Assembly (NCBI GenBank): GCA_907165135.1
Contig: OU015567.1
Span: 4,960,001-5,024,000, forward strand
Source: Oikopleura dioica
Lineage: Eukaryota; Animalia; Chordata
Reading direction: 5' to 3'
DNA: 64,000 nucleotides
The notes beneath the pieces were generated by a model. That model did not search any database, was not told the origin of the DNA, and saw nothing but the letters and a program-made list of their open reading frames with translations. Positions 1 to 64,000 of the stretch are shown here, in pieces. Both the position numbers and the translations under genes were made by a program. Each line of letters begins with the position of its first letter. The first letter of the stretch is position 1.

Positions 1-408
1 GATGATGGAGCTGGAACCGACGACGATGATCAAGTCGAAGCAGAGGAGATGATGGCCATGGGTAGAGTCTGAATAATGAGGCGGGTTAATTTCGCGTTTT
101 CAGCTCTTATCGACGGCATCTCCATCAACGGCTCCATCTATGCCGACGAACTGTATGACAAGGCTGAAGAGCGAAAAGAAGACGACGCGGCAAACCTTGG
201 AGTCAATTTTATTGGCCAAAATGATCTCGACGATGATGCAAGTCTTGAATTCGACTTTGGTAAAAGCATATGATGACTTACAACCAATTATTTTTAAGAT
301 CTTGACCTCTTGGCGTTTCAAGACTCGTCATCTTCCTCTTCAGAAGACGATCGATCTCAAAAAGATGACGACGATGAAGACGATCATCTCTTTTATGATT
401 CTCATTGA
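1..408 (+). CDS. 3' end of a gene with a highly acidic C-terminus (partial, product unknown)
   Basis: Exons 1-61, 104-259 and 299-408 join through GT-AG introns of 42 and 39 nt in one frame (DDGAGTDDDD...EDDHLFYDSH*). AATAAA follows at ~418. Confidence 0.75.
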
Positions 409-458
409 TCTTTCTCAAATAAAAACTTTGATAGCTGATATGAGCGATGGGAAAAACT

Positions 459-529
459 TGCAACGTCCGGGAATCGAACCCGGGCCTCCCGCGTGGCAGG
501 CGAGAATTCTACCACTGAACCAACGTTGC
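459..529 (-). tRNA. trnG-GCC: tRNA-Gly (anticodon GCC)
   Basis: Reverse complement is GCAACGTTGGTTCAGTGGTAGAATTCTCGCCTGCCACGCGGGAGGCCCGGGTTCGATTCCCGGACGTTGCA. It forms a full cloverleaf with A and B boxes, and a T5 Pol III terminator follows immediately. Confidence 0.98.
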
Positions 530-559
530 TTGAATAAAAAGCTTTTTGATCCCTTTTTG

Positions 560-1404
560 AAAGAGTTGACGTTTGTTTATTTTGTCGATGGCATGTATCG
601 AGAACAGTCGACAGAAGGAAGTCTTCCTTTTTCCCACCGAGGTTTTGGGGACCATGTTGATGAGGTAGCCGCGATTTTGAAGAAGGTATACACGAGGAGT
701 CCGATTGAAAGGACGTCGATTTCAGGGAAGAAAGGCTTTGTCAAACTCGTAAATATCTAAATTTGAACATTAAAGAATTCAGAAGTCTTTTATTACTAAA
801 GTGAAAAGGCACATTGCAGAAGTTCATAAAAATAATCTACCGAATTTTTCCGTGAAAAGAAAATGTCTTAAAAATATTCGAGAAAATGGTTTTATGGTTT
901 CTCATACTTACATTTAAAAACTCCTCAATCGCATAGAAAACCTTCCTCAAATGAAGATAAATCCCCACTAGGATCAAAAACCCAATCAGGACACTTGCAA
1001 ACAGCTTCACCAACTTTTCATTGACGAGCATAAAATTCCTCTCATTTATCTTGATTTCTCGATTTTCGCAAATGTCAAAAATCTTAATGAATCGCTTTTC
1101 TTTTTTCGTTTTCGTCATTTTTTCGTGTTTTTCGCGAATTTGCCTTTTAGCGGTGTTGCTGGGGCTGAACTCTGAGATGATCTAATTTAAGGTTTCAACC
1201 AGAGATCCCCGAAAGCAAATTGAGGATAATCTTGATTTGATTGCGCCCTGAGTCGAGAAAATATCTCTTTTGGAAATATTCTCCTTGGATGAAGTGATTT
1301 TTATGCCTCTGTAAATAGATTTGGCATTCTGAACACGGCACCCGTTCAAAAATTAAATACCTTCTAGTGCTGCATAAATAAATTTTTAATACTGTATTTC
1401 TCAA
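560..1404 (-). CDS. Probable multi-exon gene, hypothetical protein with a TM segment
   Basis: Codon-like minus-strand segments at 1195-1404, 837-1118 (hydrophobic LFASVLIGFLILVGIYL) and ~560-755. Exon joins were not resolved. Confidence 0.3.
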
Positions 1405-1492
1405 GCTTAAATTTCAAAAAATCTTAGAAGAAAAACCGCGTAGGCTATAAATTTCAAATTTATTTACATTATTTTACAGAAAATACGAAAAT

Positions 1493-2777
1493 TTAGATTC
1501 CACAAGCACCAAAAGCCTTCGTTGTTCCATCCGAGCAGCATTGAAGTCGATTTGCTTCATGAAAATAAACTCAAAAAATCAAGACTTTTATTACTTTTGA
1601 AAGAGTGGCGGAAAGTCCCGGTGCCACAGCATTTCACCGAATCACCAACGCTGGTATCTGAGGAGCTTTCTTCCCCGATTTGCTTTGGTGAAGATGTAGG
1701 TTTCATTTTCTGGAAGCTTTCAGATTCGCCCGTGCATTGAGCTTCCCTGTCGAATCCGCTGTCCATGTGATATTTCGCATCCCAGATATGTGCAACTTCC
1801 GCCAATTCCGTGGCAAAATCCCTGTCGGTCTCGCAAACCGCTCTCGCGCAAGTTCCTTCTCTATCTAAACATTTTAGCTCCCCACCTTTTGCCCCGACTT
1901 TCCACTTGTACGAAGCTGTTGACGCACATTCTTCATCGTCGATCGGAAGGCATTTGTATGCATCCCACAGATTTTTGCAAAGAGCATCGATTTCATCAAC
2001 AGGATCGCCTTTTCAGACCCAGAGGTAATTTTGGACTGCGTCTTTGTGTGGAGTACAGTAGCAGCCGTATTTTTGGAAGCTGTTTGTGACCTGATATACA
2101 ATTTTAAGATTTTGTCAATGGGAAAATTTTTCGAAAAAATTGGCGACACAGTGAAAGTCGCCGAATGTCGCCAAATTTCCTTGAATGTCTCAAAATGTCG
2201 CCGAATGTCGCAGAATAGCGCTGAATGTCGTCCAATGTCACATCATATTAAGTAAAAAAATGTCGACATTAGGCGACATTTCGGGACATTTAGCGACATT
2301 CAGCGTAATTTTGCGACATTCAGCGTTATTCAGCGACATTCGGCGACATTTAATGACATTCCGCGACATTCGGCGACTTTCTCAGGGCGTCCGAAAAAAA
2401 TTTTGTTCTCTTTTTTTATTCAAATTTCATTCCACCTGAGCAGTATCACGATCTTCCGGAGTCCAAAAATCTGTCGCGGGCATATTTTCCTTTCCGACCA
2501 TGACGGAAATCATCGCCTCCAAATTGACCCTCTTCACCTCTGCAATTGCAAAGGAAAGACTCGAGAAAGAAATTCTCCCCGATTGAATCCTAAATCCATC
2601 GGTGGATTCCGCCGTCATCGCAAGTATCGCATTGTCAGCGTACGAATTCGAAATTGTGCCGTTTTCGGCGAGATTGAGGAGGTTGTCGACCATCATTTGG
2701 AGCGCTTCCTCTTCAGCAGCCACTTTTTCCGCGTTTTTGGCCAAAACGCTGCCTGCAAAAATACAAAAAAGCTTCAT
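1493..2777 (-). pseudogene. Secreted phospholipase A2-like protein with an in-frame TGA (nonsense allele, pseudogene or sequencing error)
   Basis: Exons 2777-2436, 2090-1595 and 1554-1493 with GT-AG introns. Signal peptide MKLFCIFAGSVLA; motifs KYGCYC, GDPVDEIDALCK, CARAVCETD, CCGTG, CCSDG. TGA at 2015-2013 in WV*KGDPVD. Confidence 0.85.
2143..2390. mobile_element. Foldback/MITE-like element with ~10-bp GAATGTCGC subrepeats in inverted arms
   Basis: AAAGTCGCCGAATGTCG (~2154) is the reverse complement of CGACATTCGGCGACTTT (2364-2380). It lies in intron 1 of the PLA2-like gene. No clear TSD. Confidence 0.7.
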
Positions 2778-3300
2778 TTTCCAATAATTTAGGTTTCTTT
2801 TTTCTGTCGACCGATGGTTCTCAGCTTTTGGAAGTCCCTTTTTATGCGTCTTAACAGGGCCAAAAACAGCTGGACCAAATGCGATACAAGTTCTTATCGC
2901 TGTCCAGAGATTGTCAATTATGTTTTCACGTTTTCTGCAAGATTTCTTCAACGTGAAGCGTTTTTGAGTCGATAAATCGGTGGTTGAAAGCCGTAAAGCT
3001 ATCGATAATGGATGCAGCTTGGCTGTTTTTGGAATTATCGAAATGTTGAACGAAATGGCTAGCTTCCATCTGTGTAGGGTTTATTTTTCCGATGTTTTTC
3101 GCTTTGGTGAAGAGAAATCATCAACACCAAAGAATACGAGAATTAAGGATACAAGTTTATTCTAGAGCAAAAAAGACTGTCAGAAAAAAAATTCCTAGCC
3201 CCTGGATACCGCCAAGATTGTCCCTCAATCAGCTGCATGCTAAGCATCCAGAGGTACTAAGAATTAATGAAAAAATTTACAGAGATAAAAAGAGACGATT

Positions 3301-4355
3301 CTACTTGGTGCATTCGAAAAGAGCCCATTGTTGGGTGCCATCTTTGCATCGAACGAGCTTGATTTCCCAGCCTTCGCGAATGTCAGTGTAGTCTTTTTGG
3401 CTGTGGGCTTTCAGGTAGTCCTCCTTGATTTCCTGGGAAAACGATGAAAAATATGTCGCTTAGATTTTTATTGTACCTCGAGACGGGCGAGTTCCATCTC
3501 CAAAATTTCAATGAACCATTCTGACATATTCGTAGCTTTTACGTCAAAACCAGCGCCCTTGAGAAAATCAGCGTATTCGTTCATTGGGCGGAGGTCGTAT
3601 TTACGATCGGCGAGGTAGGTCCAGAACTCTTCGGTTTTCTCTTCGTCTGGGCAGCAAATATAATCTAGAGGCTTTCTTTTATCACGTGAAAGAGGAGAAC
3701 GACTAACCTGAGATGACTAGTCTTCCTCCTGGTTTGAGCCATTTGTAGAATCTGGCAAAGAGATCGGCCTTCTCTCGAATATGAATGATGCAATCCCTCG
3801 AGTAGATGACATCAAACTCTCCTTCTTCAAAATCTCGGATGAGCGCATTTGCATGTTCGAAAGTTATTTCGTCGGAAATATTGTTTTCCGCCGCCCGTTG
3901 CCTAATCAAAAAAATATTGCGAAAAGAAGAGGGGTGCCCTCTTACCGTCCGACGGAGAGCATATTGTGTGAGAGATCGATTGCATGAACTTTGACGCCGT
4001 AATTTTGGACCATGAGAATTTCTCCGCCGCCGATTCCGCAGCCAACGGACAGGACTTTTTCACCCTTTTTCAGGTTCATCTAAAATTTACCGGTTTTTCA
4101 CGGGAAGAGGTATGATGACTCACATTTCCGACGATCTTTTCTGTAGTCGTCTTTCCTCCTGTAGAGATGAAGCCTCTGCCGAAGATCTTTTCGTATCGTA
4201 GAATTCCATTGAGTTTGTATTGCGAGTTATCAAGAAAATCTGAAAGTTTTTGGGGCGACTATTTTTGAGTCAAGAAGCTTACCTTGAAATTGATCGGAGT
4301 CTTTATTGTCGATTGACTCGACATCTTTTCGTTTGTCAGCAAAATTGGCCGTCAT
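3301..4355 (-). CDS. pmt: Phosphoethanolamine N-methyltransferase, single C-terminal-type (MT2) SAM domain
   Basis: Six exons with ~43-nt GT-AG introns. Motifs [60 protein letters not shown] and C-terminal [23 protein letters not shown], all typical of PEAMT. Confidence 0.92.
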
Positions 4356-5400
4356 TTTAAATTTGAGTTTCTTGGAAAAATGAAATCTGCGATATTTCTC
4401 AGTGTTTTTGTCAGGTGTTTTTTCTATTTGTTCTAGAAAATAATTTGTTGATGACAATGACGCGAATTAAGTACTGCTTGATACGCCCGTCAGAGCGGCC
4501 CTAGGAACGGCCCCTAAGAACGTTGCCCCCTTTTCGTGAATACGTAATAATCGATAATTAATTTGACATCGCCTTATGCGGACTTTCCTAATTCGACCAA
4601 ATCATCAAGCCCGGTTTGTTCGTCGCAATAAAAATCCTTTTTCATAATAAAACGGATATTGAAGCTTTTGAATCTTTCAAAGATCTCCAAGGACCCTGAG
4701 TCAGGATCTGAGTCAGGGTTCAAAATTTTTATATCAATTTTGAATGTCATTTGCGAAGGCGCTTTGCCGAGAACAGTCAAAGTCGTGTTTTTCGTACTCA
4801 GATACAAGTTTTTTAATACATGATTGCCTGAGTCTCATTCAATTTTCATCTCCTCCCTTTTCTGAGCATTTCCCGTTTTCCAATCAACCTCTTCTCCTTT
4901 TCAGAGGATAATTAGCTACCTAAGAGTACTAATTAGAGAGCGAAAAAGAGACGATGTGCTTGATCTGCTTCAAAGTCGACGATAACGAGACTCTGAACGA
5001 GCACTGCAGAGCTCTATCACTCAGGCATCTCTTTTTCTAAAGCCCTTTTCTTTTGCTGAATTTTTGATCAATCACTTTGCGTTCCTGTTTTGTCGCGATT
5101 TCGTGATGCGCAAAAGCAGGACTTGTTGAATAAGAAATTATCAAGATTAAAAAAAAAGAAACGAGTAATTGAAAAAGAGAAAATCAAGTGTTTTGAGAAA
5201 AATGGACTATTTTGAGAGATCTTCTTCAACAGGAAAAAGGTTTATTTGGCGTCTATTTGAGGGATTTTTTGGAAGACAAAATTATCTCTTTGTTCACTTT
5301 TAATCTGAACCTAGTAAATGGCGTTCTGTTTATGTTTTATTATGAGAATCACGGCACCGAGGTTAAAAAAATACTCATTTTTACAATTTTTATCAAATTT

Positions 5401-6523
5401 ATGGTTTGTCAAAACCTTTGTCAAGACGAGTTTTTACCCCGCGAAGGTTTTCCAAAGAGCCACCAGGGCAATATACAGAAGTACTACTACACCATCATCT
5501 CCTTGGCCGTTCTCACATCTCTCTTGTTCGCAGTAACGATTGTCGGAGTACATGCGCCCTGGCTTCCGTTTTTCTCCGTGACAATGTGGGCCCCTGTTTG
5601 CACTGTTTTCGGCTCGATGAGCTCTGTTTCGGCGATGAAAACAGGAAGAAAACAGTACATTCTGCAGTTTTTCATTTTAACATCACTCGGTAAAAGGAAT
5701 TCTAGCCTTCGCTCGGCATCCTGTGTAGAAAGCCTGAGTCATGTTCTGAAGAGCTAAAATGGAAAGCCGCGTAGCGGCTTTTTTAAAAGCGAAGCCGCGG
5801 AGCGGCTTTGCAATTCAATCACTATAACTTATTTACAAATACTGGCGATCGTATTTAAAAAAGCCGCTACGCGGCTTTCCATTTTAGCTCTTCAGAACAT
5901 GACTCAGGCTTTCTACACAGGATGCCGAGCCCAGATTCTACCTGCCAAAACAACAATTTTAAGGTTTTCTTTCAATGACTTTTGGACTCGTTTATCAACT
6001 GAAAATCTTCCTTCACTTTGAGACGCAGAAAAAACTTTGGATCACGTGGCCAATTCTTGTTTATTTCATCCTCCAAAGCTGCTGTTTTGTTTCAATGATG
6101 GTTGTTTCGTTGAAAGTAAAAAAGGAAATGATACAGATCGTCAAGGAATTGTACTGGTACGATGATAAAATATTCTCTGGTGACTGGCCTGGCGTTAATA
6201 TTTCTTCTTCAAAATGTAAGAAAAAATAAGATTGAGGGAAAAATTCATTCTAGTTTTCGTTTTGTCGCTCTACATTGGACTGGTGGTGTATATTTTAGGA
6301 AATCAATTTAAGATGAGTTCTGTTTTCTGATTCATCAAATCAGAAAACACCAATTTTTACCCTCATCGTGATTTGAAAAAACCGTTTTCAAATCGTTCTT
6401 CTTTTCTTAAATTGATTTCGCTTCATCACTCACATTGGCTACGTCGAACAAGCTGCTCACAGTATTTTGAGAGACTGGGAAAATGCGCATGCTGTGGAAA
6501 ATGAAATTCTAGCACATCAATAA
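5401..6523 (+). CDS. Multi-pass membrane protein (hypothetical)
   Basis: Exon 5401-5689 has several hydrophobic helices and splices via GT-AG (5690-5963) to GFLSMTFGLVYQL...WPILVYFILQSCCFVSMMVV. Probable last exon ends ...ENEILAHQ* at 6523. The 3' joins are uncertain. Confidence 0.6.
5711..5930. mobile_element. MITE family A (CCTGAGTCAGG plus AAGCCGC-n-GCGGCTT hairpins), full copy
   Basis: Near-perfect ~75-bp TIRs. Related copies at ~17120-17325, 17790-18000, 18825-18935, 32320-32445, 36920-37090, 46215-46390, 46640-46850, 51805-51890 and 56045-56230. Confidence 0.9.
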
Positions 6524-6540
6524 AATGAAATGAAAGAAAT

Positions 6541-7142
6541 GGGGACACATGAATTGTGGCTATTTTGCGAAATGCGTGAGTTGTGGCTCTGCATGAATTG
6601 TGGCTCTTGCGTGAACTGTGGCTGTCCAAATTTAGTCAGAGTATTTTGATAAGATTCAATCATCGTTTTCAGCAGAATGACGGTTCTGTGGGGTGTGCCA
6701 ATTTGATGAACTGGGTGAAAGTATCTTTTGAGCCAAATAATTAAAATTGAATTTTTATGTTCTATTTTTTGATAAAAATAAATCAAGTCTAATTAACTAA
6801 AACAATAAATTCAGATTACAATTTATATTATTAGAAAGAGAGTGGTTTTTCTCAATTGAAGCAAGATCTTTTGAGCTCACAGAAGAGAGATCAGATTTAT
6901 GTATCGAAAAAGTTTAGTAACGTTATTTAATTTTAGATAATCTTACAATTGTTGAAATTTTCATGTTCAAACTTTATTTAGAATTGGCAGCCCCTATTTA
7001 ATGTTATTCACCTCAAAATGTTATCTCAATGACATCATAAAATTCTTACTAATTTGGACAGCCACAGTTCACGCAAGAGCCACAATTCATGCAGAGCCAC
7101 AACTCACGCATTTCGCTAAACAGCCACAATTCATGTGTCCCC
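6541..7142. mobile_element. Mutator-like (MULE) non-autonomous element
   Basis: ~100-bp TIRs starting GGGGACACATGAATTGTGGCT. Exact 9-bp TSD GAAAGAAAT at 6532-6540 and 7143-7151. Confidence 0.9.
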
Positions 7143-7305
7143 GAAAGAAATGCTCATAAGTTGTACATTTTATTCGAACATGAAGACAAACAGCAAGGAA
7201 TATTGATATTTTTTTGATAAACATTTGTCAGGAAAATCGCAGCGCTAGAAATTTCATGAGAAGAGAAAAAAAAACGAAGGAATAAAATACCTTCATTAAA
7301 GGGCA

Positions 7306-9449
7306 TCAAAGAAAATCATTGATATCTTCTTTATTCTCTTCTGGATTCGTAAGATCATCATTTAGTTGCTTGAAGCTCTTTTTCGATGACGACTTTGAAA
7401 TTTTCTCTAAGCTTTGATTCTCTTCTGTGCCGAAATTTTCTTCTCCAGTTGGTGTTTTCTGGAGAGAGCATTCTGATGCACCCCAGGGCTCGGAATATTC
7501 CTCGGTCTTGACAGCTTCGAGTTGGGGATCTTGGCTGATTTCTTGATCGGATTTGATGCTCTCGCCAAAAGAGATCTCATCACAGGTCATTCCTCCTTCT
7601 GTATCAATGCTTTGAGAGGGCTAGAAAAGGCAATTAACAAAAGAAAAAAGGCTTTCGCTGACCTTGATTTGAGATCCATCGTAAACTCCCGAAGCATCTG
7701 GAATCGAAGAATTCATATTTGTCACCTCCCCAAAAGGATTTCCACCACTTGGCGACTTGACTTCTCCGGCTGGTGAACCGATCTTCTCTTGTTTTTCGGA
7801 GCTGATGGATCTTGTGAAAAGACTCTTCTTTGAAGAGGATTCGGAGACACCAGAAGAGGGTCCTTGAATGATCGAAATCGGTTCCTCAGACATTGTTGGG
7901 GAAATGACTCGGTTGTTGTTGCCGGTACTCGTTGTTGATTTCTGCGAATGGAGGCTTCTTTTTGAGAAAGATTTTGACACCTGCGCGTTGTTTCCTTCTG
8001 ATTCTTTATCTTGAGCGAGATTTTCTTCAACAACTTGACCTTCAGAAAGAACAGAAAGCATTTTGCTTGAATCCGACTTTGAAAACTCCGTAAAATCTTG
8101 ATTCGAGGAAGAAGATCTGACGCTCTTTCTGGAAGAGCTTTTCGATAAGTTATCAAAGTTCTGTGATTTAGAAGATCTGAGGCTTTTCTGCGAGCCGGAA
8201 TTGGAAACTTTCGGCGACGGCGATTTGATGCTGGTTTTTGAAGATGATTTTGGGAGATCTTCGTACGTTTCTTCTTCAAAAGCTGTTTTTTCATTTATTT
8301 CAGAAATTTGTCCCCGAGGGACTTTTTCCGCGGCGTCTCCATCGATTTTTCCATCAAAAACCGGTTCTAGCGCTGCCTCGATCGATTCCTCTTGCGCCGG
8401 GTTGGTATTGAATCGATCTGCCTCTGCAAGTGGATTAGCGTTCTGAGACGGTGATTCTGCCTGAGCGTTGAAATTCTCGATGCTGTTTGTTTTTCCTAAC
8501 GATCCAGTGTTGCTGCTCGATCTTATGAGAGTCTTCAATGCTCCACTCGATTCTGAGCGTGTTTCAACCAGCGGGCTTGTCGCACTCGGGCTCTTCACTA
8601 GTCCTGATTTCTGACTACCAGTGGGGGAGGAAGCCATTTGAGCAAGGGGACTTTGAGCGCTGGGGCTTTTCACCAAGGGCGATTTTTTACCAGTTGGGCT
8701 TCGGAAAGGCGAGTTGGGAGCGTCAAGCGGCGTGGTTGGTTTCGAGGTTCGAAGACTCTTGCGAGAGCTGGATTTGGAGAGATTTCCGAGGACTGATGGC
8801 ACTTGGGGCTTGTCACTACTTGAGGGAGTCTGAGGGACGGAAGTAGGAGCTGATTTCTCTGAGGGGGTCTTTTGATGCTGCCCGTGAATGCTGAAAGAAG
8901 GATCGTCCGTGAGAATTGGTTGGGGTTGGGGTAAATCCTTGACGGAAAGCTCCTCGAGCTCGATTTTTGAATGTTTTGATGTTGACTGGCTTATTTTCAC
9001 TAAAAGAGGGAATAAATTGTTATACGAGCTTTTAGCATACCGGAATGGCGGGACGATGATTTTGTTAGGCTTTTCAGAGAATTTTGGCTTTTCGACGGAG
9101 TTTTTGGCATTTCCTGAATTTTTGAGTTGTCGAATATATTGTATTCGAGGGGCTACCTTAGGAGTCTCTTCTTGATTGACAGAATGCTTTTCAGCTTCTG
9201 GAGTCTTGATGCCGCTGGCCGAGTCTGATGTTCCAGTCCAAACATTCCCTTCCTCTGGAATTTCTGGCGCTGAAGGGACAGGATTTACCACTTCCGGAAG
9301 CGGTTTAACTAAAAATCAGCAAGGAAAGAAACTCGGTCTCCAATACCTGGTTCAGGTCGTTGCTCATTCTGCCTCGGATAGCCGTCAGAACCCCGCGATG
9401 GTCGACAAGAACTATCTTTTGATTTTTCCTTAGTGAAGAGATTCCCCAT
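7306..9449 (-). CDS. Ser/Lys-rich, largely disordered protein (~687 aa) with an N-myristoylation-type start
   Basis: Exons 9449-9347, 9308-7663 and 7620-7306 with GT-AG introns of 38 and 42 nt, frame-consistent. It begins MGNLFTK and contains repeated SKSSS(R/K)KS motifs. Confidence 0.85.
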
Positions 9450-9539
9450 CTTTTCTCTGTTTCAAAAAGTGGCCAAAAGACGGGGCTGTGCAGCGAGTTC
9501 CAAACTGTTTTCAGTGCAATATTCATGAGTCGATCAATT

Positions 9540-10240
9540 TTTGAATTCAAGAGCTGAGAGCTCGAGGAGGAGCGAGCATCTGCTCTTGTGGGAAAAAGGA
9601 TAATTAGCAGTTTCGTTTTATTGATTGGTTATTTCAGAGTTTGACACACAAGGGATAGAATTTCTCATGTTCTCGGAATTGCTTGACTTCTTTGTCTGCA
9701 GACATGGAACAGCATCGATCTGTCAGGCAGAATCTTGGGTTGTAAATTTCATGCTAAAAATGGACGATGAACGAAGAAATTTGTCGGAAAAACTTACATT
9801 TTGGAGGTTTATGTAGTCGATTCTTGACCCATTGACAGCCTTGAGAATATCTGCATCGACACGGATGTCGATAGATTCCATCGTTGATACCCAAATTGGT
9901 TTCATTGGAAAACACGCCTCTTTGATTGTCAGCATCATGAAATACTCGTAGTTATCCGACGGCTTGCATTCGTAAAGGGCTTTCTATCATGATAAAATAA
10001 AAAAGCAAACCAAAACCTGTCGAACCTGATCATCTGTTTGAAAAGTTATGCATTTGTCCGGGCGATAATAAGCCATACTCTTCGTTGATTCTCTCAACCC
10101 ATTTGACCGGATAAGAAGTTCTCCCTCATAGTCCCTGTCTTAAGAATCACAATAATCAACCTGATCATTTGAAAGAAATTACCGTAGAGCCAAAAGTTTC
10201 CAAATTTTTCAAGCATCTCTTTGTTTTCAGAAAAAATTTT
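9540..10240 (-). CDS. Probable multi-exon hypothetical gene
   Basis: Codon-like segments (DYEGELLIRSNGLRESTKSMAYYRPDKC; YFMMLTIKEACFPMKPIWVSTMESIDIRVDADIL) separated by short AT-rich introns. Ends not resolved. Confidence 0.45.
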
Positions 10241-10338
10241 TTCAGCAGTTGAAATATTCGCAATTATTGAATCAGACGAAGAGCAGAATTCGTAGCTGTC
10301 TCTTCTCGTCCTCTTCTTTGTTCCTGAGGAAACGTTGA

Positions 10339-10653
10339 TTATAACTTATAATTTATAAGGAAGTTGAAAAATGGCTCACCCATGAACCATTCGATTCCAC
10401 TTTTAGTTCTGCAGCTTCTCATTGGAATACTGCATTCAGGGAAGATAAAGAACAACACAGTCAATCCACAAACCACTAGAAATCCCAAAATCAGAAAAAG
10501 AAAGAGAACATTATAAATTTTATCTTTCACGTCATCTTCGCCGCTTTCAGGCTCCACTTCACTGTCTCCCGGGACTTCAACAATTTCAGAAGCTACACTC
10601 GTCGTTTTTCTATCTTCTCTCGACGCATCAGTAGATTGCTGTTTTTGTGCCAT
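10339..10653 (-). CDS. Small single-pass membrane protein (hypothetical)
   Basis: ORF MAQKQQSTDAS... has an acidic N-terminus and a long hydrophobic helix (VLFLFLILGFLVVCGLTVLFFIF). An AG acceptor lies just upstream of the ATG. Confidence 0.6.
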   Translation of the reverse strand: MAQKQQSTDASREDRKTTSVASEIVEVPGDSEVEPESGEDDVKDKIYNVLFLFLILGFLVVCGLTVLFFIFPECSIPMRSCRTKSGIEWFMGEPFFNFLINYKL

Positions 10654-10850
10654 TTTGAAGGAAGAGTACTGAGAAATTCTAAACGCGCCAGCTCTTAATG
10701 AACCGATAACGCTCTGGACCAAAAAAAGGATGTCTTATCATCATGATAAATAAATGAAAGGCTTTTTTCGTGAAGAATCTCTTATCTTTTTCAGTAATTT
10801 TATTTCATTTCGTAAGGATTTTGCTTCAAGAAAGAAAAAAAAGAAGTGCT

Positions 10851-12582
10851 TCAAATTTTTGAGTAATTCGGAAGACTTTTATATTCGACGAATTTCTTGA
10901 CATATTGCACCATCCAGAGGCCGTACGGGACGTCTGACCATTTTTCGCCAGTCGTGAAGTCGATTAGGTCAGCATCAACATTTGGTTCGTAGAAGAATGG
11001 CGCTTTTTAGCGTCTCAAATGTAAGAAAAACATGAGATTTTCTAGGAAAAATGTCTTTTTTTTCGACAATTCCTGAGATTCGTTCCTCTCCTAAATCCAA
11101 AACGCGATGAATTGTTGATCTGAGTTGCCCTCCTGTCATCCTCTCTAGAAGCAAAGCTCAACCCTTTGTACCTAGAAAACCAAATCTACCGAGGATCTTG
11201 CCACAGTTGACAACAAAAGAGCCAGGCTGAGTTTCGATCGAGCACCATTTTTCAGTCTTTGGATCTTGAACTTGCAGCCCAGCGTAGTTGAAATTCTCCA
11301 GGACGGTTAAAATCGAAGTATCATGATGCTCCGGCGTGGAAATGATCTCACCAGTTGGGAGTTTGCAGCTCTCAGGGATGGTGTCGGTTCGCGGCGGGTA
11401 ATGAATTAGCCTGAAAGTAGCGCAGGTTTTGTCTGTTCGAGATCTGAACTTTTCCATATCAATATTCAACCCTTATTTTGGTTTTTCTTCGCTGATAATC
11501 GGCTTAAATGGATAATAAAATAAAAACCAATGCCTTTAGCAATGCACTCCATCAAGACCTTCGCCACCAAATGATAGACCTCAAACTCCGCTCTTACAGT
11601 TTTTCTAAACTCCAAACTTTCTGCCTCTTCCTTCTCAAATTCCGGCCATTGCGCCGGCTCGAGCATCAAAGAAGCGACGGAGGAAGGGTCGTGTTTTGCT
11701 TGATGATCTTCAAAAGAACCTTCGAAGTTGCCGATTTCGAAGCAGGCCTTGTGCGAGCCCTGGTTTTTGATGACTGGAAAGAATCCTCGGTAGAGTCGAT
11801 TGGTCGCGGGATTAAATCGGTTCTAGCAAATTTTTTTATGAAGAAAAAGGATGATCTTACAGTCGTTAGTGTCATTTTTTGCTCTTCGGAATGCCCGAGA
11901 TGGAACCAATTCGCCTTTTCGAGGAGGTTTTTCTGATCGTGTCCAGGAATATTCACGCATCTAATTATTGTTTATATTAAGGACCCCCCCGCCGTCAGTT
12001 TTTTCCTTCGAAAAATTGAAATTTTTAAAAACGCCATATTTTTGTTTCATAATGGTCCCCAGGTTAAAATTGCCTCAAAAATTGATGAGAGGATTTTTCG
12101 ACCAAGAAATTAGGGCAAATTCGTCAATTTTCGGCGAAGAGTCCAATTTTCAAATGCAATTTTGGGGGTGAAGGAGTCGAGATAGACCCCCAAAAAATGA
12201 AGCCTAAAAACGTTTTTTGACTCGTAGAATCCATTTACTGGGTCAAAATTTTATAATTCCGAAATTTGATTTCTCAAATTTGATTCCGAAAAAGCTGACG
12301 GGGGTATGTCCTTAATATTCAAAAAGTAAAATTGCTGTCTAAGAACCGTATTTTCTTTGAGTTGAACCAAGTGCGCACTAGTACGCCAAAACACCTTTTT
12401 CATCCTCTTACGGGTCTCTAAGATCTCCACCGTAAAATTTGACCAAACGTTTTTTCAACGACTGTACTTTACCTTAAAAATCCAACTTCTTTGAATTGCT
12501 GGATGACGATTTTCGACCAAAACTGAAGACGCTCTTCTCCGCCCTTTAAAATATCATCGATGTCAATTTCAACCAGCTTCAT
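10851..12582 (-). CDS. 2-oxoglutarate/Fe(II) oxygenase, isopenicillin N synthase-like
   Basis: Spliced model MKLVEIDID...VGFLRCVNIPG...LYRGFFP...FRLIHYPP...TPEHHDTSILTVL...GLQV...VNCG...STIHRV...ERISAPFFYEP. Has the HxD...H triad and RxS motif. Includes a GC-AG intron (11533-11472) and a GA-AG intron (11072-11003). Confidence 0.9.
11981..12311. mobile_element. TTAA-flanked TIR element with GG termini (Kolobok-like MITE)
   Basis: TTAA|GGACCCCCCCGCCGTCAG ... CTGACGGGGGTATGTCC|TTAA. A related copy lies at 21623-21844 and a shorter relative at 34585-34723. Confidence 0.75.
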
Positions 12583-13949
12583 TTTTTCGATTTTTGGATT
12601 TTTAGATTTAGTTTTTGGATGTTTTTTTATTTCGATGAAATTTTTAGAGGGACAGACGGCTGTAAATTTCTCAGCAAAATGCTGACTGGCGAACTTTGAA
12701 CAGTGTCACTCAAAAACATAACATTGTTTTTGGCAAAGAAATAATTTTACCGGAAAGGGGCGTGACTATTTGACCAAAATGAAATGTAAATTACGAGTTT
12801 TCTTCGCATAAAGCTAGCTTATTTTGAAGATGGGAATCCTGATATTAGCTTCAAAAGATTCTTAAAATCAAAAAAAAAAATATTTTAAGAAAGCGGAAGT
12901 TTTTTCTTCCTGATTTCATCAATTCCCTTGAAAAAAAAATAAATACTTTTTTCACTTGTCTTTTTCATAAAAAATGCATTTTTCTTCTTGGAGTCAAAGA
13001 TTAGAATCGATTCTTTTCACAAGGTTCTTCTTATCATCTTTTCTTATCAACCTCAAGCTCATTGAATCGCAGCTGGATCTTGAGGTTGTTAGCCCCCCCT
13101 ATTTCAAAAACGACGGTTTAAAAACGATCCTAGTGCTGAAAAAACTCACATTGAGAAAATGAAACGAAAGATGTTCGGTTTATTACAGTTATATTATGAA
13201 AATATCGAATTGTAAAATGAAAAACCAAATTATTTTTTATCATTTCTAAAAAATTTCTATGATTTTATTTTTGGTATTTTTTTAACGTCGAGAATATAAT
13301 GCTGTGAATGTCCTCGACTTCAGAAGAATCACCAGCCAGCTATTCGTCAATTACTTACATAAAATGAATCTGTTGTCGCTATGGCCGCGTTTGCTGTATC
13401 TTAATATTATTCTCTGTATTGATGTCATCTAAAGCGAATTGTTCTACCAGCTTTTCGTGAAAATCATCAGTCTTCTATCTTACGTAAGCATTCAAATAAA
13501 CGATTCAGATAATTCTCCTAATATATTTTGCTCGAGCTCATTGAAGAGCATCTTTGATGTCTGAGATCGTCTTTATTGGCCTAAATTAAGCATTTTCATT
13601 CGCTTGGAAGTGCGGTGCACCCTTAAAACTTTAACGAAATTACGCAATGACGTCGGAAAAGCCTCAGAAGGTGTCTAGGTGTTGTCCAGTTATTGAATAA
13701 TCGTCGACAGTTTTGGTTCATCTGGCCAAGGAGCGCACCGTAAACAAACTGTCAGGGCGCTTTTTTTACAGTATTCCAGAAAGAAAAAATGAAATTAAAA
13801 TTGGTTCCCACGAAGAAGGCTCAAAAAAGATTGTGTAATATTCATATTATATTCATTATGCGGATTTTATGGGCGAGTGGATACAACATGGATACTTAAA
13901 TTATTTCTTGAGGGTTTGTTCTCAATCAAACAAGAGGAGAAAATGATAT

Positions 13950-14725
13950 TTTCATTTTCAGCTTTGAGTCGATCAAAGAAGCTTTGTCTTGGAAGCGGAA
14001 TTCTGCTTCTTCTAGCGCTAAGTAAGTTGTTTTTCAGTTATAAGAATCAAGAAAGATGTCTACCCCCCCTCCTTACCCTTCGTAACCCTCGGGCACCGGG
14101 GGGGGGGGGCAAGGGAACCGAAAAAAATTTCGACAAATTTTGCGTGGGCGGCTACTCGGCTGCTGATTTGCCAGTTAGCCGAATCCAGGCTTCTGATTGG
14201 TTGAAAATTTTCACGCAAAATTTGTTGCCCGAGGTGGAAGGTACTCGTCTCAAAATCTCGCCGGAAAATACCGGTAGTTATCTATCTTTAGTTGCATTGT
14301 CCGGCTGGTTCTTCGGTGCTCATCAACACTCAGGGGATAAGGGGGTTAAAAGGACTCCAATTGAAATCCCGCAGTTTCGGACCTTTTTCGGTAAAAATCT
14401 TCAATACCGCGATGCTGTTCGTTTTTGCGAATCGAAGAAGATGGTTTTACCAGCAGAAGCGGTCGGTGACGAGGCGATACCAGCAGGATTCCAGCAATCG
14501 AACTATTTTGCGTATTGGCTTGATGCAGGGATTTTTAGAAACGGATCTTTCTTTGGAGCCATAAATTTAAAAAACGAAGCAGAACAATTTTTCAAAAGAA
14601 GAAAACTCAAATCAGCCTTCTTTAGCATTCTAGACAAATCAAGCGGTAAGTCTTTTCCCGCAGAAGCTTTCTCTTTAGAAAATTTCAAGAGAACTTTTGC
14701 TTGTCTTCTGATGGAGAGTGGATAA
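13950..14725 (+). CDS. Type II membrane protein with a possible C-type lectin-like domain
   Basis: The TM segment (LCLGSGILLLLALIALSGWFFG) forms across GT-AG intron 14022-14291. It is followed by YRDAVRFCESKKMVL...YWLDA...FACLL*. The 5' end is not resolved. Confidence 0.5.
14113..14225. mobile_element. MITE family C (double-CCAAT), partial copy
   Basis: Matches the full ~145-bp TIR element at 31169-31310. Other copies at 31321-31400, ~38650-38770, 49345-49497 and 53881-54036. Confidence 0.8.
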
Positions 14726-14739
14726 TAAGGCTTTGTAAG

Positions 14740-15450
14740 GACCAATCATACAATAATACCGGCACGAACAGTGAAAGATTTCACGGAGCAACAAGTGAAG
14801 CAACAATTGATGTTTGTATTGAACCATCCTATCTGGGCAGTGGTTTTCTTGCAAGGCGAGCTAGAGGGTTGTAAGCCAATAAGAAGTAAGTATTTAATTC
14901 GGCGGCCAATGAAAGACTAGCAAACCCAAAGCGTTTCAAATACACCCTCAAACCCCCTTTCCCTAGCCCCCTCCCTTACCCCCTCTCTAACCCCCTTCCT
15001 AACCCCCATTCTGCGCTTTAAAAATGGCATAAAAAACCAATGAAAGATTGATTCACCAAGACATTATCGTTTCAATCGAAACGTCAAAGATTTCAACCTT
15101 CGATTTTTTGACAAAAGAATTGAAAATCAAACGACAATTCTCTTCAACGACGATTTTTGGTTGGAGGCAGTTGCCGGCTGGAACCGTCGATACACTAACT
15201 ACGACGAGTCTGAACCAAAATGCAAGGAAGATGGCACCCCAGGTAATGGACATCTAACTGGTCATCCAAAAAATAATCGTCTTTGTAGATTTTTGGGCCC
15301 TCAAACGTGTTAAATTTTCAGAGGAAGAAGAGAACGAGCTGGTTGATGAAGTAGAATTGTGAGTTTTTCTCCAATTTTTCTAATTTTTCAAATGTTTTCT
15401 AGCTCAAATACGATCTGCGTCAACAAATAACAATGCTTTAATAAAATTCT
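14740..15450 (+). CDS. Probable hypothetical multi-exon gene
   Basis: Open codon-like segments end in GT donors (e.g. RHYRFNRNVKDF...EPKCKEDGTP| at 15060-15242; EEEENELVDEVE| at 15322-15359). Confidence 0.35.
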
Positions 15451-15475
15451 CAAAACAAAATGTCGTTAATGTCCA

Positions 15476-15735
15476 AATTTTTCGAAAATGTCGAAAAATG
15501 TTGAAAATGTCGAAAAATGTTGAAAATGTCGAGAATCTCAAAAATGTCGAAAATGTCGAAAAATGTCGAAAAATATCGAAAATGTCGAAAATTTCGAAAA
15601 ATGTCGAAAATAACGAGAATGTAAAAAAAGAAATCGAAAATGTCAAAAATGTCGAAAAATATTGAAATGTCAAAAATTCGGAAAATATCGAAAATGTCGA
15701 AAATGTCGAAAAATATCGAAGTGACGAAAATGGCA
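15476..15735. repeat. Degenerate ~9-10-bp tandem repeat (AAAATGTCGA)
   Basis: Directly visible repeated unit. The ORFs over it are low-complexity artefacts. Confidence 0.9.
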
Positions 15736-15757
15736 AAAATTAAGATTTATTTCATCC

Positions 15758-18700
15758 TCAATTTCTCCTCTGTCCGAAAAAGACGGAGTTCGTATCATAA
15801 TCCAAAACAGTATAATATTTGCTCAAGAAAGCTGTGCCAAGATTCCACTGATTAGCTTCGAAGATTGGCCTATCGAACTCCGGATTTGAGTTTCGCTCTT
15901 CGCGGAAGGCAGAAATGCAGTAATCACGGTCTAGAAAACACGTTTTTACGAAAAAGAAAGAAGTAAAGATGTACTTGAATAATTCGCGCGGATGGTGTAA
16001 TCTTCTAAAGTTTGAGTTCAAATGAATTGCGAGGGGAATGAGCATGGATTTATTCACCAGATGCTTGTTTAGACTCTTTAGAGCGACGTTCTTTTTGAAT
16101 GTTAAGATGAGCGCAGGATTTATATTGAAAATTTTTCCATGAAAAAGCGCAAAAAAAGGGTTTTCTATTGATGGAATCGGCCTTCTCCCTTGAAATTTTT
16201 TCGCTCAGAGATTGTTTATCAGTTATCAGCTCTTCTTATCGACCTAAAGCTGGCTCGCAGCTGGGTTTTTCAATAACAACGCCCTCAATATGACTAGGGT
16301 AAACGCACAAAAAAACGCTTATAAAGGATTCTAGTAATGAAAAAAGTATCTTATTTATCAAAAAATGAAGCAGGAGATCTTCCTAAGATACAAGGTACAC
16401 CTTATAATTGGCCTAAGTGTCGTCGAAAATAAATTATTTGTCCATCAATTCTTTACAAAATGAATCTGTTATTATGAAAATATGCCTACGTCTCAGCTGA
16501 AGATAATGAAGAAAAATGAAAAATAGGATCGTATTTTTCTACGTATTTTAAAGATTTATGAACTCAAATCTGGATCCATCGTAAACGGCAATCCATCCAA
16601 AAAGAACTTCAGCGAAGGCATCCGATGAACCAACTCGCAGAAGAAAAACCAGTAGCCGTCGATCGACTCGACAGCTCTAGAATTTACTTCTTAGGTCAAC
16701 AATACCAGGCTTCGTGTCTTACCCAAGATGTTCATTGATCTGCCGAACTTGATCTCTCGGTCCAGTTATGAACGCTGATCCGGTGCTGACGCGACCTAAA
16801 AGAATAAATTCAGCGACCTCGCAAGCGCTAGAAAAAGAAAGTAAAAATGACTTTTGCTAGAATTTTCACGTAATCCGAAAGCGTCGTCGCCTGAATAATT
16901 ATCTGGACACGAACCTAAGCAACCAGAAGAGCAAAACTCAAAGGCGAAGTCTGAAGAGGTGACTTTGTTCAAATTCAAGGTCCAGTAATCGTCACTTTTT
17001 AAAAGGTCAAAGAAAATGGTTTCTTGAATCGAGAAGCCGCTTGCGGCTTCGAGAAAAGAAAAAAAGGCGCGCGAAGCGCGGCTTTAATTGTTTAATCAAA
17101 ATTTTTTTCTCAACTTTGTTTAGCTACCTGTAAAGAAAACCTGAGTCAGGGTCTGAAATTTCCTAAATGAAAAGCCGCATAGCGGCTTTTTTTAAAACGA
17201 AGCCGCAAAGCGGCTTCGCAAATTTATCTCTTTAATTCTTTAAATTCTTCAAATTTTGACGAAACCGCTACGCGGCTTTTTTCAGATATTTCTGATCGTG
17301 ACTCAGGTTTTTTTGACAGGACTTTGCTTGTTCATATTTTAGCCGCGGCTTACTTTTCTTTTAAAACTCGAAGCCGCAAGCGGCTTCTCGATTTTCGAAT
17401 ACCTTTATCAATATTTTTTTCATCCCTTTTCCTGATGCTTTGGAAATTTTGAAAGTCCGCCGGAAAATCTCCCTCAAATTTTTCTTCCTCGCGTTCACCA
17501 AAATTCAGAAATTCAAAATATTACTCGCGAAAAAAGATAAAAGTCAAGTAACTTGCTTCTTTGGATGGTTATGTAAAGCGCTTCCTGAGTTGACTCCTCC
17601 CCAAGTGAGTTCTCCGGAGGAAGAAACGTCCAGCGGATTGCGATCGAACGATAACCCGATCAGCGGCTCACTGACAGCTGCACTTGATAGCAGCCGCTCG
17701 AAAACTTAAAATTATGTTACACTCTCCAAAAATAAGCCATTTTAGATTTCGAAACGTAGAAACGCTCTAAAAAGACACAGGGACTCGGCTCGGAAACACG
17801 TGAAAAAAAACTGAGTCAGGTTCTGAAGAGACTAAATCAAAAGCCGCGCAGCGGCTATTTTAAAGCCGAAGCCGCTTTGCCATTTAAATTTTTTTTTTTA
17901 CTGGCGGAGCCGTTTTGCGGCTTCGGTTTCAAAAAAGCCGCTGCGCGGCTTTTCTTCTAGTCTTTTCAGAACCTGACTCAAGTTTTCACACAGGTCCCCG
18001 AGCCTTGCGCTTAGAAAAATTATAAAAAAAAATGATTTTTCTGGGGATGACGGATTTGTGGCCGGCATATTTAAAAGAGTGTGACTGTATATTGTGATTG
18101 ATAAGACAGTAACTTGATGTGTTACGGTTTTCCAAAACAAGTGTCAATTTTTGATTAAGTAAAAATGGAAACGTGGTTAGCGATTAACTTTGATGCGCAG
18201 TTCTTATCTGCGGTTGGAAGCGGTTAAGGGTATCCGCTAACTTAATGATTGAGCGTTTTTTTGAACACACAAATAAAATAAGCCGTTCCCGCACCTTAAG
18301 TTAAGGTCCTTAACAAGGGGAAATCCGGACTCAACCAATTGATGGAAGTGCATTTCTGGATAACCAATAAGATTTCTGCATTTGATCAACAGGCCAATCA
18401 AAACCCTGATCCGAAAAACACTTCCATAAATTGGTTTGACCCGGAAACCCACTGTTGATTCACCTGGTACAACTCCATTCGCAGAAAGCCCAATCCTACC
18501 AAGTCCAAGAACCCCGTCATAAGGAGTCGCTAAAAACTACAGCTTGGGTTCTTGGCCCCGATTATCTGGGCCAGCTACATGTCTTTCGCGGAGGAGATAG
18601 CTATCAGCATTTTTGGGCGATGCTCAACACTTGCCAAAATTGCTGAACAGATTTATGTAATTTCTGTTTTGAGCGTCACGAAACATTTTTTCTAGCACAT

Positions 18701-20185
18701 TGGTGACGCTGAAAAATCGCTACCAAGTTTCTTGTAATTGGGGCTGATGTAATTCTGGTTCCAGGAAAAATCCCAAAATACGATTTTTCTAGTGCTGATT
18801 CTAGAAGGATAAAAAATGGACTGGGGTCAGAAACCTGTGTAGAAACCTTAGTCAGGGTCAGAAAAAGCCTTGGAGCTTTTGATTTGAGGTTTTTCAGACC
18901 CTGACTCAGGTTTTCGACACAGGTTTTCGAGCCGAGATTATGGAACAACTTTTATTAACTCGATTGTTAGTGTTGACTTATCGAATGAGCCCCTGGCGAT
19001 GAGACATTGACCGAAATTGGATAAGAACCCATGACGGAACTCCGGATTGCTGCGTTATCTCCGCAAAGGTGATCTGGTTTTGCTTCAAATTTCCATAATC
19101 CAAACTCAAGTTGTCCAAAGTCTGGAAGCCGCTTATTGTTCCTTGAGATGTTTGAAGCGTCATATTCCGCCCATCTTCGCGTGAGGTTATCGATAAATCT
19201 GAAAAAAAAACTGTAACTCTACCGATAGAACCAAGTTGTCAAACAAGCCCTTTAAGGGCAAATTTCAAAATCTCCCGAAAACCGAAGGTCCTTTTCGAAG
19301 TTTTATATTCAAGAAAAAATTTCCATGTGTCTTAGAAAGATTTTTTGCTGCTTTGAGTCAAAGCCTTTGAATGAAGCTCCAAAAGAGGGGGAGAAAAATG
19401 AAGGATTCGACGAAGCTATTGCTACTGAACAAGTAAAAATCTCTCAAGCGTCGGCTGAGAAGGAGAAAATTGAAGAAAACCATGCTGGAAATCAGCGAAA
19501 TTCCTTCGAAGAAAAGGACCTTCCTACTGATCCTACAAAGACAACAACTTCGCTGTACTATGCGGATACAATCAACGAGAGTAGGAAGGAAAAAATTTAC
19601 TGTGCTCCCTGTACCTCCTGTATTAAGGGCCCTCATTAGGATCGACTAGACAACTTCAACCTCAACTACTCATCCAAGATAATCCATGTTTCGATGGTTG
19701 TTTAAGCATACTTTGTTTTTGCCAAGTCGACAATCGTAGGGAGGGCCTTTTTTCAAAAAAAAATATACTTGATTATAGTATACCTGAGTTGTATCTATTG
19801 TGATTCAAGCATGCAAAGCCCGATCCAATTGAATGCTCGCATTTTGACGATGGAACCCAAAAATCCGCGAAATTCGTATCTTTCACGCGTTTCGCAAAAT
19901 TTTTTTTTTCAAAAATCAAATCTTAGAAAACTCTTTTTTTTTTGAACCGTAAAATACGATAACTAAAATGGTTGCTCGAAAATCGGCTTTTTGTAGATGG
20001 TCTCGGCATTTTTCTTTCCGATTAAAAAAATTCACAAAAGCAAACAACTTTTTCGTCCTTTGAAAAACAGTTGTGAAACCGTTCCTAATAACACGGTCAA
20101 ATCCTGAGCCGGGCTTCCCAGTGTTATGTTAGCGATGTATTGAATGTCGTAGAAGTTGAGCAGCTCAGATCGACCATCGGGAAAT
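15758..20185 (-). CDS. Pepsin/cathepsin D-family (A1) aspartic protease homolog with degenerate catalytic motifs; signal-peptide exon unresolved
   Basis: Colinear exons: LLNFYDIQYIANITLGSPAQDLTVLLDTNFADFWVPSSKC; ACLNHNRYNS; FLATPYDGVLGLG; GELTWGGVN; DDYWTLNL; CSSGCLGRVSTGSAFITGP; WNLGTAFLSKYYTVLDYDTNSVFFG. Confidence 0.88.
19325..19639 (+). CDS. Intronless small protein nested antisense in an intron of the protease-like gene
   Basis: 104-aa ORF MCLRKIFCCF... with a strong AAAAATTTCC-ATG context and a Glu/Lys-rich middle. It lies wholly inside intron 19199-19783. Confidence 0.55.
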   Translation: MCLRKIFCCFESKPLNEAPKEGEKNEGFDEAIATEQVKISQASAEKEKIEENHAGNQRNSFEEKDLPTDPTKTTTSLYYADTINESRKEKIYCAPCTSCIKGPH

Positions 20186-20679
20186 TCACCGTTTTCGACG
20201 CCCTTTTTTTAACGGTTCAAACAAAATCCGCAATTAAATCAAAACGGGATTATGTAGGAGCGGCTTTTATTTGTTTGATGAGCACCTCTAGTTGACAGAA
20301 ATAATTTTCGGATCAAAAGTATGCACACCACGTAATTACGACCACGTAACCTCTACGGGCCGGTATATTTTGTATAAGCAGCTATCACTGTAAAAGAAAA
20401 AAACCGGAGCATACGTGCAGCTTAATTCGTTCGCGATACAGAAACCGATCAAAATATGTAATCATTTTTTTACACGTCGGAAATGCCAATATTTCGGGAA
20501 AAATAACGAATAGGATCGGCAAAACATTCAAAATAATCAAATTTCTGGTGTCCAAGAGGGCTCTTCAGCCAATCAAAAGCCAGAATTTTTTGCGTCAGTC
20601 AATCAGAAACGAGCAAAATCCGAACAACAGAACCCCTTGTTTCTCTTTACCCAAGAATCTTTGGTCAAAAACGGTGATC

Positions 20680-21300
20680 TCAAGGGTTTTGAGCACAAAA
20701 AAATCGGAGCTCTGATTGATATTTTAACCGATTTCCTTCAAATTTGCCCGATAAAGAGCTTGAGCTCCGAGCAAGACCGCCATAGAAAACTTCATCGTCA
20801 AATTCTATCTCTTCAAATCTTCCTTCCTTAAACTGCCCATGATTCCAAAAATTCTCTCAATCCTGAGAAATCAACACCTGTCTTTCTATCTTTCTCGTCA
20901 TTTTTCCATTGCTTCAGAATTCCTTTGCAGGTGTCGTTTGAATTGGGCCACCGAAGGTGCTAAGGCCCTTGATTTTTTAAACTCTTATTTTTTTCGTGAC
21001 ACTTTAAGAAATTCAGTAAGCACGTCAGTTTGGAAGTTTTCGTCTTTGCTCTTGAATTTTTCGTGGAGTTTTTTTAATTAATGGATTCTGACGAAAATCT
21101 GACGTGTTATCAATCAATACATTTTCCTCTGCTGGAGGAAGTATTTTGCATGTTCCACAATAGTTACAGTACGGCTGATTCTAGGAGTTGATTTTTGAGA
21201 TAACGAGAAGCCAAAACGTCGCGTACATGGATAAAGCGAACTGATAAGAGTTTTTCACGAAAGTCCAGTAATCTTTTGGGGAGTTATTTTGATAAAAGAT
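20680..21300 (-). CDS. Probable hypothetical gene
   Basis: A stop-free ~95-codon exon (HLRWPNSNDTCKG...FFCAQNP*) is preceded by a spliceable exon (KLHEKFKSKDENF...EFLK|). The 5' part is unresolved. Confidence 0.4.
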
Positions 21301-21389
21301 TTATTAAAAGATATTTTTCGGGTTATTCTCAGTGAAATTTTACCGCTTGAAATTGATTCACTAAGTCGCCATCGTTGGGAATTCACTTG

Positions 21390-24300
21390 TCAAGAATGAG
21401 TTGAATTGTGTAAGCTTGGGGATGAAGATACCAAACCTCTTTTTCCATGTTTCCGAATCTTTCATTCACGAGTTTCAGTTTCACGTCAGCGTCTTCGATA
21501 ACGTTGCTTTGGGTTTGATTGAAGATGGGACTGATGTATTCGTAAGAAACGTAGTACGGGTGCTTCAGAAAGATTCGGATAACTTGAAAAAAAACATTGA
21601 TTTTTGATTCGAAAAGATTTAACGACTCCCCCCCCCGTCAGGTTTTTTCAAAAAATCAAATTTCGGAATTTTAAAATTTGCCCAAATTTTGGCAAAAATA
21701 TTGATTTTTCTTGGTCAAAAAGTCCTTTGATCAGGTTTTTAAAGCAAGTTTAACCTGTAGACACATTAAGAACCAAAAATATGGCGTTTTTAAAAATTTT
21801 CATTTTTCGAAGGAAAAAGCTGACGGGGGTTGGGGGGGGGGTCCTTAAAGTTAGGTACCTGGAGAGTGTTCGGCGAGATCGGTGTTTTGAAGGATGTACT
21901 GGTCTTTTTCGACTCTGTCCAGCGTCATTTGGTGGAAAATTAATTCGCCAGTAGGATATAAATAAGCACCGGTGACAGTTGCAGGGCGAGTGAAGGTAAA
22001 TTTTTCGTTGAGAGTTACTGAAAAAGAGAAAATACCTTGACCATTGTCTGACGAAAAAAATGTTTTACCTGATTCGTATTTACAAATTGACTTGATGGGT
22101 CTTTTTTCTTTTTTTCTGCGACTAGTTCTTAAAATTTCCCAGCCACTTTTCATCAGGTAAGTTTTTTGGCAAACTCGTTGAAGAAGAATTTCAATTTCAT
22201 TTTCTTGAAACTCTTTTTCTTTTTCGTTTGGATTCAAGTTCAGTCCAGCCATACTTCGAGGAAATATAATCATCGTCAAAGTTGGGAGAACACATTCAAT
22301 TGTGTAAAAATTGTCTTCATCGCTGTAATCAAGGTCTTCTTTCATCGCGTGTCGAAGAAGCGTTGTGACGGAAATTGGAACACAAAGTTCAGAGTTGCAA
22401 ATTTGGCTTTATTTTTGCTGAGCTGAGCTGAGCTGCCCTGAGTGAGAAATTCTCTGAGCTGAGCTGAGCTGAGCTGGCCTATTTCGGAGCTCACTAAGCT
22501 GAGCTGAGCTGAGCTGGCCATTTTCAGAGGTCATTGAGCTGAGCTGAGCTGAGCAGACCTTTTTTAAGGTAGTTGAGCTGAGTTGAGCAGACCCTAATTA
22601 GAGCTGAGCTGAGCTGAGTGAGCTTGGTTGAGCTGTTTTTTAATGTTTTTTTTAGTAGTGAAATTCTGTTAAAATCATTGAGCTGACTCAGCTGAGCTAA
22701 GCTGAGCTGAATGATACTTGTCTGAGCTGAGCAGAACAGATCATGTTCGAGAATAATTGAGCTGAGCTGAGCTGAGCTGAGTGATTAATGTCTGAGCTGA
22801 GCTAAGCAGATAAATTCATTTTCAAAAATCAGTGAGCTTAGCTGAGCTGAGCGACTGCTCAGCTCACTTAGCCAGCTCAGCTCACTCAGCTCAGCAAATT
22901 TGCAACTCTGACAAAGTTGACTATCTTTTTGGTCAAAGACATTTTTTGTGAGATTTTTCATTCGTTTTTGGAGGCATTTTGTGGCGTTTCGCTTCAAACT
23001 GGACATTTTGCAAGATTGAGTCAAATTTTGATCATCCAGGCAATAAATGGTTGAAGCGTCTTTGAGGGAGATTATTTTTTTGACTTCGGCGAAGAATTTC
23101 TGATAAGAAGAACATCTTTTAGGATTCAAATCTCTTATCGACGATGCTCCGCAATTCTTATAAAAAGAAAATTTCGCATAATTTTCATCATGAAAAAAAT
23201 TCTTACCTTGATTATTTGATCGATCTCTTCTCGCTCATCATCATCTATTGGCTGGTAAAGAAGAGCCCAAGAAGTTTTCCAATCGCAAAATAAAAAATAA
23301 TAGATATTATCATCTCTATAACCTCCTCCATTTGTTATTTGACCATGAACAGTGAATCCTGGTGAGCCAGCAGCTTCAAAATTTGAAATTACAAATAATA
23401 TGTAATTGAAATTTTTTTAAGGGGGTGGTGGTCGAGAATTATATAATGATTATTAATTTTTGGCGTTAGATTACAGTTAGTCCATGAAATAACATATAAT
23501 ATTTCTCGAGCAATCTATTTCTAGCGTAAAAACCTTGTTGGAGGCAAATCAGCTTCAAAGAAGAGCGAAAAATGACCAAAAATCGGAAAAAGTCGACTAA
23601 GAAATAGCTAAAAACACGATTTCAGGTCGACTTTGACCCTCGATTTAGCCATTTTTTCGGGAGACACTGAATTGTGCCGCCCTGCGCCGCCTTGCGCCGC
23701 CCTGCGCCGCCGAGCGTCGCCCGGTCTCGCCGGATCCGAAGATATTTCGTCTTTCAAAAGCGGTTAACTCAGATATTCATGTCAACTTAGTAATTCTGAC
23801 ATATTTATATTGTCTTAAAATTAAAAAAAGGTAAACCTATAATTAGGGTGCAAGTAGAGTAATTCTCAACAAAACTCAGATTTTGGCATAAAATCACTAA
23901 TTAATTGAGCACGCGACGGGCCAGAGGCCCTTACGCGCGCATTTTCTGGTAGAGAAATCCTTGGGTTGGCGGGGCCCAACTCTCGCTCTTGTACAGAATT
24001 CTTTCTTAGGTCATGGTTGGGTCCGTTGAGAGCCGGGTGGTTTCGGACCGGGCGACGCTGGGCGGCGCAGGGCGGCGCAGGGCGGCGCAGGGCGGCGCAA
24101 GGCGGCGCAGGGCGGCACAATTCAGTACCCCCCATTTTTTCATTAAAATTTTTTTCTAAAACCTAGCCGCTCACACAATTTCAACCCTTTTTAACTTATT
24201 CTGATTGAGAACAAAAAAAAATTTTTCTGAAAAAATTGAGTTTTTTAGGTTGAAAAAATCCTAATTCTCGACCACCACCCCCTTAAAAGCTTACCAAGTG

Positions 24301-25410
24301 CAGACCAGTGTTTGTATTTCGATCCTCTTCTCGTGTATCCCATTTTTCTGTAGCCACTTCTTCCAGTTACTTCCATTACGAGCCCGAAGTCTATTATCTT
24401 CGCGACTCCATCAACAAGCACGAGATTTTCCAATTTCCGATCTTGATGGGAGATTCCACATTTCGGCCACAAATATTCAAATCCATCCAAAATTCCATTC
24501 GAAATCTTCTTTCTTTCTTCAAGATTTATTTTTTCTTCCTTCAGCAACTTTCTCAAATTTACTCCAGCTTTTTCCATTATCGTTATCCATCCCAAACAAT
24601 CTCGCTTTTCTTCATCTTTTTCGTGAAACAACTCAATATTTACAAAGTTGCGGATAACGTTTTGATGGAGGGGGATTTGATGGTGATTTGATCGTGATTC
24701 TTTCTCTTCCGCTGGCTTGAAATCTTTAAAAATATTAAAAACCAGAAAAAACCGGGTAAACCAATTTTTGGAACAAATTTTTGTGGAAAGGGTTTTGATT
24801 GGCCGGCAGGCCAAATACAGCAATCTTATTGGTTATCAAAAATTTACTTCCGAAAATTGGTTTAGTCCGAAAAAACAATAATTATTGACCTTTCGAGAGA
24901 TGGATTTCGACACAAATACCCTCATCTTCGAATTTCTCCGTAAAAAGAAACGGATCAAAAACTTGCACTCGCACGGCGACTTCAAATCTGTCAAAATCAT
25001 ATTTGAGAACAATTGCTTCTCCGCCTTTTGAAATCATTTTCGCCTCCAAATCATCAGGCAACTTCCATTCTCCAGTTTCTTGCTTGATTTCCCAGCGTCC
25101 GATTTTCGACCCGAGAAGAGTTTTTTCATTTTCGAGAATCAGTTTTTGAAATTTGGTCGTCTTGAAATCTTCTAGTTTCTTTCCACGTTGGTTAAAAATT
25201 GCTCCGCTGCCTCCTTTTTCAAATTTGACCGATTGCCACCAAAAAGAATTTGCATCATCTTCAAAATAAAGTCTCTCGACAGATTCGAGCAATCGGCATT
25301 TCTGAGTCCTTGTAGTTGTTCTTTTTAGTTTTCGAAGGAAATTATTCACCCAAGCCTCAATTTTTTCTTTGTTGAGCTCATCAGGATAAGAGGCTATATC
25401 TATATCGTTT
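21390..25410 (-). CDS. Atypical protein kinase with a long C-terminal domain, interrupted by a hAT insertion; 5' end unresolved
   Basis: Motifs SKGGEAIV, VAVRVQVFDP, HQDRKLEN, KIIDFG, ALAAGSPGF. Downstream exons lead to FDQKDSQLC|VPISVTTLLRHAM...PRSMAGLNLNP..., and the last exon ends with TGA at 21392-21390. Confidence 0.85.
21623..21844. mobile_element. TTAA-flanked Kolobok-like MITE, same family as 11981-12311
   Basis: Flanked by TTAA on both sides. The right end matches the reverse complement of the 11981 left end over more than 60 bp. Intronic. Confidence 0.75.
22390..22910. mobile_element. Non-autonomous hAT element with (AGCTG)n subterminal repeats, copy 1
   Basis: 15-bp TIR CAGAGTTGCAAATTT; exact 8-bp TSD ACAAAGTT (22382-22389 and 22911-22918). 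Confidence 0.95.
23421..24282. mobile_element. TTAA-flanked TIR element (Kolobok-like) filling a kinase intron
   Basis: TTAA|GGGGGTGGTGGTCGAGAATTA ... TAATTCTCGACCACCACCCCC|TTAA, perfect 21-bp TIR. It occupies 862 of the 921 nt of the intron. Confidence 0.88.
23666..24126. mobile_element. GC-rich TIR element with (GCGCCGCCCT)n arms, nested in 23421-24282
   Basis: ACTGAATTGTGCCGCCCTGCGCCGCCTTGCG... and its reverse complement at the right end. No clear TSD. Confidence 0.8.
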
Positions 25411-26399
25411 ATCTACAAGAAAGATTAATTTTCATGACAATTGGTTGAGAAATTTTGTGAAAAATGTCATTTGAAGGAAACTGGCTGTTTTCAGATAAAT
25501 CCTCTTTGACTATTGTTTTCAGTTTTTGTATGTTTCGAGAAGTGAGTTTAAGGGGGTAGTCCTCGCTTTTGAAAAAATCGGAATTTTCAAATTTTCTGAG
25601 CAGATTCTGAAAGCTCGTTAGAAGAGCAAAAATTTTGTGTTGATCATTTTTTCCAAATGTAAGAGGAAAAACCCCAAAATCGCACTTGAAAAGTGAGATT
25701 TTGATGAAAAATTTCAAAAACTCGAATTTTTTTGTTAATTTTATCCATAGATATAGCTTTATTTCGATTTTAAATGACCTATTAAAAATCATTAATAAAA
25801 TTTCTATTATTAGGATAATTTAGTAAAAATCTTCCTTAAAAACTATTTTTTCAAGATTTTGAGACCCAACCTTTGATTGATGGCATTATATTATGACTTT
25901 TTGGAATATATTAATTTCCCTCAATTCAAACCTAGACGAAAGTATGATCTTACAAAAAATTCAATTAGTTTAATTTTTTGAAATATCCTCTTGATTTTAG
26001 GCGCGTTTCAAAATAGGCCAAAATGGCGATTTTGCCCGGACTAGGTTCGATTATCGTCCTCTAACTCCTTAAGCGGGCGAATAAAATTATTTTCCTTGAA
26101 TTCAATCTTTCATCAGGGTTCGACCTTTCTATTCGTAGAGTTTTTATCACTCAACCCCAGCGCAAATTTGTGGGAGCGCTGTTCAAAAAGTGCCGAGATC
26201 GCAAAAGCAGGGACTACCTCTTTTAGGATTACAAATCTTTTGAATCTTTGAAAAATCTTGATCCGTTCAGATTTTATGGCAAAATTTTTCATAAAAAATT
26301 TGGTCTCTGATATCGAAAATGGGTTCAAAAAGGTTCAAATTATGTGGGCGAATAAGTTTAAGAAAAAATTTCTTTATGTTTAATTAGCCACAAATTTTT

Positions 26400-26560
26400 T
26401 GCGAGCTTTACCTTTTTGACTTCTTCCTTTTCTTTAATTTTTTCTTCCGCAACTGTTGCTTCTTGGGCTGGTTCTTCGGGAATTTTTTCGGGAGCTTCTA
26501 CCTCAGCAGCTGGTTCTTCTGTAGGTTTTTCGGGGGTTTCTTCTTGAACAGGGTTTTTAA
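26400..26560 (-). CDS. Glu/Pro-rich exon of an unresolved gene
   Basis: Open frame KNPVQEETPEKPTEEPAAEVEAPEKIPEEPAQEATVAEEKIKEKEEVKK ending at a GTAAAG donor. Confidence 0.5.
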
Positions 26561-26862
26561 GGAATAAAACATGGTTTCTCTTTTTGTAAAGAATTCTCTA
26601 TAATTTATAGACTATAAAGCTAAAAACACTTTTTTTTCAGTCAAGAAGCGGTTTGCCCTTAAAAGCTTCCTTTAAGGCAGTAACGCTTCCTCTTAATTTT
26701 TTTTTACGATTCAATTCATAATAATTTATTTGCAGGTGATAGAACCATTAACGATAAACGAGCAGTGAAAGTTACAGAAGGAATGTGTTCAGCAACAGGG
26801 CGTCAGAGTCGTGAACCGGTCCAGGCGAAATGAGCGGGAAGATACCAGTCCAACCATCCAAC

Positions 26863-27458
26863 CAGAGTTGCAAATTTTGATCAATTTTTCTGAGCTGAGC
26901 TGAGCAGACCTGAGAAAAATTTTCTCTGTGCTGAGCTGGCCTATTTTGGAGGTTTCTGAGCTGAGCTGAGCTGAGCTGGCCTTTTTCAGAGGTCATTGAG
27001 CGGAGCTGAGCTGAGCAAACCTTTTGTTTAAGAGAATTGAGCTGAACTTAGCTGAGCGGACCCTATTTAGAGCTGAGCTGAGCTGATTGAGCTGAGCTGA
27101 GCTGAGCTGAGCGGACCCTAATTAGAGCTGAGCTGATTGAGCTGAGCTGAGCGGACCCTAATTAGAGCTGAGCTGAGCGGACCCTAATTAGAGCTGAGCT
27201 GAGCTGATTGAGCTGAGCTGAGCTGTTGTTTACTGGTTTTTGGTAGTCAAATTGTATTCATATGATTGAGCTGAGCTGAGCAGATGATGTTCGAAGATAA
27301 TTGTGCTGAGCTGAGCTGAGCTGAGTGAAAATGGTCTCAGCTGAGCTGAGCTGAGCAGTTCAGATCATCATCAAAATCACTGAGCTTAGCTGAGCTGAGC
27401 GACTGCTCAGCCCACACAGCCAGCTCAGCTCACTCAGCTCAGCAAATTTGCAACTCTG
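26863..27458. mobile_element. Non-autonomous hAT element with (AGCTG)n repeats, copy 2
   Basis: Same TIR as copy 1; different exact 8-bp TSD CATCCAAC (26855-26862 and 27459-27466). Confidence 0.95.
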
Positions 27459-29357
27459 CATCCAACGACCACAGCAAACCGACTGCAGCATCGAAACGAG
27501 TCGGGTCCGTGGACCACTCGCGCTTTATAGAACTTTTTTAAAAATTGAATTTGGAGAGCTTTTACTTTTTGAACTTTCGTTCCTAGGTTAATCTTGCTTA
27601 AAAACTTGACCAGAGGAAGTTTTAACCAAAAAAAAAATCAATATTTTTGCCAAAATAAGGGCAAATTTTTTTTATGGACGGTGGCTCTTGTGAGACAAGG
27701 TGACGCAGTCCAATAAGGCTTTTCAATAATTGTAAGTTGCCCGGTATTTTTGCTATTTTCATCTGATTCGATAACAAGGGCTTTTTATAATTAGCTGGGT
27801 TGTGTCATCAAAGCCCGAAATTGGCACTAGAAGGGTCGAATTCCGACGAGATCACCCGATCAAGATCGCGGGAAGCATTTCGCGTTGCGCCCGACGAGCG
27901 ACTTCTAAAAATTGAAATCAAATTTGAGACTTACTACATTTCACACAAATTTGCGATTGCGCGATTCTAGCAGCAATTTTTTTTTGAAAAAAATTTTTTA
28001 CAACAAAAATGGCCAAAATCTGAATTCTTAATTTTTTTTTCAAAGAAATTCGAAACCCACAAAAACATGAATTAAAAGCTGATTATTTCGGCGGAACGTA
28101 AATTATATAATTCTCATTCCAAAATTTCCCATTTCTCCTTTTTTGGCGCCTTCAATTCTGACGCCATCAAATAAAAAATGGTCTAATTGAACCTGTTTTT
28201 GTCAATGTTCTTGTTCTTTGAATGTCTGCGCGGCCTGACCTTACGATAATTATTTGTTGTCGAAAAGGAGTCAACGTGAGAGGAAAGAGGGATGAAAACG
28301 CAGAATATTGTTTCGCGGGTTTGCTTATTTGTGCAGTTAACCCCACACGTTCGAAGAGCTATTTCTGCCGAAAAGACCTACTTCTGAAAATTTCAGTTGA
28401 AAAGTAACCTGAGTAAATAAAAGGGCGTAAACGAAAATTTCAAGAAAGAAACTTGCCAAACAAAGATGATCGGATGAGTTGCAATTTTGGAATCTTGATT
28501 AATTTCGATGGAAATTCAGATTACTGAAAAACGAGACCTTCTATGAGAAAGATTTTTGTAGATTATCAAAAGATTTTTCTCAATAGACAGTTTAAGAAAA
28601 ATTTCGAGCGTTCAAATGAAAAAGTTTTAAGAACAAATCTTGTTACAAAAGAGATATTCAATGAATTCTAGAGCTCTAATCATCCGGTCGCCTTTTGATA
28701 AAATTTTTTGAGAGACTTTGATCGCTGATCATGGATTCAATTGAACAATTTTCGATCAAAAGAGACATTTTTTTTAGAAATTTCCTGACTTTGAGATCTT
28801 AGATGCGGTTTAAAATTGAGCAATTTTTCGATAAAAAAAGGATGATTTCAATTCATAATTGAGGAAGGAATACGTATTTGATAAGCATAATTCCGGTTTC
28901 AATAATTATCAAAATGAAGATTAGCTACGGTAGTTGATTGAGCAGAGCAAGAAATGTAAGGTTTTCCAGAAGCCTTGTTTTTTCACACTTATTGATGGAA
29001 TACTTCTTTTTGTTAAGTTTTTAGGTTTCTTGTAAAAAATTGCAGTTACACGTATTTTATTATAATCCCAACGGGGCGCTTAAAATCGCCTAATCCAAAG
29101 ATCACTGCTCGCCAGGCTAATTCTCGTGTTGCCTTTTTGTTTGGGATTAGACATCGCTACCGGTAGCGTCCACGTTATCCCCCTTTTAAGGTACTCAACT
29201 TAATCACCGCCTTTCGGGGAAAAACAAGAAACGAAAAATGCCATCAATTTTTTTCGGCTGTAACTTTCGACGGGAAATCATGTCTTTAAGGCTCGACCAC
29301 GCGGTTCTTAAAAAAGAACAAGGATGAAGACAGGGAAGAAAATTTATTTTGACTGAC

Positions 29358-29497
29358 CGCGGTTTTTCGTGGTTCTTCGCGGCTTTTCGCGGTTTTTCGC
29401 GGTTCTTCGCGGTTTTTCGCGGTTTTTCGCGGTTCTTCGCGGTTCTTCGCGGTTTTTCGCGGTTTTTCGCGGTTCTTCGCGGTTCTTCGCGGTTTTC
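29358..29497. repeat. 10-bp tandem repeat (TCGCGGTT(T/C)T)
   Basis: Directly visible. A related 10-bp periodic array lies at 50890-51070. Confidence 0.9.
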
Positions 29498-29757
29498 GTG
29501 AAAAATATTTGCTTCGAAGGATGTTTTCTTTTATGATTCCTTTCTAGCGCCAACGACTCATTTTTCTCCTGTTTACTCATTTCCTCCGATGCGCTCTTGA
29601 ACAAGTGAGTCATAAATTCGAACAATAATCAGCGCGCGAAAAAGCTCCATCGTGGAAGATGCAGCGTCGTTTTTCGACCACGTGGCCTTCTGAAAAATTC
29701 TATAAAAGCTCGCTCCTAGCTGCCATTTTTCATAAAAACAGAAAAGTAAAAAACAAG

Positions 29758-30493
29758 ATGGGACTCTTTTTGAGCCGATTGAAAGAAGCAATGGAGGAGT
29801 GGAACATTCTCGGAGCAGGAAGGTCGGCAAAAGTGGCGATGATTGGACTCGATAATGCTGGAAAAACGACGATTTTATACAAGGTACAGTCGATTTTGAA
29901 GTAAAATTGAAAAAAGGGATATCAAGGTGAGACCCTTAATGATAAAGTTTATTAAGAAAAATCTCTAGAAATCATTTTCTATTCAGCTAAAACTGCAAGA
30001 AACAGTCTCCTCCGTCCCAACAATCGGATTCAACGTCGAAACGCTCGACATCGCCCCTGGTCTAGAAATGACAGTTTGGGACATTGGCGGTCAGGATGTG
30101 ATCAGACCTCTCTGGAGACATTACTACCAAAATCTCGACGGAATCATCTGGATCGTCGATTCCCAAGATCACGAGCGATTCGACCAGAGCTTTCAGGAGT
30201 TTCAAAATGTACTCAACGACGAGAATTTACCACGAGGAGATTTGCCGATCTTGATTTTTGCGAACAAACAAGATCTTCCCGGAGCAGCAGCTCCTGAAAA
30301 GGTAGCGTTTTTTTTAACAAAATCATTGGCTAAAATTATCTTTCAGATTACCCGGCAATTCGGTCTTTTGAACATGCGTCGAGAAAATTGGCATGTTCAA
30401 GGGTCAAATGCTGTCAACGGCGATGGCCTTATTGAAGGAATGGACATTTTCGCAAAGATGGTCAAAGATCACGTGAAAAATTCAAGACATTGA
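29758..30493 (+). CDS. ADP-ribosylation factor (Arf/Arl) family small GTPase
   Basis: Exons 29758-29883, 29987-30301 and 30347-30493. Motifs MGLFLS (myristoylation type), GLDNAGKT, PTIGFNVE, WDIGGQ, WRHYY, FANKQDL. Subfamily not assignable by eye. Confidence 0.96.
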
Positions 30494-31168
30494 AAAAATT
30501 TCTGCAAAAAATTTTTCTTCTCAATAAAAAATTGGAACAAATTTTTTTGTTTTTTTTTGTTTTTTTGAACTTTGAAATTTTGAATTTTGATTTTTGAATT
30601 GAACTGAATTCACTTTTCGGAAATTGCTGATTTGTCAAGGAAAGAGATCAAATGATCGATTTCGCACGTGAATTTCAGTAAATTAAAGATAATCGATCTT
30701 CGAGATGTTTTTTGAACGGATCACCCGTCATCTTAGTTTTTTCCGGAAAAAGATGAATCAGCCATTTTTTTCTTTTTACTCAAGCTTTTTTTTGAGCTAG
30801 TTTAAATTTCACGTTTTATCAAAAAATCAAAAATCGAATTTGATCCTTTTGAGAAAAAAACTTGCGGAAATAAAACAAGAGTTCTTCAAAAAAAGATATG
30901 CGGCGCAAATCGATTCTAATCGGCCAGAAATCTCGGGCGAAATCTCTGACTGAGCTGGAAGAAGAACCTCGACACCGGGGAAACACGACCGCAAATGTTC
31001 TACCCATTTCGGGCTTCTTAGACCAGCGAGCTGGTCGGATTTGGACTAATTCCATCTGAAATCGCTTTTCTTTAATCTTTCCTTGTCTATCAAGGAATAC
31101 AGGAGTGTCTATGAGAAAAGAGGGGATCCCCTGTAATATGATGAAGATACGCTTATTCGGGGGAGGAG

Positions 31169-31310
31169 TGTCTGGAACCGACAAAAAAATCGACAAATTT
31201 CGCGTGGAAATTTTCAACCAATCAAAAGCCTGGATTCGGCAAACCGGCCAATCAGCAGCCGAGTAGCCGCCCACGCAAAATTTGTCGAAATTTTTTGTCG
31301 GTTCCAGACA
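31169..31310. mobile_element. MITE family C (double-CCAAT), full copy
   Basis: ~38-bp TIR TGTCTGGAACCGACAAAAAAATCGACAAATTT(C)GCGTGG. The interior has two CCAATCA boxes 30 bp apart. Confidence 0.9.
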
Positions 31311-32099
31311 CCATCCCCATTCCGGCTGCTGATTGGCCGATTTGCCGAATCCAGGCTTCTTATCGGTTGAAAATTTTGACGCGAAATTTTTTAAAAATTT
31401 TTTGTCCTTCTCTTATTGGGTCTCTTTTGACTCTTGAATTTTCGTAAATGAAAGTTTACGGTTTCAAGAATCAGAAAAATTCCGATCGAAAATCAGACGC
31501 ACTTATGCTCAAACAATGTTTGAGACGCAAGAGCATGAACACCTGCCATTTCAATATCTACGAGCATGATTAGATTGCGTGGCGTTTTTTTCATTTTTTG
31601 GAGTCTCGTTCCTCTCAAATTTCCATATGTTCTTATATAATTAGAGCAATCTGCAGAATTGATCACTTTTGACGTTCCAGCGGCTTGTATTCTGGGCCAA
31701 ATTCTGTGAAGCTACGTTTTTCTCACTTTTTGGCACAAAAAAGGATGATTATTAAACACAGATGTTCGTTTATTTTTTGCATTTTCACTTAAAAAATTGT
31801 CATTTAGGGCTAACAGAGGTCCCTTAATAAATTGAGTTTTTTTCGTGTTTTCCGGAAAATATTTTTTATTTTTCCAAAAATCTGCATAATATTCGATGCA
31901 AAATGAATTAAATTTGCGATCACGTGCAGATGAAATTTTCACTTGATTTTGTCATCACTCATGTTGAACCAGTTTCAAGGCGTGGCCAGCTAATGCGACC
32001 AGGCTTGGTTCAAATTTGAGATTCATTTTTCGTCAAATTCCACAACGGCGAATTCACAACAAGCAAGACCGACCCGGTTATTATTTCAGTATAAGCTCA

Positions 32100-33910
32100 G
32101 ATTTCACCTGCATTTACCCGACTTTTACGTGCGTGGTAATTCGAGGATTTGTTTCGCAGCAATAAATTTTTTACGCTGAAAATTTCATTTATTTTTTGAC
32201 AAAGAAAAAAGCAGCAAGAATGAAGAGAAGAAATGAGATATTTATTGAAGTTGCTCCTGAACAGGGCCATTCCTAAAAATGAAAAGTTAGGGTTAAGAGC
32301 CAAAATTTTTAGATGCGGCTTTTCATTTTAGCTCTTCCAAAGCCTGACTCAGGTTTTCTACTCAGGTAGCCGAGCCAAGAACCTGAGTCAGGGCCTTCAA
32401 ATTCTCATTTGAGCTCTTCTACGCCCTGACTCAGATTTTCGAGCCAAAAACGCAACCCAATCCGAAAATCAAGAACCTACCCATTCACAAGTTCCTTGAA
32501 CAGTCACCAGCTCGTTTAGAACTTCCCATTTTCGAAAATTCTTCTTTCCACAAAAATCTAAAAAATTCTCACTTCCCTTTCTTCCTTTTTTCTCTACCTT
32601 TTACTTTTCGATCTCCAGCTGCGCTAACTCTTGCCCAAGCTCGATCAAGATCATCGTTGAATTTCGTGCACCGAGGTTCCCAGACTTTTTTGTATTCTTC
32701 CGCGTCGCATGGGCTCGCCTGAAAACGGCTCAAATTCTTATCTCAAAATAAAATTACGATGAAGCATTTTGAATGCATTTTTCGAGCTTTACTCGCGATT
32801 TGATCCTGATCGACTTTTTGGCAGTACACTTAAAATTTATTATCGTTCAGAGAAATTCGAAAAAGGACTCCTACCATGAGCATTATCGCCTCTATCATGA
32901 TAAGCAAACAAACTTTCCAGATATTTCTGGTCATGATTGCACTCTGATTTCCAATACGGATAATCCATTTTCTAAAAGTTTCAAAAAATGCTTTTCAAAA
33001 ATGCTTTCTATCGAACCTCTTTTCTTGAAAATTCGTCTCTCAATTTGACAAGAAAAATAACAGTTTTTTCGCGATGAGTGAAACTAATTTGGTACAATGA
33101 CAAAAATGACATTTCAAGAGGGTTTATCATTTTACGATCAAGAATTCTCCGTAGATTTTGGAAGCATTTATTTTTTCATGAAGAAAAAAGTAGCAAAAAG
33201 AACAAGAATCATTGAGATATTCATTAAATTTGCTCCAGCGCAAGGCCAGTCCTGAAAATAACGATTAAAATCATGACAAGTTTTCGGACACGTACGTATA
33301 AACAGGGACCTCGTACAGTCACCGCGTCATGTTCAATTTCCCAGTTTTTGACATTTGTTTTTTGACAAAAATCTGAAAAAAGATCTTCTTCAGAAGTTCA
33401 AGTTGATTTCCATACCTTCTTTTCTTCCCTCTTCATTTGCTTTAGCCCAAGCACGGTCAAGATCGTCGTTGAATTTTTTGCATCGAGGGTCCCAGATTTT
33501 CTGGTATTTTTCCTTGTCACATGGGCTCACCTTAATTTTAAAGGGCATCCATCAAAAGAAAAAGGAAAATTACGATGTTGCATTTTTCATGAGTTTTGTA
33601 CGCTTCATATTCGATCCAGTCCTTGTCAAGTTCCTCGCAGTGCACTAAAAATAATTCAAAGAAGATCATCCTCTCCCCCCTTACCCTCCGCAGAAGTATC
33701 CTCCCCTCGATCATGGTAAGCATACATCGATTCAAGCAGCTGTTGTTTCTGCGCGCACTCCAATTGCCACGGGTACGCTTCTCCAGGATTCGAAGGTTTT
33801 TTGGTAGTCATCGAAGGCCCCCACGAATAAACCATCCTCTCTCTCTCTCTATTGATTTGTCAAGACATCGAGGAGTGTTTTCATTAGATACTTTCTTCAC
33901 TGACATTTCA
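32100..33910 (-). CDS. Protein (or tandem paralog pair) made of two homologous Cys/Trp-rich units
   Basis: Unit A: YPWQLEC...ESMYAYHDRG...C...KCNIVSPCDKEKYQKIWDPRCKKFNDDLDRAWA...GLALRWSKFNEYL. Unit B: YPYWKSEC...ESLFAYHDRG...C...KCFIASPCDAEEYKKVWEPRCTKFNDDLDRAWA...GMALFRSNFNKYL. Intron positions match between the units. Confidence 0.75.
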
Positions 33911-35417
33911 GAGGGGATATTATTTTACGATCAACGAATAACCTTCAGATTCCCTCTCGTTGTTGAGATGCTCTTATCGATGTCATTTTTATGGTGTTTT
34001 TAGTTTCCTTTATAAAACCGCGAAAAAACTTCTTTGCGCGACCAAAATATTGCATTTTTCTGCTTTCCGATTATTTTTAATTTGTTGGTTTTAACGAAAT
34101 TCCGCGAAAATAACTACAAGAAAAGTCTTTAAAAGGTTCTATGTTCTTTTTGTTGGCCAACGTGAGTGGAACAGATGATATCAGAGGCATTCTCGAGGAC
34201 GCTCTAGAAAAGGGTGTCATTTTTATGTCCAGGAAAGTAAAGTAAACGTTCTCAAGTGCTCGCTGATAAGGAGGAAGCTGTCTTCTAGAGTTTCAGCCTG
34301 GCAGAAATCAAAATAGTACAAAAGGCACTCGTTGATAAAAGGACTGGGCTAAAACAACTGGGCAACGTTGTTAAGGATCTCAATTTTGGCAGCACTCGAC
34401 TTTGTGGCATAATATTTAAGGCTTGTCGAGGGGGCTTGAGCGTTTTCGGGCGGAAAAATGAGTACCTTCAGGTTTTCTCTTGAAAGTAAAATATATATGC
34501 AAATTGCAACATCTTCACTTTTCTCGTTCTTCAAAAAGATAATTTCAAATATTTCAAAAAAAAAATTTTTTTTTCAAAAATTAAGGACCGCCCCTTATCG
34601 ATTGTCGTGAAATTGGCGAAAAGGAGGAAGTTTTTTCTAAAAAACAAGGTTAGGTACACCCTTAATTTTAATTCCCCCTAAATTCATCTTGATGGGGGGA
34701 GTCCTTAAGCGAGAGGGGGGTCCTTAATTTTTATCGGTAAAAGAATGTCTAGAAACTGCTTTTCCTCAGACAACAAAAATTGCGGCACAAGCACAAATTG
34801 ATAAATTGATTCAAAAAGCTGCTTCGTGTATTTAGGTAGTTTAACCAAAAATCACTTCCATTCGCCGTTTTCCAAAATTCTCTAATCTGCGTCGCTTCCT
34901 GATGGCCGGTTTCCCAAACTTCCTGCCTCGCGGCTGCAAATTTGAGTTCCCGTCTTCAAATTATTTTTAAAAAGTACTTTCAAAATCTGAAAAAAAACAA
35001 CTTTGCGAAAAAACGTCTCCAAGAAACCACATGTCCTTTTTTTCGAAAAAACAAGTTCCGAATCGACCAAATTACAAGATTTTTCCTGGCAAAGAAAGAA
35101 ACCGTCAAAACCGAAGTTATTTTGAGACTTCCCACAGGCGCGAAGATTCTTTCTCATAAGGGAGGAACGAGGCTAAGGCGAAAAAATCGTGACGTGAAAG
35201 AATTTTGTAAACATGATTTCAGGGTAAGGCGAATGTCTAAATGATCAAAATGCTGCTTGTCAACAACGATTTTGGTTAATAAACTGGGCATTGGCGGGTC
35301 AAAATGAAATAAAAGAAGGCAAGAAAAAAACTCTTTTTTAAATTTATTATTATTCATTTTTATTTTATCATAATTAAAAAAATTATTTTTTGTACCTTAT
35401 TTTTTAATAATTTAAAA

Positions 35418-35840
35418 TTATGAATGATCTTTTGACTCAGTAAAAAGCTGGTCGTAAGCTGGTGGGGGAGAAGAATCATCTTTTTTAGCATTCTTTTGTT
35501 CAGATTGGGACTCGATCGTAATAGGAGGATCGTCGTATGGATTGGAAATCGACTCTTCAGGATCAACTTGATTACTTTCTTTCTGAGAAAACCAGCAAAA
35601 GTCAGAGCAATCAAGGTCAGAGTCAAAACCAGAGTCCTCTGAAACTTCTGCTTTAAATTCTTCTCTCAAATAAATCAAGGCTATAATACCAACTTTGATT
35701 CGATTGAAATTTTGTTTATCCTGTCGAAAAATATAATTTGAATCGAAATATTCAGTAGCCAAAAAGTAAGACAGCAACGCAACAAATACCAATCGCTATG
35801 TAAGAAAGAATACAAGCGATATTAAAGCCAACATATCCAA
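35418..35840 (-). CDS. Probable single-pass membrane protein with an acidic tail and PPxY motif
   Basis: Hydrophobic segment (IACILSYIAIGICCVAVLLFG) followed by EVSEDSGFDSD...SPPPAYDQLF*. The splice joins are unresolved. Confidence 0.45.
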
Positions 35841-36040
35841 GTCCTATTCAAAATAAAGGTTCAAATTTTGAACGATTTTCGAACCTGGCTCAGGATTGCA
35901 AATTTCGCTCAGTGTCATTATTAACTTTTAATTTCTCTCAAGATCTCTTCAGAGAAAAAGAATCTGAGCTTATCTGCAATAGTTAATTTGACTTCAAACA
36001 TTTTTTAATGGAAATTTATAGTTTTATTCGTTCTCAAATA

Positions 36041-36548
36041 CCATCGTTTTCCATCTTAAGAGCGTTTTTCAGATGACAAGGGTAGACCAAAACGCTCTTA
36101 AGTTGGAAAATTTACGATCAAACTAGGATGATAAAGAGTCATGGGCGGCTCCGGGCAAGAGTGATCTCCCCTCCGAGAGAGGGATGAGGTGCAGGGCCGT
36201 ACTCAGCAGCGCCGGGGTCTATCCGACGATATGACAGTGGGAAAAAAATGATGAATGAAAATGCATAAAATGAACTTTTTCCAAAATTCTAAAAATGCAT
36301 CTGAGGTCATTTTTACCTATTTATGATAAAAAAATTACGATCTTTGAATCAGAGGCTGTGATACCACCAGAAAAGCGTAGAAAAAAATTTTTTTGCATGA
36401 TTTTTCAGGTTGAAATAAACGTTATTCTAATTATTAATTAAAAATTCCTAAAAACGCTCTAAAGTTGGGATTTTTTCAGATAACAAAATTTGGAAAATAT
36501 TGGCAAAAACGCTCTTAAGTTGGGCGCTCTTAAGATGGAAAACCACGG
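36041..36548. mobile_element. Tc1/pogo-like MITE with TA target duplication
   Basis: TA|CCATCGTTTTCCATCTTAAGAGCG ... CGCTCTTAAGATGGAAAACCACGG|TA, with internal AAAACGCTCTTAAGTTGG repeats. Confidence 0.75.
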
Positions 36549-39206
36549 TACTGCATTTGTACATTTGCATTGATTTGATCAGAATGCTTTTTTGGCACAA
36601 ATTTACTGACGACAAAATTCCTCCTGATCCAATTTGATCAATCGTCAATAATAGTATAATACTGTTAGTTGAATTCCTCCTTGGGTTCCTTCTGCGGGAA
36701 ACACTTGTGGCTACAAGCTGGGCGGCATTAATGACCTCATCGTCTTATCAGAGCCGATTTCGCAAATTTTCGCAGAGGGTGGATTCGCACCCGCCAAAAG
36801 CCGATTTCGTTGACCTCACCGACCATGGGAGTAAATATCTTACAAGCAAAGAGGCGGAGGTTTTTCTGGAATAAGACGTGTGAAAAATCCAATCTTCGAC
36901 TCGAAATTCACTCGAAACTGACAACTCGACCTGTGTCAGAACCCTGAGTCAGGGCCAAAAATAGCTTCAATGAAAAGCCGCGTAGCGGCTTTTTTAAAAA
37001 CGAAGCCGCATAGCGGCTTCGCCAAAATAAGGGTCTCAATCCATTTCTTATTCTCGCGAAGCCGCTTTTTTTTTGCCCTGACTCAGTGTTACGCAATAGC
37101 TTCCTCGAGATGAGAAGAAAGAAAAACGCGCTCACCAAAACGAACAACTCTCCGGAGACGGCTCTTCCAGCGATCGAGTTTGAAATTCCGATCGTTAGAT
37201 AGTAGAGCGATAAAGAACCCAGCTAAGAACCCCTCTAAAGTCGCCTTTAGATCTTCTTTGTTCAAAGAAAATTTATTATTATCAACTAAGCACTTATCAA
37301 CTTGTTAGGGGAGGGAATTTCCAGGGCAAACAACGGACACGTAAGAGGGTGATTATTTTTGGAGCAGGCGTTTTCTCCGGATAGAAACTGTATCCTGTAG
37401 ACAGAGGCCAGCGTCAAACTTTGGTCAAGGCATCTTATTGATTTCTAAATCGATCGAGAAAGCCGTCGGAAGTTTCTCCATCAGATGGTTCATAATTTAG
37501 AAATGAAAGAGTAAAATGAAGACAATACGATATGGAGCACTAGGGTTAGAGCGCTGGTCATATCTCATAGAAAGTGATGGACCGAATACCTTATAAGAAA
37601 ATGAATAACTGTTTTCACTGAAAATTACGAATAAAAATGAGAGTCTTTGTTATGATATATTTATTGGTTAGCAGCAAAGTACAAAAAAAAGGTTAGTTAC
37701 AGTAGTAGGAAATTATCATGCGTGCTGCCCCTAATCCTAAACCTAACCCAGGGGGCTAGCATCCCCCCCCCGGGACCCCCCTCCACCGGGGAGTAATTCT
37801 TTTTTTGATTTTTCAAGATTATTTGATAATATAACTTTTTTACTTCACCAAATTACATAAAGATTTACATACATAAAAAATAATTATGTATGATGACGTA
37901 TTATTAATAATAAACCAAGAAAGACTTATTCCTCTTTCATAGGTTGAATTTGGATTTGAGCAATTTCATGATCTCTTTTAAATGTTCAACCAAGGGTCTG
38001 GATTTAAGGCCTGTTTCAATATCTGAGGAAAAATTATAGAAAAAGATGGTTTCTTTATCTGAAAAGTGATGACTGAAATTAGGATTCTTCGAAATCGTGT
38101 CATGAATCATGATTATGTCAAGTAAGCGCTTTTGAAAACTCCCTTTCTATGATTTCGCCCCGGTTTATTGAATTTCCCACCGGGTATGCTAAATTTCCGT
38201 TACAAGGTTACTGTTTCCGACAGTGTCTATCCACGTGGTTTTAAAATTGAGCTTTATGCTCCACGAGCTTTATCGGAACTCGCCAATTATGCTTCACGCC
38301 GGGGACCGTGATGATCCGGCCGAGTTCTCAAAAGATTTGTCAACGGATTTGGGAACTTGATTTTTGAGAAAATTTTAACTCACGTTTAACTGGAAATTTC
38401 AGCGTCTAAGAGAAGTACTAGATCAGCAAACATGCTCTCTAAAAGGTTTCCTAACTCTGGATAGTTTAATCGCTACAAAGCCCTCTTTAGGGGACTCCTA
38501 TCTTTAGATATCATCCCAAAGCTCCTTAAATAATTTGTAGACTCTGCATCGCAGACGTCATCTGAAAAAAAAAGGGCCAACTAGCAAATCAGGAGCCAGA
38601 TTCTTTTCTATAATCCAATCAGAAGCAAGCATGAGGTGGCGTCAGGAATCGACGAAAAATTCTGACAGCCTTAGCGTAGGCGGCTACTCGGCTGCTGATC
38701 GGCTTTTCAAACAAATCCAGGCTTCTGATTGGTTGAAAATTACCACGCAAAATTTTTCGAATTTCGGTTCCCGTTTTCATTCTAAAACGATAAAACTATG
38801 TTCTCAATTTTTCCGAAAGAACAAACCAACCGCAAGCTGAAAATTACAGTACGTCCCCTTCCTGAGCCACGTTAAATCCGTACTCACTCGTTTCAAATGT
38901 CTTGCCACAAAAGTACTGTTTATTTTTCCGCTCGCTACAAAAATATGCGCACTCGAGTACCCAAATCAATCTTCAATCGAAATAAAAAATCTTCAAAGTT
39001 GATGACAGGTGGTTTCTCATCCTTCTTTTGAACGGGATAAAATTTTCACGCCCAGCTTTGAATTTCAGCAGGTTATCAGGTGATAGTGATCTTCAAGGTG
39101 ATTTGCAGGTTGCCAGGTTTTTTCTTGTTAAAAGCGGCTACTGGTGAGTTTTTCCCCAAAAATTTTTTTGAAATTTTTTATAGAGTTTTCGATTTTTTCG
39201 AAAATA

Positions 39207-39455
39207 ATGATGTCAAAGATCGAAATTGAAAATTTTTACAAGACGACTTTGAGCTCCATTTCAGAAGCAAGAAAAATTCGCGAGAAAAAACTCAACTCTT
39301 CAAGAAGAAAATTTTTCAAAACGAAAAGAAAGCTTCAGTGCATCTTGGAGTACAAAATCCGCCAAGACATTTATAAAAACAAATTTCTTTTGCCAAGTCA
39401 AGTTTTTCTCAAAATCATTGACTTGGTAACTGGCACTACTGAAACTCCTGTATAG
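39207..39455 (+). CDS. Possible small basic protein
   Basis: 82-aa ORF MMSKIEIENFYK... with an AAAATA-ATG context. No recognisable motif. Confidence 0.3.
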   Translation: MMSKIEIENFYKTTLSSISEARKIREKKLNSSRRKFFKTKRKLQCILEYKIRQDIYKNKFLLPSQVFLKIIDLVTGTTETPV

Positions 39456-41598
39456 AAAAAAATTTAAAATAAAAACTTGGCAATTTTTTCTGCTTGAATT
39501 TTTTGGATGGACACTTACTTGAGTCCCACCTGCTCGACTCAGTTTTCTTGCGGTTTTTAATTCAACTCCTACTTGAAAAAAAGCGTCATCCTTTTTTCGT
39601 CGCGAAATTAAAAAGATTAGAATTCCCTCTTTTTCAACCCTGGTCAATCTGCCAGCTGAGGTTGAGGGCTCAACCCCAGTCCCGCACCCCAGAAGGGGGA
39701 AAATATGGAATCAACAAAACCAAAATCGTGTTCCGGCCACGATTCATTTCCAGAAGGCATCATGAGTAAATCAACTCTTTTTTCGGATGTTAACAGGAAA
39801 AACGAACTTGAAATCCTTTTTTATTGGCTGATTGGCACAAAAAAGACATCTGATTAGCTCTTATCATTCAATTCAGATTTTTTTCTTCGAAAATCGAGAA
39901 GCCGCTCGCGGCTTCGAGTTAATCAAAATCAAAGCCGCGCATTTGGCGGCTTTTTCTTTGCCTAAGAAAGAAGCCGCAAACAGTTTCTAGATTTTCGAAG
40001 CAAAAAATCTAAATTGAAGGATAAGAGCCAATCAAAAGTCTTTATTGTGCAAATCTGCCAATAAGAAAGCCGCCAAAAGCGCGGCTAATATTCTTTGTCC
40101 GCTAGAAAAGCTCTGAATTCCTTCAAAGCATTTATTCAAATAAATCAAATCTAGCGTGACAATGTCGCTCCGAAATCGCATCACTGCTCGTTGCTAAAAC
40201 AATTTGTCTTGATAAAACCTGACCGGCGAGAAATGTTCCAAAAATCACTTTCAGCCCTTTTTTCTCACGTTTTTGCCATTTTCGATGATTGTGCGATTAA
40301 TAATTATCCGATTCAGTGATAGCTCGTTTTTCTTCTCAGTTACGGAAATTTGCTTCAAGAACATAATTTCTTGAGAAAATTTTCTTGTAAAATTCAAGAG
40401 TAATTTCGAATTAATTTCAGCGGCGGAAAAATCGGTGTTTGCGGTGGTGGCGAATTTCCTTTGAATAAACATGGATTGGTTATTCTAGCGCTCATTTCCG
40501 TACAAGACGAATTACAAGACCGTTACATTCATCAAGCAACAGTGATAAGGAATGATAAGCGCTTCGCTTCGATCAAAAACACGTAGCACTTGTCTGACAG
40601 ACATGACGCTAGAATTTCTTGAGCAAAAAGTCTTTCGGGCTTGGAAGAAAATTTTATGCAAAAAAAGGGGCGAGAAGGTTTCTAAAATTTTGATTCGAAA
40701 AGTCACTTGATTTCATTTTCGCTGAATCAACAGAAAATGGAGCCGTCCTGAGAGTTTCGCAATTTGCTTCTTTTAACCTGCGCGTACCTGCGGTAAGTAC
40801 CGAGGGAAAACTTTCCAGCGCTTATATAATTTGATATTGAAATGCGATAAAAATAAATTTTATCATTTTTTTACGTATAACTTCGTTCAAATTGTATACC
40901 TTAGCCGTCATGCATTTCCTCGAAGATCAAAAATGAGAGATTTTGGCGGGAAATATCAACATAATTTCAGGGTTCAGACTGCTCCTTAAATATTGGCAGT
41001 AATATTTGGTGAAAAAGATACGTTCTCTTATTTACTCGACAAAAAGTCGCTAATAGCTATTATAACTGAAGAGTTCCGGTCCTTCTGGTTTCGTTCAAAA
41101 AATATAAGTCTTGGCCAATTTGTCTCTTCTTTTCGGCGTTTTTTTTTTTTGAAATTCTCAATTATTCTGGCCAAGAGGATCCGATCAAATGGAGGCACGT
41201 TCGTAAGAGCACGTGATTTCTGTAATTTACGGAATCGAGCATATTCAGGAGCTGCCCTAAATCCGCTTCTTAAATTTGAGGGAAGCGGCGGAATTCTGAG
41301 CTGACAGAACCGTTTTCTAGATAATCGGCATTGTCAATTTATGGCACTCGACGAAAACAAACTTTTCACTGGAATACCGATTCGACCATTCTTCTAGCTC
41401 TTTTTCAATAGTTTTTCAATGATAAGAGTCTTGAGCCAAAATTTTATGCTTAAATTTTTCGGCTCAAATTTTTGGCTCAAGTTTTAGGCTCAAAATTTCG
41501 GCTAAAATTTTTGGCTAAAATTTTTGGCTCAAATTTTGGCCCAAAAGATTTAAAATATATTTTTTTTATTTTCAATTAATATACAGTATTTTTCTGAT

Positions 41599-44500
41599 TC
41601 AAACTTCATCATCATCTTCTTTCCCTGTGAAAGCCAAGGATTTTCTTCTATAATCCGATTTCTCGTCCAAATTGCGCATGTCCAGCAGCTCAAGTTTATC
41701 CAGGCATATAAATTTCGTTCGAAAATCCAAAGCGAACGCGAAGCGAAAGCGAAAAATTTTTCCAGCCAAAAAGCGAAGCGAAAGCGAAGCGAACGCCTAT
41801 CTTGCAAAGCGAAGCGAAAGCGAATTCGCCAAGCGAAAAATTCGCCAAAAGCGAAAAATTCGCCAAAAGCGAAAATTCGCCAAGACTGAAAATTCGCCAA
41901 GAGTGAAAATTCGCCAAAAGCGAAAATTCGCCAAAAGAGAAAATTCGCCGAAAGCGAAAATTCGCCAAAAGCGAAAATTCGCCAAAAGCGAAAATTCGCC
42001 GAAAGCGAAATTTTGCCGAAATTGAAAGATATCGAAAGAAATTTGAATAAAACGCGATCTAATAAGATGAAACTTTGACCCATTTTTCTAACTTAGTATA
42101 ATAATTATGACACAGTTTTGGAACACCCAGAAGCTGAGCTTTCGTTTGAGCTTGATAAGGGATACCCATCAAAATGAAAGCTCAGTTTCTGGGCTTTCTA
42201 AACCGAGAATTTTTGAAGGCCCAGACTCTGGCAGTCATTTTGAGCTCTAGAAAAGTAGGACGGGGGTGGGATATCTGGGAAGCTAGGGGCTCTTCAAGTT
42301 AGGGAACTCGACCAAAATTGAGTACTTTTTCCCAAAAAGTACACGATTTGAATTCTTTTAATCGACATTTATTCATTCATAAGTGTTTATAATGTCGTTT
42401 GGGGTCAACTAAGGTCATTTAGGTCAAGAATAATTGAAAATTCAGAAAAGTCAAAATGACAGCCAGAGCCTGAGCTAAAATCGAGTATAGGTAGCAGCCC
42501 CTAAAAGTCTTAGTCTTTCAAAAATTCCCATTTCCGAAGTTGGCCAGATTTTGGGACTTCCGAGATGGGGTCGGCAAAAATGGTGGAAATGGTGGGTGGG
42601 TGGATGGTGGGTGAGTGGTGGTGGGCAACCCATCCACCACCCTCAAAAATCTGAAATGGTGGGAAGTGGTGGGAAAGATTTTTCGGGCAAACTTTTTTGG
42701 CGAAATCTTTCAAAAAGATCACTTCTCTATCTAAAATGACTTTACCTCTACTTCGTTTTCCTTTTGTTGGTTAAAGATGACCGAAGAATCGGTGTTATCA
42801 ACTCCTATTCAGAATAGGCTATTCTATGAATTTTGGGGTCAGAAAAACGCTTACGAAAAAAATCCACCACCCACCCGCCATTCACCCACCACCGCTACCT
42901 TAAAGTACCCACCACCACCCACCCCCACCAGTGAAAATTTGATTTTCTTGACAACCCACCCACCTCCACCAACGGCTGGTGACCAACCATCGCTTGGTGG
43001 CTTGCCGACCCCAGCTTCGGACACGGTTCTAAATCGACTAGTCGAGTTTCTACTAAAGTCGAAGTCGAAATCTAGCCGAAAAAGTCGAAAATAATCACTA
43101 TTTTGCTTTCGACTTTTCGACTTTTCGTTCGACTTTTGACTAAATTTCGACTTTTCGACTAATTTGCGACTTTTTCGACTAAATTTATATATTTTTTCCA
43201 GTTTTTCGACTTTTCGACTAATAAGTCGATTAAGTCGACTCGACTCGATTCGACTCGACTCGACATTGGATTTTCAGATAGCCTTTCGACTCGACTCGAC
43301 TCGACTTCTGATTTTCAGCTCAGATTTGGAACCCTGGCTTCCTAAATGCCCTCAGATCACCCCCACCTATCAGAAGCCAAATGATCCCCAGCTTCACGGT
43401 GTTCTAAAACTGTATTAACCCTACTAAGTTAGAAAAGGAGCTCAATTATAAGTGATTTCCCCTATTTATACCGCGATATTATTAAGACGAAAAAGTAAGA
43501 TTCGGCAAAATATTGGCGAAAGCTGGGGTCGGCAAAAAATGGTGGAAGTGGTGGGTGGGTGGGTGGTGGGTGGGTGGTGGTGGGCTTCCCACCCACCACC
43601 ACCCACCATCACAATTCTTCAAAATTAGAAAATGGTGGGAAATGGTGGGGTTTTTTTTGGCCGAAAATTTTGGGAGCCCCAAGTCAAAATTTTGTTCTTG
43701 AACAGTTGTTTACTTATTAGAGCATTTTGAAAATAAATTGTTCTAGATGAGCAGAATCACTGTTATTGTCATCAATTAGTACTAGAATTTGTTAAACATG
43801 GCGTCAGCGCCTAAAAAATCAAAAATTGACGTTGAAGCAAAAGTCATAGAGAAAATAAGGAACAATGATGGCGTTTGGGCAAAATGCACGCATCCTCCAG
43901 TGGTCGAGTACTGTCGACAGATGAATCATCCTTGATTTTTGGAATTTTTCGACGATTCTAAATCCACAGGTTTTTTAAAATGTGGCAGATCTAAATGTGG
44001 ACACAACAAACCAAAACCAGTACGTTTATTTTTTTTAATTCTCGCTTTTGGGGGCCCCAATAAGAAAAGATTTAGTTTTTTAATGTCCGAAAAAAAGAAT
44101 GCTTGTACTACAGACGTGATTGGGAAAACCACGTCAAAAACTGCCGAGAAGTTCCGACAATATCAATCCAAGACAAGGTGGCCAACAGAAATTGCTACTC
44201 TTCTAAACAATTGGATGTGATAACGACTCAGCAGGCGCTTTTGACGGCTGTTACCTCTGCAACCCTTGATTTTTGGTCAAAATCCGAATTACTACCATTG
44301 TACAAGGCAGTAATTTGCCCTCTTGGAGGTACCGAGGCATCAGCAGAAGCCTTGATTACTGATGCGAGATGGATCGGACGCAAGCTCGACGAGTTAAACA
44401 GTGAGCTAGAAGCTCTATTTATAAAGAAAGGTACTTTTTTATTTTTTTGAAAAATAATTTTGGGAATCCCAAAAATTCTTGGGGCCCCAAGGTTAATTGG

Positions 44501-46046
44501 GAGCCCCAAAAATATTGGGGACCCCAAATAATATTGGGAATCCCAAATAACAAATATAAATAGCCCCGATACTCGCGAGAAATGGCCAACTTACGTGCTT
44601 AATCGACCATCAAGTTCAAAATCGTGGACCAAAAGAAGAGTGTGGAAAGTATTTGGGGATAATGATTGTTATTCTCGATATTCTGAAATATGAGAAGATA
44701 CCTTTGATGATCGGCTTTGAGCCCATTGAAACAAGCGCAAGTTTGGAAAATCTAGATCCTGTTCGTAGAATTCTCGAGGTAAATTATTTTTAAAGGATTT
44801 TCAAAGACAAGTCATTATATATTCAGCAATATAATTTGAAAAATGCAGTCGAAGAAGGCCACGTGGAAGTTTGTACTGACTCAGCTAGAGACGCTGTTCT
44901 TCTTGCCAAAAAACTCTCCCCTCTTGGAAACACCTCACAATGCTCGGCCCATGGCGTTATGCGAACTCGCGAAAGCGAAAGCGAACTCTTGGCGAAAGCG
45001 AGAATTCGGCGAAATTTTGGCGAAAGCAAACTTCTGGCGAAAGCGAGGCCTTGGCGAAAGCGAAATTTTGGCGAAGATTTGCCGAAAGCGAAAATTTGGC
45101 GAAAGCGAGGCCTCGGCGAAAGCGAATTTTTGGCGAAAATCGGGGACAAAAAGCGAAAGCAAAGCGAAAATCAGGAGTGTCATTTTCGGGGGGCGAAAGC
45201 GAAATTTTCTATTCGCCTTCGCTTCGCTTTCGCTTTTGGCGAAAATCGCCAAGCGAATTTATATGCCTGAGTTTATCCTTTCCCCAAATTTGGTGAACAA
45301 GTTCTCGTTCGTCTGCGCCTTCGTCAATAAATTCTTGGGCGAGCTTTTTCATAAATCTTGAGCTCTTTTTTCTGAAAGCAACAGATTAACGATCAATAAA
45401 ACAGCAAAAGAATGACTTACTTATTGACATTAAGAAGCCGCCAGGCAGGTGGGTCCTTAACCCATTCCGATGTGTTATCCCGTTGCAGCGCAGGAATAAC
45501 ATTGAAGAAAATCAGCAAAGCAACTTATGATTTTTTTGAGAAAAAAACAAAAATGAAGGATTCTTACCCAAGGAGAAAATAAACCCAATAGCCGCTACGG
45601 CCATCAAGCTCGTTTCTTGCGCATCAGTTCCTGTCACTTCCCCTCTTTCGCCTAAGGATATATTTTTTAATGGTTGATTCTCTTTGTTCATGTGTTGAAA
45701 ACCTGAGTCAGGGTCTGAAAGATCATTTATCAAAAGTTCTCAGATCCTGACTCAGGGTTTCAGATCCTGACTAAGGTTTCAGATCCTGAGTCAGGTTTTC
45801 AGATCCTGACTCAGGGTTACAGATCCTGAGTCAGGGTTTCAGATCCTGACTCAGGGTTACAGATCCTGAATCAGGTTTTTGAATCATCTAAAAATCAAGC
45901 CATTTTCTCTCACCTGAATTTGCGTTATTATTGGCATTTGAAGTAGTACTGCCGCCAGAACTACTCTTCCTCGCATTTGCGGTTTCCAAGCAGACCAAGC
46001 TCAAAATTAAAAAAAGTTCCAAAAGAACATTTTCTCTAAAACTCAT
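41599..46046 (-). CDS. Type I membrane protein (~180 aa) whose last exon is split by a 3.57-kb hAT element
   Basis: Exons 46046-45914, 45681-45568, 45523-45421 and 45371-45270 + 41692-41599, with GT-AG introns. Signal peptide and TM (LMAVAAIGFIFSLVALLIFFNVI). Removing the element and one TSD gives ...HQIWGKDKLELLDMRNLDEK...DDDEV*. Confidence 0.85.
42565..43014. mobile_element. Nested hAT-like MITE with CCACC/GGTGG repeats
   Basis: TIR (A/C)TGGGGTCGGCAA; degenerate 8-bp TSD CTTCCGAG/CTTCGGAC. A second partial copy lies at ~43525-43690. Confidence 0.7.
43022..43336. mobile_element. Nested hAT-like MITE with TCGAC repeats
   Basis: TIR CA(C/G)GGTTC; degenerate TSD GCTTCGGA/GCTTCCTA; interior arrays of GTCGA and TCGAC. 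Confidence 0.65.
43798..44965 (+). pseudogene. hAT transposase, 5' half, with a premature TGA and truncated after the CxxH motif
   Basis: Exons 43798-44019, 44076-44430, 44564-44778 and 44827-~44965. BED-like finger (CGRSKC...HVKNC); LTCLIDH...YLGIMIVILD; VCTDSA; CSAH. TGA at 43933-43935. The frame runs directly into the right subterminal repeats. Confidence 0.85.
45700..45880. repeat. 20-bp tandem array TCAGATCCTGA(C/G)TCAGGGTT derived from MITE family A
   Basis: About 7-8 units, each with a CCTGA(C/G)TCAGG palindrome. Intronic. Confidence 0.88.
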
Positions 46047-47039
46047 CTTCTTGAGCACTTACACGTTGTCTAAAATTGCGAAACATAAAAAAAGATAACT
46101 CGCAATCAGAGTTGAGCCGCGATATCGTTAAAACGCAGGCAATAAATTCAGAATGCGCTTTCTTTCATTCTCACACTTGATTCTTTTTTGAGACTGATTT
46201 CAAGTTCTGGAGCTGCGTAAAAATCCTGAGTCAGGGTTCTGAATGATTATGATGACTAATGAAAATCCGCGAAGATTCAAATGGCTATTCGGCCGGCTTG
46301 CGGCTTCGATTTGAAAAAGCCGCTACGCGGCTTTTCATTTAAGATCTTCAAGACCTGACTCAGGTTTTCAACGCAGGATTTCGAGCCGAAATTCGAAGAA
46401 AAAGCGTTGCGGAGACTTGACTAACCGTCAGTAATGCTATGTTTCTGACAAAATATTAATTATCAATTATAACTGCCAGAAAAAATTCTTTACCCCACGT
46501 GGCCAAGAAGAAGCTTTTCCAGAAAAAGCGCGGTATAAGTTTTACGGGCTGTTTTTGTTGTGACACGAATTTTTATGATTTTGTCTCAAAGTCGCGATAT
46601 CAAAATGATGACAGGCGAGAAAGAAGAAAAGAGACACTGTCTGGGATCAGCAACCTGTAAAGAAAACCTGAGTCAGGAATTAAGAAAATTGAGATGAAAA
46701 GCCGCGCAGCGGCTTTTTTGAAAACGAAGTCGCAAAACACTCTTCGAAAAATTCTGGCAAAGCCGCTTTGCGGCTTCGGTTTCAAAACAAGCTGCTGCGC
46801 GGCTTTTCATATCAGTTCTTTCAGACCCTGACTCAAATTTTCTACCCTGATTGTTGAGCCCAGGATATCGTTTTCTCGGTATATTTTGACTTGTTGATGG
46901 TTCTAAGGAATGAAAAAAAACTTGCTTGAATTCGACCATAATCGAGTGACGGATTGACCAAAAATTAAGAGCATTTGTCTTGTTGACGCCTTCTCGCGAA
47001 ATCCTGAAAAGCTGCGAGGTTATCCGTTTTTCTGGGGAG

Positions 47040-48039
47040 CAGGGATGTGCCTTCGCAGTGCGGATTCCGCACTAAACTTCGCAGTGCGAAGTGCGATTGC
47101 GGAAATTTCGCACTTCGCACCGCACTCAGACCTGATATTTTTTCATCGCACCGCACTTCGCACTTTCCGCAAAATTTTTGAAAAGTGCGATTCTTTTCGC
47201 AGTCGTATCCCGCACTATTTAACCTTCATCGCACTTCGCACTTTGCGGATTCTGCGGTCCATTTGCCGACAATTTCTGTTAATTTTTGTCTTTTTGGGCC
47301 GTCTCAGCCCCGTTCCATGATTTTTGAGTTTAAGGGGCTTGACGGCCCTTCGGGCCAGGCATATAAATTCGCTTGGCGATTTTCGCCAAAAGCGAAAGCG
47401 AAGCGAAGGCGAATCGAAAATTTCGCTTTCGCCCCCCGAAAATGACACTCCTGATGTTCGCTTCGCTTCCGCTTTTTGTCCCCGATTTTCGCCAAAAATT
47501 CGCTTTCGCCGAGGCCTCGCTTTCGCAAAATTTTCGCTTCTGGCAAATCTTCGCCAAAATTTCGTCTCAGCCCCAATCCATGATTTGTAAGTTTAAGGGG
47601 CTTGACAAAGGCTTTGAACTCTGAGTTGATCAAGCTTAGTTCTGTCCCCAACCCCACCCACACCCGTCACATAAAAAATTCAAATTATCATTGTTTGAAG
47701 CTCAATTATGGTTATGATTGAAAGTTTTGAAAATTATTTCTATTCTGGGCGTGGGAGAAATTTTCGGCGATTTTTATTCATTTTTCCTTCTCTCTCAAAA
47801 AATCGCAATTTTTTCGCACTTTTCATTTATTTTCCGCACTTCGCACTTTCGCACTTCCGCACTTTCCGCACTATCGCACAATTTTCCGCAATTTTTGTCC
47901 ACATTTCGCACTTCGCACTCTGCGTCGCACTGCGAAGAAAAATTTGAAAAATCGCACTTCGCACCGCAGAAAAACCCGCAAAAAAAATCGCACTTCGCAC
48001 CGCACCGCACTCGAAAAAAAAGCAAAAGGCACATCCCTG
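47040..48039. mobile_element. Non-autonomous hAT element with GCACTTC-type repeats
   Basis: TIR CAGGGATGTGCC; exact 8-bp TSD CTGGGGAG (47032-47039 and 48040-48047). It contains a one-ended piece of the 41701 family at 47356-47566. Confidence 0.93.
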
Positions 48040-49253
48040 CTGGGGAGGATAAGCCCCTTACAAGCCCTACTGTCGCCTTTTCTCGACAGTTAACTTTCTT
48101 GATCAATGATCATGACCCGCAGATTAAGTGCCGATGCCCTTAATCATTTGCCATTTGCCGTAATTGCTAAGCCCGTTCTTTCGAAAAATTCTGAAGAAAA
48201 GGGCTGCTTAGAAGCATCGCCAGGTGAGAAGGTCGTTAGTTTTGTAATATTCGCAAGTTCAAGCGTAACGACTTACACCCGAAACCAAACAAAAATGTGA
48301 GCATAATAATCACAAAACTTCGAAAACAAATTTTTTTCTGAACGAATTCGCTTGAGAAAATATTCCTTCACAAAATTATTCGACCGAAAAATTCCTGAAA
48401 TTTTATTGGTCTACTGGGGAAATGCGTGAATCTGATAGGTCAAAAATTTGAGAAATGTTTTTGATCGAAATTGTCAGATTTTTATTTGATTTTCTCAGAA
48501 AAATTGAAAACCATAAAAAGTATCAAAATTTTTGAATTCCGATTTTTATATTTTTTAAGATTTTGAAAGAACATTTTAAAAATTGATATTCCCTGCATTT
48601 CTTGAAAAAACTGAGAATCATTAACATAATTCTATTTGAATAAAAAAAACACTATTTTGATTTGAATAATTGTTATCAGAAAAAATTCTGACAGTTTATT
48701 GACTTGTTAATAGTGCAGTTTTTTAAAAGGTTAAAACATCAAAAAAGACAATAAAAAGGCGCTCCCTTCTATCGTCTTAGTTTTTAGCAGGCTTTTTTTT
48801 TTGAACATGTAGGATATTCAGAAGTCTATTACGTAATAATGTACAGTTGAACTTGCGGCGTTTTTGATATGAAGCGTTTTGCTCCTTGTTATTTCGATAT
48901 TTACAGTATGAATACAGTTACAGTTTTCGAGCGCAAAAGAGCTTGAAAAGTTTTTCTTATCGTCGGTTTTCGTGATAATTTTTGTTTGGCAAAGAAGATT
49001 AGTTTTCGCTCCATTTTCGCGTGGAAATTGATGGAATATGGTGGATCGTCTTGTTCTTATTGAATTTTTCGTCGTTTATAATTTTTGGTGGGCGTCAGAT
49101 GAAGAGGCGGAAGTGGGATAGTGTTCAAGCATTTCGAGGATTCCGAGGTCGCTGGAGGATGATGGAATTACGCGGCTAAAAAGATAGTCAATAAAGAGAT
49201 TTTCAATATAGAAAGCAAAATTGAAGACGGTTCATATATGAGCATTTCGTTAA

Positions 49254-49561
49254 CCCTTGCGCGTATATTGACCAATTTGTTGGCAGATTCAAAATCATAG
49301 AGAGAGGTGCTATCTTTCGAGTCAAAAGGAAGCTCGAAGGATAAGGGATGATGTCTGGAACCGACAAAAATTCCGACAAAATTTGCGTAGGCTACTCGGC
49401 TGCTGATTGTCCGGTTTGCTGGATAAAGGCTTCTGATTGGTTGAACATTTCCACGCAAAATTTGTCGAATCTTTTTGTCGGTTCCGGACACTTCCCCAAG
49501 GATAACCCTCCTATTTTCAAAAACGAATCTGCCAACAAATTGGTTAATATGCGCGCAGGGG
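49254..49561. mobile_element. piggyBac-like MITE containing a family C MITE
   Basis: TTAA|CCCTTGCGCGTATATTGACCAATTTGTTGGCAGATTC ... GAATCTGCCAACAAATTGGTTAATATGCGCGCAGGGG|TTAA. Confidence 0.85.
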
Positions 49562-49849
49562 TTAACGAAAAAGCAGTAACACTAGAAGATGCCGTTTTTC
49601 TTCATTAAAAATCATGTCATCATCAAGAACCCCTGGCAATTATATTATTTTGGAAATAAATATTCTTCTCTGAAGCGCCATAAACTGGTTATAAACCAGT
49701 TAAAATCTCCCCCAATCTGATAATAATTAGTTTCTAAGCTTGTCCGCATTAAAAAATATTTTCGTTTGGTGGTTCACCAAGCGGTTTTGCTAAGTCGCGT
49801 CAGAGATTTACTATTTCAAAAACTGGTTATTACAGAAACTGGTGGTCCC

Positions 49850-52800
49850 GCGAGAAATTGATGCTTTCGTAACTTTCTTTTTCTAGAACTTTTTTTCTTA
49901 CCGTTCGCGTCTGATTGAACCGGACCAGGAAGAAGAGTCGGCGAAAATGAAGTGTCCCGATTTGAAGCAAATTTCTTGCTCGAAAAGGGAAAATACTTCG
50001 TGCATATTTTTCTCCAAGAAATCGCAGTTTGCGTATGATCCCTCAACGTATTTCAAGCTGTCAGCCGTCGACTACAAAAATCTTGTTTAGCGAGCGCAAC
50101 TTTTAGATGAAGCTCAATCGCGAAAGACGATTAAATTTTGCATTTCTTCATGTTTTTTCGACTCAAAAAATGACTCAAAAAAGTTATCAATCTTACACAA
50201 TTTTTTCGAAAAATTTTTTTTTGAATATTTAACTCAGTGATACCCTTATTTTGTCAAGAAAAATCTTTTTTTTTCTTCAGGAAATTAAGGGTATCACTTT
50301 GCTAAATTTTCAGAAAAAAGGTGTTAAAAAATAGGAGTAACGTCTTGTCTACCCCCTTAAGACACTTTTAACATTTTACTCAGTGATACCCTTATTTTAT
50401 AAAGAAAGCATCCCTTTTTTCGTGAAATTAAGGGTATCACTTTGTTAAATTTTCAAGAAAAAGCTGTTCAAAAATTGGGGTAATGACCTGTCTACCACCT
50501 TAATCCCCCTTCTCCCCGCTTTAAATGGGGAGGGGGGTCCTTAATGAACAAGCCTACCTTTCCATTAATCTTTCTTCCAGGATATTTGCTCCTCAAAATC
50601 GTCTGCGTCAAGCCAACAACTTCAGCAATAAATTGTTGTTGCTCAAATTCACGTTGAGAAAAAAAAGATCAGCTTTTCCTAATTCTATGTTTCTTTGGTC
50701 ATTATCTCAAGTTTCGAATCTCAAAATTTTCACAAGCAGCTGATCTCACTCAGAAAGCGAAACTCTCATTGGAACTCAGCTGGGGATACATTTGACTGAG
50801 AAAACAACGAGATGATCTTAGTTATCGTGAAACTGGATATTCATTAACAAGAATTTCATTTCGGCTAATTTTTGTTTTAACTGTGGTCAATAGCGGTCCA
50901 CCGTGGTTATTCGCGGTTGACCGTGGTTCTTCGCGGTTAACCCTGGTTTGTCGCGGTTAACCGTGATAATTGGCAGTAAACCCTGGTTCTTCGCGTGGTT
51001 ACCGTGGTTATTCGTGGTCAACCGTGGTTTTTCGCGGTTAACCGTGGTAAGTTGTGGTTCACGACGGTTTTAATCGATTTCAACGCGTTCCTGAGTAGGT
51101 GTTGCGACGTAAAAGATGACATCATCGCTTGCTTTTGGAATTCTCGACTCCAAAAAGCTTGAAAAGGGGATTATGACCTGATAAGGATTGGAAAAGCCAA
51201 ACCTGGCGAGGGAGAGAGCGAACTTATCAGCCGTCATGTTCATCACAATCGAGCAGATTTTCGAGCGGTTGGCGTTTCGGTTGGCATTTCGCGATTCCTT
51301 TGAGCAGCTGCGTTCCCAGTCTTCTTTATCGAAGCGGTAGTGGATTGCAACATATTCTCCTGAAGAAAGAATGAAGAAAAAAAAGCTCCCCGAATCGGTG
51401 CTGCTGTCTGTTGAAGCCGCTTTCTTACCTGAAACAGAAGATTCGCCGAGAAAATCAACAGCCATGTTTCTGACGAACTCCGGTCTTGGCGTGTAGTGGA
51501 TGATATTTCGACCTGAAATAAATCTTCTTTACTTACTGAATTGAGCAAAGAAGCAAGCTGCTTCATTTTAGAATCTGCAAAAGTATTGTTAAGAGAACAA
51601 GCAGATGGGCAAAATCTGCGCCACTAAGTAACATTTTTTTTATTTTACATGAGCACAGGTTTTTCAGGGGGTTTCGCAAGTGCTTAGTAAGCAGTTTAGA
51701 AAAATAACAAGCCGCAAGGGGTTAAAAGCAAGGGTGATATGAACATGAAACTGAGGTTTACTGCTAGTTCGAAGGACTTACTGTTATGCTACTGTCTAAA
51801 AAATCGGCTCGAAAACCTGTGTCGAAAACCTGAAAGATCTTTGAGCACCCTGACTCAGGTTTTTAGACAAGTTTTCGAGCCAAGCCTTAAAAAACCAAAG
51901 ATCAGCGTAAGCATGCGCGTACGATTTAAATTGAGCCCAGCTCATTTTCCCCGATCTCAATTATCTACGCATCTAAGTAAGCTCAACACCTGCCCCGATT
52001 TTGAAATCAGAGAAACAAGAAAATTTCAATTATTTTCCATTCAAAGAAGTTTTTCGAAGAAAAAAAAACGAATTTTGCGAATTTTGAACTTACCAATTAT
52101 GTCATTTTTGTCGTTTTTAGAGTGAGCCGTGAGGTAAGGAAAGAGCATCACTGCCAACTCCGAGTCTTAGTAATGGGATAACAACCTCCTTCTCCTTTTT
52201 CTAGAGCTTCAAGAAGGGAAAGCTGGGATCCGCTCCTGATGGATACAGCTCGTCCCATTTCGTCGTCGAATATTCATTCCGCAAGTCAGTTTCTAGCGTC
52301 GCATCTTCTGGAAGAACCTTTGGACCAAAGTAGTTTTGCATAGCTTCGCCGTGGGAGCCCTTGACAGCGGACCAGTTGACCATCTGAAAATCGAATTAAA
52401 CGAGAGCTGACAAATATACATTCACTTGTCAAAGTCCCTTTCCTTTTCTCCCGCCGATTTTTTCTGTTTGAAAGATTTTTGAAGGAGGCTTAGTTGTTTC
52501 CCAGAAAAATTCAGGGAACAAAATGTGGAATGTTTCGACTCAAAAGCGTTAATTTCAAAAAAAAAAAAAAAGAAATTTAACCCACGAAAAGCAAATGGCC
52601 AAATTTGTGCCTTTTTCTGAAAAAATCAAGCCCCTTTTTCTTTTCATAAGAAAAAGTCTGTAATAAGTCACGTGACAGCGCAATTAGTGCTTAAAAGTGC
52701 CCAATCTTGAAAAAGCGGCTGAGAATACGGCACTAGAATTTTTCAAGAGCGCGTCTCTCATCTTGTGCGCTTATAAAAGTACAGACTGGCTTCTTCGCCG

Positions 52801-55450
52801 AATTTGATTACCCAACACGTTCCAAGACCGAGATTCTTTCAGGAAAGAAAAGAAAGAAAAATGAACTAAAAAGATTTGCTTACCTCAAGACCAGTTGTTG
52901 ATTCGAATTTCTTTACTCGACCAAGGCGGGAAGCAGAAGCTAAAATATTGAATAAATTTTACAATAAAAAATTTAAAATAAAAATCGAGAAGCCGCTTGC
53001 GGCTTCGAGCCAAAAAAAATTGGAGCCGCGCGAAGCGCGGCTTTTATCTTTCTCGAGCTCGAAGCCGCAAGCGGCTTCTCGATTTTTATTAATTTTATTC
53101 AATTATTGAAAGCTCAAGTGAATTTGAGTATTGACAACTGGAAACGTCTGAGTAGGATGCTTGAAAAACTTACGAGTTGATCCTTTTCCGCCCTCTCCAC
53201 CGAGTCCTCTGGCGACCAAAACATCATCGACCTCGTTTTTCGGCAAGTTGTGAAAGTCGATTGTGCTGACGAGCTGCCTAACCTTTCCAATGTCTATTCT
53301 TACCCCGGCATCAACAATGCCGTTTGGATCGTTGTCGTCCGTAAAGTGACGATACATTGGAGGAATCACGAATGTTCTTTTTTCGAGTCAGAAATTTTTC
53401 AAGATGGAGTGATCATTCATGAAGTGAAGGCTGATTTAACCCGTTGCGACATTTTGAGACAGATGGATTAACAAGGGCAAGAAAACGGGCCGCTTCTGAT
53501 GAATAACAACGTCATCAGTCTTTTTCTAGAGCTGGAAATAGATTTCGACCAATGAAAATTCATGAACTATAAAAACGATATTGGCTCGATCTATCTACCA
53601 TATCTGATAAGGCTTATCACTTGAATACATCGGACAAATGGCCTTCTTTGAGGCCAGCTGAGAAAAACAGCTGTTTTGGGGAATAAAGCACGAATTTCGG
53701 TGAATTTTTCATAAAATAAAATGAGAATCTAAAGCTCGTAATGCAATGAAATCTTCGTCGTTAATTTACTTCTTCTTGAAAAATTTTAACAAAATGAAGC
53801 ATAACCCATTTCAATTGCGCAATTGCTAATCATCTCCCTGACAACTGATACTGAAACTCGTTTTTTTATGAAAAAATAAGTGGAGGTGTCTTGAACCGAC
53901 AAAAGAATTTCGACAAATTTTGCATGGGCGGCTTCTCGGCTGCTGATTGCCCGGTTGCCAAATCAGGCTTCTGATTGGTTGAAAATTTCTACCCAAAATT
54001 TGTCGAATTTTTTTTTGTCGGTTCCGGACACCTCCACATATGAAAACGATCTTTTCTCGATCTATCCACTTTATCTGATAAAGCTTATCACTTGAAATCA
54101 TCAAACAGATTGCCATTTTTGAGGCCAGCTGGGAAAAGAATTTGGAAAACAGCTGTTTATGGGAATAAAACTAGAATTTCGGTGAAATTTTCATGAAATA
54201 AAATGAAAATCTTAACCTAAAGTTTTAAGTAGAATTTCTTCGTCTGTTTATAACCATTGTTTATAATTTTTGACGAAAATGAAGCAAAAGCTTTTTTAAT
54301 CGCTCGTTAGCAAAAGTTATGGAAAAATAAACCGTCAAAATAAAGAATTCTCCTGTTGAAATTGTTGATTGAGATTTCGTTGGGTTTAATTTTTTGATCG
54401 TTTAATTTTCAACTTCCGAAATCAAATAATTTAATTTTGCGATCGCCCGCTTCGACACGTTTTAAATCAGTGGCGTAACTTGAACGGATTTCCCCGAGTG
54501 GATAATGCATATTTTTGTTATGCAACTGCCGCCGCACGTTTTCAACGATAATTCTTTCAAATAGCTGTTTGTCTAACTTTACTCGCAGACTTCCCCAAAA
54601 GCAGACGAAATGGTGGGTTTTGGGAAGGAGACAGTTTTGTAATCGTGGGAAGGAAAATATTTTACGAAAGTATTCATTATGGTTTGAGAGATCGATAAAT
54701 TCGAGCCAAAAGAGCAGAAAAGCCGCGAGAAAAAAGTCGGCTTATTTTTTGACTCAAAAGCGTGGCCCATTTTGAGCTACTTTTTTTTTGATGAAATCAT
54801 CATTTTTATATTCTAAAATTATGCTCTAGAATTCGTTTTTTCGGCTCTAAAAGCAACTTTGAAATGTGAAAAAATGCTGAAATATGTCCCTGAAAAGTGA
54901 GCAATTCATAAGAAGAATTTAAAAGGGAACTGTTCTACAAACAAAAAACTGGCATTTTTCAGCAAAATATTTCAGAGAGTGATGATTCACTGATGAAGCT
55001 TGATTTTTTCATGAAAAAGTTGTTGTTTCAAAAATGCCTCGAAATATTTACTCCCACGTAAGACAACGTTTCTGGAGCCAAGGAGCGAATCTTGAAGTCA
55101 AGTGTCCGGCAAGACCGCTCTTCCGGGAAAATAAAGCTTATTGACAAAATAACATATATTTTAAGGAAAAACTTCTAGCGCCAAATATCCAAGAAAGGAA
55201 TAATTTTCTGACTTTTCCTGTTGAGCGCAATTGCCATGGCAATCGTCTCCCGAAAGCCCTCAACCTGGTTCATTGGTCCCCAGATCAGAGCAGGGAGAAG
55301 GAATCTAGAAGGGTTAGTTTCGTAAATCGGGTCTACCTTTATGCTCCAATCTTGAGTCGCTGGAGCAACGCAGCTCAATCGCTCGGACAGTTTTTCTGTC
55401 GTCGTTTCGGTCGTTGATCCTTGAGTCGTCGTTGCTGTTGTTGATTCCTT
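49850..55450 (-). CDS. GDP-fucose protein O-fucosyltransferase-like glycosyltransferase; both ends and the middle joins approximate
   Basis: Colinear motifs: FLLPALIWGPMNQVEGFRETIAMAIALNR|TFVIPPMYRHF; TPRPEFVR; YVAIHYRFDKEDW..SC; FYVATP; FSLFEQEICFKSGHFIFADSSSWS. These match O-FucT (POFUT1/2-like) family motifs. Confidence 0.8.
50215..50502. repeat. Diverged tandem duplication (~165-bp unit) ending in CC(A/C)CCTTAA
   Basis: ACTCAGTGATACCCTTATTTT...AAGGGTATCACTTTG...GTCTACC occurs twice. Each unit has an internal GTGATACCCTT/AAGGGTATCAC inverted pair. Confidence 0.75.
50890..51070. repeat. 10-bp periodic repeat (ACCGTGGTT/TCGCGGTT)
   Basis: Directly visible; related to 29358-29497. Confidence 0.85.
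52981..53086. mobile_element. MITE family B: triple-hairpin palindromic element, full copy
   Basis: Perfect 30-bp TIR, each arm containing GAAGCCGC(TT/AA)GCGGCTTC, plus a central AGCCGCGCGAAGCGCGGCT hairpin. Other copies at 17031-17390 (split), ~39897-40088, 57497-57581, 58028-58117, 63083-63300 and 63705-63727. Confidence 0.9.
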
Positions 55451-56565
55451 TTTTATTGTTGAAAAAAAAATTCAAATAAAAAATTTGTCTTTCTAAAATT
55501 ATTTTCTGCAAAAAATCTGGCGAACGTGAACCCGCGTCTACTCAACTCAGATTTGATTAAAAAACCACGTCCGCTGGTCCCGAAGAGCCCGCAAGAGCTG
55601 TTTCGTAAGAGACATGTCTTTGATATTCCGTTTTCGCGAAAAAAGGCATTCTTGTGCGCGAAAGAATGAAACACGGCTCATTTCAAAACGGCTCAAAAGA
55701 AAAGATTCTAATTTTTTCCATTTTTTCGCTCTAAAATTCTTTTTTCGCGCCGAGTTCCAAAAATTCGCGCGCTTGCGAAACTTGAGCTTCCGCTTAATTT
55801 CTTTTAACGAGCAGTGCGGCTCAAGAACTGTAGCTCGCCAATTACCTGGCTTCTAATTAACAACACGTCTGATTCGAAATTTCTAAACCTCTCCTCAACC
55901 CTCTCAACCAATCCTGTCATTAAATTTTCCAAAGCCTCTGAGTGAGGGTCTCATAAGCGCAACCCAAGGATAACATCAGGGAATGAATACCGAAAATAAG
56001 CTTCAAAATTTAGAAACATTTACTATTTCAATGGATTTTATAAAATTGAAAGCCGCGTAGCGGCTTTCTCAAAATCGAAGCCGCGAAGCGGCTTCGTAAA
56101 AATTTCAATTTTATTCTTATGCAAAAATCTTGCGAAGCCGCTTTGCGGCTTCGTCTTTTAAAAAGCCGCTATGCCGCTTTTCATTGAATTTATTTTCAGA
56201 CCCTGACTCAGGTTTTCTACTCAGGTCGCCGATTTCAGGCTGAATATATCAAGTTCTTACAAATCTTTATTTTCTGAAATTATCTGAAAACTATACTTTA
56301 TAAAGAAAACGTAAGGAAATCCCTCAAAGAATTTTTGGCGGTCGAAAATTACCGGTACACGACTGACTGTCTGAATATAAATGCAATTCATTGATCAGTT
56401 TTAGCCATGATGTTCATGGAAATCTAAGCTGCTACCTCATCAGATTTTTTCCCTAGCCACTTATTGCTCCTCAAAAACTGACGCAAAAAACTCACTCGCC
56501 TCTAAAATTTTTAAGAGCTCGATTAGTAAAAACTCGGCTCGAGTGAAACTTGATTAAACTAAGTG

Positions 56566-58980
56566 TTAGATCATCTCTCTTGGCCTCTCGCTTAGAATTT
56601 CTTTTTCGACAATTTCCTGAGTCGTCGTTTCTTCCAAAAGGGAGTCGTCTCTGTATTCTTCGTCGAGGTCTTCTTCCACCATTTTGAGTTTGCGGAGGTT
56701 GTATTGGACAGTGTCTTGGAGTTTTTCGATCGGAATGTCGGGGATTTCACGTGACTAGAAAAAAGAAAGGGTTAGATTTTTTGGTCATCTTTCAAGAAGA
56801 ACGCTTCGAATCAAAACAAAATGCGAAAAAATGAGATCGATTTTTGTTGCATTTTTTTCTGAAATCTGATTGGCCCATCGGCCGAATTCGGCCATCTGAT
56901 TGGTCAACCGAACTTATGGTCAAAATAATCGAACTTAAAAGACAAATCTTTCCGTCGACAATTTTGACCAAAATTTCAATAGAATTTCGGCCAATAAGAT
57001 TTCCGCATTCCGAAATCCCACCCGATATCTCCTAAATCACGTTTTAATGAAGCCCTGAAAAACGTTTTTTTTTCTTCATAAAATATTTTTTGGAAGATGA
57101 ACTTTTCGCTCGATTTTCCGGCCTCGAATCCCGCTGTATAAAAACTGCCAAGCAACGAAAAAAATCGACCTTTTCGTTCGTTGTTTAGAGCATTTCTAAA
57201 CCAAAGTGTCAAATATATAAAAACGCTGACGGCGACGGAATAAACTTATTTCCGGACAACCACGTGGGCGGATTTTCTGAGCTTCAACGAAATCAAATGT
57301 TACGAAAAGTGTTGCAAAGCTTTTGAGAAAAAAAGGGACGTGGCGAAAAAGTGCAAAAGAGGGGGTTATGCGGCCGATCGCGTTTTTGAGCGAAATGAAT
57401 ATTTTGACGCATAAACCCTCTGAATTCTCCACGCTTTCTATTTGAGCCGAAAAGAATGCTCAGCAACCAAAGAAAACAAAAATGTGGACGAAAAGCAAAA
57501 AGCCGCTTGCGGCTTCGAGTATGAGCCGCGATCTGCGCGGCTAATATTTTATTTTGGCTCGAAGCCGCAAGCGGCTTCTCGATTTTGTTTTAGATTTTTG
57601 GTTAAAAAAATTATTGATTTTTCGAACCAAAATTTGGGAAAATCGACGAACCGATTGCAATAAAATTAAAGCCTTTTAGAAAGATATTTGATGAGCTCGT
57701 GGAATTCCAAAACCCCCTGATCAACTCAAAAAAATCAAAAAACGAAAATCAAATAAAATCGCCGCTGCCAAAATTACAACTCGGCGGGGCGATTTCATTA
57801 AGGCGAACCCAACCATTTCCCATCTCTGTCAAAATTTATTCAGAAGAGTCGAAAGCGGTTGAAAACGGTATTTTACCTGGCGGCTGATGACACGGGACGA
57901 GAGATCTTCGGATTCAAAGTTGAGATAGGCCGCTCCAATGCCCAGTCCGGCGCAGAGGGCAAAGGCACCTAAAATAAAGATAATTATTTTTTTTCACAAT
58001 TTTGATAAATTTCAGCCTCAAAATCGAAAAGCCGCTTGCGGCTTTCAGCTCTTAAAAGAAAAACTCCGCGCAAAGCGCGGCTTCATTTTTTTCGATCTCA
58101 AAGCCGCAAGCGGTTTTTCGATTTTTCGGCTCAAATATAAAAAAATGCGATTTTTGAGTAGTTCAAACCTAGGGTCGTTGATTTGAGTTCCGACCAACCC
58201 AGCCTAAGATTTTTTTTCTTAATTTGGTCGGTGGTCGGATTTGGTCGGACGATGGTCGGTTTTAGGTCAGTTTTGGTCGGGTTGGTCGGTTTTTGGTCGG
58301 AAACCTACGTTCAACTGCCACAATAAAATGCCTCGAGCGCTCCCATATTGAAAAAAAAATGCTTTTCTATTGTCTTAAACACAACCCAACCCGATCGAAA
58401 ACCGACTACCGACCGACCAAAAACCGACCAAAAAGTAAGGCGACTCGACCCACCAAAGCGACCACGGATTTCGCCCGATTTCTGGGAGACCGACCAACCC
58501 GACCTGCGAAAATGGTGGTCGGTGCCGACCCTAGGTTCAAACAGCATTTTTTTATCAACATCGTTTTCTGTCGTTTGGAAAAAATGATGTAAGAAAAATC
58601 CCCTCCCCTCTTTTTCTGATTTCCTTCCTTTCTAAAATAACATCCCTTATCGCCTCAAAAATGGCCCGGTGCTAAAACATTATTCTTGACATTCGCCGTC
58701 TCGAAATTCAAAAGAGTCTAATCTTTTCTCCAGGAAGATCGAGCTTCCTCTTCTCGCCAAATCCGATATCTCCTCCTTCGCACGCGAAATGTTGCGCTAA
58801 GATTGGATCCGGCAGATTGGATGGACCCACCCTCGACCAAGAAATAACACTTCAACTTACCGAATAAATTTTGGCCAAGGCGAGACGTCTTCTGTCGCTC
58901 GCTCATTTTCTTTAGTGACAAGTTGCGCGATGTACTTTTATCAAGTCTCTCTTTCGCGGAGCTGGTGTTCTTCTTATTAA
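56566..58980 (-). CDS. Probable multi-exon hypothetical gene with an acidic last exon
   Basis: Last exon SREIPDIPIEKLQDTVQYNLRKLKMVEEDLDEEY...REMI* (56755-56566). Upstream codon-like segments lie at ~58620-58950; the joins are unresolved. Confidence 0.4.
58169..58534. mobile_element. hAT-like MITE with GGTCG/CGACC subterminal repeats
   Basis: TIR CTAGGGTCG; exact 8-bp TSD GTTCAAAC (58161-58168 and 58535-58542). Confidence 0.9.
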
Positions 58981-61900
58981 AGCGGCTTCCTAGAATTAGA
59001 TATTTTATTAAAATTATACAAAAAGACTTTCACAAAAACTGAAGATGAAAATGAAAATTGAGATAAAACTTCAATTCTTCAGCTGTTTTAAAGTCTTTTC
59101 TGAAGACTTAAGAAAACTCATGGTCGTTTTTATAAAATTTTTGATCAAAAATAAATAGAATTAAGGGGGGGGGTTGACAAGAATCACGATTTTTTGACCA
59201 AAAATCCGGGAAAACCTGATTAGATAGGTAAAATTTGAATAAACTGGGGAATAGAAAAGGGTTGATAAAATCTTTCAGCAATAAGTTGAAAAAATTTTGG
59301 CCAGAAAAAATGGTAAAAAATTCCCTCAAAAAAGGGCCATTTCCACCAGAATGTAACAAAAATGGTCATTTTATTTACACTTTTCTCAATTATACCCCCC
59401 AATCTGATTTTTATCAAATGATTTTAGGTCACCCCTGAAAAAATGAAAGAAAGTGTCAAAAACATGTTTGTCCGAGACTCTCCTCTTATCCAATATTGGA
59501 TCTTCCAAACAACTATTTTTCGTAAGGATAATAGCCACCCTTAACCCTGCGTGAAATAAGGTTAAGATAATATAATAAACATATCATTTCGATGATTTTT
59601 TTCTTTTGCGATCTTGAATTTTGAGCTTTTAGGAGAGAAGAAAAAATGAAAATGAGTGGAGCATTTTCCGGGTTAAAATTACTGTGGTCGGCTAATCACG
59701 TGGTCAATAGAAATTGAGCTTAAGAACGACTCGAGACAAGCTTTTGGGGTCGAGTTTTGGGATAAAATGACGTGCGCCTGTACAAATTATTTTACTAAAA
59801 TAGCCTTTCTTTAATTTTTTTGCAATTTTTGCAAATTTGTTCATCTGGATGTTAGACTTATCCTTTGATTAATTTTTTGGTTTTGAGAGCAAGTTCAGGC
59901 GGATCTGTTTGGATCAGGGTAAATGCTCATTTTTGAGAAAGAGCGTTTGAGAAAGTTTAAATTTTTGGTCTTGTAATCTTCTTGTTTGGAGAGGGGGACT
60001 GTTGTAAGATTTTTTCGAGAAAACGATTAGAGGGAACTAAGGCTTTCCAGTTTTTTACCGCTATTTCGAAGTTTGAATCTAGTCGAATAGATTTTTAGTT
60101 AAAGAAATTGAAAAAAACTTGACTAAAAAGGCCTTAAATTTTTGATTAATTGACTCAAAAGTCGATTTTTGCTTCAGATCAAAGATAAAAATTTTCGACT
60201 CAAAAAATAATTTTTAGTCAAAAACCCACATTCTGATCAATTCGGCTAATCTTTCTTGCTTTTTATTTGTATCAATAATTACTTTTTTTTAATCCAATTC
60301 CTCTCGACGCCGGTATAAGTGTGTGAATCATAATCCTTTTCCGATAAAGTCAGGTGAGGGTCTATCGCTCCCCGCCGAGCTCTTATCACCTCAAAAGTTG
60401 ACGGGAACAAGACGCTTCAAGATCCATGAAAAATCGGGCTGACGTGCCCTTATTTTTTGCCCAAGGCGATTCTTATCTTTAAAATTTTCATTTCATAAAA
60501 TAAAAAAAAAATAATTTTTATGATTTTTCTTTCAAAATTCAATTTTTAAAATTCGAAATTTTGAATTTCTTTCCGTGATGAAATTTGAACGTGAAAGTGG
60601 TTCGAGATAGAGAGCGTAACGCAATAACAAAATTTCAGTGAGAGCGCACTTTTGAAGCAGCGTCATTTTTACTTTTTTAATCTGAGTGAGCTCATCCAGT
60701 TCAAATGAACTCAGGATAAGACAGTCACGTTCAACCTTACCAAAACAGTGGCTAAGCCGATCTTTCAATTGGGATTTTTCGTTTTGTTTCGATATTTTTA
60801 CTTAAATATGGCTATCAAGCGAAAATTGAATTTGACTTATTTTTTTTCTAGAGTTTAAAAAAGTCGAATCATAAAGTCATTTTTTAGTTTTTTGTTCTCA
60901 TATTTATCTGTTCTCGAAAATTGAGCGCTTTCGATAAGATAACCACAAGGAATAGATGTTATACTCCAGTTGAAAGGAGGAGGGTTTTTTTTTTGGTATC
61001 AATTTGAAAATTAATCTTATTTTGAGTCGAAATTTTAGAGTGCTGTCGCATCTTTTTTCGAATAAGATCGAGAAAATAGTCTTCGCATCATCTGGAAAAG
61101 CAAAAATTTTGAGCTACCGCAAAATCAAAAATTTCTAGTTTTCGTCATCTTACAGCTTCTTCGGCTTTAATTGAATCTTCAAGCCTCGCAAATAACAGTC
61201 CACTTGAATAATGTCAAAATTTTTCATCGTTTTAAAAATCTAACGATTTTCCCGTTTCTCAAAAAAGCACGTCCCCTTTACAAATTCAATCCTGTCCAGA
61301 TTTCACTTTTTAAATTGAAATGTGGATTTTCATGTTCGTCCCCAAATCTGGCTTGAACGGGTGTTATCACTTCTTGTCTCCAACCGAGCGAGGAAACGTT
61401 ATCGGCGCGGCCACAGCGCAAATTGAAGGGAGCAAATTACATTTTACGCTCTCGGTGTTCCTTTTCCGCATTTTTGGAAATCATGTCCGCTCATTTTTTT
61501 TCCAAGGAGTCTTTCCAAGGAAGGATACTTCTGCTTAGTAATCAAAGATTCAATCTCTCGATATAATTCTCGATAGAAAAAAATTTTCCGATACTATTTA
61601 AATAATTTCTATGGTTTTCGCTAAATTTTGAAAATATCGGTTACCTCCCGAATTCCCGATTTTCCCGAATTTCCCGATTTTTTTAAGATAAAAAATATTC
61701 TCTTTAAAAGAGATATATAGAGATTTATAAAATTTATAAATTTATTAGATTCTCTTAAAAACTTTTTGATTGAAAAATATTTTAAATGAAAAAAATTATA
61801 AAATAATAATTTATCTATCAGTTTATTTTACTTACTAAGAAAACTTACAAAATAAAATAATTTTGTTTCTGTGGCGCAGAAGACGTTTCCAAATTCCGAA

Positions 61901-61989
61901 GTATCTCTCTCTTTATTCAAAAAAATCAAAAACAATAATTTTTCTTTTTATATTTTTTCGTATTCCGTAAAAATTTAAGTGAAGGACTC

Positions 61990-62150
61990 GTCCAGTAATC
62001 AGCTGAACTTCCGTCGCCGATAATATCGTCGCCTTGCGCTCGAGTGGAGCATTTCTTTCTCGCGGCTCGCGAGCGCCACCTGAGCGAAATCGAAAGCGCG
62101 AGCGGCGCGCAATTCGGGACAAGGGCGCCACAAAGGTGTGCGAGGAAAAA
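61990..62150. promoter_or_regulatory. GC/CpG-rich island, probable promoter upstream of the 62684 gene
   Basis: A sharp CpG-rich segment between very AT-rich flanks, ~550 bp upstream of the ATG. Confidence 0.4.
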
Positions 62151-62683
62151 TGCGAACTAAAGATGCAATCTTTTTTTTCGGTTTTTCGGTCAAAAATTTA
62201 TCTTCAAGATTTCGACTCGAAAACCGAAAAATGAATTTATTTCTTGAAATTTATCCCAAATATTGTTAGAAGCGCTCTTACTGTTTGAATATATTCTAAA
62301 CCCAAATAAACACTTGTTTTTGTCACTAAAAATCGTGTTGTTCTAAAAATAGAACATCGATCTGAGCTTGAATCAAGATGCTTGATATTATCAAGTTTGA
62401 ACAAGAATTAAAGAAAAAATGCAGAAAAAAATGATCAAAGGTGAACATGATTTTTTTCACCAAAAAACAACAATTTTAGAATTTTTTTTTTTTTTGAAAT
62501 GAAATGGTCATTTTTGATGAAATCAAAAAAATGCGCCTTTTTTCAAAATTTTTCCTTCTTTTATTCATTTTGTTTCCATGGAAACGAAAAATAAAACAAG
62601 AATGAAAAAAAGCATGAACCAGCGATTTTTTCATTGATCAAATAATTGCTCAAACTTTTTTTCCTCCAAAAGTTCCTCTAGAG

Positions 62684-63630
62684 ATGGTTGACGCAATAAG
62701 CTTGATTGACAGTATGAGCCAGGACTTTATCGACGGTGAGAGAATCACTTTTAAAGAAAAAATGAGAAAAAATTGCTAGATGAAAGTTTGGCGCAATCGA
62801 TGTCGCTTCCTGGCTTCGGTTCCGAGAATGAATTAGAGCTGTTATCGAATGATGAGAGCCTGAATTTGGCGGATTTTGGAGACACTTTCGAGCATCCGCT
62901 TGAGAGAACGCTCTTTGAAATAGAAGACGACCACGGAATCGATGCTGCAATTCAACGTGTCACAATTTGTAACATTATTTACGGTAAGCGTAAAAATTAA
63001 TTTTATTTTCAATTTTTTATTATAAAAAAGTGCTTCAATTGAAAAATTTTAAGCGTCAAACATGCTCTATTACATGCTAGTCTCTTTTTGTGAAATAAAA
63101 TATATCAAATTTTTTTCTTTCGAGTCGAAAGTTCCATTCTTTCTTCGAAAAGCCGCTTGCGGCTTCGCGCCTCGAAGAAAAAAGCCGCGCAAAGCGCGGC
63201 TAAAATCTTTTTCTCCGAGCCGCAAGCGGCTTTTCGAAGCAAGAATGGAACTTTTGACTCGAAAAAAAAATTTGATACATTTTATTTCACAAAAAGCGAC
63301 TGAAAAGAGAGTCGTCATAAATCTGCTTTTTTTAATCTCCCTTTTGAAAATAGCACTTTTGCTTAGCTGAAAGTCGCGTAAAATCAGCAACAGTAATAGG
63401 ATTATTGCAACTTCGCACACGCGTGAAAACACTGCCACCGAGATAACAACTGTTTCCGAAGCGTGCCCTTAATCTTATGTCGCCAATTCCGTCTAAAAAT
63501 TATTTTCTTCTTTTCAGGAAAAACAGTTGAAACTGCTGATGCCATGGCGAGACTCTGTTTTGCCTACCAAGATGCTGGTTTTCACGAACAAGTTCAAAAG
63601 CATCTGCTTTTGCTTAAAGCTGCCGCGGAG
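62684..63630 (+). CDS. 5' part of a TPR-like protein (weakly TTC23-like); continues beyond the window
   Basis: Exons 62684-~62735, ~62780-62983 and 63518-63630 with GT-AG introns give MVDAISLID...AIQRVTICNIIYGKTVETADAMARLCFAYQDAGFHEQVQKHL, a helical TPR-like pattern. Confidence 0.65.
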
Positions 63631-64000
63631 GTTCGTTCCTTAGTAGAAAGCTGAGTCATCGTATGAAAAATCATTCGGACTTTTGAGTCGAAAATTAAAG
63701 AGTCGAGAAGCCGCTTGCGGCTTCGAGTGAAGAAAAATGGGGGTGACCCTCCCAATCCCGGGGTTTTCGGCATAAACCCCGGGATTCGGAGGGTGGTCAT
63801 TTTTGATGCTTCTAGAACGCCCCAATGAGTATAGGATTTGTTTTTCAGTGGTCCCTCACCTAACCCTAACCCAATTAAGGAATCAAATAAAAAGATTATT
63901 ACAAATTATTAGATTTTTCTTAGACGAAAATTGCATTCGGGGACTAATCCTAACCCTTTTTTGAGAATATTTTTACTTTTTAAATTAATAAAAAATAACA

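What the first reader, a model, noticed from the sequence alone, without database searches (positions are those of the whole stretch)
41693..45277. 3.57-kb transposase-bearing hAT element inserted in a host coding exon, with nested MITEs
Seen in sequence: identical 14-bp TIRs and an exact 8-bp TSD bound an element containing a spliced hAT transposase remnant (BED-like finger, first two catalytic-Asp regions, CSAH). The remnant has one stop codon and is cut off right after CxxH. Two other hAT-like MITEs, plus a partial copy of one of them, sit inside its left part. Removing the element restores the last exon of a complete type I membrane protein gene. Inference: this is a recent insertion of a deletion derivative, mobilised in trans by an active hAT family. 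I cannot say whether this family is already catalogued.
Basis: partly seen in the sequence, partly recalled or inferred. Interest (0 to 1): 0.75.

Follow-up and report, generated by a model that had tools for sequence, protein, structure and literature searches.

The report
Nested hAT transposons splitting coding exon
A 3.6-kb cut-and-paste transposon sits in the last coding exon of a small membrane-protein gene of the tunicate Oikopleura dioica, and the transposase fragment inside it belongs to a second, broken transposon nested within the first; this is a clean but ordinary event.

Summary
Window 41701-45269 is a 3,569-bp element with exact 14-bp inverted ends (CAGGCATATAAATT) and an exact 8-bp target duplication (AGTTTATC). 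The same end occurs 33 times in this genome (Oikopleura dioica OKI2018_I69, chr2). Eleven other end pairs each carry their own perfect 8-bp duplication. An uninterrupted 57-aa ORF from an environmental assembly matches both flanks, so the insertion is in a conserved coding exon.

The interpretation needs one correction. The spliced transposase remnant has 4 exons, 303 codons and one TGA, and is cut after CSAHGVM. It is not this element's own gene. It starts 275 bp inside the left end (CTGGGGTCGGCAA) of a second 8-bp-duplication family (B). Two other loci carry that same end joined to the same ORF start. Six sister copies of the outer element lack this block. B has lost its right end at its expected target duplication, which most simply reflects abortive excision and repair.

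hAT membership rests on the 8-bp duplications, motif order and two in-register profile matches (P = 3e-4 and 1.5e-3) to a genuine hAT of this genome. Pfam finds nothing. One of the two "nested MITEs" is family-wide; the other is private to this copy. No autonomous partner was identified. This is a new member of a known kind, of modest interest.

The parts
41693..41700 (.). Left copy of the 8-bp target-site duplication AGTTTATC
41701..45269 (.). Outer element, family A: 3,569-bp non-autonomous hAT-type transposon
   Evidence: Exact TIRs and TSD. There are 33 TIR copies genome-wide against 0 in the control. Sister copies L009-L016 share its termini at 94-99% identity.
41701..41714 (+). Left TIR CAGGCATATAAATT
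41823..42021 (.). Left subterminal array, 17-bp unit AATTCGCCAAAAGCGAA, 11.7 copies (likely transposase-binding repeats; inferred)
42565..43014 (.). Family-B MITE (GGTGG/CCACC subterminal repeats), TSD CTTCCGAG / CTTCGGA(G). It is present in six sister A copies, so it was nested before the family amplified.
43022..43336 (.). Family-D MITE (TCGAC repeats; ends CACGGTTCTAAATC / CAGGGTTCCAAATC), private to this copy. Its TSD is eroded (GCTTCGGA / GCTTCCTA).
   Evidence: Sister copies show the empty site. The family has at least 25 loci, with TIR CAGGGTTCTAAATC and perfect 8-bp TSDs elsewhere.
43523..44961 (+). One-ended fragment of a long family-B element: left TIR CTGGGGTCGGCAA, 5' leader and the first 303 codons of its transposase gene. 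The right part is lost.
   Evidence: Absent from six sister A copies. The same end joined to the same ORF start is found in L018 (771 bp, 97.5%; TSD GGCCAGAG) and L019 (285 bp, 98%; TSD CTTTCATC).
43798..44023 (+). Transposase exon 1, including the start of a CX4C...HX3C finger. In-frame TGA at 43933-43935 (GGA in the L018 copy).
44098..44430 (+). Transposase exon 2
44564..44778 (+). Transposase exon 3 (LIDHQ ... KYLG block, the first catalytic Asp region)
44827..44961 (+). Transposase exon 4, truncated (CTDSA second Asp block, CSAH), ending ...GVM
44962..44981 (.). Junction between truncated B and family-A sequence: CGAACTC filler plus GCGAAAG(C) repeats at the position of B's expected right TSD. 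The breakpoint cannot be resolved to the base in this low-complexity DNA.
   Evidence: sister copies read ...TTGGCGAAAGCGAACTCTTGG...
44975..45255 (.). Right subterminal GCGAAA-type arrays of family A
45256..45269 (-). Right TIR (reverse complement of CAGGCATATAAATT)
45270..45277 (.). Right copy of the TSD AGTTTATC
45278..45371 (-). Host gene, last exon, upstream half
   Evidence: matches P0010 residues 1-27
41599..41692 (-). Host gene, last exon, downstream half with stop codon at 41599-41601; AATAAA about 27 nt further on
   Evidence: matches P0010 residues 29-56, E = 1e-15
45421..46046 (-). Host gene exons 1-3 (46046-45914, 45651-45568, 45523-45421): signal-like N-terminus and one TM segment (residues 60-85)

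Best explanation
The outer element (family A) is a non-autonomous hAT-type DNA transposon. It cut and pasted into codon 140 of a 171-codon gene for a small type I membrane protein and duplicated 8 bp of target. Its internal DNA is a stack of other hAT-type elements.

A family-B MITE and older blocks were already present in the progenitor of this A subfamily. In this copy alone, a family-D MITE and a long family-B element were added. The B element carried a spliced transposase gene. It later lost its right half through a break at its right end that was repaired into the element (abortive excision; inferred). This left a one-ended, immobile fragment whose ORF stops after CSAHGVM.

The A element can move only if a transposase that recognises its GCGAAA-type subterminal repeats is supplied in trans, and that source was not identified. 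If the element is not spliced out, the host protein loses its last 31 residues and gains 20 element-encoded ones.
For: Shown:
- Exact TIRs and TSD; 33 TIR copies against 0 in the control; 11 further pairs with unique perfect 8-bp TSDs.
- Termini are 94-99% identical among copies.
- Six sister copies join element positions 1823 and 3275 directly, reading TTGGCGAAAGCGAACTC at the junction, and also lack 43022-43336.
- The B left TIR is contiguous with the same ORF start at two independent loci, each with its own perfect 8-bp TSD.
- The ORF has 3 GT-AG introns, correct phases and one stop.
- A 68%-identical relative on metagenome contig L031 shows pN 0.25 against pS 0.80, which indicates purifying selection. 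It continues to a C-terminal ...SALERAF... block followed by CCACC subterminal repeats.
- Two in-register profile matches link the protein to a PF05699-positive hAT of this genome: the first-Asp block at P = 3.4e-4 and the C-terminal block at P = 1.5e-3 with BLASTP E = 0.003.
- P0010, an uninterrupted 57-aa environmental ORF, matches the upstream flank (26/27) and the downstream flank (22/28, E = 1e-15).
- The public annotation is consistent with this: CAG5110926.1 (OKI2018_I69 chr2 g5273) is a gene model over the remnant.
Against: - Pfam gives no hit (zf-BED, Dimer_Tnp_hAT or any other) for any exon, for P0001, or for the L031 C-terminal pieces. The hAT assignment of the protein therefore rests on weak profile matches and motif order.
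- The B/A right junction lies in GCGAAAG repeats with an extra CGAAAG unit. The breakpoint and the abortive-excision mechanism are inferred, not demonstrated.
- The reverse history is not formally excluded. In it, this copy would be ancestral and the sisters would descend from one microhomology deletion.
- No RNA data were available, so the effect on the host transcript is unknown.
- The empty site comes from a related organism, not from an allele in this population.
Confidence: 0.8

Rival explanations
1. The transposase remnant is the outer element's own gene. This copy is then a deletion derivative of an autonomous family-A element, and the sister copies are further deletion derivatives.
For: This copy sits slightly outside the tight cluster of sister copies (about 96% against 97-99%). 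A 7-8-bp GCGAAAG(C) repeat flanks the private block and could have mediated a deletion in the sisters' ancestor.
Against: The private block begins exactly with the TIR of another family. That TIR is joined to the same ORF start at two loci outside any A element, each with its own 8-bp TSD. The relative L031 ends in CCACC (B-type) subterminal repeats, not GCGAAA (A-type) repeats.
Confidence: 0.08
2. The element is tolerated because it is removed from the mRNA as a new, very long intron. One candidate is a GA-AG intron from 45277 to 41689, which would cost 4 residues. Another is a weak GT-AG intron from 45298 to 41689.
For: Forty-five in-frame G[ACGT]-AG donor/acceptor combinations exist around the boundaries. 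Transposon-derived non-canonical introns are described in the related larvacean Fritillaria borealis (PMC11282704).
Against: The many combinations are what chance gives. None is TIR-encoded at the exact boundaries. No RNA evidence was available. From my own knowledge, unchecked here, a 3.6-kb intron would be far above the usual intron size of this compact genome.
Confidence: 0.07
3. Assembly or haplotype-merging artefact: the element is not really in the exon in any individual.
For: The assembly merged two haplotypes of one male (PMC8008620).
Against: A perfect TSD and perfect TIRs at an in-frame exon position are the signature of true transposition, not of misassembly. No second copy of either flank exists in the genome.
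Confidence: 0.02

Closest known systems
Ac/Ds of maize, including Ds derivatives and 'fractured Ac' (hAT superfamily)
   Same: 8-bp TSD, short TIR starting CAG, subterminal short repeat arrays and non-autonomous copies moved in trans. One-ended elements are produced by breaks at a transposon end. Elements nest within one another.
   Different: No sequence similarity to Ac was found. The TIRs and subterminal repeats are family-specific, and no autonomous partner for family A was found here.
Hermes / hobo-type hAT transposases (DDE RNase-H-like core with CxxH after the second Asp and a C-terminal dimerisation domain, Pfam PF05699)
   Same: The order and spacing of the blocks match: a zinc-finger-like N-terminus, Asp at codon 201, Asp at codon 276, and CxxH about 20 residues later. 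In the relative L031 there is also a C-terminal W...P.L...IA / S..ERAF block.
   Different: Too divergent for any Pfam model, with no PDB sequence match. The window copy lacks the third catalytic residue and the dimerisation domain.
The PF05699-positive hAT family of this same genome (seven near-identical copies, e.g. L020)
   Same: In-register matches at the first-Asp/KYLG block and the C-terminal ER.F block.
   Different: No BLAST-level similarity elsewhere, and different termini.
Transposon-derived introns of larvaceans (Fritillaria borealis; Henriet et al. 2019 as cited in PMC11282704)
   Same: A DNA transposon sits inside coding sequence in a larvacean genome.
   Different: There is no evidence here of splicing, and the element is far longer than a MITE-derived intron.

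Membership tests
hAT superfamily (outer element, family A) | 8-bp target-site duplication | tested here: met
   12 of 12 complete copies have perfect, mutually different 8-bp TSDs.
hAT superfamily (outer element, family A) | Short TIRs (about 10-25 bp), typically starting (C/T)A(G/A) | tested here: met
   14-bp TIR CAGGCATATAAATT, exact at both ends. The consensus start is from my own knowledge.
hAT superfamily (outer element, family A) | A cognate hAT transposase encoded by an autonomous family member | tested here: inconclusive
   The only long A-ended copy is L008 (8.5 kb, TSD GGTATAGA). It holds single-copy ORFs with no Pfam, word-search, Atlas or profile support as a transposase.
hAT superfamily (nested element, family B) | 8-bp target-site duplication | tested here: met
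   L018 has GGCCAGAG and L019 has CTTTCATC, both perfect. The MITE at 42565-43014 matches 7 of 8.
hAT superfamily (family B transposase) | DDE core with CxxH after the second Asp | tested here: inconclusive
   Motif order and spacing fit. The first-Asp exon aligns in register to a PF05699-positive hAT at P = 3.4e-4. The second-Asp/CxxH exon gives no significant alignment. The third residue is absent from the window copy.
hAT superfamily (family B transposase) | C-terminal hAT dimerisation domain (Pfam PF05699) | tested here: inconclusive
   It is deleted in the window copy. In the relative L031 the two half-domains, split by an intron, give no Pfam hit. They do align in register to PF05699-positive proteins (hhalign P = 1.5e-3, BLASTP E = 0.003).
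hAT superfamily (family B transposase) | N-terminal BED-type zinc finger (Pfam PF02892) | tested here: not met
   No Pfam hit on the exons or on P0001. Only a CX4C...HX3C pattern split by intron 1 is seen. A BED finger is common in hATs but not universal (own knowledge).
MITE / non-autonomous derivative | No coding capacity of its own; multiple copies sharing termini | tested here: met
   Sister copies of 1.4-3.6 kb carry no transposase. The ORF in this copy belongs to family B.

The most novel reading that the evidence does not exclude
Two readings remain possible.

1. The family-B protein may represent a larvacean-specific, deeply divergent hAT-like transposase lineage that current family models cannot see. 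It would survive in this genome only as fragments and be intact in a related marine population.

2. The exonic 3.6-kb element may be spliced out as a non-canonical GA-AG intron, which would make it an intron at birth.
Probability: 0.12. Interest if true: 0.5.

Novelty: new member of a known kind. Interest (0 to 1): 0.27.

Why it matters
The assembly paper reports that 44% of this genome's repeats could not be classified (PMC8008620). This locus gives exact ends, target duplications and copy lists for three hAT-type families (A, B and D), and a fourth lies nearby.

It also shows that public gene model g5273 (CAG5110926.1) is a broken transposase fragment, not a host gene.

It documents a probable loss-of-C-terminus allele of a conserved small membrane-protein gene in the reference individual. 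It is also a clean example of a one-ended nested transposon.

None of this changes what is known about how hAT elements work.

Tried and rejected
- Pfam on every transposase exon, on P0001, on the L031 pieces and on the host exons gave nothing.
- PDB sequence searches with single pieces and with the exon-3 profile gave nothing useful.
- The ESM Atlas gave only sub-threshold leads: KDZ-type at 0.82 for the L008 ORF, and no usable hit for L031 exon 4.
- The AlphaFold2 model of P0001 without an alignment had pLDDT 38, so no fold search was run.
- tblastx of the remnant against the PF05699-positive hATs and against L008 gave no hit below E = 1.
- L008 as the autonomous family-A copy is not supported. 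The word search was blank. Profile comparisons were non-significant, with only a BLASTP E of 0.005 over 34 residues.
- Own-genome searches with exon 2 and exon 3 found no fuller B copy.
- No paralogue of the host exon halves exists.
The DNA around P0002 and P0010 and any insertion-allele contigs could therefore not be fetched.
- I first took the genome for a nematode; searches corrected this.
Exons were joined only inside scripts, to check phases, stops and hydrophobicity.
Full report
Organism and place. The window is G000:C5:4960001-5024000 of a 64,281,565-bp, 19-contig genome. These figures match the OKI2018_I69 assembly of Oikopleura dioica: 64.3 Mbp, 19 scaffolds, longest 17.1 Mbp, N50 16.2 Mbp (PMC8008620). 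The identification is settled by a public protein that is 100% identical to part of the finding. That protein is CAG5110926.1, named Oidioi.mRNA.OKI2018_I69.chr2.g5273, on a 16,158,756-bp contig. Earlier notes of this scan had already named the species. I had first taken the sequence for a nematode.

The outer element (family A). CAGGCATATAAATT lies at 41701-41714 and, reverse-complemented, at 45256-45269. AGTTTATC flanks both ends, at 41693-41700 and 45270-45277. This is not chance. The 14-mer occurs 19 + 14 times in the genome and its reversed control never does. Eleven other +/- pairs, from 119 bp to 8,481 bp apart, each carry a different, perfect 8-bp duplication (loci L008-L017). Termini are 94-99% identical among copies. 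The window copy is about 96% (right 295 bp) and 97-98% (left 120 bp) identical to the others. Both ends carry GCGAAA-type subterminal arrays. An 8-bp duplication, a short TIR starting CAG and subterminal repeats are the structural hallmarks of hAT elements (established knowledge).

What is inside it. BLAST of the element against its sisters shows which parts are shared. L009 and L011-L015 share element positions 1-1321, 1641-1823 and 3275-3569. The left-hand blocks are therefore part of the subfamily's common structure, not nestings in this copy. This includes the GGTGG-type MITE at 42565-43014, whose duplication is CTTCCGAG / CTTCGGA(G).

Two blocks are private to this copy. The first is 43022-43336, a member of a TCGAC-repeat family with at least 25 loci. 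That family has TIR CAGGGTTCTAAATC and perfect 8-bp duplications elsewhere. Here its right duplication is eroded relative to the empty site seen in the sisters. The second private block is 43523 to about 44974, which holds the transposase remnant.

Whose transposase is it? The private block begins exactly with CTGGGGTCGGCAA. This is the TIR of the same family (B) as the GGTGG MITE. Two unrelated loci carry this TIR joined to the same leader and ORF start:
- L018 on C2 shares 771 bp at 97.5% and is bounded by B TIRs with duplication GGCCAGAG.
- L019 on C4 shares 285 bp at 98% with duplication CTTTCATC.

A metagenome relative (see below) ends in CCACC repeats of the B type. The ORF therefore belongs to family B, not to the outer element.

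At the right side, B-derived coding sequence stops at 44961. It is followed by CGAACTC and GCGAAAG(C) units that run into family-A sequence. The sisters read TTGGCGAAAGCGAACTCTTGG at the undisturbed site. The break thus falls at, or within a few bases of, B's expected right duplication (GGCGAAAG), and no A sequence is missing.

The simplest history, which is inferred, has three steps. B inserted into this A copy. A break was then made at B's right end and resected into B. Finally the ends were rejoined with a short filler, leaving a one-ended fragment. The reverse history is that this copy is ancestral and the sisters descend from one microhomology deletion. That needs the deletion to start exactly at a foreign TIR, and I give it about 8%.

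The ORF. The exons are 43798-44023, 44098-44430, 44564-44778 and 44827-44961. They are joined by three GT-AG introns of 74, 133 and 48 nt with consistent phases. This gives 303 codons and one stop, TGA at 43933, which is GGA in L018. The exons were joined only inside a script, to check phase and stops.

A full HMMER scan of 1.84 billion representatives with exon 3 found two proteins. One is the public model P0001. The other is an 86-aa ORF cluster from Logan, JGI and ENA environmental assemblies at 62% identity. Its JGI contig (L031, Ga0115570_10059230, 1,996 bp) covers the end of exon 2, exons 3 and 4, and everything downstream. Over 132 aligned codons identity is 68%. Non-synonymous difference is 0.25 and synonymous difference is 0.80, which is saturated. 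This is a real gene kept under purifying selection in two diverged lineages.

Is it hAT? Pfam finds nothing in any exon, in P0001, or in the L031 C-terminal pieces. PDB sequence searches are blank. An unaligned AlphaFold2 model was unusable, with pLDDT 38.

Two independent, collinear, in-register matches nevertheless link the protein to a genuine hAT of this genome. That hAT is L020, one of seven copies scoring 39 bits on PF05699.
- The exon-3 profile aligns LIDHQ...KYLGIM to LVLDGFD...KYLGVF at P = 3.4e-4.
- The L031 C-terminal exon aligns ...SALERAFAK... to ...GSIERLFSK... at hhalign P = 1.5e-3 and BLASTP E = 0.003.

Block order and spacing also fit: finger-like CX4C...HX3C, Asp 201, Asp 276, CxxH 297-300. 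Family B itself makes 8-bp duplications. I put hAT membership of the protein at about 85%. It is not proven at family-model level.

The host gene. On the minus strand, the exons are 46046-45914, 45651-45568, 45523-45421 and 45371-45278, continuing at 41692-41602. They have strong GT-AG sites and consistent phases. Together they give a 171-residue protein with a signal-like N-terminus, one hydrophobic segment (residues 60-85) and an acidic tail ending EDDDEV. AATAAA lies about 27 nt after the stop. With the element in place the frame runs 20 codons into the TIR region and stops, giving 160 residues.

An open frame across the empty site alone is weak evidence, at roughly 12% by chance. The decisive result is P0010, a 57-residue uninterrupted ORF from an ENA environmental assembly. 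Its residues 1-27 match the upstream flank (26/27). Its residues 29-56 match the downstream flank 3.6 kb away (22/28, E = 1e-15). Both flanks are therefore one conserved coding exon in a related organism, and the element splits it between the second and third base of a Leu codon. No paralogue exists in this genome, and the exons have no Pfam family.

Mobilisation. No autonomous family-A element was identified. The only long A-ended copy, L008, is 8,481 bp with duplication GGTATAGA. It has about 3 kb of single-copy sequence with long ORFs that look transposase-like by eye. These ORFs have no statistical support. L008 also has about 2.9 kb that is 95-96% identical to a locus on C2 carrying an SMC_N-like ORF. 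No fuller copy of the B transposase exists in this genome. The window fragment is the largest remnant.

Splicing. I listed in-frame G[ACGT]-AG donor/acceptor pairs near the boundaries and found 45. They include GA(45277)-AG(41689). So many by chance means they carry no weight without RNA data.

The empty site seen is orthologous, not allelic. Repbase and Dfam were not available. The assembly paper states that 44% of repeats in this genome are unclassified, so these families are probably uncatalogued, though I cannot show that.

Verdict. This is a well-resolved but ordinary case of nested hAT-type transposons in a compact chordate genome.

Noticed in passing
window 47040-48039: Another 1-kb TIR element lies about 1 kb upstream of the host gene's start codon. 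Its TIR is CAGGGATGTGCC, its TSD CTGGGGAG is a perfect 8 bp, and it has GTGCGAAG-type subterminal repeats.
   Followed up: partly
window 47356-47564: A solo 209-bp right end of family A, 96.7% identical to the right end of the main element. It is nested in the element above and flanked by a direct repeat of about 41 bp.
   Followed up: partly
L008 (G000:C5:3440952-3449432): An 8.5-kb family-A-ended unit with perfect TSD GGTATAGA. About 2.9 kb of its interior is 95-96% identical to C2:8183640-8186851 and includes an SMC_N-like ORF. This looks like host-gene capture (transduplication) by a hAT-type element. The remaining 3 kb is single-copy with long unassigned ORFs.
   Followed up: partly
window 43798-44790 (+): Public gene model CAG5110926.1 (OKI2018_I69 chr2 g5273, 241 aa) is built on the broken transposase fragment. 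It skips the TGA by an ad hoc intron and runs into intron 3. It is a transposon pseudogene, not a host gene.
   Followed up: yes
window 45700-45900 (host intron 1, minus strand): A tandem array of units about 20 bp long, of the type AACCCTGAGTCAGGATCTG, each an imperfect palindrome. Similar CTGACTCAGG motifs recur at 46240-46850.
   Followed up: no
L031 1900-1996: The metagenome contig ends in a long poly-C run after the CCACC repeats. This is probably an assembly artefact, so the right TIR of that element is not seen.
   Followed up: no
L012 (G000:C4:10731249-10734837): A family-A copy with three exact TIRs. The outer pair (3,589 bp) shares TSD GTCAGGTG and the internal left-hand blocks are duplicated, suggesting a tandem or nested A-in-A arrangement.
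   Followed up: no
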